Of a stretch of DNA of 64,000 nucleotides, positions 1 to 64,000 are shown in pieces; the first letter of the stretch is position 1; each line of letters opens with the position of its first letter. Origin of the DNA: Octopus vulgaris (taxonomy: Eukaryota). The position numbers and the translations under genes were made by a program. The DNA lies in contig OX597821.1 of NCBI GenBank assembly GCA_951406725.2, positions 41,974,001 through 42,038,000 on the forward strand, written 5' to 3'. Under the pieces are notes generated by a model. The model had not been told where the DNA came from and ran no database searches. It saw only the letters and a program-made list of their open reading frames with translations.

Positions 1-255
1 TGGATATTTCTATATTCCTGTCATCGTACTGTGTGAGTGGTTGCACTAATCAGTGGCTTGCTGTAAATAAAATACAGAGTAGAGGCACCAAGCAGTGATG
101 AGAACAAATCTAAACTTGCTTTCAGTCCAAATATGTTTCACGTATATTTGAACCCGTAATAATAAAATCGCTATATTTTTTGTCATGGAGAAATTTTTTC
201 ACTGTAGACAAATAGGTGTAAACACACCAAGTCAGTCCGAAATATGAATGTATGT

Positions 256-288
<33 letters not shown>

Positions 289-3181
289 CACACACATATA
301 ATTTATTTATACAATTTGTGTGTTTATGTATGTAAACGCCTGTGCGGGTGGAGGTGCGTACATGCGAATTTTGGTAGATTATTTATTTATAGATAAACGT
401 ATGAAGCGTGTGGGTGGCATGTGTGACAAACGAGATTAGTGCTAGGGCGGGGGAGAAGAGAGAAAGGAAATGTGTTACCTGTGCCCCGTCCAACCCCCGC
501 TTTATCAACAACAAGGAAGACCTAAAGCGGGTTGCTATGTTATCGGTGACATTCAGATACCAGTGTACATTAAGAATTAGGAATTATGTAGATTTTCAGA
601 TTAGAATGGGTAGCAGGGAATGGTAAGGCTACGAATTCCAACCTAAAGAAAACAACAAAAATACACAAAAGAAGCAGACCTGTTTAGAATTACTCAGGTT
701 TAAAAAGTTCGGGGTGAGAATAGTGAATAGTTTGCTGTGAAATTTAGGAGTGTCTCGCATACATTAAAAAGATACTTTCAAAGAGTTTATTACTAAAGTA
801 AATTCTGAAGAAAATAATTCATAATAAATTTGAAGAACAAAATATTGTTGTTAGTTGGACTATCCTAATTTTAATTCACACACACACACACACAAAATAC
901 ATTTGACAATACAAATCCGCGCTGAGCAACAAACCGCCTTTTGTTAGAAATTCTCTTTGTACTTGTCTTTCATTTCCTATTTCACTCCACCATTGTACCA
1001 AATGAGTAAGCATTTAACCAGGAAAGCAAAACAATGGCTTGTGATTTAAGCACAAGGTCATCAGTCTTGGAAGGAGAATGTGGGATTGGTCGAAGCCATC
1101 GATCCCAGTACTTGACTGGTAACCATATTTTATAGAGTCCGGAGGCAAACTTGTTCTTGGTGAAAACTGAACACAGAATGTAAAAAGATGGAATAAATAT
1201 CGCAAGGCTTTTTGTTCGACGCTCTGCCGATTCTGCCAGCTCTCTGTCTTTAATGGTTTCTGATTTAGGCGCAAAACCAACAGTTCTGAGGGAGAGGGTT
1301 AACAATTGGTTGGAACAATTGTCCCCAGTACGCGACTGGGGACAATCGAGGGATAAATGGCAAAGTTGACCGATGCAGAATTTGAACTCGGAAGGTAAAA
1401 ATTCGGATTGGGAAGGTAGAACAATAAAACCTCAATGGCAAGTTATATGTTGGGCTAAAAATAATAATAATAAATTAAGATAAATGATGTAGTCCTCACA
1501 ACGGCATTGAAAGGAAAGTTCTTTTATAGCTGATCCCCAATAATCAAACCCTAATATGCCCCACCCCTAGCCCTTTTTTTGTAGTAATCGATCTCTGGGA
1601 CGCTGTCAATTCTCTCTTTTTTTTTTTTTTTTTTTTGTATTTTTAATGTCTTCTTCAGCTCACTGTCCAGACTGTTCGTAAGTTGTTACTACAGAACCGT
1701 ACCGCTGTGTATCATTGAGAATGTAAAAGTTAAGTTTTTATTGAAGAATGCTGGCATTAATATGAAAGGAGAAATTGAAAGTTGTGACATTCATGTCTTT
1801 TATGAATCCAATTTATTATCTATCAAAGTGAAACAACAGCCGAGAATCAGAACTAAATGGTAAATTCATCTGGTAAGAGAGATGACCTCCCGATTCTGGA
1901 AGTCTATAAAATATCGTCAATAAACATGTCAACGAAGAAAGGTAATATTTCATCAGACAGAGCAAATAATCATACGAGAGATCAGAGGGCAGGAATAAAT
2001 AAAACCCAACGAATTAATTAATCGACGGTAATTAAATCAAATCAAATTTAGCGGCAGTACAGAAATTGGAAATTCTCCGATCACCTGAAGGATGGAAAAT
2101 ACTCCGAATGGCAAAATATGAGATAATCATTAATCGTAGGAAGATCGGAACACTGCCACGGCGCATTCACTGCTATCGTTACCGACGTCACCAACACCAC
2201 TGCCATCATCGCCAACATCTGACACAACTATCATCATCATCATGAATATTACTATCACGGCAAGCTGGCAGAATCGTTAGAATACCGGACAAAATGCTCA
2301 GCGGCATTTCATCCGTCTTTACATTCTAAGTTCAAACTCCACCCAGGTCGACTTTGCCTTTCATCCCCTCGGGATCGATAAAACAAATACCAGCTGAGCA
2401 CTGGGGTTCCGTGTAATCGACTTAACCTCTCCCCCAAAGTTGCTGGTGGTGGTGATGGTGGTAATGACAAGGATGATGATGATGATGATGATGTCATTGC
2501 TTAAAAAGCGATGGAAGCATCCATCAAGGCCCTGCATTCGGCCCCAACTCCCTTGTGAATCTTCCTAATTTTTCCTGCCTGCTTATAGGATCTCCTTTAA
2601 CTCTATAAAGCAAAATGGATCGGGTTTTATACGTTTTTATATCAAACCAATTACTTGTCGTGATCGCCTGATTCCGAGTGACATCAAGTCTCTCTGTTTC
2701 AGGAACAACTCAGAGACACGAATGATTAAACAATTATTTCTATTAATAATATAAACCAGTCTCATTGAAATATACTCTCCGAGGACACGTAATAACAGAA
2801 TACAGATAATTAATCAGAGGAACACAGATATTGAGAATAGTTCATAGGAGGTGGTGACTTCATGCCCTGCCCAAATGCATTCACGAAAATTGCCTACAGA
2901 CTCGAATTTCCTGGTAATCACAGCAGCGATATGGTTTCCGGTTAACATGCAGTTTAAAGTCGTAAAAAGTCTAAGGAAATTATCCTGAAAATAATGAAAG
3001 AAAATTGCAAAAAGTACAGCAGTGGTTATATGGTAAGAAGTTTGCTTCCCAACCACATAATTCTGGGTTCAGTCCCACTGCGTGGCACCTTGGGTAAGTG
3101 TCTTCTACTACAGCCTCGGACCGACCAAAACCTTTTCAATAGATTTGGTGGACGGAAACTGAAAGAAGCCCGTCGTGTATG

Positions 3182-3218
<37 letters not shown>

Positions 3219-3637
3219 ATGCATTTATATATCTTTGTATGTGTCTCTGCCACCGCTTGACAACCAATGTTTGTCTCCCCGTAACTTAGCGGTTCGGCCT
3301 AACGGACTGATAGAATAAGTACCAGGCTTTCAAAAAAAAAAGTACTGGGGTCGATTCATGAGACTAAAAATTCTTCAAGACGATGCCCCAGCATGGCCAC
3401 AGTCTAATAACTAAAACACGTAAAAGAAATAAGAGAGATAGAAACCGGAAGTGACGACGCAGACCTCCCATAATTTCATACAACCAATGTACACAACGTT
3501 CACATATTTAACGTCACGGAAATCTTTCTAATTGCTCAACGGTGTTCGTTGCTGGGTTTAGCATATTAGAACGGTATACATCAGCTGCTATTTCTGAAAT
3601 GCTTCAGATATCGCTGGAATATATTTTACAAGTAGAG

Positions 3638-3859
3638 GGCGGCGAGCTGGCAGAATCGTTAGCACGCCGGGCGAAATGCTTAGCGGTATTTCGTCTGCCG
3701 TTACGTTCTGAGTTCAAATTCCGCCGAGGTCGACTTTGCCTTTCATCCTTTCGGGGTCGATAAATTAAGGACTAGTTACGCACTGGGGTCGATATAATCG
3801 ACTTAATCCGTTTGTCTGTCCTCTCTGTGTTAAGCCCCTTGTGGGTAGTAAAGAAATAG
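3638..3859 (+). mobile_element. tRNA-derived SINE family B (GGCGGCGAGCTGGCAGAA head, GTCGACTTTGCCTTTCATCC central domain), full copy with TSD
   Basis: Pol III A/B-box-like head (TGGCAGAATCG / GAGTTCAAATTCC); 16-bp TSD ATATTTTACAAGTAGA at 3621-3636 and 3860-3875; more than 15 related copies in the window. Confidence 0.9.
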
Positions 3860-4137
3860 ATATTTTACAAGTAGATGTCTGTGGATGTGGAATAATCAAC
3901 GAGTGTTTTTGTTTTGTTTTTTTAATGTTCTTTTAATGAAATTTTGGGTTGTCACAATCACCATTCCTGACTTCTATCGCAATTTACTTTCCCATCTTTA
4001 TGCTTATAAACTGCATATTAATCTATGGATTCTTACACCTTGGACAGATGTCTTCTACTATAGTCTCAGGCCAACCAAAGCCTTGTGAGTGGATTTGGTA
4101 GACGGAAACTGGAAGAAGCCTGTCATATATATATATA

Positions 4138-4492
4138 AAAGCAATTAAGATTCAAGTCAATTCTAATGAATTTACTTGAATGCGGTACTTAACTTAGATG
4201 CACAAGAAAACTATATGGTGTTAACCATACAGTAATGTGGGGTGATTATAAACGAGAAAGAAGCAACAAGAATGGATTAGTTTTTAGTACAATTGTTTCA
4301 TACAAAGACAGGCTTTATTAAAAGTTGCAAATATTGCAGCAGATAAAAGTGTCCCGTACTCATCAGCTAAAACACATATGATGAGTACGGGACACTTTTA
4401 TCTGCTGCAATATTTGCAACTTTTAATAAAGCCTGTCTTTGTATGAAACAATTGTACTAAAAACTAATCCATTCTTGTTGCTTCTTTCTCGT
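4138..4492 (-). mobile_element. Non-autonomous Penelope-like fold-back element (pLTR plus inverted partial copy) inserted in (TA)n
   Basis: 114-bp inverted arms 4252-4365 / 4379-4492; left arm extends a further ~110 bp; (TA)n on both sides; contains an HHR. Confidence 0.75.
4282..4372 (-). ncRNA. Type I hammerhead ribozyme with long helix II
   Basis: Minus strand: UUUUAG-CUGAUGA-GUAC...GUAU-GAAA-CAAUUG-UA-CUAAAA; 6-bp helix I, palindromic helix III, GUA cleavage triplet. Confidence 0.8.
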
Positions 4493-4511
4493 ATATATAT
4501 ATATATATATA

Positions 4512-4885
4512 GGCGCAGGAGTGGCTGTGTGGTAAGTAGCTTGCTAACCAACCACACGGTTGCGGGTTCAGTCCCACTGTGTGGCATCTTGGGCAAGTGT
4601 CTTCTGCTATAGCCCCGGGCCGACCAATGCCTTGTGAGTGGATTTGGTAGACGGAAACTGAAAGAAGCCTGTCGTATATATGTATATATATATGTATGCG
4701 TGTGTTTGTGTGTCTGTGTTTGTCCCCCTAGCATTGCTTGACAACCGATGCTGGTGTGTTTAGGTCCCCGTCACTTAGCGGTTCGGCAAAAAGAGACCGA
4801 TAGAATAAGTACTAAAAGGTGGTGCTCCAGCATGGCCGCAGTCAAATGACTGAAACAAGTAAAAGAGTAAAAGAGAGTAAAGAGT
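4512..4885 (+). mobile_element. tRNA-derived SINE family A (GGCGCAGGAGTGGCTGTGTGG head, internal (TA)n/(TG)n, GAGTAAAA-type tail)
   Basis: A/B boxes (TGGCTGTGTGG, GGTTCAGTCCC); CORE-like TTGGGCAAG; near-identical copies at 5959, 15809, 19345 and 28785. Confidence 0.9.
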
Positions 4886-4920
4886 ATATGTGACATACAT
4901 TTATGTATCTGTGTACTTCC

Positions 4921-5378
4921 AGGTTGTAGGCACATTATACTGTCCACTTTTAAGATCATTTCCTGGTCCATGGATGTCATTAGGCGTGTCCAGTCTGTTG
5001 TTAGGAATAAAAACAGATTTTTGTTTGAGGTTGATCATGGTTACATGATTCACCATTATTGTGAAAGGCCTGGTTGGGGGCCCAGCCTTCCAAGTTCTTT
5101 TACAGGACTTACAAAAACTGAAGGGCTGCTGCAAAAATTATGTATTTTCAAGAGGGGAATATCTCTTTCTCTTCTTTCTCTTTTTACTTGTTTCAGTCAT
5201 TTGGCTGTGGTCATGCTGGAGCACCGCCTTTAGTCGAGCAAATCGATCCCGGGACTTATTCTTTGTAAGCCTAGTACTTATTCTATCGGTTCTCTTTTGC
5301 CAAACCGGTCAGTTACGGGGACATAGACACACCAGCATCAGTTGTCAAGCGATGTTGGGAGGACAAACAGACACACAA

Positions 5379-5429
<51 letters not shown>

Positions 5430-5820
5430 ACGGGCTTCTATCAGTTTCCGTCTACCAAATCCACTCACAAGGCTTTGGTCGGCCCGAGGCTATAGTAGAA
5501 GACACTTGCCCAAAGTGCCACGCAGTGGGACTGAACCCGGAACCATGTGGTTGGTAAGCAAGCTACTTACCACACAAAATCCTAATTTACTGATCTTCTT
5601 GTATTTTCTTTTACCCAAAGTCAAGAACTTTTCAACACCCCCAAGTACTGTTATAATTTTGGCAACAAGTGAAGTATAGAGGGCGTTAGTGAATCATGTA
5701 ACCATGATCAACCTCAACGAAGAGCCTGTTTTTATTCCTAACAACAAACTGGACACACCTAAAGACATCCATGGACCAGGAATTGGTCTTAGAAGTGGAC
5801 AGCTGAATGTTCCTGCAACC
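4921..5820. repeat. Diverged ~130-bp inverted repeat pair enclosing a mariner-MITE remnant that is split by a SINE A
   Basis: 4921-5053 is the reverse complement of 5689-5820 (e.g. GATCATGGTTACATGATTCAC / GTGAATCATGTAACCATGATC); 5060-5165 and 5575-5645 match the MITE at 20796. Confidence 0.75.
5175..5577 (-). mobile_element. SINE family A
   Basis: Reverse complement of the family A sequence with internal (TA)n. Confidence 0.9.
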
Positions 5821-5958
5821 CCGATACAAATACACACACAGATAGTTACTAGCATATCACAGACATACACAAAAACTGACATATAATATATATAAATATA
5901 AATAACAGAGATACATACACAGACATGATATATATATATATATATATATAAATATATA

Positions 5959-6123
5959 GGCGCAGAAGTGGCTGTGTGGTAAGTAGCTTGCTTACCAACC
6001 ACATGGTTCCGGGTTCAGTCCCACTGCGTGGCATCTTGGGCAAGTGTCTTCTGCTATAGCCCCGGGCCGACCAATGCCTTGTGAGTGGATTTGGTAGACG
6101 GAAACTGAAAGAGGTCCGTCGTA

Positions 6124-6159
<36 letters not shown>

Positions 6160-6386
6160 GTATGTGTGTGTATATATTTGTGTGTCTGTGTTTGTCCCCC
6201 TAGCATTGCTTGACAACCGATGCTGGTGTGTTTACATCCCCGTCACTTAGCGGTTCGGCAAAACAGACCGATAGAATAAGTACTGGGCTTACAGAGAATA
6301 AGTCCCGGGGTCGATTTGCTCGACTAAAGGCGGTGCTCCAGCAGGGCCGCAGTCAAATGACTGAAACAAGTAAAAGAGTAAAGAGT
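5959..6386 (+). mobile_element. SINE family A, full length
   Basis: Head, internal microsatellite and tail all present. Confidence 0.9.
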
Positions 6387-6515
6387 ATATACACACAGAA
6401 ACACAATCTGACTCATAGTGTACATAGATATTATATACATAGGTATGTGTATCTACATGTGTATATATCAATAAATATGTGGATATATTTGTTTGTGTGT
6501 GTGTGTGTGTGTGTA

Positions 6516-6723
6516 CAGGCTGGCCCAAAACTAGGTATACAGTTATTCAAATATCTCTTTCACATTCATATATTAACCATTTCGATCTTAATAATAAAAA
6601 AATATGAAACCATTATTCTCTGTTAATTTACTTAATTGTAAGATAGAAATTTATATGTAATAAAATGTTTTAAAAGAAATTTAAAGTGCCTACGTAATAA
6701 CTGTAAACCTACTTTTGGGCCAC

Positions 6724-6727
<4 letters not shown>
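6516..6727. mobile_element. Tc1/mariner-type MITE
   Basis: TIRs CAGGCTGGCCCAAAACTAGGTATACAGTTATT / AATAACTGTAAACCTACTTTTGGGCCACCATG, preceded by TA. Confidence 0.75.
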
Positions 6728-6758
<31 letters not shown>

Positions 6759-6759
6759 A

Positions 6760-7177
6760 TAAAATTGAATAAGGGTAGAAATTGATATTAATCAATTAAA
6801 ACCAGTGGCCTAGCATATTAAAGAAATCCGAAGATTAAAATATTTTTACATACAAAATTTAAAGGACTGACCACTAAAAGTGGAAGGTCAATATGCTAGA
6901 TATAGACGTCAAAATCGCTATTTTCCACAAAGAATGTGTTCTCAAATAAAAACTCAGCACAGAACCAAAGTGTAAAAAATAAGCAAGATAAATGAAAATA
7001 TACAAAATAATAATTGTTATTATTTTGTATATTTTCATTTGTCTTGCTTATTTTTTACACTTTGGTTCTGTGCTGAGTTTTTATTTGAGAACACATTCTT
7101 TGTGGAAAATAGCAATTTTGACGTCTATATCTAGCATATTGACCGTCCACTTTTAGTGGTCAGTCCTTTAAATTTTG

Positions 7178-7180
<3 letters not shown>
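6760..7180. mobile_element. Asymmetric fold-back element in a microsatellite (PLE pLTR-like)
   Basis: 164-bp arms 6850-7013 / 7017-7180 with 3 mismatches and a 3-nt loop; left arm has a ~90-bp extension; flanked by (TG)n and (TA)n. Confidence 0.7.
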
Positions 7181-7225
<45 letters not shown>

Positions 7226-7705
7226 CATGTTTTCTGTTTCTTTTTACTTGTTTCAGTCATTTAACTGCAGCCATGCTGGAGCACTGCCTTTAGTTGAACA
7301 AATCGACCCCAGGATTTATTCATTGTAAGCCTTGTACTTATTCTATCAGTCTCTTTTGCCGAACTGCTAAGTTACAGGGATGTAAGCACATCATCATCAG
7401 TTGTCAAACAATGGTGTTCGGGACAAACACAGATGCATACATACATACATACATGTTACCAATAGTTTATTGTTATGCAAAACTATATACTATATAGTAT
7501 GATTAATTTTATATATATATATATATATATACACCAAGTATTATAATGTAATTTATGACATGGTCTAGGAGATTACAGATTTCTGAATTGGAAGATTAAA
7601 GAATTTAGATGGCTTAATGGTTTAGGAAAATATGGAAGCTATGAAGAATAATGTGTGTTAAGAGGAGTGTGAATGAAGCAACATGTAGATAGGAATAGGA
7701 ATATA

Positions 7706-7835
7706 GAAGAAGAAGAAGAAGAAGAAGAAGAAGAAGAAGAAGAAGAAGAAGAAGAAGAAGAAGAAGAAGATAGAAGAAGAAGAAGAAGAAGAAGAAGAAG
7801 AAGAAGAAGAAGAAGAAGAAGAAGAAGAAGAAGAA

Positions 7836-7880
<45 letters not shown>
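7706..7880. repeat. (GAA)n microsatellite
   Basis: Directly visible; source of the poly-E/R/F/L ORFs. Confidence 0.95.
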
Positions 7881-8464
7881 TGATGATGATAATAGTTTCA
7901 AATTTTGGCACAAGGCTGGCAGTGTTGGGGTTAGGGGTAGGAGTAAGTCAACTGTATTGGCCCCAGTACTTAATGAGATAATAAAAGAATAAATGATTAT
8001 CTTGTGGACTTCGTTAGCTGAAGTTCATAACATAATTGTACATTCTTTCATCATCTAATTTTCTTCCATCCATCCAGCCATCCATCTATCTATCTGTGTG
8101 TGTTTATGTGTGTGAGAGTACATATATTTATATACACTCACCAATACAAACACACACAACAATTTACACTCCTTTTAATTACAAGGAAACAAAGAAAAGG
8201 GAAAAAAGAGGGATTAAGTAGCAAAAATGTAGGGGGCAGGAGTACACTCCAAAACAAACAATGTATTAAGCTATGCATATATATATGTGTGAAAATTACC
8301 AAGGGGGAAACATTGTGTAAGTGATTAGATGGATGGATCCTTAGATCATTCAGAACCAGAAATAAGGGTACTTTGCTACTCCTATGGAGAACTTTTTCTC
8401 AGTTATCTGAATGACTGCTCTCAACTGTGGTTGAACTGGTGACAGACGGTCGAACTGACAGCAG

Positions 8465-8900
8465 AACTTGAGGTAATCCAGTGCCACTACACAAAGGAGA
8501 TTGGCTCAGTGAAACGGATGAGCAACTGGGAGAGGATACAAGAAGTGAAGCTCTACTCCCTAGAGAGAGAGCGAGAAAGGTATGCAGTGATGTACATACG
8601 GAAGATCCTGGAAGGTCTACCTCCCAACTTTGGAACTAAAAGCTATACCAACCACCTAACTGGATGGCACTGCATAATACCAAAGATCCCGTCTTCTCCA
8701 TTCCAAATAAGGGCCCAGTATAGCAACAGCTTGTGTTTCAGGGGACCCAAACTGTTAAACATCCTGCTAAAGAACCTAAGAGATTTGTAAGGTGTAGATG
8801 AGGAAACCTTCAAAAAGCATCTGGACATATTTCTATCTCAAAATTTAAGATGAACCCACAGCACAGCAGTAGGCACAACAAAGGGTTGCTCCATCCAACT
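8465..8900 (+). pseudogene. CR1-group LINE ORF2 C-terminal remnant
   Basis: WERIQEVKLYSLERERERYAVMYIRKILEGLPPNFG...NSLCFRGPKLLNILLKNLRDL*GVDEETFKKHLD resembles the end of CR1-clade ORF2; internal stop. Confidence 0.75.
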
Positions 8901-9224
8901 TGTTCCTACACATAAAACAGCACAGAAAGGATAACCAAACACACTGAAAGGCAGTGCTCCAGCATGGCCCCAACATTTAGCTGAAACCAGTAAGCGATAA
9001 AGTGCAAAAGACAAAGACTTATACTCACACACACATACACTTATATCAGTTTTACTATACTCTTAGTTTGCTTTGTAGGCAAAACTGAATAACAAGAGGC
9101 TAACTCAGCCAAAACAAAACATTATTAAACTCTACCATAGTTTTGAGATAGCTGGGGGTTTTTTCTGACAGCTAAAACTAAACAAGATACGTGTGTGCAT
9201 ATACATATTAATATATGTGTGTAT

Positions 9225-9255
<31 letters not shown>

Positions 9256-9301
9256 TAGATAGATAAATATGCATACATATGTGTGTGTGTGTGCACGTAT
9301 G

Positions 9302-9350
<49 letters not shown>

Positions 9351-9364
9351 AAATCACTGACATA

Positions 9365-9835
9365 GCCGGTGGAAGAACTGCCTGATTGGCACTCGTGCCA
9401 GTGGAACGTTAAAAGCACATCCGAGCATGATCGTTGCCAGGGCCACGGTTTGGTTCTCGTACCAGTGGCATGTAAAAAGCGCCATTCAAGTGTGATTGTT
9501 ACCAGCATTGCCTTACCAGCACATGAAAAACAACATTCGAGCATGGTCATTGGCAGTGCCGCTGGACTGACTCCTGTGCAGGTAGCACATAAAAAACACC
9601 TTTTGAGCGTGGTCATTGCCAGAACCGCCTGACTGGCCCTCATGCTGGTGACACATAAAAGCACCCACTACACTCACAGAGTGGTTGGCATTAGGAAGGG
9701 CATTCAACGGTAGAAACTTTGCCAGATCAGATTGGAGCTTGGTACAGCCTTCTGGCTTTCTAGACCTCAGCCAAACCATCCAACCCATACCTGCATGGAA
9801 AGCGGACGTTAAACGATGATGATGATGATGATGAC
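9365..9835 (+). mobile_element. SINE family C 3' part with (TGA)n tail and internal ~45-bp minisatellite
   Basis: GAGTGGTTGGCATTAGGAAGGGCAT...GGACGTTAAACGATGATGATG; degenerate tandem units at 9370-9670; copies at 10180, 13717 and 14460. Confidence 0.8.
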
Positions 9836-10842
9836 AACAAAAATGAATAGGGATTTGGAATCCAGGCAGGTACCCTATTAGTACCCTGATACAATCCACA
9901 TCTGGCTAACCATATTGAATGATAGAGAACCTACAGCATTGTTTAAGATAAATAATTACATGGAACTTCACTCAATGGGTAACTCCTGAATTCGTTACAC
10001 TGGATTTCATACGGCATACAGAGTGTATAATTAAGACATCATAAAGAGAATGGAGAATTAGACAACTTGCAAAATTGTCTGCTACAGTATCATTCTAATT
10101 TAAATTCATATTTGATTCCAATCCATAAATGAGTTTTGGAAATCTATAATTCTCCATTCTTCATTATGATTATACATCATCATCATCATCGTTTAACGTT
10201 CGTTTTCTATGCTGGCATGGGTTGGATGGTTTGACTGGGGTCTGGAAAGCTAGGAGGCTGCACCAGTCACCAGTCTGATCTGACAATGTTTTTTACAGCT
10301 GGATGCCCTTCCTAACACCAACACACACACAGACACACATATATAAATACATATGTGTGTACAAATATATATATAAACCAATATACCTATATAAATATAC
10401 ACATGTGCATACATACATACACATACATGTATATATACACATATATATTATTGATATACATCTCAGGAACTTTCTCTCCCAAAGGCCAGTGTTCAATCCA
10501 CCTTACCCCCACAAGTAAGAATACAGGTTTTGCAGCATGAAAGCAGAGCCAAACTATTGTCGTTTCCACAATCTGACCATCACCACCAACTTTCCTTCTG
10601 CTTCCAAATCCTTCAAGAGAGAATCATTCATTTAATATCTTTATGATGGTCAGTGAACTACCAATCATTTTGGTCCTTCGAAAAATCTTCTTTGGGGCTC
10701 AACAGCCTGAGATTGGTTTACATTACTTTGTCTCACATCTTCCACAGCTTCCATCCATATTAAACAATCAGCACTTCTTTATAAAGCTGCCTCATCAATG
10801 TGCATCACATACCCTACATCTTCTTCCTCTAATACCCTGTTT

Positions 10843-11255
10843 TCATCATCATCATTGTTCGACCGTGGTTGAGACAATGGAATTTACTATGTTACACCAG
10901 ACTTCACGGTCCATCATAGTATTAGGGAGGTCCTGTTGCTGGATGCCTGTATCCCTGGAGATTACATTAGGGTAGGAGAGTGTGCGCCCTCTGGTATCGC
11001 GAGCAGATGGCTTCCAGAGGAGAAGAGTAGAAATTACCTCGTTTTTCAGCTCTACAACAATGTCCAGTAAACTGAACTCTTCTACCTTTCACAAGAGATG
11101 ATACAGATGGTAATTTCCCATATATTTGTACTTTGGTTGGATGACGCTTCCACGAGAGATTTTGAGCGCTCATAAGGAGGCGAGTGTAAGCTCCATCCAA
11201 CCACCTCTCAAGCTCCTTTGATAACGTCCAGGTTTCTGAGCCATATAGTTTTACT
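10843..11255 (-). pseudogene. RTE-clade LINE 3' end remnant
   Basis: LYGSETWTLSKELERWLDGAYTRLLMSAQNLSW...RRVQFTGHC is typical of the RTE post-RT region; ends in a (TGA)n tail; frameshifted. Confidence 0.8.
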
Positions 11256-11482
11256 CTCAGCACCTTTGTACACTGACATTGCACATGCAGCAAACCATGA
11301 ATGTTTCATTTCTCTCTGGTTCCCACATGTTCTCTGCATTCAGAGCCAACATTTCTCTACCATGTCACATTGTGGTTCATACACAACCATTATATAATTT
11401 GTCTTCTAACTTTGAGAAAGGGAAACTTTTTGCTACCAACAGAGATAATAACTTTTTTAACAGCTATGTTTTTAAAACTTCA

Positions 11483-11720
11483 AGGCTTGTGGCTAAGTGG
11501 TAAGGGTGTTGCACTTGTGGCTGGAAGATTGTGGTTTCAATACCTGGACAGGGTGATGCATTGTGTTCTTGTGCAAAATATTTCACATTGCTCCAGTTCA
11601 CTCAGCTGGTCAAAATGAGCAATTCTATGATGAACCAGTGCTCCAGTCAAGGAGGGAATTTATATGTCACAGAATAGAGGAAACTGGCCTTATGATCTTC
11701 TGGTCTCGGGAATGACCTTT
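11483..11720 (+). mobile_element. Old tRNA-derived SINE (family D)
   Basis: TGGCTAAGTGG A box; homologous to the minus-strand copy at 24940-25205. Confidence 0.55.
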
Positions 11721-12189
11721 GATCTTTTTATTTCATCCCTTCAGAAGATCCTCTTCCATTGTTAATAGCATTGTTTAAGTAACAGAAATTATCTGCTATC
11801 TCTAGGAATATCGCTTAGCATTTAAGGAAATCTCTTTTCCCATCTGTTCTTAGAGTTTATTGCTCCAGCACATCTGACACATACAATAGGTCCTTTCAGT
11901 TAACCTTCCAATGACTTAAGGCAGCAAGCAGGCAGATTCAGGCAGACTCATTAGCATATTGGGCAAAATGCTTAGTGGCATTTCAGCTGTCTTTGCATTC
12001 TGGATTCAATTCCACCAAGGGTGACTTTGCCTTTCATCCATTCAGGGTTGATAAAATAAGTACCAGTTATGCACTGGGGTCGATGTAATCAACTTATTAC
12101 TGCCTCTCCCTAACTTGCTAGACTTCTGCCAAAATTTGAAACCTTCCTGTGACTCCAATGCACATCTTGTGTGTCCATAGTTTGGACTA

Positions 12190-13260
12190 GGTACATGATA
12201 TGAAATTTCCTGTGTTACGACCTGGAGGACAATGAAGAATAAGAGGGGACTGAGGACTGAATTTTGACACACTCCTACCTGCACACTAAATTCATTGCTG
12301 ATTCTCACCTAATTGACAGCACCTTTGTCCATGACTTGTATGGTCATTCATCAACTCCTAGCTTCCTCAACAACACCAGACCACAAAACAAAGGACCCTG
12401 TTGAAGGCTTTCGCCAAGTGAACAAAGACTAAGTATAACAGCTCACCTTTAACAGTTACCTTACTACAAAGACGGAATCAGTAGTACTTCTCCCCGAAAC
12501 TAAACCAAACTGCATCTCATCTAACCTAATTCTCTTCCTAATTAATTATGCTGTAGCAGCTCTTTCTGTAAATTTTGTGTCCTGATTCAGCAATTTGATA
12601 CCTCTGTAATTATTTCTGTGTACAGCATCTCTCTTACCCTTCTAAAAGCAGATTAAAATGCTGCTACAGCCATCACTGGGTATGACACCTTCCTGAACAA
12701 ACTCATTAACTATAAGGGTGATTAGCTCATATATTTTGCCAGTGATGGTTCTTCATAGACCAGAGGCTTTCCCTGCTTTTGCATCCTTAATCGCCTTACC
12801 TATCACACAGCTATCAGCTAGAATAGCTGGTCCCTACTGTTGCATCCCCATTAGGAAGACCCTCTTTCTCCCATGCATTCTTCACATTTAATAGCCTTTC
12901 ACCATAGCACATCTATGCCTCTTTCTTTTCAACCTCACTAAGTACAAATGTACCATTATCCTTCCGTACACACATCTCCATCTCAACATATCAATTCTCT
13001 CTGATACACCCTCTTGCAATCCAAAAGACCTTACACTTCTAATTTCCATGCCACAGAAGTTGGCAAACCTCTTCCTTTTCGTTTCTCCCTCTGCTATGTA
13101 AACTTCTTGTCTCGCTTCTCTTCTAGATACCTGGTATAATTTTCTGACACCTTCATTCATCCAGTCATTCCAAGCCTGTCTCTTCACTTTTATGGTTCGT
13201 CTACTTTCCCATTCCGACTGGAACAAATTAAGTGTATTGCTCCTTGGCTGGTTGTCTCTA
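12190..13260 (-). pseudogene. Decayed RTE-like LINE reverse transcriptase fragment
   Basis: Broken motifs NYRGIKLL, LAKAFNRV and VGVCQNSVLSPLLFFIVL in different frames. Confidence 0.7.
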
Positions 13261-13344
13261 AGGAACCTCCAATTCTATTCTACCTTATATCTCTTCAGCT
13301 GTCTTATACATGCTTCAACTAGTGCATCTCTAAATCTCATGTGT

Positions 13345-13390
<46 letters not shown>

Positions 13391-13399
13391 ATATATATG

Positions 13400-13715
13400 G
13401 CAATAAGAAAATGGAGGTAGTATATGTCTATTTATTTTGAACAATCCTGAGAATATATATACATGTGTAAAGATAGTGTTTTACATAAAACACTATCTTT
13501 ACACATACTACCTCTGAATCCCCATTTTCTTCTTGTCATATAAATTAAGGGTAAAACCACTCATTACACTCGCCTAATTATTATACTCAGTAGTGTAATT
13601 GCAACACAATAACCAACACTTGTGTATTAATTAGGTATTCTACCAGCAGTATATTGGATAGATATCATCCCTTAGTTGGTTGGATTCACAACCTCTCTCT
13701 TGGAATTATATATTT
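13400..13715 (+). mobile_element. Decayed asymmetric fold-back element beside (TA)n
   Basis: Perfect 21-bp-arm palindrome at 13463-13506, plus outer partial arms (13400-13424 vs 13505-13538); right arm extends further. Confidence 0.5.
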
Positions 13716-13716
13716 C

Positions 13717-14220
13717 ATCATCATCATCATCATCATTTAACGTCCGCTTTCCAGGCTAGCATGGGTTGAACGAATGACTGAGGGCTGGCGAACCAGATGG
13801 CTGCACCAGGCTCCAATCTGATCTGGCAGAGTTTCTCCAGCTGGATGCCCTTCCTAATGCCAACCACTCCGAGAGTGTAGTGGGTGGTTTTGACGTGCCA
13901 CCGGCACGGGGACCAGTCAGGCGGTACTGGCAATGACCTTGCTCGAATCTTTTTACACATACCACCAGCACAGGTGCCAATATGGCGACGCTGGTAACGA
14001 TCACACTCGAATGGTGCCCTTATACGTGCCACCGGCACAGAGCCAGTTGGCTGCTCTGGCAACGATCACGCTCGGATGGTGCTCTTGGCACCCTACTAGC
14101 ACGGGCACAAGTGCTAGTAAGGTGAGGCTGGTAATGATCACACACGAATGGTGCCTTTTATGTGCCACTGGCACGGAAGCCGGTTAGCTGCTCTATCAAC
14201 GATCACGTTCATATGGTGCC
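13717..14220 (-). mobile_element. SINE family C with internal minisatellite
   Basis: (CAT)n end, shared body with the 9365 copy, tandem ~45-bp units at 13890-14220. Confidence 0.8.
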
Positions 14221-14636
14221 ACATACATACGTACATACATACAATTAATATAGGCAGTGATGTGCAATGTTTTACCAAAATGGTGAGCTATAATTGTCAT
14301 TAAATATAACTAAGAGTGTTAGAAACACCTACATTACTAGAAATAAGAGCTAAAACGCTGTAATACAGCAATCAAATCATGTATATATTAATAGACACTT
14401 GTATACATACATAGGTACATATACATATATACTCATATGCACATATAATGTGTGTGTATCATCATCATCATCATCATCATCATTTAACGTCCGTTTTCCG
14501 CGCTAGCACGGGTTGGACGGTTTCGACCGGGGTCTGGGGAGCTCGGGACTGCCCCAGGCTCCAGTCTAGTCTGGCAGTGTTTCTACAGCTGGATGCCCTT
14601 CCTAACGCCAACCACTCCACGAGTGTAGTGGGTGTG

Positions 14637-14678
<42 letters not shown>

Positions 14679-14804
14679 CAACTATTGCTAGACAAATGTC
14701 AATCTCACCAGACACATTTTAATTCATTTAATCAACACATCTATTTACTGAAGAAAATACTCAACTACTAATTAAAAATTAGTCTAAGTAAACAGATAGA
14801 CATA

Positions 14805-14874
<70 letters not shown>

Positions 14875-15003
14875 ATAAATAATCAGCAGAAGACACACAG
14901 AAGTGACTCAAGTGCCAAGAGTTTGATAAATGCTTATGCACGAAACTCCGAGCCCTTGAGTCACTCTTTAACTTCTGCCAATTATCATAAATTACAAAAG
15001 AAC

Positions 15004-15048
<45 letters not shown>

Positions 15049-15100
15049 CATACATATACATATACATATATATATATATGCATATATATATATACATACA

Positions 15101-15170
<70 letters not shown>

Positions 15171-15277
15171 CATACATATATATATATACATACATATATA
15201 TATATACATACATATATATATACATACATATATATATACATACATATATATATACATACATATATATATATACATAC

Positions 15278-15331
<54 letters not shown>

Positions 15332-15808
15332 ATATTGGTGAATTACACGTGTGTGTACTAAGATAATCATTTATATAAATATAATTTCAGCAGGAATAAA
15401 AACAGACATTAATTAAAATCATATGAAACTGTCTACATTATACAGACACACGCATATATACCCATCCAACCTCCACCCATATACATACATACATACATAC
15501 ATACATACAGCTAAACTTTCTCTACAGCTTGTATGCGAGATTATACACACACACACACAATTATAAAATGTGTGTGACTGTACGTATGTCAGTGCTGACG
15601 TGTGGGTGTGTGTACGTGAGTCTAGGTGTATACATGTGGCTACGTGATGTGCTTGTGTGAACAGTGTACCTGTGTTAGTCTTAGTACACGTGTGTGTGTG
15701 TGTGTGTGCTGTATGAATGTGCCTAAGTGTATATGTGTTGATGCTTGCGTCTATGTACGCGTTTCTCTCTCGCCTCTGTACATGAATATATATATATATA
15801 TATATATA

Positions 15809-15971
15809 GGCGCAGGAGTGGCTGTGTGGTAAGTAGCTTGCTTACCAAACACATTTTTCCGGGTTCAGTCCCACTGCGTGGCACTTTGGGCAAGTGTCTT
15901 CTACTATAGCCTCGGGCCGACCAAGGCCTTGTGAGTGGATATGGTAGACGGAAACTGAAAGAAGCCCGTCG

Positions 15972-16019
<48 letters not shown>

Positions 16020-16228
16020 CGTGTGTGTTTGTGTGTCTGTGTCCCCCTAGCTTGACAACCGATGCTGGTGCGTTTATGTCCCTGTCACTTAGCGGTGTGG
16101 CAAAAGAGACCGATGGAATAAGTACTGGGCTTACAAAGAATAAGTCCCGGGGTCGATTTGCTCGATTAAAGGCGGTGCTCCAGCATGGCCGCAGTCAAAT
16201 GACTGAAACAAGTAAAAGAGTAAAGAGT
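15809..16228 (+). mobile_element. SINE family A, full length
   Basis: Same sequence as the other family A copies. Confidence 0.9.
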
Positions 16229-16515
16229 ATGTGTGTGTGTGTGTATAGTGTGTAACTATGCTTATGACGTGTGTGTGTGCATACGTATGAGTCTGTCTAC
16301 ACGCGTGCCCGAGAGTTTTCATGTGATTGTGTACGTATATACGCATGTATGTGCCTACCTGTGTGTGTGCGGGCGCGTGAGAGACTGGCTTTGTCGTTCT
16401 GTGTGTTTGTACAGGTGTGTATGTATGTGTTTGTGAGCACACGTGTGTGCATCTGTTTTTGTGCTTACGTATATGTCTAAGTGTGTATATATGTGTCCAC
16501 ATGATTGTGTGTCTG

Positions 16516-16551
<36 letters not shown>

Positions 16552-16586
16552 CGTGTGTGTGTATATATATATATATATATACATAC

Positions 16587-16635
<49 letters not shown>

Positions 16636-17169
16636 AGTGGATCTGTCTACAGGAATGTGTCTGTTTGTACAGGTGTGAGAGTGAAACAGTTATTTCGGAT
16701 CTAAAACGACATGATGGAGTTGTTTTCTGTTACGATTCCACTTGAATGTTGTGGGGAAGGGCATGAACATCACAGCCTCCACTTCACCACTTCCAACGCC
16801 AACTGCTAACGACTCTGGTGTCACCTCTGATATTTACACGACGTGACAAAACTGGATGTAACCACTGGGACAAAACTCTACAAACATCTGACAGTTGTTG
16901 ATGTTGTTGTTGTTTAGTTGTGGGTAAATTATCATTGAGCAAGTAAGTGATTAAAGGCGTTCCATCCAATGACCATCCTGTCATATTTTCCCCCAGACAT
17001 ATTACCTACGAGATCAAGGTGAAGATCTTGAGTGGCAAATGTGAAGTACTCAACCAGAGGGCCACCTGATTCTTTCTGTCGTTTCTTGCAGGATAAACGA
17101 CAATGTAGCGGTGTGGTGGTGTTCGTGCTTTCCTCGGTAGTATATAGTCAAATGAAAGCAGCATCAACA

Positions 17170-17400
17170 CGTTACCTATATGCAGTCCCTCGATCTGGTA
17201 GAGTTAGCTGACAAATCTCTTCCGAAACCACACCCTACGGTCTTGAAAAAAAATACACAGGACACACCAGATAATGAAATCCTAGATACATTGTGCCAAA
17301 AAATAAATGACGGGTTGGTCACGCCTGGAACAATTCTGAAGTTCAGCCGACTGGTAAATGTACTGCTTGTTCAGGGCTAATCTGGAGTTCAAGAACAATT
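17170..17400 (+). mobile_element. Old dispersed repeat family E (AGAAATAGCAGC...GATGGTCACGGCTGGAA type)
   Basis: Diverged relatives at about 20370-20770, 33350-33560 (-), 36740-36860 (-), 49680-49830, 50830-51020 (-) and 54865-55040. Confidence 0.6.
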
Positions 17401-19282
17401 TAGAATTAAAAACTCTTAAAGCGAGGCAGTACTATGACCACGACCCGGTGCACTGTAGAATAGTCTACCCTACTGTGTTTTCATAGAGCACAGTACGCAC
17501 TCAAAATAATCCCAGTCTTTGCCCTTAATATTTGGTATTTGTTTTGTTGCTTATACAGAAGGTAAGATACGAAAATCATATCTCGTAGAGTTTAGACAGA
17601 AAATAAAAATGTAGTGGCGTAGCATGTCTGCGGATAGCACAGGGTGGCCATTTTATACACACGTGTTTGTTGTACTCGATGGTAGGTATGTGTAACGAAA
17701 GGTGTGGCCAAACACCAAGCTACGCCACTAAACGACGTGTATATAACTATATACTGTGACAATAGTTTACTCCAGCGCTCTACCATCATGGCGGTAAATA
17801 CGAAACAACGCTAAACTAGATGCAACGTGCTGTTCTAGTTGTTGGTACTTCACAGGATCTGGCCCCAACTAATTTTGTCTTACCTCTCATCCACCTCAAC
17901 AAAATAAACTGTTTCTAAAGACGGAATGGTGATAGCTAGAAAGATCTTTCATTACAAATCTAAAGTAAGACATTATGAATCTCCCTCACACACTCATATA
18001 CAAGCGTGGCTGTGTAGTTAAGAAATTTGCCTTGCAACCACATGTTCTTAAGTTCAGTTCCAATGTACGGCACCTTGGGCAATTGTTATCATCCCAGGCC
18101 GCAAAGCCTTGTGAGTAGACATGATTGACAGAAACTGAAAGAAGCCTATCGCGTTGGTGGGAATCCTTGTCTTGGCGTCACGTGATGGTTGTAAATGAGC
18201 ATTACCGTCCTATAAACGATGTTGTTCATTTCAAGTCTTTAATGAAAATTATGTCCGGCCGTGGGGAAATTACCTTGCTTAGAAATAAGTTAAGACTGAC
18301 CACATGAAGGGCGTAGAAAAGCTGCCTCGACATATTCCGTCAAACACATACAAGCATGGAAAAGTAGATGTTAAATGATGATAATAATACACAACATAGC
18401 CACAAATCTGAGGGGAGGGGGTCAGACCTTCCGCTCTTTATCAAGTACCTTCTTCTTCTTCTTGAGACAGCATTCACCCGGGGTGGGTTGAGCTGGCTTC
18501 ATTCATTCTCAATGCTGCATCTCTCACAAACGCCGACCAGACCTGGCGATTTGAGGCTAACGACCGCGTGATCTCCAACCACTCCTTATTCCAGCGACGA
18601 ATGCCGTAGACATGGGGGGCCTAAGTACCTTCTTATACTATGAACCTTCCCTGCCCTCCCACCGCCTTCAAGCGGGATTACAACTGAATTATTTCATTCT
18701 GAAAGACATTTCGTCAGGCATTCTATTTCTGACATTTTCTGCCCTTCCAAGTCTTATGGATCGGCACCTGGGGAGTATTTTCCAATGTGCTTTTGTTCTT
18801 CCTTATTTCATTCTTTCGGTTTATGATCATAAACTGCAAGTGTAAATATATTTATTCGGCCCAGCTGTATTGAATCTCTTTTTTTTTTATCAAAAATTTC
18901 TTCGGACTCATGTTTTCAACAATAGAAATTACGATTCTGCAACACAACAAAAAATAGTTTGCTTCCTTTTTTTTAATTTAAATTCTTTAAATGGTAAAAT
19001 ATGGACCTTGGTACCAACAAAATTAAGAAAGGATAAACGATCCAAAACTCCTAAAACGTTATTATTATTTAAATTCTATCAATGCAATCGTAAACTACAA
19101 TCTCGAAAACGTCTTTGCACAATTTCATTAAAAAAAGTATACATTTTTCAGAAAGTTATGAGCATAAGTGTGGGAGCGAAATTTGCTTAGGGTTGGAAAC
19201 CAAAGTTAAAGACTTTGTAGAAACACGATCGATTTTTTTCAATCTTAATATCAAAACAAACACAGGTAATAATAATAATAAT

Positions 19283-19314
<32 letters not shown>

Positions 19315-19344
19315 ATATTTGTACATTCCGCATATTTGTACATA

Positions 19345-19748
19345 GGCGCAGGAGTGGCTGTGTGGTAAGTAGCTTGTTTACCAACCACATAGTTCTGGGT
19401 TCAGTCCCACTGCGTGGCACCTTGGGCAAGTGTCTTCTACTATAGCCCCGGGCCGACCAAAGCCTTGTGAGTGGATTTGGTAGACGGAAACTGAAAGAAG
19501 CCTGTCGTATATATGTATATATATATATGCGTGTTTGTGTGTCTGTGTTTGTCCCCCTAGCATTGCTTGACAACCGATGCTGCTGTGCTTATGTCCCCGT
19601 TACTTAGCGGTTCGGCAATTGAGACCGAATAAGTACTGGGCTTACAAAAGAATAAGTCCCGGGGTCGAGTTGCTCGATTAAAGGCGGTGCTCCAGCATGG
19701 CCGCAGTCAAATGACTGAAACAAGTAAAAGAGTAAAAAGAGTAAGAGT
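19345..19748 (+). mobile_element. SINE family A, followed directly by a family B fragment
   Basis: Family A sequence; family B central domain begins at about 19750. Confidence 0.9.
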
Positions 19749-20795
19749 ATTCCGTCGAGGTCGACTTTGCCTTTCATCCGTATGGGGTCAATAAAATAAG
19801 TACCAGCTGCGCACTGAGGTCAATATAATCGACTCATCCTCTCCCCGAAATTGCTGGCCTTGTGCCAAAATTTGAAACCATTATTATATTTGTTTATCAA
19901 TCAAATCAGATAAATTTTATAATGGAAAAGTAATGCTTCAAATCCTTCCAAAAAATGTATCTACGCTCGTTCGTTTTACGATGCTCAAAACGTTTTCATT
20001 GCCCCAACACGCAACACCACCACCACCAAAAGAAATTTAGGCGGGGGTGGACGCTTGCAACCCTGTACCCGAGCCTATTGGTTATAAGGAAACAAACTCG
20101 GAAAAGAGGCATCAATCTGTAGTTATACCGGTTTCCCCCCCGTCTCCCTTCTTACACTAAGCTCTAACGACTTTGCCAAGACGCTATGATTCTCTGTTCT
20201 TATGTAAGGAATAAATATTTCAAAACAGACATAAAATAGCTGAGTTGGCTTAACGGTTTCGATCGCTGGATAAAGCTAGTTCCTTTTAATGTCCTTCGAA
20301 AATTTAACATTGAAAAACATAGGATACTGTAAAAGGTCGGGGAAGCCTCTTCGCAATCGCAACCTCTGTTAGAAATAACAGCTAAACATCCCTCAAAATA
20401 CACCCTTACTACCGTAATGGAGATATAGTGTGTGCGGGAAGAGAAGATGCGGTGGTCTTAGAAATACTATGAGTGTAAATAAGATGAGATGGTCACAACA
20501 GGAAGGTCTTTTGACCAGAGGGCTACTTGATGGAAGGGTTGGACTGGAGCAAAAACAACACTAATCGATAATGCACCAACAAAACAGAGAATATCTAGGT
20601 GGTCGTAGAAATAGCAGCTAAATCTCCCTCGAATCATATCAGAGTGATGTAGATCGGTCGAACTGAATAACTGAAATTATTACAAACAAATAAATAAAAC
20701 GCGATGGCTTCGGCTGGAACGTCTCTGACCAGTGATTTGTTCTGTCAGAATGGCTTGGGACGAAACAGCATAAACCAATCTTACATATATACATA

Positions 20796-21007
20796 CGAAG
20801 GGGTGATGAAAAGTTCCTGGCTTTAAAGGTGTAGCGAAAGGCCTGTTGGAGGCCCGACCTTTTAAGTTCTTTTACAGGGCTTAGAAAAACTGAAGGGCTG
20901 CTGCAATAAGTGAACCTGGGAGGGAAATATGTTGGATAAAATCATAATTAACTTATCCACTTGTATTTTCTTTTATCCGAAGCCAGGAACTTTTCAGCAC
21001 ACCCTCG
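20796..21007. mobile_element. Mariner-type MITE with TA TSD
   Basis: TA-CGAAGGGGTGATGAAAAGTTCCTGGCTT ... AAGCCAGGAACTTTTCAGCACACCCTCG-TA. Confidence 0.85.
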
Positions 21008-21687
21008 TACATAGAACTACACACAAACATATATAGTTACGTAAATACAATACACATACATACACGCACACATATATGCACATATGCGCAGTGCACTCAC
21101 AGACACATACACACATATACATACATATATACACGTAGATATACACACATCTTGCTGGGAGATTTTATAGACTTGGGTTGGTAGGTTATGTAAAGTTTAT
21201 CTTTCGCGTGTGGTTGTATGTGAGAGAGAGAGTGTGTGTGTGTGTGAGAGAGAGAGAGTGTGTGTGTGTGTGAGAGAGTGTGTGTGTGTATGTGAGAGAG
21301 AGTGTGTGTGTGTATGTGTGTGTGTCTTGAATCGCAAAGATACACGACCAATCTTCATGAAACAATATTAAAGTAATTGATTGACATAGTATATTACTGG
21401 TACACAAGGTATAAGAGGAACTACGCTATTCAGCACGGGTCAGCGATAATGAAGCAAACCTGTGATCAAAAACAATCCAGCTGTGACCATCCCGTCTTTA
21501 TTTTTTTGCAAATATATTGTATACGTATATATACATGTGTATATACATGTTCACGAATACAGGAACATGTATGCATGTATATTATACACGTATAGCATAT
21601 ATACATGTATATATAAACATGTGAGTTTGCGAACGTGACTAGTCACGTGTCCAGTATTTTGATACGACATACTCCCCACCCCCATCG

Positions 21688-21731
<44 letters not shown>

Positions 21732-22471
21732 CTACCCATTTAAATTCTTTACCCACGATTTCTTGGATTTAAGAGAGAAAATAGAAGACCAGCCCAAGTC
21801 AGGAGAATGGAGAGAGAGAGAGGGAGAGAGCAACAGGCACAGAGAGAAAGGGACAAACTGATAGAGAGAGACATACAGAGGGAGAGAGAGAGAGAGAGAG
21901 AGGGAGAAAAGCACAGAGAACGGGACAAACTGACAGAGATATAGATGGACAGCCAGAGAGAAAGGAAGAGATTGACAGAGACAGATAGATAGACAGATAC
22001 AGACAGAGAGAAAGGGGGATGGTGGTGAAAGACAAAGAGTGTGATGGTGATGGGGAAACTGAGAAAGTAAGATGAGAATTTCGAATAAAACTCAAATTTT
22101 TATGGGTCCCGGAAGACGATTTGAAGAGAAAGAGGACAGGGAGAAAAAGAAAAGATACGTGGATGTAAGAGAGAGAGAGAGACAGAGAGGTTGATTATGG
22201 AGTGATAGACAGAGGGAAGAGAGAAAAGAATAGAGAGAGAGATGAGAGAAAGAGAAGAGAGTCTGGAAAGAGAGATGGAATGATATTAGAGGAATATTTG
22301 GCGTAACTATTGGAAGAGAGAGAATCAGGGGAAAATGAGAGAGACAGACAGAGAGACAGAGAGGTAGATAAACAGATAGAAAGAGAATGGGTTGAAGAAA
22401 TTAGGAAAGAATTTAGAAAAGAAACAGAACGAATGTAAACAGAAGAGAGGGAGGAAGAGAAACCATGGTAC

Positions 22472-22512
<41 letters not shown>

Positions 22513-22722
22513 TAAACACAGAGGAGAGAGAGAGAGAGAAAAGAGGAATAAATATATGGACGGGAAGTCACATAACGTTCACCTGCTTTATTTTATATAT
22601 TGACGATATGTCCATGAGCGATTGAGCGCGTGTATATATATATTTATATATGTGTGTATGTATGTGTGTGTGAGTGTGGGTGTGAAGAGAAAGAGAGAAG
22701 TAGATAGACATACACACACGAT

Positions 22723-22851
<129 letters not shown>

Positions 22852-23042
22852 TAGATAGAGAGATGGATAGATATGCAACAGTGGTCGTGGAATATTTCTA
22901 TAGGCTGAACAGTCTATCAACAATAACTCTTACAGACGGTAAATAATGAAATAAATATCTACAAACACACATACACATACACACAAATGCACACGTGTGT
23001 GTGTGTGTTCTGCAGTTAAAATAAGAGGTTAAAAGAACTTAC

Positions 23043-23277
23043 CCGGTATCGGAAGTCCCGAATTATGCTCCGTGCCGGGTACACAAGATAATTAATAATA
23101 TTCACTTAAATATCCGTAAAAAAAGAGAGAGAGAGAGAGAAGGAGAGAGAGGGGAAGAGATAAGAACACACGTAGAGAAGGTGAAGATTATTGTTGGTGT
23201 CCGTCAGAGAGGAGCGACGACCTGTTTAGTTTTGTGTGAGAGAAGAGGGCGAACGAGAAGTATTCGTGTTTGAATGA
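23043..23277 (-). promoter_or_regulatory. Candidate TSS and non-coding first exon
   Basis: Inr-like TCATTC (23277-23272) and donor CGG|GTAAGT at 23043, in a SINE-free, CpG-richer, GA-repeat region; motif evidence only. Confidence 0.25.
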
Positions 23278-23524
23278 GTTGGCGCGAGAAAGAGAGAGAG
23301 ACAGACAGACAGGGAGAGAGAGAGAGAGAGGAGAAAGACAGAGCGACAGAGAGAGAGAGGAGAAAGAGGAGGAAGGAAGATAGGGTGTGGAGATGATGGC
23401 GGAAGTATATGCAGAGTGAATAAGAGAGGGGGATTAAGAGGGAGAGGGAGAGGTACAAAGTGATAAGCGAGAATGAGGGGGGGGGTTCTGAAGACAGCAT
23501 GCATACATGTATGTAATGTGTATA

Positions 23525-23555
<31 letters not shown>

Positions 23556-23809
23556 CGCGAAAATAAGAGGTGTAGGTGTTCGATTCCCACGTGTATTAAT
23601 GCATATTTTTATTCGTCGTGGGTTTATATGCCACACTATTAGACAATTTTCTATAGTCAATATACGGTGTAAACTTATATTTACAAAATTACCACTTGAC
23701 ACCGTTTGTTTATATATATATATATACTTAATTCGAATAAATCATTATTTAATGATTTATCAGTGGCCAGCATACTAAATATATCATAATTGATATTAAA
23801 ATTATTATA

Positions 23810-23858
<49 letters not shown>

Positions 23859-24376
23859 GTATGTATATATGTATGTATGTATGTATGTATGCATGTATGT
23901 ATGTATCTATGTATGTATGTATGTATGTATATACACATACATAAATACATACATGTATGGGTGTGTGTAGGTATGTATATACACATACATACCTACACAC
24001 ACACATATACATACATACATACATACATACATACATACACACATATACATATATACATACATATATGTGTGCGTGTGTGTATATATATATATATAGATAT
24101 ATATCCTTCATTCACATCAGTCATTAGACAGCTATTATGCCGGGGCAATGCATTTAAATCGAACGAATCAACCCCAGTATTTTTTTTTTCTTTTCTTGAT
24201 ATTATTGATTACACGAACACATATATACATAACTATGTGTGTGCGTGTGCGTGCGTGTGTGTGTGTGTGTGTTCCTTTTCCGATAATTTACATCGGCAGA
24301 AAGCCTCAAAGGTGACTCAAGTGCTGAGAGTTTCGGGCTCGGCTTAAGAGTTAGTTTTATAACTTTTTGCCGATTA

Positions 24377-24410
<34 letters not shown>

Positions 24411-24611
24411 ATCAATAAGTTCGCTTTCTCTTTCTATCTCTCTCGCTCGCTCCTTCTCTCTTTCTGTCTGGTAAGAAATTTGCAGCCAAACCACATGGTT
24501 CCAGGTTTAATCCTAACGGATAGCAAGTTGCGCAAGTATCTTGTTATATAGCCAAGGGCCGACCATAACTTGTGAGTGGATTGGGTAGACGGAAACTGAA
24601 AGAAGCCTGCC

Positions 24612-24661
<50 letters not shown>

Positions 24662-24939
24662 GTATATGTATGTATGTATAAATGTATATACGTGTGTGTG
24701 TGTATTTGTGTGTCTATGCTTCCCCCTTCTACCCCCACCACCATCGATTGACAACCGATGTTGGCGTGTTTACGTTCCCGTAAGTTAGCGGTTCGGCAAA
24801 AGAGACCGATAGAATAAGTATTAGGCTCACAAAGAATAAGTCCCAGGGTCGATTTGTTCGACACTAAAGGCGGTGCTCCAGCATGGCCGCAGTCAAATGA
24901 CTGAAAGCAATAGAAGAAACAAAAGAAAATATCAACCTG

Positions 24940-25205
24940 ACCATCGCTGGTCACAATGCGCTTTCCATCGATTTTTGCTTTCGAATGATGCCACCCCACT
25001 GGCTAAGCGAACAGGCCAACCCCCCACCCCACCGGTCAGAAGGCCAGTCCATCACTGGGTTACTCATTCATAGGTGAGTGGACTCGGGAAACGTGAAATG
25101 ATGTGCTTCACTAAAGAACACAACGCGCCACCTAGTTCCGGAAATCGAGCCCAAGATCCAGCGATCGTGAACGCAATGCTCTGACCACTAGACCACGCAC
25201 CTTTA
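24940..25205 (-). mobile_element. tRNA-derived SINE family D (V-domain-like GATGGACTGG)
   Basis: A box TGGTCTAGTGG, B-box-like GCTCGATTTCC; homologous to the 11483 copy. Confidence 0.6.
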
Positions 25206-25359
25206 CACACACACATCATCATCAGTAATTCATATATCCGAACGAGAAGCATACTCTAAAGCAACAGAGAAGTAATATATTTGTTTCAGGAAGTTAAATG
25301 TTATGTCGGTCACAGAGTGCAAAAGAAACATTAGCGGTAGTAGCACATCGACTACACAG

Positions 25360-25700
25360 ACACGAAAATATGTCGGTCAACCGTGCACCCGTTTAACCAA
25401 CGTCTGAACAGCCACAAATCCTCTTTTAGAATTCAGGAAAGCAGCAACATCACGTCCCTACCCAGCCACGCATGTCGCTTAAAAGAGGAAGGAACCTATA
25501 CATGATTAATTGGAAGCTCATTATACAACCGGGGGCTCATACAAATGAGAGCAAACGATGTGAGCTTTGCTTGGCAGAGAGAGCAAGAATCTGGAAAAAA
25601 AAACTCGTTCAACCCGGAGACCTTTGCTAAGCTCCAAGAAAGAAGGTTTTAGTCAGTGCCCTCATCTAAAACGTTTTAAACTACAAACTTGGAATTTTCC
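25360..25700 (+). pseudogene. Penelope-like element GIY-YIG endonuclease C-terminal remnant
   Basis: Frameshifted translation RKYVGQ / FNQRLNSHKSSFR..ITSLPSHACRLKEEG / INWKLII..NESKRCELCLAERARI / LLSSKKEGFSQCPH matches the PLE pattern YIG..F..R...H.SSF...CxLC...L....E....C.H. Confidence 0.8.
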
Positions 25701-25982
25701 ATTCGTTGAAAAGGCCCGCTGTAGCTCCTTTGAATATCAGCACGGCTGGAGCCAGGGATAACTCCGTCCTTCTTGCAGCACCCCTGCACAGATAATCCTC
25801 CAGGTGTGGAGAGCTTATGCGCCTTCAGTCAATTGAGCGTATACTGCTAAGCGCTTTATTGGTGCGAAACCAATAGTCATTCTATGACCGGCCGTAACAT
25901 TGAACTTACACACACACACATCCTGTTTACGTCCCGTTTTTACGTCCTGTTTGTGTCACATTTTGTTCTTTCCTTGTTTTTA

Positions 25983-26100
25983 CCCATCTGCGAAGTAATT
26001 TCCATTAATTTCTTCGCAGGAAGGGCTAGTTCGACGAGTCGTGTTCTGTCCTCACCTTCGAAACACGCTGGAGTTGAACTAGAGACAGCTGATGAAGGGG
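25983..26100 (+). ncRNA. Non-circularly permuted hammerhead ribozyme (site-GAAA-CUGA order) in the PLE 3' pLTR
   Basis: Helix III CGUGU/ACACG, site U26045, helix I CUGUC/GACAG, helix II GAAGG/CCUUC, GAAA at 26060-26063, CUGAUGA at 26089-26095, outer 10-bp helix. Confidence 0.7.
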
Positions 26101-26319
26101 ATTTTTCCTTGTGTAGTTTGTCTAGTACTCTGTTTTTTTTTCTTTGTAAAAAAAAGGTTCGTTCCATGCTTATTTTTACGTTTCCGTTCTCGTTGAGTTC
26201 TGCGTCTATTTGTGGTGTCCTGTACTCACGTATATATATTTATATATGCATGTACATATACATGTAGATGTAGGTACGTACATATATGTATGTATGTATG
26301 TATGCATATATTTATTTTT

Positions 26320-26380
<61 letters not shown>

Positions 26381-26439
26381 CAAAACTGAGCTGCTGTCTT
26401 TACTGAAAGAAGATCCGAGATAATATAAGCTAATTCATC

Positions 26440-27650
26440 ACGCTTTTGTCCCTTCATTGTGATGTTGTCGCTGCATTTATAGCCGTTTCTGTTGATCAGA
26501 ATTTAGCTCTTTTCTGAAATACCTTCCGTTCGGTAGACTCCTGACGCTCTTCTTAGTCCGGTGGTGAATCCCTGCCGTTCGCAGTTCTGCTTCGTTACTT
26601 CCCATTAAATCGATATTGTCAGCAAAACGTAGGTTCCACAGGGGCCCTCCTCCGATAGAAATGGTTGGGTGGAAGTGTTTCCTGCGTGGTATTTTCCAGG
26701 AAAATATTGAAAAGTACAAGAGAGACGATGCAATTTTTTCCGATCCCAACTGTTATCCTGAAGACTCTTCCTACAATGATATTCAGGGTGTAGTCCAGTT
26801 GGAATTTTTATGCAGGATACATAAATTTCTATCAGACTTATAAATGGGAGGGCATTTGTAATGTGCTGGCGACGTTGGTGGACAGGAAGAAACTAAAATA
26901 AAGAAATTGAGAGATAGTCGCTTCTTTAAATACCCGAAGTAGCGACAAACAAATTTTTATTTTGCTTCAACCAACCAGATAAGGCAGCTGTCAAATTTTA
27001 AATTTCTCGTCATTTTCCACAGCCCTTCATTCCAAACATGGTGAAGGATTTTCTTCAAGTCCATAAAGCCGTTGTATTGATCAACTTCTACAAAATTTTC
27101 ATTAACTTCAATTCCATTGACGTCAAAGAGATTTTTCAATTACCATTATGCTCTGATATCCTGCGTTATGGCAGGGATGGAGTGAATCCTTCCCGTTTTC
27201 CTGCGAAAATCTTTTCTGCCTCCGACTGAAACCGTTTTACATTAACTCTTAGCAGTAATCTACTGGATCCACTAACCAAACTGATGGGTCAATAATTCTA
27301 GGCGAGCCATAAGTTACTTTCATTAAAACATGCATTCCTAGGGATTGTGGCCATTCTTTTGGCCACTGATGAATTCAAAACCATATTTCAGAAGCCCAGC
27401 AGGGTTGTCCATTCCTGATTATTTCCTTTCTTTGAGCATGTACACCGATTCTTCAACTCTTTCCTGAGCTATTGGCGTATTACAAAGTTCTTAATCTTTA
27501 TTGGTGGTTGTTCCATGTTTTTGTAGTTACATAGTTCCTTGCAATACCCAGACCGTCTTTTGATAATAAGCAATTCTATCTAAGAGGAGAAATCCTTTTA
27601 TCTTGTTTTTAATGACTGTTGCAACTTCCGTTTTGCCATTTTTTCTCGAA
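26440..27650 (-). pseudogene. Decayed RTE-like LINE RT, interrupted by a ~120-bp repeat at about 26865-26975
   Basis: QSEAEKIFAG..EGF, FMDLKKILHHVWNEGLW and NLRFADNIDLMG (FADD-like) motifs. Confidence 0.7.
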
Positions 27651-27918
27651 CATGTGAATAATGGGTACCATCGGGGCGCTGGTGCATCCCTCTCTCCTCC
27701 AAGATGTTCCGCTGGAGGAATGGCGTGGGTGTAGGGACCGAAGTGTGGTCCATGTCTGCTTGCAACTACAGACAGGAAGCTAAAACAATTAGCGAAAAAG
27801 CGTGTAACATGTTACCAAGTCCATACTCACACGTGTGACGGCTGGCTCTACTAACACATGCACGTGTGTGTGTGTATTCGTATGTGTTTGTGTGAATGTA
27901 TGTATGTGTGTGTGTATG

Positions 27919-27974
<56 letters not shown>

Positions 27975-27985
27975 CATATATATAT

Positions 27986-28029
<44 letters not shown>

Positions 28030-28059
28030 GTGTGTGTATATATATATGTATATATATAT

Positions 28060-28109
<50 letters not shown>

Positions 28110-28127
28110 ATATATATATATACACAC

Positions 28128-28160
<33 letters not shown>

Positions 28161-28172
28161 CATATATATATA

Positions 28173-28260
<88 letters not shown>

Positions 28261-28784
28261 CATATTATTTCTATGTCCGATTATTTCTATGTCCCATTAA
28301 ACCATTGGGAGTGAAGGACTCCTAGCCTTTGTTAGGGCATCCTTCTAGGACAAGGTAACTCAGGTAACTGGGATAACTCCGACATAAAACCTCCGGCTCA
28401 GTGGTTACCGATGATGTTGACTTGTTCTTCTTTTCGGATTATGGCTGCTGTTGCTTAGTGAGTGGGATTTTACTCAATGCACAGCCTTTCCTCACTTAAA
28501 AAAAAAAATTTTCTTGCACAGGCATTGCATTGATTAAGCTTCGTGCAATGGCCATACTCGATAATGAGGGGGCAGCCAGCATATATACATATATATACAA
28601 TTTGGGGGGGATTAATCAATATGCGGGTATTCAATTTCAGATAATACAAAAATAACCTAATGAGTATATCTTACAAGTAAACTCATGATATCAGTTTGCA
28701 CATCCCGAAACAACACTTAAAGGATATAACCTAAATTACCAGCTGGGTATATACTGTACTTCCTTAATAATATCATACTTTAGT

Positions 28785-29202
28785 TACTCTTTACTCTTTT
28801 ACTTGTTTCAGTCATTCGACTGCGGCCATGCTGGAGCACCGCCTTTTAATCGAGCAAATCGACCCCGGGACTTTTTCTTTTGTAAGGCCAGTACTTATTC
28901 TATCGGTCTCTTTTGCCGAACCGCTAAGTAACGGGGACATAAACACACCAGCATCGGTTGTCAAGCAATGCTAGGGGGACAAACACAGACACACAAACAC
29001 ATGCATGCATATATATATATATATATATGTACATATATACGACGGGCTTCTTTCAGTTTCCGTCTACCAAATCCACTCACAAGGCTTTGGTCGGCCCGAG
29101 GCTATAGTAGAAGACACTTGCCCAAGGTGCCACGCAGTGGGACTGAAGCCGGAACCATGTGGTTGGTAAACAAGCTACTTACTACACAGCCACTCCTGCG
29201 CC
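28785..29202 (-). mobile_element. SINE family A, full length
   Basis: Reverse complement of family A. Confidence 0.9.
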
Positions 29203-29475
29203 TAGTTAATACTAAAGTGTTTTTTTTTATTCTGATGTTTAATCTTATATCTCACATTCTATATTTGACTTATACTTGATTTTACATGATTGATATATAT
29301 ATATACTAATTCATATTTATAATGTATAATTTTAAAATTTTAATTCTTAATATTACAAAGTATAATTTTTATTCTTAATTTCTATTTTTATTTTTAATTT
29401 TTATTCTTAATTTCTAATTCGTAATTTTTAATCTTTAATGCTTTATTGTATTGCTTATATATAATATTTTGGAAT

Positions 29476-29613
29476 AGAACCTGAAGAGACGTTGGAATAA
29501 TTGTAAATCTGATGATTGCATATATGTATTTATATATGTATATATATATAGATATAGTTGTGTATATGTATATATATATTGTAATCTTCCAATACTGAAA
29601 CACGTGTAGTTCT
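29476..29613 (+). ncRNA. Type I hammerhead ribozyme with a TA-rich expansion in loop II
   Basis: AGAAC-CUGAAGA-GACGUUGGAA...UUCCAAUACU-GAAA-CACGUG-UA-GUUCU; base of helix II partly mismatched. Confidence 0.7.
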
Positions 29614-29977
29614 TTTATATTTAATAAATATAAGTATTAACTAAAGTTTGATATAATTAATGAAGTACATTATATAGCTGGTAACTTCGGTTATATCCTT
29701 TAAGTGTTATTTCGTGATGTGTAAACTGATATCATGAGATTACTGTCAGATATACTCATTAGGTTTATTTTTGTATGATCTGAATACAACACCCGCATAT
29801 CGATTAATCCCCAAAAAATTGAATACTGAGTTTTATCGGATACTTTGTATTTTTATAGATAAATATATATAGATATACGATAAATAAGACCCCAAAGTAC
29901 GATATGTAGATGCATATAACACTGTAGGGTTGCACCTGATTGATTTGGAAATTTGTTTTCCCAAATTATTTATATTA

Positions 29978-30023
<46 letters not shown>

Positions 30024-30033
30024 TACATATATA

Positions 30034-30090
<57 letters not shown>

Positions 30091-30113
30091 CATATATACA
30101 TATGCATATATAC

Positions 30114-30153
<40 letters not shown>

Positions 30154-30488
30154 GTGCATGTATACAGAGAAAGAGATGTATACATATTTGCATACATGTG
30201 TGTGTGTGTGTGCGTATGTGTGTGCGTATGTGTGTGTGTGCGTATGTGTGTGTGTGTGCGTATGTGTGTGTATGGGGGGGGTGCATATGTATAAGTATAT
30301 GTATATATACATATATATATAAAGAAGTGGGTGAGAGAGAGCTAGTGCAGTTATATGTGGTTTACAGTTTACAGCGATGCGATAAAATAACTTAAAACAA
30401 CCAAGTAACCAAAATATTCTGGGAAAAAAAAATCGTAGAACGGATGATGGGTTAGGGTTACTGCTTAACTGTAACAAAGAGGGGAAGC

Positions 30489-30795
<307 letters not shown>

Positions 30796-30796
<1 letters not shown>

Positions 30797-30960
30797 TGTT
30801 TCTTTATTAGCCACACAGGGCTGCACACAGATAGAACAAATTACAAGGTAGAGCTTTTCTTTTGGGAGATGAAGAAAACAAAAAAAAAAAGAAAAAAGGG
30901 GGTGGCGTAGGTTTTCGATCAAGAGGGATCGTAAAAGGGCAGAAAAGAACAAAAAAAATA
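30796..30960 (-). mobile_element. Probable LINE 3' UTR end embedded in (GATA)n
   Basis: Minus strand ends ...TCTGTGTGCAGCCCTGTGTGGCTAATAAAGAAACAT and then (ATCT)n; similar to the SINE B tail. Confidence 0.5.
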
Positions 30961-31012
30961 ATAATGAATAAATAAATAAAATAAAAAATAAAAAGAATAA
31001 AAAGAAAAAAAG

Positions 31013-31067
<55 letters not shown>

Positions 31068-32222
31068 GGGAGGAGGGATAAAGAGAGAGAGAGGTAGTTA
31101 GACAGACAGAGAGAGAGAGATTTGCATAGAATTGCATAACAGCATCACGCGGTTCTAAATTAATTTAACAAATAACAGTGGACTTGGAGCCATGTTGCTG
31201 GTTTTATTGTTAAAATCTATTCATGAAGGTTTTTCAATTTGAAAAAAAAGACTCCTCAACAGATTTACTGTCTGTTTTTTCACGTTGATAGATTGGCATA
31301 TTTTGTGTTTCAAAAACAAATATGGTTAAGATGCTCGCTTTGCAGTCACATGGCTTGGGGTTCAATATTACTACGCGACGCTCTTTGGACGGGCAAAAGT
31401 TTTCTACCATAGCTCCTGGCCGACAAATACCTTACGAGTGAATCTGGTAAATGGAAACTATGTGAAAGCCCGTCACATATACGCGTGTGTCCGTGCTTGT
31501 ATTCACATCCCCACACATACACATACACATCAGTTAACGACCGATGTTGGTTTGTTTGAGCCCTCATCGCCTAGCGGTTCGGCAAAATAGACCAATAAAA
31601 CATGTACAAGGCTTTAAAAGTGAATACTGGGAGTTCGACTAACACCATTCAAGGCGGTGCTCCAGCACGGCCACGGTCCAATGACTGAAACAAATAAAAG
31701 ATTAAGCACTTCCAGACATGCTGTTGGCCCCAATGTTCAGGTGGGGTTTCCACTTTCTTACCAAGTGAATTTCCCTAATCCGCAGATTTATCGCATCTAC
31801 ATTCCGTTAAGACCTGTATATTTTTTTTTCTCTATGCTGAAATATTCTTTTCTACTTTAGGCACAAGACCCGAAATTTTGGGGGAGGGGCAGTCAATTAG
31901 ATCGACCCCAGTACGCAAGTGGTACTTAATTTATCGACCCCAAAAGGATGAAACGCAAAGTCGACCTAGGATGAATTTGAACTCAGAACGTAAAGACAAA
32001 CGAAATACCTAATTCTTTACTATCCACAAGGGGCTAAACATAGAGAGGGCAAACAAGGAAAGACAAACGGATTAAGTCGATTACATCGACCCCAGTGCGT
32101 AGCTGGTACTTATTTAATCGACCCCGAAAGAATGAAAGGCAAAGTCAACCTCGGCGGAATTTGAACTCAGAACGTAGCGGCAGATGAAATGCCGCAAAGC
32201 ATTTCGCCCGGCGTGCTAACGA

Positions 32223-32266
<44 letters not shown>

Positions 32267-32466
32267 ACCGTCGATTGATACGGTTGTCAAGTAGGTGTGT
32301 TTAGATCCCTGTAACTTACCGCTTCGGCAAAGTACTAGGCTTACAAAGAATAGGTCTTGGGGTCGATTTGTTCGACTAAAAGCGGTGCTCCAGCCTGGCC
32401 ACAGTCAAATGACTGAAACAAGTAAAAGAATAAAAGAATAATATGTTCTGATTACTACCGTTTACT

Positions 32467-32926
32467 CAAGGCCCGATTTAGACCTAGAGGAGCCCCCGAA
32501 GTAAATAAGTTTTAGGGGCCCAAGTGATTTTGCGTCTATTTTTAGAATATATTTTCGGAAGTTTATTTTAGATTTCCCTTTTTTAACATAAAAGTGCTAA
32601 TTCAGAGCATACGATGATAAAGAGTGCCCCGTTAAATCTAGAAGCCCCAAACAGTTTGAAGCAGCCTCAAAATGTAAAAGGGCCTCGAAAGTTTCAGAGG
32701 ATCTCAATTAAATTTAATGGTTTCTTAAATCTAAACAGGCCCACAAAATCAGGAGAGAACACAATAACAGAATTCTATTGGATAAAAAGAATGAACAAGT
32801 AAAAAGTAAATTACAAATTTGATTGCTGTAAATATGTGGTTTCTTTTAGATTTTTAGCTCCAATCTTTAGGATTTTCTGGGTTAAAGGGGCCGCCCAAGT
32901 TTTGCCCTTGCATAAATCTGGCTCTG
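32467..32926. mobile_element. Non-autonomous hAT element
   Basis: TIRs CAAGGCCCGATTTA / TAAATCTGGCTCTG; exact 8-bp TSD CGTTTACT. Confidence 0.85.
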
Positions 32927-33150
32927 CGTTTACTAGGTCTTCTTTGTGGGGTGAGGGTGGGGGTGGGGAAAGAGTAGCCGGTTATATCGATCCCAGTACT
33001 CAACTGGCGCTTAATTTATCGACTCCAAAACGATGAAAGGCAAAGTCAACCTCGACGGAATTTGAACTCAGAACGTAAAGACGGACGAAATGCCGCAAAG
33101 CATTGCGCCCGGCATGCTAACGATTCTGCCAGTTCGCCGCCTTAATAATG

Positions 33151-33215
<65 letters not shown>

Positions 33216-34277
33216 AAGAAGAAGAAGAAGAAGAAGAAGAAGAAGAAGAAGAAGAAGAAGAAGAAAAGAAGAAGAATTACTTTTATGTGGTATTATGTAT
33301 GTATTTGTATTGTACAACTTTTAAACTGATATTGACATGTTTTGTTGTTGTTTGTTTTTTTAGCATCAGATGTTCAAACGATAAAAAAAAAACATTCAAG
33401 CTGTGACCATCTCTTCTATTTATGATTTTTTTCGTAACGGAGTGTGTCCAGAACCGTATTTTTGAATGCTTTTATTGCCATTTAAAACAATAAAGTACAA
33501 TCTGAGTGAAGTTTGTTTGCTATATCTAACAAATTGAACGACTGCATAGCGAGTCCCTTGGTTCCATGTTGACTGTTCTCCACAATTATAGTGTTATTGC
33601 TATTTGTAATGGACGTTGACGTTGGGGTTTATGATCATGTCTAATAATTGTATAAGTCACCCGTGGGGGTATAGTGGACCTGTGGTTTATAACTAGTTTT
33701 TATGGGTCCAGCGTCCCCTTTGAAATACTTGTGAGGGCCAACGCCTCCTACCGATATATTTGACAGCAGTTAATGTCTCAATCATTAAAGAAATATAATG
33801 ATTTATTGTGCAAGTTGGAAATCCTTATCCACATCAGTGGACCAATAATAAGTGGTTGGCGGCCCCAAATGTAAGCCAATGAGGCGTTCGCTGTTGGCCT
33901 CGGACCTTTTCTAAAAAAAACCTTTCAAATTTAATGTATCTGTGGGCCATTGAGTGGTTCATGACTTTTTGATAGTCTTTTTTTTTTTTTCGTTTGCGTT
34001 TGATAGAAATAGGAAAATATTCTTCTTTAATTTATGTAGAGTGCGACAAAAATACTTCCCAGAGTCACCAATCTTTATAAAAGTTTCAACAACAAACGAA
34101 CGGTGAGAACTGAAGAAAAGAGCCACGGAAACACTGGTGCTACCTACCACAGGATGCGACATAGTACCACAGAATGCGGCAGGGTACTATGGGGTGCAGC
34201 AAGGTACCACATGTACGGCAGGCCACACGGTATAATTAAATGGCCACCGTTTAAATGGCCACACGGTATAATTAAAA

Positions 34278-34510
34278 GGCGGCGAGCTGGCAGAGTCGTT
34301 AGCACGCCGGGTGAAGTGCTTAGCAGTATTTCGTCTGCCGCTACGTTCTGAGTTCAAATTCCGCCGGGGTCGACTTTGCCTTTCATCCTTTCGGGGCCGA
34401 TTAAATAAGTACCAGTTATGCACTGGGGTCGATATAATCGACTTAATCCGTTTGTCTGTCCTTGTTTATCCCCTCTGTGTTTAGCCCCTTGTGGGTAGTA
34501 AAGAAATAGG
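34278..34510 (+). mobile_element. SINE family B with long TSD
   Basis: GGTATAATTAAATGGCCACCGTT at 34229-34251 and 34509-34531. Confidence 0.9.
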
Positions 34511-35774
34511 TATAATTAAATGGCCACCGTTATCCTGCTGTTGATTCGCTAATTTTTCAGTATCATCTTCCATATTTGGTAAACAAACTCTCAAATGTTC
34601 TCTTTTTACTTTTCAACATTTCAGTGCTTAGTTTTCAACTCAATATTGATTCCTTTCTTGACAAAATATGCAGAGAAAGAAAAGTAATCGCTTCTTTGAT
34701 TAATTAATTGTTCGACCAATCTATCATTCAGTTAAGTTAGTCAAAATCCTTCAACACCCCAAGCCTGCTTAAACAGAAAATTTGCTTTGAATCTTTGGAC
34801 AGAAGACTTCAAATTCATTCTTAGAACTGTACATGGAGCATCAAAATAATTTTCTAAGTCTATTAATTCTTCGAGTAAGTATTTGAATGAGCAAGATAAC
34901 GTCAGAATGGAAAGGATTTGTACCAAAGAGTCGAGTGTTTTCATTTCATGAAAGTCTTTGACTGTGATCTTTTGTGGGATTTTTCAGTACCAGATGGGAA
35001 CAATAACATTCCAGGCCTGTAAGGTAAATGGTAAATCATTTTATTTTAATTTATTTTTGATTTGCATTCCTGAGGCAGCGAGCTGGAAATCGTTAGATGC
35101 TTAGAGGCATTTCTTCCGGCTCTTTACAGCCTGAATTCAAATTAGACCGGGGTCAACTTTTCCTTTCATCCCTCCAGGGGTTGATAAAACAAAGTACCAG
35201 TCATGTACTGGGTTAAATCTAATCAATTCACACCCACCCCCACCAGCCCTCCAAATTACTGATCTTCAGCCAAAACTTGAAACTTTTATTTCCATTCTTA
35301 GATCATAAGTGCAGAATCAAAATCTGCTTTGGGGTTGCAAACCCAAAATGTTCGAAGCGTTTCCATTGCCGCATCACCATCGAAAAAATTAAAGAGCGTG
35401 CCTGCATCCCTTGTACTCGAGCACCCCCTGTTTGGAAACTGTAGGTGCAGTAAGGCCGAATGTAAAAAGTTCGTTTCGCAAACCTGAGGTCTTGGGTTCA
35501 ACTCGGTTGTATGACATCTTGGGTCAAATATCAGTTTTCTGTAACCCTTGACCAACTCATAACTTGTGAGTGAAACTGGATTGACAGTTACAGATGGGTG
35601 GAGAGTACCCGCAATTTAAAAGACCTCCTGGTCACACGCTGTATCATACTGACTCTGCCGGGCAACTACATTAAGGGTACACTGTAAGTAGTGTTTATGG
35701 TACCCTAGGGTACTGGCGTAATGGTTGAGAGGGGGTATGACTACTACTGTACTTGTAAACAAGTGTGTTGTTGC

Positions 35775-36478
35775 AAATAATAATGGTTTCCAATTTTGAC
35801 ACAAGGCCAGCAATTTTGGTGGAAGGGAAAAGTCGATTACAACGAACCCAGTGCTTAGTTGCTACTTATTTTATCGACCCCGAAAGGGAGGAAAGGCAAA
35901 GTTAACCTCAGCGGAATTTGAACTCAGAATGTGAAGACGGACTAAACGCCGCTAAGCATTTTAATCGGCGTGCTAGCGATTTTACCAGCTCACCGCATTG
36001 TAAATAATAATAATCCTTTCTACTATAGGCACAAGGCCTGAAATTTGAGAGGAGGGGACTAGTTGATTACATCGACCCCAGTACACAACTGATACTTAAT
36101 TTATCGACCCCGAAAGGACGAAAGGCAAAGTCGACCTCGACAGAATTTGAACTCAGAACCTATCGACGTGCAAAATGTTTAGCAGCATTTCGCCCGTCGT
36201 CCTAACGATTCTGCCAACTCGCCGCCTTATTGCAAATAATAATAATAATAATAATAATAATAGTCCTTTCTACTGGAGGCACAAGGCCGCAAATTTGTAG
36301 GGTGGGGACTAGTCAATTGTATCGACCCCAGTGTTTCAATGGTACTTACTTTATCGACCCCAAAAGGATGAAAAGCAAAGTCGACCTCGGCGGAACTTGA
36401 ACTCAGAACGTAACGGCAGACGAAGTACCGCAAAGCATTTCGCCCGCCATGCTAACGTTTCTGCCTGCTCGCCGCCTC

Positions 36479-36517
<39 letters not shown>

Positions 36518-36670
36518 CCTTTCTACTATAGGCACAAGGCCTGAAATTTGGGGGACGGGGGTAGTCGATTACATCAACTCCAATGCGTAACTGGTACTTA
36601 ATTCGTCGATCCCGAAAGGATGAAAGGTAAAGTCGACCTCGGTGCAATTTGAACTCGGAACATAGCGACG
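35775..36670 (-). mobile_element. Four head-to-tail SINE B-subfamily copies with (AAT)n junctions
   Basis: Repeated CACAAGGCC...ATCGACCCC...GAACTCAGAA units separated by (AAT)n. Confidence 0.85.
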
Positions 36671-37296
36671 AGCGGAAAGGTTGTGTTGCTGTTGTTGGTG
36701 GTGCTGTTGCTGTTGTTGTTGTTGTTGCTGTTGTTGTTGTTGAGCCCATAGTCAACCTGATCAAACAGACCTATGATCAGAGGCACTCCAGCTGGGGCAA
36801 ATCAAACATTTTTCTTTCGACACATAGGGTATTCTAGAAGATTCCACAATCCAGAATCCATGGGTCTCTTCCGTTTTCTAAAGCAATAAGAATTTGCTTT
36901 GAGGGAGATTTAGCAAAAGTAGGGTTCTGCTGGTGGGTTTAACGGTGTGTATGTATGTGCATGTATATATATGTATGCATGCGCATCTGTGTGTGTGTAT
37001 GAGTGCACGTATGTTGTGCATGTGAGTGCATGTGTATGCGTGTGCATGCGCGCATGTGATCGTGTGCGTGCATATGTACTTGTGAGTGCATGTGTATGAG
37101 TTTTGCACTCTGTGGGATGTTGTTTCTGTTTGTGTATTGGTTTGTCTGTATGTTTGTTTATTATATGTGTTTGTGTTGAGTGTTGAGTGTGTAGTCGGTT
37201 GTGCGCGTTCCGTTGTGCTGCGTGTCATGTGATGGACGTGTTGTGATGTGTGTGTTGTATTACGCGATGAGTTGTGTGTTGTGTTGTACTCCGTGT

Positions 37297-37342
<46 letters not shown>

Positions 37343-37568
37343 GAGAGACAGACAAAGAAAGTAAAGAATGAGTTATTCTTCGAAGTCCTGCGGTGCATCT
37401 ATTTGCTTAGCAGCAAAATCTCTCAAATTACACCCCTGCTGTGTCTGTCTATCTTCATATCCCATCCATCTATCTATCTTTCTGTAGTCTATCTACATCT
37501 CTCTACTATCAAATCCATCCATCTAGCCATCCATCCATCCATCCATCCATCCATCCATCCATCCATCC

Positions 37569-37629
<61 letters not shown>

Positions 37630-37867
37630 CCTACCTATCTGTCTGCCTGTCTGCCTGTCTGTCTGTCTGTTCCGACTATCCCATCTCTCTATCTAGATTA
37701 TCCCATGCATCTCTCAATATCCCAACCACTTATCTCCGTTCATCCAAGACACTGAAATACTGCAAGAAAAACTGCTAAGACTGCAAGTTATCGATTTTGA
37801 GCAAAATGTATTTTCGTCCCAAGTTTTAATCAGCACAAAACAAAGAGGACACACACACACAAATATG

Positions 37868-37928
<61 letters not shown>

Positions 37929-37935
37929 ATATATA

Positions 37936-38035
<100 letters not shown>

Positions 38036-38400
38036 TTCCATATATATATAATATATCTATATATATACATATAGATATATATGTACATACATACATACAT
38101 ACACACACGCGCACACACACACATTGATTGTTGCAGTCTGTGGGACGATTCACCTTCAAGAAGTAAGGTCCACGAAGATCTATAGTAATGTGTTGATAAT
38201 CGATTGTAGCTGTCGTTGTTGTCGTTGTTGTCGTTGTTGTTGTTGTTGTTCATTTTGTTATTTCACTTGTTGTTGTTGTTGTTGCTGGTGCTGTTGTCGT
38301 TGTTTCGTTTCTTGTAATAAATAAACGCTAATATTTTACTGGATGAGAGAAGCGACGAGTTTATTGTCAGATTCGCTATATACACACAACCCTAAGCCCA

Positions 38401-38447
<47 letters not shown>

Positions 38448-39923
38448 CACTCATACACACACACACTCAAACACTCATACACACACACACTCGTACACAC
38501 TCATACACATGCATACATATATATACCTAGATAGAAAAACAGACGCACTGACGGACACTAAACACCAAATTTGTATAAATGCGTTCATGTACATAAATAC
38601 AAATATACATACATTCATATATATATACACTCATACACACACATATATATATTGTGTGTATGTATGTATGTACGTATGTATCTATGTATCTATGTATGTA
38701 TGCATGCATGTATGTATGTATGTATGTATGTATGTATGTATGTATGTATGCATGTAAGTATGCATGCATGCATGTATGTATGTATGTATGTATGTATGTA
38801 TGTATGTATGTATGTATGTATGTATGTATGTATGCATGTATGCAATCATGCATGTGTATATGTATGTATGCATGCATGTATATATGTATGTATGCATGCA
38901 CACATGCACACATGCATGCATGTATGTATGTATGTATGTATGTATGTATATGCCAGACACACGACATATATTTATATAAATGTATGTATGCATGCATATA
39001 TGTAGATATATATACGTATATATACACACACTCCTCCACACGCACCTACATCACGTGGATTCCATTCGTTTCAGACTCATTTACGAGAGGATTCTCGTTG
39101 TGAGATGGCGACGCTGGTGCAGGACGAGAAACTAATATAAAGGAATCGAAAGAGAGAGAGAGAGAATCGCTTCTTTAAGTTTCCCCCAAGTAGTTCAGAA
39201 CAAATCTTTATTTTAGTCTAACCTTACTGACACATAATGAGAGCGAGCGTGTTTAATGTGAGGGCCCAGAGTTTTGTACGGCTCTCCGCTAACATTATCC
39301 AGTACCTTAGATCAGTTATTCGGTGAATCGTGAAGAAAAAAACTCAGCTTAAAATAGAAAACTAGCCCTCAGGGTTCCTAGGTAATTTTGAAAGTGATTT
39401 TTATTTTTGCTTCCATAAATTATTCGGTTTTTGTTGTTGTTCTTGTTGTTGTTTGTGCGTTTGTTTAGCATTTTTTTTTTCGTTTCTTCTTACATCATTA
39501 ATCTTTCTTGGAGATAATACCACCCCTTCTTCTTACCTGCGCTATTCTCTCAACATCTTCTCTCTCTCTCTCTCTCTCTACCCATTAATACACACACACA
39601 CACACACTATCTCTTCTTTTAATCATCACACTCCAGTTGCTAATCTTCGCTCAGCCGATCCAATTTAGTCTTCTTCTCTCTCCGTTCCTGTTTGTTATAT
39701 CAACGAAAGCTTTCGGTTGTCCTGACATTGCTTAATGTAAAGTTGAGAAGCTCGAAAGCAAATCACACCTACATCACACACACACACACAGAGAGAGAGA
39801 GACACACACACGCACACGCAAACACATCTATGTATATGTATATATGTGTGTATCTGTGTGTGTGCATGTGTGTGTGTGTGTGTGTGTGTATACATGCGTG
39901 TGTATATGAATGTGTATGTGTGT

Positions 39924-40019
<96 letters not shown>

Positions 40020-40149
40020 GTTTACATGTATATACATACATACACACACACATTCATTTCCAGACATTTGTACATTACTGCATATTCTTTATATGCACTT
40101 TTGACAAGTTGTGGTGCACCTGAGCACGGTATACAATAATTTCATTATT

Positions 40150-40202
<53 letters not shown>

Positions 40203-40203
40203 G

Positions 40204-40276
<73 letters not shown>

Positions 40277-40786
40277 ACATTATTATTATTATTATTATTA
40301 TTATCATTATTATTATTATTATTATTTAAGGTATTTGAGCTCAGTACATGCACGCAGTTATGTGTTCATATGAAATAACTCATACACACACACAGTAACG
40401 AGGCACACGAGCGTGTACTAAAGTGACGCGGACATCCACCACATAGATATATGCTTAACGACACATGCACCTTCATACATGCACACATTAACTAATGTAC
40501 GGGTACACAGATGCCAATATTTCCCTTGATTTAAACAAAAATGACCCTTGCTATTTTATTAGGAACCAACTTGAGTTCTGGAGAGGAGAAATCTTAGAGA
40601 AATTCGAAAGGAAAAAAAAAAGATATATTCATACATATATACATCCATACAGCCATACATACATACATATATAAAAAGGAATACCAAAAATGGGACAAGA
40701 ACGGACAGACAGTTAGATGATACAAAACAGGGACAACAGAACATCCAGACAGACAATACAAAAACCAAGGAAGGGTCAATTGGAGT

Positions 40787-40909
40787 TTTCTTTCTTCAGT
40801 CGAGTTCCAGATTATCGTTACAATTTCGGCTGATTATACTCGAGATTGCTCCAATCTGGCCAGCCCCAAGGAAAAATTAAGCTAAGAGCACTAGATTCCT
40901 TGGAAGAAA
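40787..40909 (-). ncRNA. Non-circularly permuted hammerhead ribozyme (site-GAAA-CUGA order), second family
   Basis: Minus strand: helix III GCAAU/AUUGU, AUC site (40844), helix I UCGAGU/ACUCGA, helix II GGCUG/CAGCC, GAAA, CUGAAGA, outer helix CCAGAUU/AAUCUGG. Confidence 0.75.
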
Positions 40910-41938
40910 GCAGCGAATGTATACGAAAACAAGGATGGAAAAACGGAGAAATGGTACGCAAATACAAACTTCTCAGTGAAATCAACTATGATAAAAACCA
41001 GTGGCACGAAAGAGGCTGAGGCGACCAGAAACCAACTGAATTTACGGGTTTTTTTATACAAGTTTACCTTCTCCTGAAAGGAAATTCAAGATGGAAGTCT
41101 TTCACACCCAATGGTTCACATGATAGTTAACCCCTAACTGGGACTCGAGCAGGTGCTAGTACGCCATGCCAGAGTAGACCAGGGAACAAGGGTGGTTAAG
41201 AGGTGGTTCCACACTCCTCAAAATCCCTGGAAATCCCATACCAAGCCAGATGCAGTTGAAAGTCTTACCCGGGACATACATACATACATATGTCAAATAT
41301 GTTGTGAGAAAAGCCCACTATGAATATTACAGGCCTTAATACTGTTTAGAATCACAAAAATAATGTTTGGGACCGTTTATCAATGTGGAGGAGATTCACA
41401 GCAAACATAATATCACAAGTTGATGTAGGTCTGGACAGTTCGGTGTTGCTTTAAAAATGGACAGCAACAACACCAACACTAACACCACCGCCTAACTGGC
41501 ACCATCACCAGCAACAACAATGGCAAGCCACCCTATTGTGGTACCATAATTTCGAGCGGCACACCTCAGATAAGATAACGGCAACAATTCGTGTTCAGAT
41601 AACAAAAGGTACCAGGCAAAAGGTGCGTCTATACAACGATATTTTATTTGTTTCAAATCACGAAGAAATCACAAAGGATATCTCCCCCACTCCACCCCAA
41701 CTCTTTATGGGGTGATGAGAGAGGACAAAGAAAATACCTCCTCTTCTTGGTTTATTGTTGTCCAGGTCATGTGGAGTGTGTCACGAGTGAGGTTAGTTTA
41801 GCGTTAACGGTTCAGTGAATTTACCTGCAACAACATGATTAGTAATTATAAAACATAAACTTACCATCATCTGTGAAGCACACCTACCATTGAAAGGGCT
41901 CATTAGGAAGATAATAATGACCACCTGATATCATTATG

Positions 41939-41996
<58 letters not shown>

Positions 41997-42064
41997 GCGG
42001 TTACGATAAGCAGGTCCCACTGTGTTTAAATAAATATATACATACATGCACACACACAAACACA

Positions 42065-42129
<65 letters not shown>

Positions 42130-42213
42130 ATATTATCTTATAATATACATATAGATTGTAAAACGTGAAAATGCATTGGAATCTTATATATATTATTTAT
42201 AACAATACACACA

Positions 42214-42254
<41 letters not shown>

Positions 42255-42263
<9 letters not shown>

Positions 42264-42623
42264 CTGAAGTTGTCTGTGTATGGCAGGTTTGGTAGCCTTC
42301 AACTAACACTATCTCCTCCGAGACCTTGCGGCGCAAGTTGACCAAAATTGAGAGTATGATAGAATAAGGCTTGCTCTTATTTAAATCGGACTACGTTAAC
42401 ACCAAAAAATATTTACATCAAAAAGGTGCTTTTTTTTTTCTATGAAAATTCCTATTTTTTACGATTTTTTTACTGCTGTGTCGCCATTTTTCGGTGTATT
42501 TCAACCAGAAAAATGTTCACTTAGAGAGAATAACAAGCTACATAATACAAAAGTTTTACTTTTCAAAAATTCCAATTCTAAAGGGTTGAAACAAATCCGA
42601 GCAACGCTGGGCGATACTGCTAG
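42255..42623 (+). mobile_element. Non-autonomous Helitron-like element
   Basis: Starts in TATATATAAAG; ends in a CCGAGCAACGCTGG hairpin followed by CTAG|T; no TSD. Confidence 0.7.
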
Positions 42624-42725
42624 TATATATATTATATATATAGTTGAAATTTACAAAAAACAAAACGTAGATAGGTATATAAACAAGCAGCTATATTAGT
42701 CTGACACTCTGGAAGGTGAGAGAGT

Positions 42726-42761
42726 CTTTTACGTTTCGAGCCTACGCTCTTCAATAGAAAG
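42726..42761 (-). ncRNA. Degenerate minimal hammerhead motif
   Basis: CUUU-CUAUUGA-A-GAGC-GUAG-GCUC-GAAA-CG-UA-AAAG; core mutated; in a short element between TA tracts. Confidence 0.45.
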
Positions 42762-42830
42762 GAACACGATGAAATAAACAAAGAGAGAATAAAAATAAAA
42801 ACTTGTGGATTTAGTTGGACATGTGAGCTA

Positions 42831-42937
<107 letters not shown>

Positions 42938-42961
42938 TGTATGTATATATATATGTATATG

Positions 42962-43480
42962 TATAAGGATAAAAAGGAACACACGAGTTGATATATATGG
43001 AAAAAAAAGTCAAGGTAGAAAATGTTAAAATAATTTTACAAAAAACATTTCAGTACCGGTTCCAGTCATTGAGACTTTTTCAACTGTAACAATTAAACAA
43101 TTAAATTTAGAAAAATTAAAAGAAAAGTTTTTTTAAAAGAATATTTGTATAGTGTTCAAATACAAGTGGCATTTTCCTTTGTTTCTGCCTGTCTCTGTCT
43201 CTCTTGTTTACTCTTGTGGGTTCGAGGTCCTTGTGAATTCTTGGTACAAGGACCTCGAACCCACAAGAGTAAACAAGAGAGACAGAGACAGGCAGAAACA
43301 AAGGAAAATACCACTTGTATTTGAACACTATACAAATATTCTTTTAAAAAAAAATTTCTTTTAATTTTTCTAAATTTAATTGTTTAATTGTTACAGTTGA
43401 AAAAGTCTCAATGACTGGAAGCGGTACTGAAATGTTTTTTGTAAAATTATTTTAACATTTTCTACCTTGACTTTTTTCCC
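42962..43480 (-). mobile_element. Young PLE-like fold-back element in a microsatellite
   Basis: ~235-bp near-perfect arms (about 43000-43234 / 43246-43480), 11-nt loop, short extension on the left, flanked by (TG)n/(TA)n. Confidence 0.8.
43051..43086 (-). ncRNA. Minimal hammerhead variant with U3-A8 core
   Basis: CAG-UUGAAAA-AGUC-UCAAU-GACU-GGAA-CCGG-UA-CUG; mirror copy at 43394-43429 (+). Confidence 0.55.
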
Positions 43481-43516
<36 letters not shown>

Positions 43517-44099
43517 TCAGGTTGAGTAAAAAGTAAGCAACGTTTTGAACCATGAAGTATTTGTACTGGATTTTTGCAGAGTCTTGAAGTTTTTAAACAT
43601 TTTCTTTTGCAATTGTTTGATCATAAAGATATAGTTTTGCCAAATGCATCAATAAATTAGCATTGATATTTTTTTCACCGTTGTTCCAATCATCTCTGAC
43701 CGAGTTGGTCGCGAATTTTGTTTGTGCGTCGTTCGAAAGGAATGCTGGATTATATCTGTTATTAACTGTTGTCTTGAGACACTTGCTTTTGCTGCCTTAC
43801 AGCAGTCTTGTTAACGCTGTCCCCCTTGTTTGAAGGGGGAGGCGCATTACTTGCGTTTTCGTGATGTATGAAGATATGAATTCTTCAGACGTCGTTAGGT
43901 CTGAAGAAGAATTACTGAGAAGTTTGGTTATTGCAGACCAGCAAAAATGAAGATGGAATAAAATGAATTTTGCAGTTGCGGCTGAGGAAAAAACCGAAAA
44001 AATTTATTTTAAGAAGGCAGGCTTAAAAAAGTACAAGGAAATCCTGCGAAGAGAGGGGCCCGCGGTAAAAGTGGCCCCTTCTAGTGAAGTTGCAAGGGA

Positions 44100-44530
44100 C
44101 ACACAAAGACAGTAATATACAGAACGTATAATCTGGAGGCAAAGAAAATGTAGATAGTAACAAAAATGCAAGTAGAGAAGACTTTGAGATCCAACTGGCA
44201 GGATGTCATATTGCCAGAAGGAGAAACTACGCTACGTTGGAGGTGCGATTTGCATCCCAGAAGAATGTCAGGCAGCATTCAGTAGCCTCCCTGAAAACAG
44301 TCGAGGTAATACTTCTGCTTACTTACCTTGGAAGACGTGATTCCAGGGTAAGGGTGGAAAAGATTCCCCCCGGAGGTAGATGTCGCCTGGCTGGTGGCTG
44401 CAATATTGTTGGATGTTGAAGAGAAGATAGAGTTCCTCCGAGTAACGAGAACGCCACCGAAGAATTGGCAAGGGCAGACCCTGGAAATAATCATACAGGC
44501 AGCACCGGAGAACCTCGAAAGAATGGTAGA
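44100..44530 (+). pseudogene. Possible non-LTR ORF1 (gag-like) fragment abutting the hAT remnant
   Basis: Coding-like, frameshifted (LKTVEVILLLTYLGRRDSRVRVEKIPP); composition differs from the flanks; assignment tentative. Confidence 0.35.
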
Positions 44531-46030
44531 CACATAGTGTACAAACCATCTAGTTACACTTAGGCTCTTTAGAGAAAAGGCTAGGTTGCCCTGTGTGTTC
44601 AAAATCCCCCATCTTTGAGGAGATTCAGAAACGAAAACATACAGCCGCTGTAAGATGCCAAAATAGTCAACAACTTCAGGTACAGTAGACACTTCCTTTA
44701 ACCAAACAAGGTTGAGTGAATGGCTTGCACGTGGTACATAATCTGCAAACCTGTCAATCTTTTTAAGAAGTGCTTGCAGCGCTTTCTCTGATCCTTTCAT
44801 GTTGGAAGCATTATCGTATGACTGACCATGGATATTTTCAAATGAAAGCTTATGCTCCCCCAGAAATTATTTTGTTGAACAAGGACGTGGGTGAATGTTT
44901 TTCAATTGGCAAAAATGCTATAAAAAAATCTCTCACAGGGCTTTCCATTATAACCGTATCGAACCACAATTACCAGCTGGTCACCATGTATCATGTCAGG
45001 TGTAGAGTCAACAATAATTGAGTAGTATTTGATGTCTAGGTTGTTGATCTGATTCACCACTTCATCTTTCACGTTTTCCCATGATTTCTATCAATTCTTC
45101 ATACATTGATTTGGATAGGTAAGTAATATTTACCTTTTAATTTTTGCATTTCTCAAAATGTTCATGTAAAAATAGGTCAAATTCCGCGATAAGCTCAATG
45201 GCCCCCATGAAATTTCCATTGCTTGGGGAGCCCCACTTTTCCTCATGACCTCTAAATGCTAAACCTCTTTCACTTTTTAAGTACTTCAAAATAGTACTGC
45301 ATGTTTTTTTTTCCCAACTGTTCCTCAAGGTTGATCCACAATGTTTTTATTTGACTCTCATGTTAGCCAGCTCAACATCCCCTGTTATGTTCCATGCTGT
45401 CTTCATGATTTTCTAGAGTTCTGAGTATATTCATCCTATCAGAAAACCCACCCGTTGTATGTGACATTTGGCATTTAGAAAAGAGTTTACTCTTTGAGTA
45501 AACTAACCAGGATCTCATCACAGTCAGACCATTTTTCAATTTTCTTTCAAAATATTTGTTTGAGAAACTTCGATTTTGCAGTTTCTAAATCTTGTTGGAT
45601 TCAGTATATACATTATCTGTTTTTTTTTTCATTTTGAAACAAAAATGATGTCTTGCATGAAACAGTTTTGTATGAAATCATTATCAATTGTTACGGGCCA
45701 GTTTGTCAGGTCACTGTATTCTCTGAAATCACTAAATTTCCTTCCTGTTTCTGTTCTCTCTTTTCTAGAAGTTCTTGACCACCGTGATCATCATCTTCAC
45801 CAAAAGTGTCAACAGTAGGTCGATTATTGCTAAACAGAGCACTCATGGTTTATGCTCTATCATTGACTTCAATGGGGCCTGCATGGCTTGTTTCAGTTAC
45901 AGGTGATGATAAACTTCAACTTGATATTGTAAAACAGTTTGATACTTTTTGACATTTAGAAATTTCGTTATAATGTTTTTCATTGAGTTGGCGTTTCTGG
46001 TATCCGCTTAAGTACTTTCTTGAAGATATT
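44530..46030 (-). pseudogene. Decayed hAT (ZMYM1-like) transposase
   Basis: RGLAFRGHEEKWGSPSNGNFMGAIELIAEFD and YDNASNMKG...YVPRASHSLNLV motifs; many stops and frameshifts. Confidence 0.85.
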
Positions 46031-46919
46031 GCTATTCCTTTTGGGGCCTAGACCTCTGTGAAAAGAAATTGGGGTAACATTTTCATTAGCCACAGTGAGA
46101 CAGAGATCGATCAAGATAAGGGTCCACAACTTAATACATACTCATAAATGTAGAATTGTTCATTTTGTAAAAGGTGATATTCAAACAATTTTCAAAGTAG
46201 AAAAAATGCTTTGTTACTGAACAGATTGTAAATCCAAAATTAGGAGGTAAACCCTTTCATTGGTCATTAAATAATGGTGTGAAAATAAGAATTCTTATCT
46301 CTTCCGTGCTGATGTAGTAGTAGACATATTTGATAATATGAGCAGTATGAAGAATTTGAAGAAACTGATTGGAGCCTTGAGCAAAGAGGAAAATCTCAGT
46401 CCAAAATCTTTCTATCTTATTTACTACAAAGGCTCTTTCACCACTGAGAACAAACTACCTGCTCTTCCCGATCACAGATAGATGGCGGAGAGATCTTCAC
46501 ACTGGTCACGGCTGACAACCAAATCCATCCGTCTGGCACGTGACAATGACATCGTTTCATAAGTCCACAATACTCGGTCATTGAACGAATGCGCCCAGAA
46601 AGGGATCGTTGCTCTGTGCACTTGCTCAGGCTAGAGTGACGATTCTGCTCTACCTTTGAAGTTTGTCCCGAACCAACAATATCCCTCTTCTTCTTGGCAG
46701 CTGAGACAGAAGCGGAGAATTCTGGAAATCGTCTAAAGACAATGGTCAGAAAGATCCTCCCAGTTAATCTGCTCTATATAAACACAATTCTACACTCGCG
46801 AAAGACAATACCGTACACACCTCCAGGGCTCGGGGGGTGTAGATAGCAGTTTAGTTCGAAGCTCGCATGAAACTGTAGAAAACATGACAACATCGCACAC
46901 ACACGCACACACACTCACA

Positions 46920-46952
<33 letters not shown>

Positions 46953-47719
46953 CGAAGCTGAACAATACAAACTACCGCACGCCCTAAGGCGCCTATGACG
47001 ACCGACAGCATCGAATAACAAAACATAATCTGCTCTTAAACCTCGAAATACAACATAATGATGACAGGGCAGTATTATTCACGTGTTTAATTTTTATGAA
47101 ACCTTTTTTGCTATTGTTGTTGTTGTTGTTGTTCTTATTGTTGTTGATTGGGCGAGTATGTGAGTAGCTGGAGAAAACATTTTTCGTCATAGCCTCTAAG
47201 CCTTTGTTAAACTACTAATTACCTATAAAAGGTAAGTTAGTGCTAACCTACTTCATACTTTTCAGTATTAAAGTGGTAGCAAGACATGAATAGACGTTGA
47301 GGTTATAACGATGTTAGCAAACGAGTAATAATGCTTCAGTTTTTCGGCAAATACACGGGAGACAACTTCGGATTAGTTTTGATATTATTCTGACGTCATT
47401 GGTGAAGCAGAGTCTCCGATGTACATGACGAAGCAATGACGAGCGAATCACTAAATAAATATACAAGATTGTTAACAGTTGGCGATGATGAAAAATAATA
47501 CAATGTTTAGAAATGAAATAATTTAGAGAATGTTCAGAAAATATTTTATCCAGTCACGCCATCGACAGAAGAGAGTAATAGTTAAGTGTTTGGTGTTAAT
47601 AAGTTTAACGCACGGAGCAGTAAAACGCAAAATAGAAATAAATGTGCAGGGAGGATATATTTATACATTGTAGATGATTGTATTTCGTTACTACTTCAGT
47701 CAGCACCACGAGGGTTATA

Positions 47720-47761
47720 CTTCGCTGATAAGGTCAGATTAAGACCGAAACATGTTCTAAG
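47720..47761 (+). ncRNA. Minimal hammerhead motif (G8A, probably inactive)
   Basis: CUUCG-CUGAUAA-GGUC-AGAUUAA-GACC-GAAA-CAUG-UU-CUAAG. Confidence 0.55.
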
Positions 47762-47886
47762 TTGATGTTCGCATTAAAACAATATTAGTCACTGGCTGAT
47801 TTTGTTCTTTTTGGGGTTTTTTTCTTCGTCTAATATCCTGTCGCGAACAATCGCTGGTGGTTTCCTTTACTAGTGTTATGTCCTTG

Positions 47887-48599
47887 TAGGGCCGGCTCAA
47901 GGTACCAGCAACTCGGACACTCACCCGGGGCTCGAATTTTTTTCCCACGATAGTTCCGAACTCCAGTAATGAACTCATTTGCATACAGCCAATCAGAGCT
48001 CACTTTGACCTTGTTGTCAAGTTAACAGAGGTTGGCATTCAAGAACGGTGTTGTAAGTCGACCGATCGCCCATGTTATGCCTGATTTTAGAAGGCGACAA
48101 GTAATTAGATAGATTTAAATCTATACTTATTATCGGATTTTGTTAGGGCCCCATATGGTAAAGATGTGGATGGGGAAAATGTGGGTAGAGGGTGATGTGA
48201 TAGCAACCACCACCCCGTTACTGTTTTAGAAAGTAAACAACAACACAAATAACTACGCAGAGACAGCCATGGTTGAAACAAGAACAAGAACAACAAGCAT
48301 TATTAAAAGTGAAAACAAGCATGGTCATTCCTTACCCAAGTGACCTTATCTTATCGCCCATCACTTATTATGCGCTCATAAATTTGCTTGATAGTTGAGC
48401 TCTGATTGGCTGTATGCAAATGATTTCATAACTGGGGTCCGGAACTCTCGTGGGGAAAAAAATTTCTCGCTCAGGGCGCCATGTGCTTCTTAGTCTACAT
48501 TTTCAGTTATTCTTCTTGTGAAAGTTTTTAAAAATTATACTTGTAAGGGCGCCGAAGTTCAGCTTACCCAGAGCGCCAGCAACCCTAGGGCCAGCCGTG
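47887..48599. mobile_element. Non-autonomous hAT element with an internal long inverted repeat
   Basis: TIRs TAGGGCCGGC / GCCAGCCGTG; exact 8-bp TSD TGTCCTTG; inner IR 47937-48002 / 48396-48461. Confidence 0.85.
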
Positions 48600-49181
48600 T
48601 GTCCTTGCCACGGAATACAAAAACAGTTTACCGTTGCTTCCCCTCGGATGTGTTTATATAAAGACACCATCTTCTTGGCTAGATTCAGACAATTTTGCTA
48701 CAACGTAAAGAGCCAGAACAAACACAGAACAGCATTTCATCCACCGCACTATAAATTCCGCCAATTCATCGGACTGCTCAGAAAATTTATTTTATCGATG
48801 AAAACCCAAATTACATTTTATCAGTGACGACCCAAATACAAAAATTCGGCTGGGCTAGAATTCAGAACAGTTTTACTACTTTACCGCAATATTTAAGCCT
48901 TTTGTTATCATATTCCTGTTGAAGTGTACAGCTTTTGTTTTAATTCATTTTGAAAATAATAAAGAATTTAGTGAAAAAATTTTGCTATTATTAAGCTGGT
49001 ATTTGCTTTGTGGGCAGGGAGTTGGTCCATTGAAAGAAACTATTTAGTTTTTATCATATCGACAGTAATGTGATGCTGTCGGAGACAATTAACCATCACT
49101 AGTCGTCAACGTGATTGAAGAAAATTTTATAAGGAGGTGTAGACAAAAGGAGCGTGGTATAAATGACATATATCTCGATAA

Positions 49182-49590
49182 GGCGGCGAGCTGGCAGAAT
49201 CGTTGGCGCGCCGGGCGAAATGCTTAGCGGTATTTCGTCTGCCGTTACGTTCTGAGTTCAAATTCTGCCGAGGTCGACTTTGCCTTTCATCCTTTCGGGG
49301 TCGATTAAATAAGTACTAGTTACGCACTGGGGTTGATGTAATCGACTTAATCCGTTTGTCTGTCTTTGTTTGTCCTCTCTGTGTTTAGCCCCTTGTGGGT
49401 AGTAAAGAAATAGAAATAGGTATTTCGTCTGCCGTTACGTTCTGAGTTCAAATTCCGCCGAGGTCGACTTTGCCTTTTATCCTTTCGGGGCCGATTAAAA
49501 AAGTACTAGTTACGCACTGGGGTCGATGTAATCGACTTAATCTGTTTGTCCCCTCTGTGTTTAGCCCCTTGTGGGTAGTAAAGAAATAGG
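49182..49590 (+). mobile_element. Dimeric SINE B with 22-bp TSD
   Basis: TSD GGTATAAATGACATATATCTCG at 49156-49177 and 49589-49610; second unit restarts at the internal GGTATTTC. Confidence 0.9.
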
Positions 49591-49827
49591 TATAAATGAC
49601 ATATATCTCGTTAGCTTTACGATACTGGATTCAAACAGCCCTGATGTAAAACCTGCAAGGCAGGGTCTTATGCTCGTTATAATCTGCTAGAAATAGCAGC
49701 CGGACATATCCCTCAAATCACATCCGATCGTCTCAGATACAATAAAAGACGATGTGATCCCAAGTCTGCTCGCTCGGAACACTTTTGATTGTAGACCTGC
49801 TTGATCAGGATTGACTTTTGGAGTTTA

Positions 49828-49856
49828 ACTACTACTACTACTACTGCTACTACTAT

Positions 49857-49887
<31 letters not shown>

Positions 49888-50462
49888 GTTGCTGCTGCTG
49901 CTGCTACTGCCGCTACTGCTACTACTACTACTACTGCTGCTACTACTGCTACCGCTACTGCTACTACTACTACTACTACCACCACCACCACTACCACTAC
50001 CACTGCTGGGGCTACTACTACTACTACCACCACCACAACCACCACCACTACTACTAATACTACCACCACCACAACCACCACAACCACTACTACTGCTGCT
50101 ACTACTACTACTACCACCACCATCACAACTACCACTACTGCTGCTACTACTACTACCTATTTCTTTATTACCTACGAGGGGCTAAACACAGAGGGGACAA
50201 ACAAGGACAGACATAGGTATTAAGTCGATTACATCGACCCCAGTGCGTAACTGGTGCTTAATTTATCGACCCTGAAAGGATGAAAGGCAAAGTCGACCTC
50301 GGCGGAATTTGAACTCACAACGTAACGGCAGACGAAATACCGCTAAGCATTTCGCCCGGCGCGCTAACGTCTCTGCCACCACCACCACAACCACCACTAC
50401 CACCACCACCACTACCACTACTACTACTACTACCACCACCACCACAACCACCACTACTGCTG

Positions 50463-50505
<43 letters not shown>

Positions 50506-50580
50506 GACTACTACTACTACCATCACTGCCTCTACTGCTACTGCTGTTGCTACTACTAATACTACTACTACTGCCACCAC
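49828..50580. repeat. (CTA/CCA)n microsatellite with a SINE B (50157-50378, -) inserted
   Basis: Directly visible. Confidence 0.9.
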
Positions 50581-51119
50581 TATACCGACAACACTCTCAG
50601 TACCTTAAATCCGACAATGCTGGTAGAAATTCCAGCATATATGACCTAATAAACGGATTGCTCCTTGAAATTGGGAGCAGATTTTAAACATGGATTTCGT
50701 ATCAAACAGAATTTAGCTCATGTCTAGGGTCTCTGAAAATAAGAGGTGGATACGAACCCTATGGATTCATGGAAAACTTTCACGGAAGATTTTATCCGAG
50801 AAGATCAAATAAGTACAAGCCGTCAAAAGATGGTGTTTAACACCTGGTCGGACCTTGTCGTCCAGATTTATATTTAGAAGAATTCCGGTCGTGACTAACC
50901 TGTCTTTTTAGCGGTGTCTAAGAACTTATTACACTCTAATGCCTTTAATAAGCCAGATGGGGATGATTTGAGGAATTTGGGGCTGTTGTTTCTAGCATAT
51001 CGAGTGATCGCGTCGAGATCCTCTTATCGTACTAAAAAGTGTTAATTATTACAGTTCTAACACAATTACGTTGATGGGTATTTAAATAAAATATCTGGAG
51101 TTTTTTATTTACCTTGCAG

Positions 51120-51248
51120 GGCTGGAGAGTAGATTGTATGATGAAAAACTTGCTGAAGGATCGGTGGTTAGTGACCTACAATCAGAATCGCGATGGTTCC
51201 TTAGCCAAAACAACTTTTTCCCTTCTGAACAACGCCGCACAACTTTCT
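51120..51248 (+). other. Candidate host exon
   Basis: Acceptor TTTTTTATTTACCTTGCAG| and donor |GTAAGT; 129 nt, open in two frames (e.g. GWRVDCMMKNLLKDRWLVTYNQNRDGSLAKTTFSLLNNAAQL); no recognised homology. Confidence 0.3.
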
Positions 51249-51527
51249 GTAAGTTGTTATAATAGAATTTGTTGTTGTTCACTGCTACTACCAGGGCAAA
51301 CAGTAGCGCCGAGTGAAGAAGCATTGGTGAGCAAAATGGCAATCGGTATATTTGTTATTTGACACAAATACATATTTACAATAAACACGAATACCTGAAT
51401 GACATTGTTTGATATTTTCGTGGCTGGAGTTGAAATGTTTTCACGTTAACATGACAAGGTAAACAGTCTGACATTTATGACAGGTAAAAACAAAAAAATT
51501 ACTTGGAAAGACTCACAGTTGGTTATT

Positions 51528-52486
51528 GGCAGAAACGTTAGCACGCCGGGCGAAATGCTTTGTGGTATTCCGTCCGCCGTTACGTTCTAAGTTCAAATTC
51601 CGCCGAGGTCGACTTTGTGTTTCATCCTTTCGGGGTCGATAAATTAAGTACTAGTTACGCACTGGGGTCGATGTAATCGACTTAATCCGTTTGTCTGTCC
51701 TTGTTTGTCCCCTCTGTGTTTAGCCCCTTGTGGGTAGTAAAGAAATAGGTATTTTGTCTGTCTTTACGTTCAGAGTTCAAATTCCGCCGAGGTCGACTTT
51801 GCGTTTCATCCTTTCGGGGTCGATTAAATAAGTACCAGTTACGCACTGGGGTCGATGTAATCGACTTAATCCGTTTGTCTGTCCTTGTTTGTCCTCTCTG
51901 TGTTTAGCCCCTTTTGGGTAGTAAAGAAATATGTATTTTTTCTGTCTTTACGTTCTGAGTTCAAATTCCGCCGAGGTCGACTTTGCCTTTCATTCTTTCG
52001 GGGTCGATAAATTAAGTACTAGTTACGCACTGGGGTCGATGTAATCGACTTAATCCGTTTGTCTGTCCTTGTTTGTCCCCTCTGTGTTTAGCCCCTTGTG
52101 GGTAGTAAAGAAATAGGTATTTTGTCTGTCTTTACGTTCAGAGTTCAAATTCCGCCGAGGTCGACTTTGCGTTTCATCCTTTCGGGGTCGATTAAATAAG
52201 TACCAGTTACGCACTGGGGTCGATGTAATCGACTTAATCCGTTTGTCTGTCCTTGTTTGTCCTCTCTGTGTTTAGCCCCTTTTGGGTAGTAAAGAAATAT
52301 GTATTTTTTCTGTCTTTACGTTCTGAGTTCAAATTCCGCCGAGGTCGACTTTGCCTTTCATTCTTTCGGGGTCGATAAATTAAGTACTAGTTACGCACTG
52401 GGGTCGATGTAATCGACTTAATCCGTTTGTCTGTCCTTGTTTGTCCCCTCTGTGTTTAGCCCCTTGTGGGTAGTAAAGAAATAGGT
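51528..52486 (+). repeat. Tandem array of five 184-bp SINE B units
   Basis: Units start at 51580, 51764, 51948, 52132 and 52316; units 2 and 4 match, as do 3 and 5. Confidence 0.9.
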
Positions 52487-53497
52487 TATGTCTCTGTTGC
52501 TTTTCTCGCAGTGTATAAGCCTTAACTTCCTAACGAGTTGGCAAAGCGTGGAGCCTGCTTTAAATTAATCGCTTCTTTTTTTTTTTTTTCGGTTTCGCTT
52601 TACTAATAATTCTAGTGCGTTTGGAAAGGCATGAATGTCACACAGTGATAGTTCCTTACTCTTGAATAAATCTGGATCACAGTGTAAAACTGAAATTAAT
52701 AAACATGAATTGTCATCGCCCTAATAATAATACTTTTTTCTACTATAAGTAAAAGTGCTATTTGGGGTAAGTCGGTTATATCGGCCTCAGTAATAAGCTG
52801 GTACTTGATTTTATCGACCCCAAAAAGATAAAAGGGAAGCCGTCCTTGACGGAATTTGAACTCACAACGTAAAGCGCTGGATGAATTGCCAGTAAGCTAA
52901 TCCGATGTGTTTACAACTTTACCTGCACTTCACTCACTTTTTTTGCATGTTTTAATAAAAGAGATGTCTTTGTATTTAACTCATTGACGCTAGAATTCAT
53001 ACACCCATGAGTCTAACCATTCAATTAAACGGTTCAAGTTGGTTTAACTCTCCTCTAAAAGACGTCATCTGCGACCGTGGAATCTATAATTCTAAGACAT
53101 ACCGAAAATTCAAACTATCATTTCCATCTGAGACAAGAGAAGATTTTTTTGTAATTAATTTATTATTGTAATTATTGTTAGAGTAATATGATAATATGAA
53201 GATGTAGTTCTTTCTGAAGATGTCGGTTCAATTAAGTGCTATGACGTCATCAAATAAATTAGTTACAGAATTATTTTACGTTGTGACGAGGTGAGAGCAA
53301 AGAATGTTCTGCATCTACAGCCATATCTCACCATATTGCACGATATTATCTCATAGCATACAGCTGCAGATATGTATGTGTTTATATGTATGTATATATG
53401 AAAAATGTGTCTATATATATAGAGAGAGAGAGAAAGAGAGAGAGATTTACATAAGACTAAATATGTACATATATATATATACATGTACATATATATG

Positions 53498-53551
<54 letters not shown>

Positions 53552-53629
53552 TAGATATATATGTATAGGTATGTATATATGTATATATATAAGTATGCAT
53601 AAATCTATATATATATGTATGTATATATT

Positions 53630-53663
<34 letters not shown>

Positions 53664-53696
53664 GTATATATGTATATATATATATATATAGGTATG

Positions 53697-53734
<38 letters not shown>

Positions 53735-53829
53735 TATGTATGTATATATATATATGTGTGTGTGTGTAGTTGGTTAGTTAGTCAGTTAGTCAATTCGTTC
53801 ATTTGTTCGTTCGTTTCTCTTATTCCATT

Positions 53830-54365
53830 TAGAGATTGCACATCCGATTTGGACCACCAAGAGCTACAGATAAGTTCTGGTTTTTATGGGTCTTAAAATG
53901 TCTTTTGAGGCCTCCGTTAGATTTGCAGACCTTCTGGCACACACTGAATTCAAATGTGTGCACAGACATATAGGTAGAATAGTTGGTGGAGGTTCGTTTT
54001 CCATAGGTTCGCAAATGAGATTTGAGCCCAGCAAAAGACAGGCATGGTCTGTCACAAACACTGTGCACACAAAAAGGTCATTGTGATTCACCTTCTCGGT
54101 CGTAACATTCTTCCTTAGATCTCTTTTGAGTCTTACATGCGTTATCCTGGCTTCTTCAAATGCTTTCACTCCACTCCACATTTTGGTCGCCATCAATCTC
54201 AATCCGAAGCAAGGGTTTCTGTCTCCTCTGAGTAGTCCTTCTGCCGTCCTGAAAACTTTTTTTTGTAGGTTTACGCCGATAGCGTTTCCTCTCTGCAAGC
54301 TCACTATAAAACAGCTATTTCGGTATGCGTTCATCGCAATTCGAATATGGCCACACCATCTCATT
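53830..54365 (-). pseudogene. RTE-clade LINE ORF C-terminus with two C2H2 zinc fingers
   Basis: MRWCGHI..ERIPKQLFYSEL..GKR; CDRPCLSFAGLKSHLRT; CQKVCKSNGGLKRHFKTH; frameshifted. Confidence 0.8.
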
Positions 54366-54397
<32 letters not shown>

Positions 54398-55288
54398 TGT
54401 ATGTATGTATGTATGTATGTATGTATGTATGTATGTATGTATGTATGTATGCATGTATGTGTGTGTCTGTCTGTATGTATGTATCTATGCATATATGCAT
54501 GTATGTATGTATGTATGTATGTATGTATGTATGTATGTATGTATGTATGTATGTATGTATGTATGTATGCATGTATGTGTGTGTGTATGTATGTATGTAT
54601 GTATGTATGTATGTATGCATGTATGTGTGTGTCTGTCTATATGTATGTATGCGTGTGTCTGTATGTATGTGTCTGTATGTATGTATGTATGTATGTATGC
54701 ATGTATGCATGTATGTATGTATGTATGTATGTATGTATGTGTGTGTGTATGTGTGTGTGTGTGTGTATGTATGCATGTATGTATGTATGTGTGTGTGTAT
54801 GTGTGTGTGTGTGACTTGAGAGACAATACGATGGTGTTATGTATGTTAACACAATTACTTGATCTATTAGAAATAGCAGTCAAATCTTCTTCAGCTCACG
54901 CTAATAGTGTCACACAAAATAACATATTGGACACCGTGATCCATACAAACTACATGTGAAAAAAAAAGACGAGATGGTCACGGTTGATGAACTTTTGGTC
55001 AAAAATCTCAGTCAGAATTGACCTGGAGTAAAACACAAACACCCCACCAATACCAGAGATTAGGTACAATTTACTACAAGAAGCGGGAGCACTATAATGG
55101 ACAAAGATTTCTTACAGGCACAGCTGTGTGGTAAGAAGCTTGCTTCCCAACCACATGGTTCTGGGTTCGGTCCCACTTCGTGGTCCCTTGGGCTAGCGTC
55201 TTCTACTATACCCTCGGGATGAGTAAAGCATTAAGAATGGATTTGGCAGATGGACACTGAAAGAAGACCTTGTATGTATAAATGTGTG

Positions 55289-55320
<32 letters not shown>

Positions 55321-55325
55321 CGTGG

Positions 55326-55394
<69 letters not shown>

Positions 55395-55430
55395 GGTGAG
55401 TGTGTGTGTGTATGTGTGAGTGTGTGTGTG

Positions 55431-55507
<77 letters not shown>

Positions 55508-58500
55508 GATAAAATAGGTGTGCTGTTTTGAGTTCAAGTTTGTCTGAAGAGGAGGATACCTTTACGGCGTTGACCCTCAGACCAGCGTCATCATTCGTTT
55601 TGCCATTGAATTCGATCCTTGGTCCTCTATATATATCCACCTTGTCAGATGGTTTATTCGTTGTTAAACTTATCATATACAAATATTCACCACCAAATGA
55701 ATAATTCCACAACGACAGCAGTGATTTTTTCATCTTAACTTAATTAAATAAATGAATGAAATAAAAACGAGATTAGCAAAAAGTATTCCTGTTTGCACTG
55801 AAAGGAAGCTGGAGAAAATGGTAGATCTGCTAAGCAAAGGCTTATCGACAGAGTGCAGGCTTGTTAAAACATTGTGAAATATTTCCAAGGCAATTGAAGC
55901 ATGGTTTTAATTAGTCAGAAGTAATTAATTCGTATTTCTTCATTAATTTGAGGAAGGAAGAGAAATAACATGGAATAAGGTAAACACCGATAAGTCTCTA
56001 TTTCCTGTTCAAGACATTCTATTTCCCTGGTGCCTGGTGCCTGGTCCCTTTTGCCGGCGAAAGGAATGGCAAAAGGAGATGCTCGATTCATACAAGTTAA
56101 TCCATGACCAGTTTGGAGCATTTCATAAGCAAACTGTAACGTTTTTGTCCAGTTTGACACAAAACTTTATTGCGAGCTTCTAAATTGTCTTCCCGTCCCG
56201 ACTGCGCCCTGGAAAATGGTCAGCTGTGACAAACGGTGTTCAGTTGGGTGTGTTGAAGACAACGGTGGTCAAGCGGTCGGGGGTGGGGGTGGATACACAG
56301 CCACAAAGACACACACATACACATATATATACGACAGGCTTCTTCCAATTTCTGTCTACCAAATCCACTCACAAGGTTTTGGTCGGCCCGAAGCTTATAG
56401 TAAAAGACACTTACCACGCGGTGGGACTGAACCTGGAAACATGTGGTTGGGAAGCAAGCCTCTTCCCACGCCTGCCTCTATGAACCAGTCTTCCTTCTTT
56501 TTTTTTTCTTTCTTTTTGTAACCTTCCATTATTGCATCGGCTCAACTCCACACACAATAATTTTGGTCTCGCATGGAAAATATCCGAAAATCTAACAACC
56601 GATTGTCATCTAAACACAGACTCTCGGCCATTTATTCTCTCAATGATAATCTTAAACAAGATAACATCGCGACAACAATGGGAAGTTTTGCGAACAACAG
56701 TCGGCATATGATAATGAAATGTTCCGTGACATTCTGAACATTGATAATAGTTTTCTAACGGAATATTATCTTATTTTATCGACGTAAAGCGATTACTTTC
56801 ATACGAAAATTAAAAATAACTGGAAAAACAAAACAAGTAAAAAGTTGATATTCTCTTGTATATGTTTACGTCAAAAGAATGCGAAAAGAAAACCAAAAAA
56901 AAACAAGAATAATTAATGAAGAATTAATGGAAATAAATCGCAGACAACGAAAAACTTTGGGATTTTTTTCTTTAAATATTTCATATCCCACATCGGTTGT
57001 GGCAGTTAATTGACGAAATGGAAATATTTTAAAGCTTAGGCATGACTGTATGGTAAAATGTCTGCTTTCCAACCACAACGTTTTGGGTTCAGTCCCACAG
57101 CGGGGCACCTTGGGCAAGCGTCTTCTGTCATAGTCCCAGGCCAACAAAAGACTTGTGAGTAGGTTTGGTAGACGGAAATTGAAAGAAGCCTATCATATAT
57201 GTGTGTGCGTGGGGGGGGGGGGTATTTGCCTCTGTGTTCCCCCCCCCCACTGCTTAACAACCGATGTTGGTGTGTTTGTATCCTCGTAACATAGAAGTTG
57301 GACAAAAGAGACCGATAGAATAAATACCAGGTTTAAAAAAAAGAAATACTGAGATCGATTCCTTCGACTAAAACTTCTTGAAAGCAGTGCCCCAGCATGA
57401 CCGCAGCCTAATGGACTGAAACAAGTAAAAGATAGAAGTTATTTTTTCTTTCTTTTATGATAAAAAAGTTGAAGAAATTCTGAATTGGATGCTGTCGAAC
57501 AAGTTGCCTGTTCAGGGTAAACTTGGGCGAAATTGCAATGCTAAACCTCGCCAGAAGTTATTTTGCCGGACTTTATGTACATCCACAATCTCTGTAAAAT
57601 AATAACTGACAGAAATGTTGGTTGGTTGGCTGGACGCTTTATATCGTGTATATATATATATATACATACATACATACATACATACATAAAAAGAGGGGAA
57701 GAGAGAGAGAGTAGAAGAGAGATACAGAGAGCGAGTCAACATAAGAGGTGCAGGGAGAGAGCAACATAAGTGCTTCAGGGTGGGTGCAGATACTAGGCTT
57801 GGAGGCAGGCAATGAGTAAATGAATGCTACACATCCACACAAACAATCAAGGAGGTAAAAAGTTAGAGAGCCAGAGGTGTGGGACGAAAGGGAGTAAATA
57901 ACAGAGTGGTTAGGAGGAGTTCAAATTAGGTTTTCGGTGGATTAAATTGCAATTATGCTGAAGAAATTTAGAAAAATAACAACATATTTATTATGAATAT
58001 ACAATGGAGAAACTTATTTTATTTTATTTTATTCTAAAGTAATAAATATTCTTCTCTTTTGAAAAATTAGTATTTATTTCATCATTTTGTATAAGCACCC
58101 TACAAAATTTGATAATAATTAAATTAAAATTATTGCGTGTATGTCATATTGCTTGATATTACCCAGGGTGGCAAAAGTATATTTCTAGATACCCGTAATT
58201 TGGGGAGTAACATTTTTTTTATCAACAATGTTTCGTTTGTTTTCTTCTTAGGCGTGGCTGTGTGATAAGAAGTTGCTTCCCAACCACATGGTTCCGGGTT
58301 CAGTTCCCTCTGCGTGGCACCTTAGGCAAGTGTCTCCCACTACAACCTCGAGCCGACCAAGGCCTTGTGAACGGATTTGATAGACGGAAACTGAAAGAAG
58401 CCCGTTGTATGTGCGTGTGTGTGTGTGTTTGTGTTTGTAACCCATCACTGCTTTACAACTGCTGCTGCTGTGTTTACGTCCTCGTAACTTAGCGGTTCGA

Positions 58501-60048
58501 CAAAAGACACCGATAGAATAAGAACTGAACTTCAAAAAATAAGTCCTGGGGGCCGATTCGTTGGACTAAGACTGAAACAAGTAAATGACAAAAGATAAAA
58601 AATCTCTTTCAAAAACATTTCTCTTCCTTCATCTCCCAAAAAGTATATACTTAAAAAACTATTTTGAGCTCTTCATATTTAAATTCCTCACCTTGGTTGG
58701 CATTGGGGCAGTATTTTCCATCCAACTGATAGCAATGTGTTCTTTGCTGGATGGTGTCATTTCTGAATGTAAAGTTTGGTGGCGGCGAGCGACCTTCACG
58801 AGTGTTGTTGGAAGAAGTTTCGAGAACTGAAAGCATAGAACATTGAATGGCTCTGACTATTTGAGGTTTTGTTATAAACAATTCCTAAAGTAATAATGGT
58901 CTCAAATTTTGGCGGAAGGCTAGCGATTCCAGAGAAAGAGCTAAGTCGATTACATTGACGCCAGTGATCAACTGGTATTTATTTATAAGGCGGAGAGCTG
59001 GTAGAAACGTTAGCACGTCGGGCGAAATGCTTAGCGGTATTTCGCCTGCCGTTACGTTGTGAGTTCGAATTCCGCTGAGGTCGACTTTACCTTTCATCCT
59101 TTCGGGGTCGAAATATTAAGTACCAGTTTACGTACTGGGGTCGATGTAATCGACTTAATACCTATGTCTGTCCTTGTTTGTCCCTTCTGTGTTTGGCCCC
59201 TTGTGGGTAATAAAAAAATAGGTATTTATTTTATCGACCCCGAAAAATTGAAAGGCAAAGTCGGCCGAGGGGGAATTTTAACCAGAATATCAAGAACTAC
59301 TAGAAATACTAGTAAGAATTTTGTCCAACTCACGATTCCGGCAGCTCGCCGCCTTCGTGCAGACGATTAAACTGATATCGCTACATTAAATTTCATCGAT
59401 CCACGAAATTGAAAGTCTAAGTCGATTCTAGTAGGATTTGAACATGAATTCCTGTACATAGCAATTATCAGGCATTTACAATAAAATAGAGACGGACGAA
59501 ATACCGCTGAGCCGGCGTGCTAACGGTTCTACCTATTTCTTTACTACCCACAAGGGGCTAAACACAGCAAGGACAAACAAGGACAGACAAACGGATTAAG
59601 TCGATTATATAGACCCTAGTGCGTAACTGGTACTTATTTAATCGACCCCGAAAGGATGAAAGGCAAAGTCGACCTCAGCGGAATTTGAACTCAGAATGTA
59701 GCGGCAGACGAAATACTGCTAAGCATTTCGCCCGGCGTGCTAACGGTTCTACCAGCTCGCCACATTACTAATTCTTTCTATTGGAAGCACAAGGCCTCAG
59801 ATTTGGGAAATGGATTAAGTCGATTACATCGAGACCAGTGCACAACTGGTACTTATTTAATCGACCCCGAATGGATGAAAGGCAAAGTCGACTGTTTCGA
59901 TATTTAAAGTAAAGTTTGAAACAAACAACAGAAAGTCGTATGATGCTAGGAGGGAAAACGTGGAGGGCTGCGATGGCTACAAAGACAAGTGGTTTGCACT
60001 TAAGTATAGAAACCCTGTCACAGTTAGTGCTTTACTGAAAATTTAAAT

Positions 60049-60156
60049 CAGGCATGAGCAACTATTTTCAAGAAACGGGCCGCATGAGAACGGCTCATCA
60101 CCGGGCCTTGAGGTCATATTCAGAAAGTTATGTGGACCGCAGTTTGCTCATGACCG
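60049..60156. mobile_element. Short hAT-type MITE
   Basis: TIRs CAGGCATGAGCAA / TTGCTCATGACCG; TSD degenerate. Confidence 0.55.
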
Positions 60157-60510
60157 GTTTACAGCTTTGTGAATGGCATTTATCATACTTTTCCTGCGCC
60201 ATATTGAAATGCAATCTCTATAAAACACTCTAGTAAGTCACATCTTATGTTCAAGGCAAGTTATTGTAGTGTAACAATGAAGTTGTATAGTGTGGTATAG
60301 ACGTCAGCTGTAGTACATGTTGTAGTATGTACTGTAGCAAATTTTCGTGATGTGAAGCGTAGTGTGGTATAGAGTGTAGAAGTATTCTGCAATACATGTG
60401 GTGGTGTTTAGCACATATATATACTTGAAGAGTCTCTCATGTGAAAACCGCTTGAAAAGTTGTCTTCTTAAACTTAAACTTAAAGAAGAAACTTTTAACA
60501 GAAATACGCA

Positions 60511-60575
<65 letters not shown>

Positions 60576-60736
60576 ACTCACAATATATATTTATATATTG
60601 CAGAAGCGAAATGATATCATATTATTAAAAGTAAATCATTAAAACAGTGTCTTAATCTTATTTGAAATAAAAAAAAATATGTGAAAGCTGAATATAAGAT
60701 ATCAAATATGTGTGTGTGTGTGTTTTTTTTTTTTTT

Positions 60737-60814
<78 letters not shown>

Positions 60815-60849
60815 CATATGTAATATAAAATATTGTAATATAATTATAG

Positions 60850-60911
<62 letters not shown>

Positions 60912-60995
60912 CATCATTGTAATATAAAATAATTGTAATTTTCATCTTAATTCATAAATAAAATGCACGAAAACGGAAATATATTAAAGAATATT

Positions 60996-61046
<51 letters not shown>

Positions 61047-61316
61047 ACTATTATAATACAATAATTATAATATTGGTGTTGCATTATATAAAAAGTATGA
61101 AAACCTAATACGCGTGTGTATGTGTGTGATATAAATATATATATGTATATATATATACACATATACATATATATGCATATATATATACATATATATATAT
61201 ACATATATACAGATATAGATATATAATATACATATGCATATATACATATATATGTATATATATACATATATTCATATATATGTATATGATATATACATAT
61301 AGATATTTATGTATAG

Positions 61317-61410
<94 letters not shown>

Positions 61411-62044
61411 CATACATATATATATATACATATATACATATTATTTATTTTGGCACATATATATATGCATGCACACAAACACACAAAAAAAAAACAGGAT
61501 TATTGTAATCTAATAGAAAACATGAATTAGTTTCACTGCGTAATTTAGATGACATCGTGTTTCAACTCAGAACGTTTTCAACTGTAAAAACCTTTCAAGT
61601 CCAGTAACTTAAACAGACATATGTTTATTTTTGAATTATTTAAAGATTAAGAAAGCAAAGAAAAAAAGGAAATAAAAAAAATAATAATATATAAATAAAG
61701 TAACAAAATATACTTGGATATTTTATAATGCCCAGAATCAAGTCACCGTAGGAGAACATAGTTTTACTTCTGAGAATTACAAACATTGACCTATGAAAAG
61801 AAGACGTGCGCACACACACACACACACACACGTGAACACACACAGACGAAAGAAGTGAGAGAGAAAGTGGGAGTGAGAGAATATATTTTGCATAATGTGT
61901 AAGATTGCTTAATTGAGTAGATCAAAATTTTCTCGCCATATTCTCTTATAGTCCACGCAGCCACCTCTTACCGCATCTATCCAGTTTGCGGACAGTCTGT
62001 TCTAATGATGATGCAATAAGCTCAGGTGCCAAAAGAAGCGTAGG

Positions 62045-62079
62045 ACTTGACGTTTCGGCTTTGTACCTTCATCAGGGAT
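62045..62079 (-). ncRNA. Minimal hammerhead core with poor helix I
   Basis: CUGAUGA-A-GG-UACAAAG-CC-GAAA-CG-UC; flanks barely pair. Confidence 0.4.
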
Positions 62080-62087
62080 CTCATTTA

Positions 62088-62254
62088 TAGGGTGGGCCAG
62101 AATTCATGACGCTCTTATTAGTTATATTTTTATATGCTTATCTTATTGTTATTATATTGTTTAAATTTATCATTTTATTTTTTAATATGTGCATTAATAA
62201 ATATTAATATATTAATATATAAAACTAACAAGTGAGTCATGAATTCCGGCCCTA
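62088..62254. mobile_element. Tc1/mariner-type MITE
   Basis: GGCCAGAATTCATGACGCTCTTATTAGT / ACTAACAAGTGAGTCATGAATTCCGGCC with an AT-rich interior. Confidence 0.65.
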
Positions 62255-62642
62255 GATTAATTGTTTGAATTCTGGATTCCATTCAGTTTGTTCTAATTGC
62301 TATTTAGTATACATCCATGCATACACACACTTACACACACACACATAAATGTATTAGTATATATACTAATATATATGCATATGTATATGTAAATTTATAT
62401 GTGTGTGTATGCATGTACATATATGTATATGCATGTGTACATATGTTTATATGTATATGTGTGTAAATGTTTATATATATATATATATATATATAATAGT
62501 GTGCGTGTGCGCATAGACACATATATACATATATAATGTATATATGTATGTGTGTGTATACTTATGCTTCAAATGTTATGCAAGTGTGTGTGTGTATGTG
62601 CATATGTGTTTGTTTGCGCACGCATGCATGTGTGTGTGCGTG

Positions 62643-62686
<44 letters not shown>

Positions 62687-62829
62687 CGCGTGTGTGTGCC
62701 TGATTAAATACCCTACTACACAAAAGCTGAAGTGTCTGAACTGCCTGGAAGGCATGTCTCTATAATGTGCTGTAAATAACAAGCCACATACGACTGCACT
62801 GGTTGCAGTTATTCAATAGGGGTTTATGG

Positions 62830-63907
62830 GTCAAGGTTGTGTAATAACGACAATTCACAAACACTCTTTTGAAGTTACCCCCCCCCTCTATCTCATACAC
62901 ACACAACTCCCAGCCAATCACCCTTCAGAGCATTCCAAATCTATAACCAGTTCGCAGTATATTCCAAAAAATTTCAAATATTTTTCCCTTTTCCAATTGT
63001 TTATACAAAATATCCTCTCGTTGTTTGCAGTCAGGTGTCTCTCTGCTAAACAATGGATTCTATTGCGTAGATTTCAAGCTCATGAGTATATGATTTAAAC
63101 TTTAAATATAAATAAGCGTTTAAAAGTTAGAACCAACCAATTGCTTAAATACAGAAATAACACCATTGTTAACCTTTCAGGAGCTGAAACATTTTATTAT
63201 TTAGCAACTCACGGGCATCGGTGATATTAAGCAGATAAGAGATAAATCACTCTTTGGATTGAACGATGAGATATTGAAGAAATCCTTCAGACCCTACAAA
63301 AAATATGTAAAAGTCTAGTGCTCAGTGCATAGATTAATTGGATTCTAGCCTGGTTAGCTTTCGTATAAATGAACAAATGTTTCGTTAATTGATTTCTGTA
63401 TAACAATAAGCATTTTTAGGCTTAGCTCACAATGTTCCGGATATTCGCCACTGAAGTGACCAAACCAGGTTGAAACACCGTGTCTAGTGATCCACCGGCA
63501 CTCTGAGTAAAACCCTACTTTTTTATCACAATATATTATGGCGAGTGCTGTTTCACGTTTCAATACATATAGTAAACGTGTATACAAACTAGTATATTAT
63601 AAGTCTTGTTGTTGAGATAGGCTCTCTTTCTTTCCTGATGAGAAGATTGCATTTTACACCGTTTATTCCTTTGGAATAATACCATGTTGTCTTCGAAACA
63701 TATGTTGAAAGTAAAACAATTTAATAACATCTTCGTTCAGCTCCATTTATTTACTTATAATACACAAATTACTGCACATTAACCCGGAGTTTCTACCATT
63801 GAATAGGTCGCTTCATCCGTGTTACTTGCGTGAATTTTGCTACCCTGGTAACTGTTTATTGAATTTTCCATGTTAGCGGTAAACAAAGGATAATTTATTC
63901 ATCCATT

Positions 63908-63910
<3 letters not shown>
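62830..63910 (+). mobile_element. Probable decayed Penelope-like element 3' part ending at (TA)n
   Basis: Weak NHP..LQSIP motif reminiscent of the PLE RT thumb; intact HHR at 63630; ends in (TA)n. Confidence 0.4.
63630..63711 (+). ncRNA. Type I hammerhead ribozyme, intact core
   Basis: CUUUC-CUGAUGA-GAAGA...UCUUC-GAAA-CAUAUG-UU-GAAAG; perfect helices I and II, palindromic helix III. Confidence 0.85.
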
Positions 63911-63978
<68 letters not shown>

Positions 63979-64000
63979 CGGCGTACGTACACTTTGGTCT

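Follow-up and report, generated by a model that had tools for sequence, protein, structure and literature searches.

The motif at 25983..26100 of the 64,000-nt stretch of Octopus vulgaris DNA analysed here (the window) is very probably a self-cleaving hammerhead ribozyme of S-G-C block order that is opened between A9 and G10.1, a form common in the 3′ UTRs of Naiad elements and found also in non-coding repeats. The sequence, pairing and covariation of the layout are established, and so is a link to Naiad genes in family C of this genome and in metagenome loci. Cleavage after U26045 is predicted because the hammerhead core is present and because the type SGC and type CSG ribozymes that were assayed in vitro do cleave, at 0.004–0.19 per minute according to the available text of Eckert et al. 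(2023, PMC10085705). We would expect self-cleavage of intact family copies with considerable confidence, and of the window copy itself with somewhat better than even chance.

A preliminary description of this DNA had proposed a hammerhead core in an order that is not that of types I, II or III. Every strand it named is in place on the + strand (Table 1) and the core (C3–A9, G12–A15.1, U16.1 at 26044 and H17) is complete, in the order cut site, GAAA, CUGANGA; the claim is thereby confirmed, the block order being S, G, C and not the circular order C, G, S that, together with a match in Rfam, marks the three classical types. The comparison with Rfam that the description had suggested gave no hammerhead match at E <= 5 in window 24000–28000, and none was obtained in five motif-bearing loci among the 17 scanned. 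Helix III pairs 26040–44 with 26063–67, helix I pairs 26046–51 with 26083–88, the triplet at the cut site is GUU and the predicted cut falls between 26045 and 26046. The block order, the short linker between helices I and II and the ‘I’ helix are those of type SGC. Block C is intact in that type, the helix II strand following within 1–2 nt of A9, whereas here G10.1 (26020) lies 75 bases upstream of A9 (26095).

Table 1. Coordinates of the ribozyme motif, of its carrier repeat and of a second copy in the window
Feature	Position	Strand	Remarks
Family A copy, 5′-truncated	25935..26323	+	non-coding repeat of ~780–840 nt with the ribozyme motif; homology with 29 other loci
Helix a, 5′ strand	25983..25987	+	pairs with the bases directly after A9 (26096–100)
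Hairpin b	25988..26019	+	abuts helix a and helix II, spacer 0
Helix II, detached 5′ strand	26020..26024	+	pairs with 26055–59; G26020 is G10.1
‘I’ helix, 5′ strand	26026..26035	+	pairs with 26073–82; connects helices I and II at their outer ends
Block S	26040..26051	+	helix III strand 26040–44, U17 at 26045, helix I strand 26046–51
Linker, helix I to helix II	26052..26054	+	length fits the ‘typically three nucleotides’ of type SGC
Block G	26055..26067	+	helix II 3′ strand 26055–59 (C11.1 at 26059), G12–A15.1 26060–63, helix III strand 26064–67
‘I’ helix, 3′ strand	26073..26082	+	10-pair helix with 26026–35
Helix I partner strand and core	26083..26095	+	partner strand 26083–88; C3–A9 (CUGAUGA) 26089–95
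Helix a, 3′ strand	26096..26100	+	begins directly after A9
(TA)n run	26324..26377	.	3′ end of the copy, likely insertion target; the same in the other loci listed
Family F copy	40787..40909	-	same layout, unrelated in sequence; predicted cut after 40844, triplet AUC

Helix a had been described as pairing at four of its five positions, which is indeed what is seen. The mismatch is private to the window copy, a C-to-A change at 25986, where 26 of the 27 ungapped other family A copies have C and form five pairs of five. A second private change, G to A, affects helix I at 26083, and G stands there in 26/27 copies. Helix a is therefore complete in the family, with five pairs, and helix I has six. 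The window copy carries two private helix-weakening changes that leave both helices weaker than the family's, which, like its GUU triplet, counts against it. Single changes at core-adjacent positions number only two among the 27 copies, but these are the best-scoring ones, so that conservation is biased upward and says little on selection. A 136-nt stretch containing the motif folds more stably than its shuffles (z −2.68); the lowest-energy fold is without helices I and II, which are pseudoknots and as such lie outside the model of the folding program.

The same layout recurs throughout this genome. Two S-G-C core patterns gave 733 and 1,377 exact matches, 2,110 together, against 0 in the reversed control; since helix I is fixed at its first three pairs in both patterns, the two counts are lower bounds. 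The motif descriptor had 0 matches in 631,826 shuffled bases. The core matches fall into several families, whose consensus sequences keep the layout. Within the clan of the window copy, helix a and hairpin b covary: at the junction, helix a has G-C in place of U-A in 6 of 28 motifs, and one pair of hairpin b has gone from G-C to A-U. Two of these 28 motifs are truncated, and a U is inserted after A9 in one subfamily (L190, L202; also L066); an extra U or a junction mismatch occurs in some subfamilies (L066, L190, L202, L110, L182). Family C has only three straight pairs in helix a. Family F has 2,871 candidates in the genome, of which 40 were scored, and 14 of 20 loci parse into the split layout; no Naiad gene was found within 1.5 kb of the family F copies fetched.

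The carrier of the motif in the window belongs to family A, of which the best 40 scored of 1,621 genome candidates are 96–100% identical. Homology to the 29 other loci begins at 25935–25960 and extends to about 26320; further upstream those loci continue into a common non-coding unit and not into the sequence of the window. Terminal direct repeats 773–843 nt apart, a distance equal to the unit length, are present in 6/30 loci and an inverted 5′ copy of the unit in 2/30, tandem copies about 800–900 nt apart exist in the genome, and the flanks, among those listed, are mostly (TA)n. Partial tandems, inverted 5′ copies and (TA)n flanks make up the insertion pattern described for Penelope-like elements, and (TA)n is a listed target preference of Naiads, in the available text of Craig et al. 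(PMC8557442); family A displays all of these features, which are not exclusive to Naiads. An upstream ORF with N-terminal GIY-YIG, CxC, DKA and C-terminal RT is present neither at the window copy nor in family A, no Naiad protein match was obtained within 1.5–4 kb of any family A, B or F copy fetched, and the same flanks (1.5–4 kb) of the family A copies yielded no autonomous partner element. In L011 and L030, the first base of the upstream partial copy lies 2 and 8 nt beyond the predicted cut site on its 3′ side, at the equivalents of window positions 26048 and 26054. Elsewhere in the window, a long inverted repeat with arms of about 210 nt stands between (TA)n runs at 43000–43430 and resembles the inverted 5′ structure of another mobile element, and tandem arrays of 184–250-nt units of a common short repeat occupy 35771–36673 and 51580–52486.

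The distribution of the 5′ junctions with (TA)n, from reverse-strand counts taken as one per locus, shows a step at the cut: 51 fall in the 10 nt just 3′ of it and 19 in the 21 nt just 5′ (same anchor), and farther out, with different anchors, 115 fall in 31 nt further 3′ and 59 in 31 nt further 5′. This step is a weak hint of templates ending at the cut, because most junctions lie 6–8 nt past the predicted position, at TA microhomology, and because the anchors differ.

The preliminary description had further placed the motif in a Penelope-like 3′ end, behind a GIY-YIG remnant of such an element and ahead of the terminal (TA)n. Both landmarks are present, the (TA)n ending at 26377, but the remnant is foreign to the element that carries the motif; the Penelope-like connection itself is supported through the Naiad clade. 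What lies upstream (window 25345–25900, +) is a decayed piece of an older Penelope-like family, its C-terminal GIY-YIG end, and other copies of that family are 70–79% identical; Pfam gave no name to the GIY-YIG fragment tested. That the motif is the 3′ end of the remnant's own element is rejected, since its upstream DNA is shared by none of the 29 other family A loci and the motif is absent from all 14 other loci of the remnant's family. Their adjacency is a nested insertion, the remnant being a separate older element. At one place in 7/14 loci of the remnant's family, CUGANGA is followed by GAAA, and by eye this looks like a type I hammerhead of the usual kind; the window copy of the remnant has lost this CUGANGA (about 25835–25890).

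The link to Naiads comes from other carriers of the motif. That of family C matches the 3′ ends of the Naiad_Obim and Naiad_Ovul consensus sequences (PMC8557442, available part) and stands 0.9–1.4 kb behind Naiad RT ends in 6/25 loci of this genome. The RT core ahead of the family C motif gave an RVT_1 match, Pfam gave no name to the RT end tested, and the best relative of this RT has an N-terminal GIY-YIG (residues 111–162), CxC and DKA. Among the published consensus ends available from the same source, the split layout can be read by eye in three from Acropora and in two unnamed entries, and less well in Naiad_Bfor. Naiad-2_Nbra, Naiad-3_Nbra and two unnamed entries show, likewise by eye, an intact CSG form. 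This reading covered 55/62 places of one core word and 14/23 and 14/43 of two others and is not a census.

An alignment of 35 Naiad-type proteins retrieved 471 relatives in metagenome contigs, and the descriptor, allowing all block orders, was run on the 3′ UTRs of the best 80. The split form was found in 16 of these, some of them near-duplicates, as compared with 0/80 reverse strands and 1/240 shuffles, and an intact CSG form in one (L138, about 1,120 nt after the RT match). Four further loci, among the 23 listed, fit the split layout by eye with one junction or hairpin mismatch each. Of the 21 motif-bearing loci, 13 have the GIY-YIG pattern upstream and 20 have DKA/DKS. On a quick RT tree rooted at the midpoint, loci with the split form lie to either side of the root. 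The sequence evidence thus supports Naiad-clade elements, with their N-terminal endonuclease, as the Penelope-like link of the motif. Since Naiads are reported to be without canonical hammerheads (Craig et al., PMC8557442, available text), the split form is probably their missing ribozyme. As to other structures in these UTRs, SECIS-like matches below threshold (L155:3367-3428, L158:2146-2208) agree with the reported selenoprotein Naiads of clams, and the UTRs of L128 and L132 have in common a structured stretch of about 200 nt, without hammerhead core or Rfam match, that is perhaps another ribozyme variant.

The fold might be kept for a non-catalytic function, as a binding site for a protein of the element or for RNA stability, with poor or no cutting. 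Such a reading would accommodate the 63 of 80 Naiad-type 3′ UTRs without a descriptor match (14 of the 63 are shorter than 250 nt) as well as the many copies that span the cut site intact, which imply that uncut or re-ligated RNA is copied. We nevertheless regard it as improbable, given that the catalytic bases are fixed while the helices vary freely and that position 17 is never G in the 22 motifs compared below, although the descriptor also barred G. Moreover, a short twister-like motif often takes this place in loci without the hammerhead, an indication that what is needed is cleavage and not one particular fold. This motif was recognized in 13 hammerhead-free 3′ UTRs (L123 at 3076–3135, L124, L125, L136, L155, L156, L158-L162, L171, L188) and in one locus with a hammerhead, as compared with 2/80 in the control. 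The L123 motif scores 28.7 bits against Twister-P5 (curated threshold 37.6); L155-L162 have an unusual-looking P1 region, the four scanned gave no Rfam match, and the motif is possibly a twister variant. On the quick tree, L123-125 group as sisters of a locus with the split hammerhead, which suggests that one ribozyme was swapped for the other.

The detachment of the 5′ strand of helix II and the pairing of the bases after A9 with the 5′ end, both already claimed in the preliminary description, are borne out by covariation across families, which was sought, as that description had advised, among genomic copies and also in metagenome loci. In 22 motifs, the first four pairs form with the motif's own partner strand in 21 cases for helix II, 16 for helix a, 18 for hairpin b and 22 each for helices III and I, counts that are inflated, since 14 motifs were chosen by a descriptor requiring these helices and 8 were parsed by hand. 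With partners swapped among motifs, the corresponding frequencies are 8% (II), 7% (a), 11% (b), 19% (III) and 23% (I). U16.1-A15.1 is found in 22/22. The ‘I’ helix, which the descriptor did not require, has a mean duplex energy of −14.3 kcal/mol with its own strands versus −5.8 kcal/mol with non-cognate ones. In a sequence-only alignment of six related loci, five of six helix II pairs change on both sides, a score reached by 0/500 shuffles; helix a is invariant in that alignment (0/4 pairs covary), and a blind alignment of the 22 divergent motifs failed to line up the helices. Helices I, II and III thus surround the core with covariation, as in a hammerhead.

Alternatively, the motif could be an ordinary type-SGC ribozyme in which the sequence following A9 supplies helix II (four pairs with 26056–59, beyond an extra A) and the upstream strands play no part. 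A contiguous helix II of four pairs, two of them G-U, is possible in the clan of the window copy, and one of up to six in one subfamily; in addition, some hammerheads tolerate small insertions in the core, as stated in the available text of PMC3088659. Elsewhere the contiguous helix vanishes, with 0–1 pair in 16/16 strict metagenome motifs, 0 in 14/14 parsed family F loci and 2 in family C, while the upstream strand provides 5–6 pairs with G10.1-C11.1 in 21/22 motifs and a duplex energy of −4.6 kcal/mol as against −2.8 for the contiguous one, all of which makes this explanation very unlikely. Equally unlikely is a ribozyme assembled for the most part across tandem units or in dimers, to which a neighbouring unit contributes hairpin b, helix a and the detached strand of helix II, so that only multimers are cut: such tandems exist and dimeric cleavage is known for some Penelope hammerheads, but the strands of the 22 motifs abut with 0-nt spacers within about 95–135 nt and need no partner, and autonomous Naiad loci have one motif per UTR.

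In the split hammerhead that we favour, helices I, II and III would form the usual core, the 10-pair helix would tie the outer ends of I and II, and a four-arm junction of core, helix II, hairpin b and helix a would replace the A9–G10.1 bond and set A9 on G10.1 in the presumed three-dimensional structure. The RNA would be cut after U26045, and transcripts that are tandem or read through would thereby be shortened to single units. The core and helix a would be transcribed last, so that the ribozyme could form only once the whole motif has been made. In full Naiads, it would set the ends of the RNA where transcripts are tandem or run through; from family A transcripts, it would free units of ~800 nt, which may circularise, as proposed for ribozyme-released retrozyme units in the available text of bioRxiv 10.64898/2026.07.22.740005. 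A Naiad reverse transcriptase may copy such units into (TA)n, and would presumably be the enzyme that moves family A. Copies longer than one unit fit circles but equally read-through of tandems. The contigs of four sequencing runs, which bear on neither expression nor cleavage, contained neither ends nor joints of the RNA.

If this reading is correct, no non-circularly permuted hammerhead would have been linked to animal genomes before the motif, as far as our literature search reached, and the motif would explain why Naiads seemed ribozyme-free. That search, with most subscription journals outside its scope, returned no paper tying Naiads or animal genomes to SGC or CSG hammerheads and none describing a break at A9–G10.1. 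The split layout also fits the ‘half cores’ that would not fit in Craig et al. (PMC8557442), whose available text gives eight Naiad cases with the second half on either side at 35–50 nt. Naiads without the split form often carry CSG hammerheads or twister-like ribozymes, and a 3′ ribozyme may then be general to the clade. We consider it fairly likely that an undescribed hammerhead topology, with a four-way junction in place of the A9–G10.1 bond, is an ancestral Naiad ribozyme across corals, octopuses and other invertebrates, and that it drives a hidden class of retrozymes with thousands of copies per genome. Searches of the Rfam kind would then be missing whole ribozyme families; this genome by itself has >2,000 core matches. 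In RNA engineering, the A9–G10.1 break with its swappable hairpin would provide a new place at which to attach a sensor domain.

The closest known system is the type-SGC hammerhead (HRIMA-1 and variants, PMC10085705), known from metatranscriptomes only according to the available text of Eckert et al. and described there as blocks S, G and C, where about three bases link helix I to helix II and a further helix connects their outer ends. The window motif shares with it the order S, G, C, the short linker, the outer-end helix, all core bases and at least two pseudoknots. That part of what the preliminary description took for an unusual permutation has accordingly been published; what is new is the break between A9 and G10.1. 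Block C of type SGC, CUGANGA with the adjacent helix II strand, was assumed to be unbreakable, whereas the window motif splits it at A9/G10.1 and closes the gap with helix a and hairpin b. This break violates an assumption used to enumerate all hammerhead permutations, and the three-block rule would be incomplete. To judge by the text of Eckert et al., the split form is unlikely to be among their 583 sequences. Type CSG, of which the available text gives only two examples, both from metagenome DNA, has the same cyclic order but opens the cycle between blocks, whereas the window motif opens it inside block C.

Among hammerheads of Penelope-like elements, the type I ribozymes in the pLTRs of Penelope/Poseidon, Neptune, Nematis and Hydra resemble the window motif in their core, their position near the 3′ end of the element and their likely role in transcript trimming. 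They differ in having the order C, G, S without pseudoknots and in being found by standard descriptors, which the window motif is not. Family A, for its part, resembles the non-LTR retrozymes, non-autonomous Penelope derivatives of animals that are likewise non-coding units of several hundred bases, with one ribozyme each, in monomers and tandems (bioRxiv 10.64898/2026.07.22.740005, available text). Those are defined by type I hammerheads, whereas family A has the split SGC form and would escape that pipeline; the likeness is drawn here at the level of DNA.

Follow-up and report, generated by a model that had tools for sequence, protein, structure and literature searches.

The locus at 40787..40909 on the minus strand of the 64-kb window (the whole stretch of Octopus vulgaris DNA analysed here) carries the strands of a hammerhead ribozyme in a rearranged order, which raises the question of whether such an arrangement can act as a ribozyme and what it does for the element that carries it. 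As set out in the text of Eckert 2023 (PMC10085705), the hammerhead is composed of blocks S, G and C, and RNAs in which these blocks follow one another in the order S-G-C cleave in vitro. In this type-SGC, an extra helix joins the far ends of stems I and II, and block C is assumed to be uninterruptible; the examples given there come from metatranscriptomes, and none from the genomes of known organisms. We consider it highly probable that the octopus motif is a non-circularly permuted hammerhead with its core split between A9 and 10.1, trimming the RNA of a Penelope-like element by the predicted cleavage. The original prediction, which had described a permuted hammerhead on the basis of the letters of the locus, is upheld in this form, and its cut after C40844 is kept.

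All of the strands and six helices that had been named were found on the minus strand at the positions claimed for them (Table 1). The chain runs in the order A, H, stem II (helix B), C, block S, block G, C′, stem I with CUGAAGA, and A′, and helix C forms the link between stem III and the far ends of stems I and II. As in other hammerheads, CUGAnGA directly follows stem I, GAA is followed by the A15.1-U16.1 pair, and the cut site has the form NUH, although these core features were partly imposed by the search pattern in the family survey described below. Stem II is closed beside G12 by a G10.1-C11.1 pair, which is formed via helix B. This pair was imposed by the pattern in the octopus genome, and it is G-C in all seven of the published six-helix ends considered below, which were found by CUGAUGA or by name alone. 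The motif departs from the hammerhead in one feature, namely that 10.1 does not follow A9 with at most 1–2 inserted nucleotides. The chain enters helix A right after A9, the backbone exits via A and returns via H, and an upstream strand beginning with G supplies stem II. A and H may stack into a continuous helix; together with stem II and the core they would make up a four-way junction that keeps A9 beside G10.1.

Table 1. Positions of the motif, its host element and the second copy of the fold (window coordinates; paired strands are given 5′ to 3′ on the minus strand).
Feature	Position	Strand	Remarks
5′-truncated tail (~295 nt) of ~770-nt non-coding Penelope-like repeat unit	40674..40968	-	88% identity to L015 unit
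Helix A, 5′ strand (clamp)	40904..40909	-	pairs with 40792-40787
Hairpin H, 8 bp, 22-nt loop	40866..40903	-	arms 40903-40896 / 40873-40866; flush between A strand and stem II strand
Stem II, 5′ strand (helix B)	40860..40865	-	G10.1 at 40865 first; 40865-40861 pairs with 40832-40828
Helix C, 5′ strand	40853..40859	-	pairs with 40813-40807; equals stem I-II interaction helix of type SGC
Short strand, putative k-turn-like internal loop	40850..40852	-	GA opposite GA 40816-40815
Block S (stem III strand, AUC triplet, stem I strand)	40838..40849	-	predicted cut 40844/40843
Stem III	40849-40845 with 40824-40820	-	
C17	40844	-	
Stem I	40843-40838 with 40805-40800	-	
Block G (3′ strand of stem II with terminal C11.1, then GAAA and a stem III strand)	40820..40833	-	
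GAAA	40827-40824	-	
3-nt bulge, GA, helix C 3′ strand	40807..40819	-	
Stem I 3′ strand and CUGAAGA core (C3 to A9)	40793..40805	-	CUGAAGA = 40799-40793
Helix A, 3′ strand	40787..40792	-	immediately 3′ of A9
TA/TATG microsatellite, insertion target at the element's fixed 3′ end	40630..40673	.	
Second copy of the fold, unrelated family	25983..26100	+	~790-nt unit; 1,621 candidates

Using a descriptor that combined the hammerhead core with stems I and III in the S-G-C order, only two matches were obtained in the window, 26089(+) and 40799(-), whereas 300 local dinucleotide shuffles of the whole window gave 26 core matches and a single strict match that had B and C as well. The earlier view that the covarying arrangement was not due to chance is thus borne out. 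A chance arrangement within repetitive AT-rich DNA would fit the unremarkable folding energy of the window motif (z -1.44) and the result of an Rfam scan of the window, in which no hammerhead was found among the best 150 of 373 matches and microsatellite or hairpin sequences matched miRNA-type models. It is nonetheless refuted by the shuffles and by the genome-wide excess, and the scoring against nulls, the helix pairing across family representatives and the presence of the same layout in other phyla also stand against it, making this explanation practically inconceivable.

The two copies in the window belong to families with about 39% identity across the motif. Their covariation had been called complete; it is extensive, with three of the five B pairs and three of the seven C pairs differing between them. 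The 1-nt G and A linkers that both were said to share are private to the window copies and are not family features, as judged from the 30 best genomic matches per family: the G pairs with C in the 40787 family (so that B is 6 bp long), the window copy having C>T there, and the A is G in 28 of 30 copies of the 25983 family. The AUC triplet of the 40787 copy was confirmed, but its supposedly full pairing includes two private C>T changes (40833 and 40820) that convert G-C into G-U pairs. A copy nearer to the family majority sequence would be preferable to the window copy as a test substrate, for which the latter had been recommended. The TA/TATG microsatellite, expected ~115 nt downstream, starts 114 nt downstream.

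A DNA search yielded 2,986 candidates for the 40787 family, 1,621 for the 25983 family and 2,275 for a third family. The pattern YCGAAA-N(21-29)-CTGANGA has 31,534 exact matches in the genome against 3,083 for the reversed control, and the RNA motif is present at roughly 28,000 genomic copies, missed by standard descriptors. Among the first 30 pattern matches, 15 outscore every one of 600 upstream-shuffled nulls, and 12 gave no parse, many of these being visibly 5′-truncated. The 149 parsed copies were grouped into 20 clusters in about three lineages, mutually 31–45% identical. Eleven of the 20 clusters were used for the pairing survey, near-duplicates and worn or truncated clusters being left out, and these 11 representatives fall in about three related lineages. 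Pairs were counted by script instead of with a covariance model because stems I and II cross C and III; helix registers in the null scoring, cluster identity and pairing survey were fitted by an optimiser, and C11.1, H (not G) and the G partner of C11.1 were fixed by the search pattern. Over the first five positions of each helix, the paired cells numbered 53 for I, 52 for III, 53 for B, 52 for C, 51 for H and 50 for A (out of 55 each), with up to four Watson–Crick types per helix position across the representatives. Stems I and III therefore covary as in a hammerhead. Helix A is the weakest: in the related family with the most copies, it has U-U mismatches where it meets the junction. The 40787 family is also covered by contigs of four runs presumed to be RNA; contigs of this kind cannot show ends, strand or level, and they were given no weight in the conclusions.

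The octopus fold shares with type-SGC (HRIMA-1 and its variants, as presented in the text of Eckert 2023) the block order S, G, C, all core residues, a short linker leading from stem I to stem II and an extra helix tied to stem III. The far-end helix of that type corresponds to helix C (52 of 55 cells), whose partner strand lies 5′ and not 3′. In contrast to type-SGC, in which stem II lies between blocks G and C and block C is uninterrupted, in octopus the strand with 10.1 and the interaction strand are both located 5′ of block S, and block C is split at A9/10.1 and clamped by A and H. The octopus order is obtained if the ends of type-SGC are joined and the chain is then re-opened between A9 and 10.1. 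Type-CSG has the same cyclic block order (PMC10085705, text) but an intact stem II and another opening point of the cycle. The S-G-C order has thus already been published, and the opening inside the core is the new element: the motif is hammerhead-like, yet it lacks the contiguous stem II that all six permutation types have in their published descriptions. Core insertions of 1–2 nt reduced activity (Perreault 2011), and in the literature examined, helices placed between A9 and 10.1 were not found in any natural hammerhead. The literature search, which covered mostly open-access text without figures, likewise brought up neither this topology nor permuted hammerheads in retroelements nor the Naiad link.

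The motif could alternatively be an ordinary type-SGC hammerhead with a minimal, direct stem II, A, B and H serving as an off-state or a folding aid. A direct stem of 4 bp after one unpaired A is indeed possible in the 25983 family and its relatives, and one published Naiad end has, by eye, the S-G-C order, a 3′ interaction helix and almost no stem II. In the 40787 family, the bases after A9 and the strand before GAAA form at most one pair, and stem II must therefore be helix B; direct pairing was rejected for this family. Across the representatives, a direct stem II is paired in 25 of 55 cells, or in 34 of 55 after the one-base shift, which is possible in about half of the families and not in the 40787 family, against 53 of 55 for B. 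Moreover, the shifted direct stem shows one Watson–Crick type per position, whereas B shows up to four. A minimal direct stem II is very improbable in our judgement, and helix B is taken as stem II in what follows.

In hammerhead geometry, stem III is directed away from the distal ends of stems I and II, to which it is connected here by helix C. This puzzle, which is also raised in the text of Eckert 2023 (PMC10085705), speaks for a second reading, in which the active form is a head-to-tail dimer with the same core and cut and the terminal loop of one copy forms stems I and II by pairing with another copy. Each RNA would then fold A, H, C and III on itself, and cutting would need tandem or paired transcripts. 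The nested minimum-energy fold of the window motif recovers exactly these four helices, the units occur in tandem, and a dimer was proposed for other Penelope-like hammerheads (Cervera 2014, PMC4209133, in the text available). In the published consensus of Naiad_EuTe, III and C form by eye an almost continuous helix of ~15 bp with no hinge. On the other side, in the loop between III and C of the 40787 family, tandem G-A pairs come after a bulge of 3 nt, as in the k-turn consensus described in PMC2790904, which by eye is fitted by four of the 11 representatives (the 40787 family, two relatives and the Naiad-type family), and type-SGC RNAs are reported to be cleaved while being transcribed from single-copy templates (PMC10085705). 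A k-turn at this place would supply the bend and turn the arm back, so that a single molecule could fold. The dimer is the main structural rival, favoured by Naiad_EuTe and disfavoured by the k-turn; we regard it as possible, though unlikely. In the families of L066, L202, L080 and L212, the III/C loop is k-turn-like in some and presents AGUA opposite GAA in others, the latter being what we take to be a loop-E-like motif.

If the RNA is cut, a reverse transcriptase would be expected to run out of template at the new 5′ end, and the 5′ ends of genomic copies were examined accordingly. Of 99 pattern matches chosen regardless of their upstream sequence, 84 were assigned to a family and the 15 unassigned ones were left out. 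Among the assigned copies, 28 have their 5′ end in +1..+16 relative to the predicted cut, 6 in -16..-1 and 14 in -80..-1, and the ends of 42 lie further out; about one-third thus start within 16 nt 3′ of the cut. Expressed per base at risk, ends amount to 2.5% in +1..+16, compared with 0.7% in -16..-1 (p 0.0017) and 0.37% in -80..-1 (p 2e-9). Genome-wide, reverse-strand loci of the lineage of the 40787 family that have (TA)4 just upstream number 564 up to a distance of 12 nt from the 3′ strand of stem II, 709 up to 24 nt and 807 up to 40 nt, the second step adding 145 and the third 98. The 564 occupy the 12 nt on the 3′ side of the predicted cut, and the 145 lie just upstream of it. A control anchor 24 nt downstream gave 60 loci, the ratios being approximate because the two anchors differ. 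Among the 63 edge loci listed, 54 start at +1 without C17 (2 of them ambiguous) and 9 keep C17 (manual count), an edge that holds even though more microhomology to (TA)n is available in the AAT upstream. Families of differing sequence (L230, L215, L214, L156, L247 and L101) have ends that lie at +1 or are compatible with it. That many copies begin exactly at the predicted cut makes it likely that the motif cuts Penelope-like element RNA, and the pile-up constitutes indirect evidence, drawn from genomic sequence, of cleavage in vivo.

The same ends may be read differently, as those of a real fold that serves as a structure without cutting or as a signal bound by protein, the pile-up then being due to stalling of the reverse transcriptase, to a transcription start or to (TA)n microhomology. 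Most 5′ ends lie at +3 to +11 in an AT-rich stretch and only 7 of the 46 listed loci are at +1 (manual count), so that trimming or microhomology joining is required if the RNA is cut, and a core opened at A9 could be inactive. This non-cutting reading is at odds with the retention of the catalytic residues and the UH triplet while the helices covary, with the sharp upstream edge of the pile-up at +1 (54 vs 9), with +1-compatible ends recurring across those differing families, and with the 9-fold fewer ends in a downstream interval that equally contains A and T. We find it improbable and retain cleavage as the preferred reading. Within tandem insertions, a clear pile-up is absent from the partial copies that lie upstream (3 of 30 in +1..+16 and 4 in -12..-1). 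In L156, L228 and L254, inverted 5′ segments join the forward copy at the predicted cut or a few bases 3′ of it.

The window copy corresponds to positions 461–750 of the L015 unit, and other copies extend further 5′ within the ~770-nt unit. Copies of the 40787 family have a common 3′ end in (TA)n and variable 5′ ends. All of the 30 loci chosen by the 5′ part of the unit have a 3′ unit piece directly upstream, and some also have an inverted piece. No shared ORF was found upstream of the 40787 family among 60 loci, and a Naiad-type reverse transcriptase fragment used as query had no match in the window. The layout of the unit is that of Penelope-like elements and non-LTR retrozymes: it is a non-coding, (partially) tandem unit with a variable 5′ end and a fixed 3′ end, as in non-autonomous Penelope-like elements. 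The Penelope-like host assumed in the original prediction is therefore retained, but the 40787 family itself is a non-coding derivative and not an autonomous element. Non-LTR retrozymes, as described in the accessible text of Cervera 2014 (PMC4209133) and Cervera 2020 (PMC7229834), similarly consist of non-coding tandem units with one ribozyme per unit, and their mobilisation by Penelope-like enzymes has been proposed (also in bioRxiv 10.64898/2026.07.22.740005). They differ, together with the minimal hammerheads of Penelope-like elements, in that their ribozymes are of type I and were found with type I descriptors, and circular RNA has been shown there, according to the same texts; the 40787 motif is not of type I.

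Naiads, a group of Penelope-like elements, target (TA)n and are described in the text of Craig 2021 (PMC8557442) as devoid of canonical hammerheads, Naiad_Ovul and seven others being flagged ‘HHR_half_core’, a half-core whose structure is not given in the parts of the source available. The 40787 family resembles them in (TA)n targets, partial tandems and inverted 5′-truncated copies (PMC8557442) and in having no canonical hammerhead. A (TA)n insertion bias is not specific to Naiads, since Hydra-1_Obim likewise lists (TA)n targets in that source. By eye, the six-helix fold ends at least 7 of the 55 published Naiad consensi, from coral, box jellyfish, clam shrimp and octopus (Naiad_Amil, Aacu, Anas, one element of the box-jellyfish section, EuTe, Obim and Ovul). 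The consensi were read at CTGATGA places 15–21 and 25–53, CTGAAGA places 2–31, CTGACGA/CTGAGGA places 15–21 and part 19, and motifs split by line breaks were missed, making 7 of 55 a lower bound. No such motif was seen in Naiad_Ppla or in many other Naiad consensi at the places examined. The suggestion of an old structural class spread over at least two families stands as regards age, but the class is wider and reaches other phyla.

Other arrangements were seen by eye in the same consensi (PMC8557442 File S5, in the portions covered). Naiad-3_Nbra and a second element of the nematode section end in type-CSG hammerheads with an intact stem II and an interaction helix, the part-16 element combines the S-G-C order and an interaction helix on the 3′ side with a stem II that is nearly absent, and Naiad_Bfor has the split layout with a stem I of only 2 bp. 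Judging from the consensi, Naiads seem to use several openings of one knotted cycle.

In the octopus genome, the octopus-type (Naiad) core has 256 exact matches and its control none. In L178 and L196, the fold lies about 1.1 kb behind reverse transcriptase fragments (RVT_1, E 1.3e-5, below the Pfam curated cut-off); these fragments were found upstream of the fold in the Naiad-type copy, and GIY-YIG was not recovered in the three loci extended. Broken RT-like fragments at L196:2456-3214, just upstream of the Naiad-type copy, resemble a protein of the Hydra clade and are probably a separate insertion. Whereas the Naiad ORF comprises an N-terminal GIY-YIG domain and a C-terminal reverse transcriptase, the 40787 family has no ORF, and no similarity was detected between the 40787 unit and the Naiad-type copy outside the fold. 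Mobilisation of the 40787 family by Naiad may nevertheless be envisaged.

A course of events can be proposed on this basis. The ribozyme would cut tandem or read-through transcripts after the UH triplet, and a Penelope-like reverse transcriptase, most likely that of Naiad, would start at a fixed internal 3′ site downstream. Running off the cleaved 5′ end, it would produce short copies, and read-through of an uncut or re-joined ribozyme would produce long and tandem copies, including the window copy. Reverse transcription from a fixed internal site was reported for another Penelope-like element by Frangieh 2024, in the text of which cleavage is described as dispensable in vitro for that element, no read ends having been found at its cut site. 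RtcB circularisation has been shown for type I retrozymes, and a fold that holds both cut ends by several helices may serve the production of circular RNA.

Overall, we think it likely that the core is interrupted between A9 and G10.1 and restored by a four-way junction, that Naiads of different animal phyla employ this form, alongside other openings of the knotted cycle, as their missing ribozyme, and that the cut sets the template's 5′ end in vivo, leaving a nucleotide-sharp footprint in thousands of copies. If this is true, it provides direct genomic evidence for a role of Penelope-element hammerheads, a role described as unclear in the text of Craig 2021 (PMC8557442), and the 5′-end pile-up at the cut makes that role directly testable. 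It would also break the stated rule that the CUGAnGA block of a hammerhead is uninterruptible, extend the occurrence of non-circularly permuted ribozymes beyond viroid-like metatranscriptome contigs to about 28,000 copies in the genome of an animal, and offer an answer to the apparent lack of hammerheads in Naiads.

Several other structures were observed in the window. A candidate minimal type I hammerhead-like core, recognised by its core letters alone, is located at 62075-62050 (-), where CUGAUGA is followed by GAAA 12 nt on. The region 43151-43329 is a near-perfect inverted repeat with arms of about 85 bp and the look of a MITE or fold-back element, and 4315-4430 contains a long perfect inverted repeat with arms of >50 bp and a short spacer. 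Tandem arrays with periods of 184 and 229–250 nt occupy 51580-52486 and 35771-36673 and have a SINE-like sequence in common.
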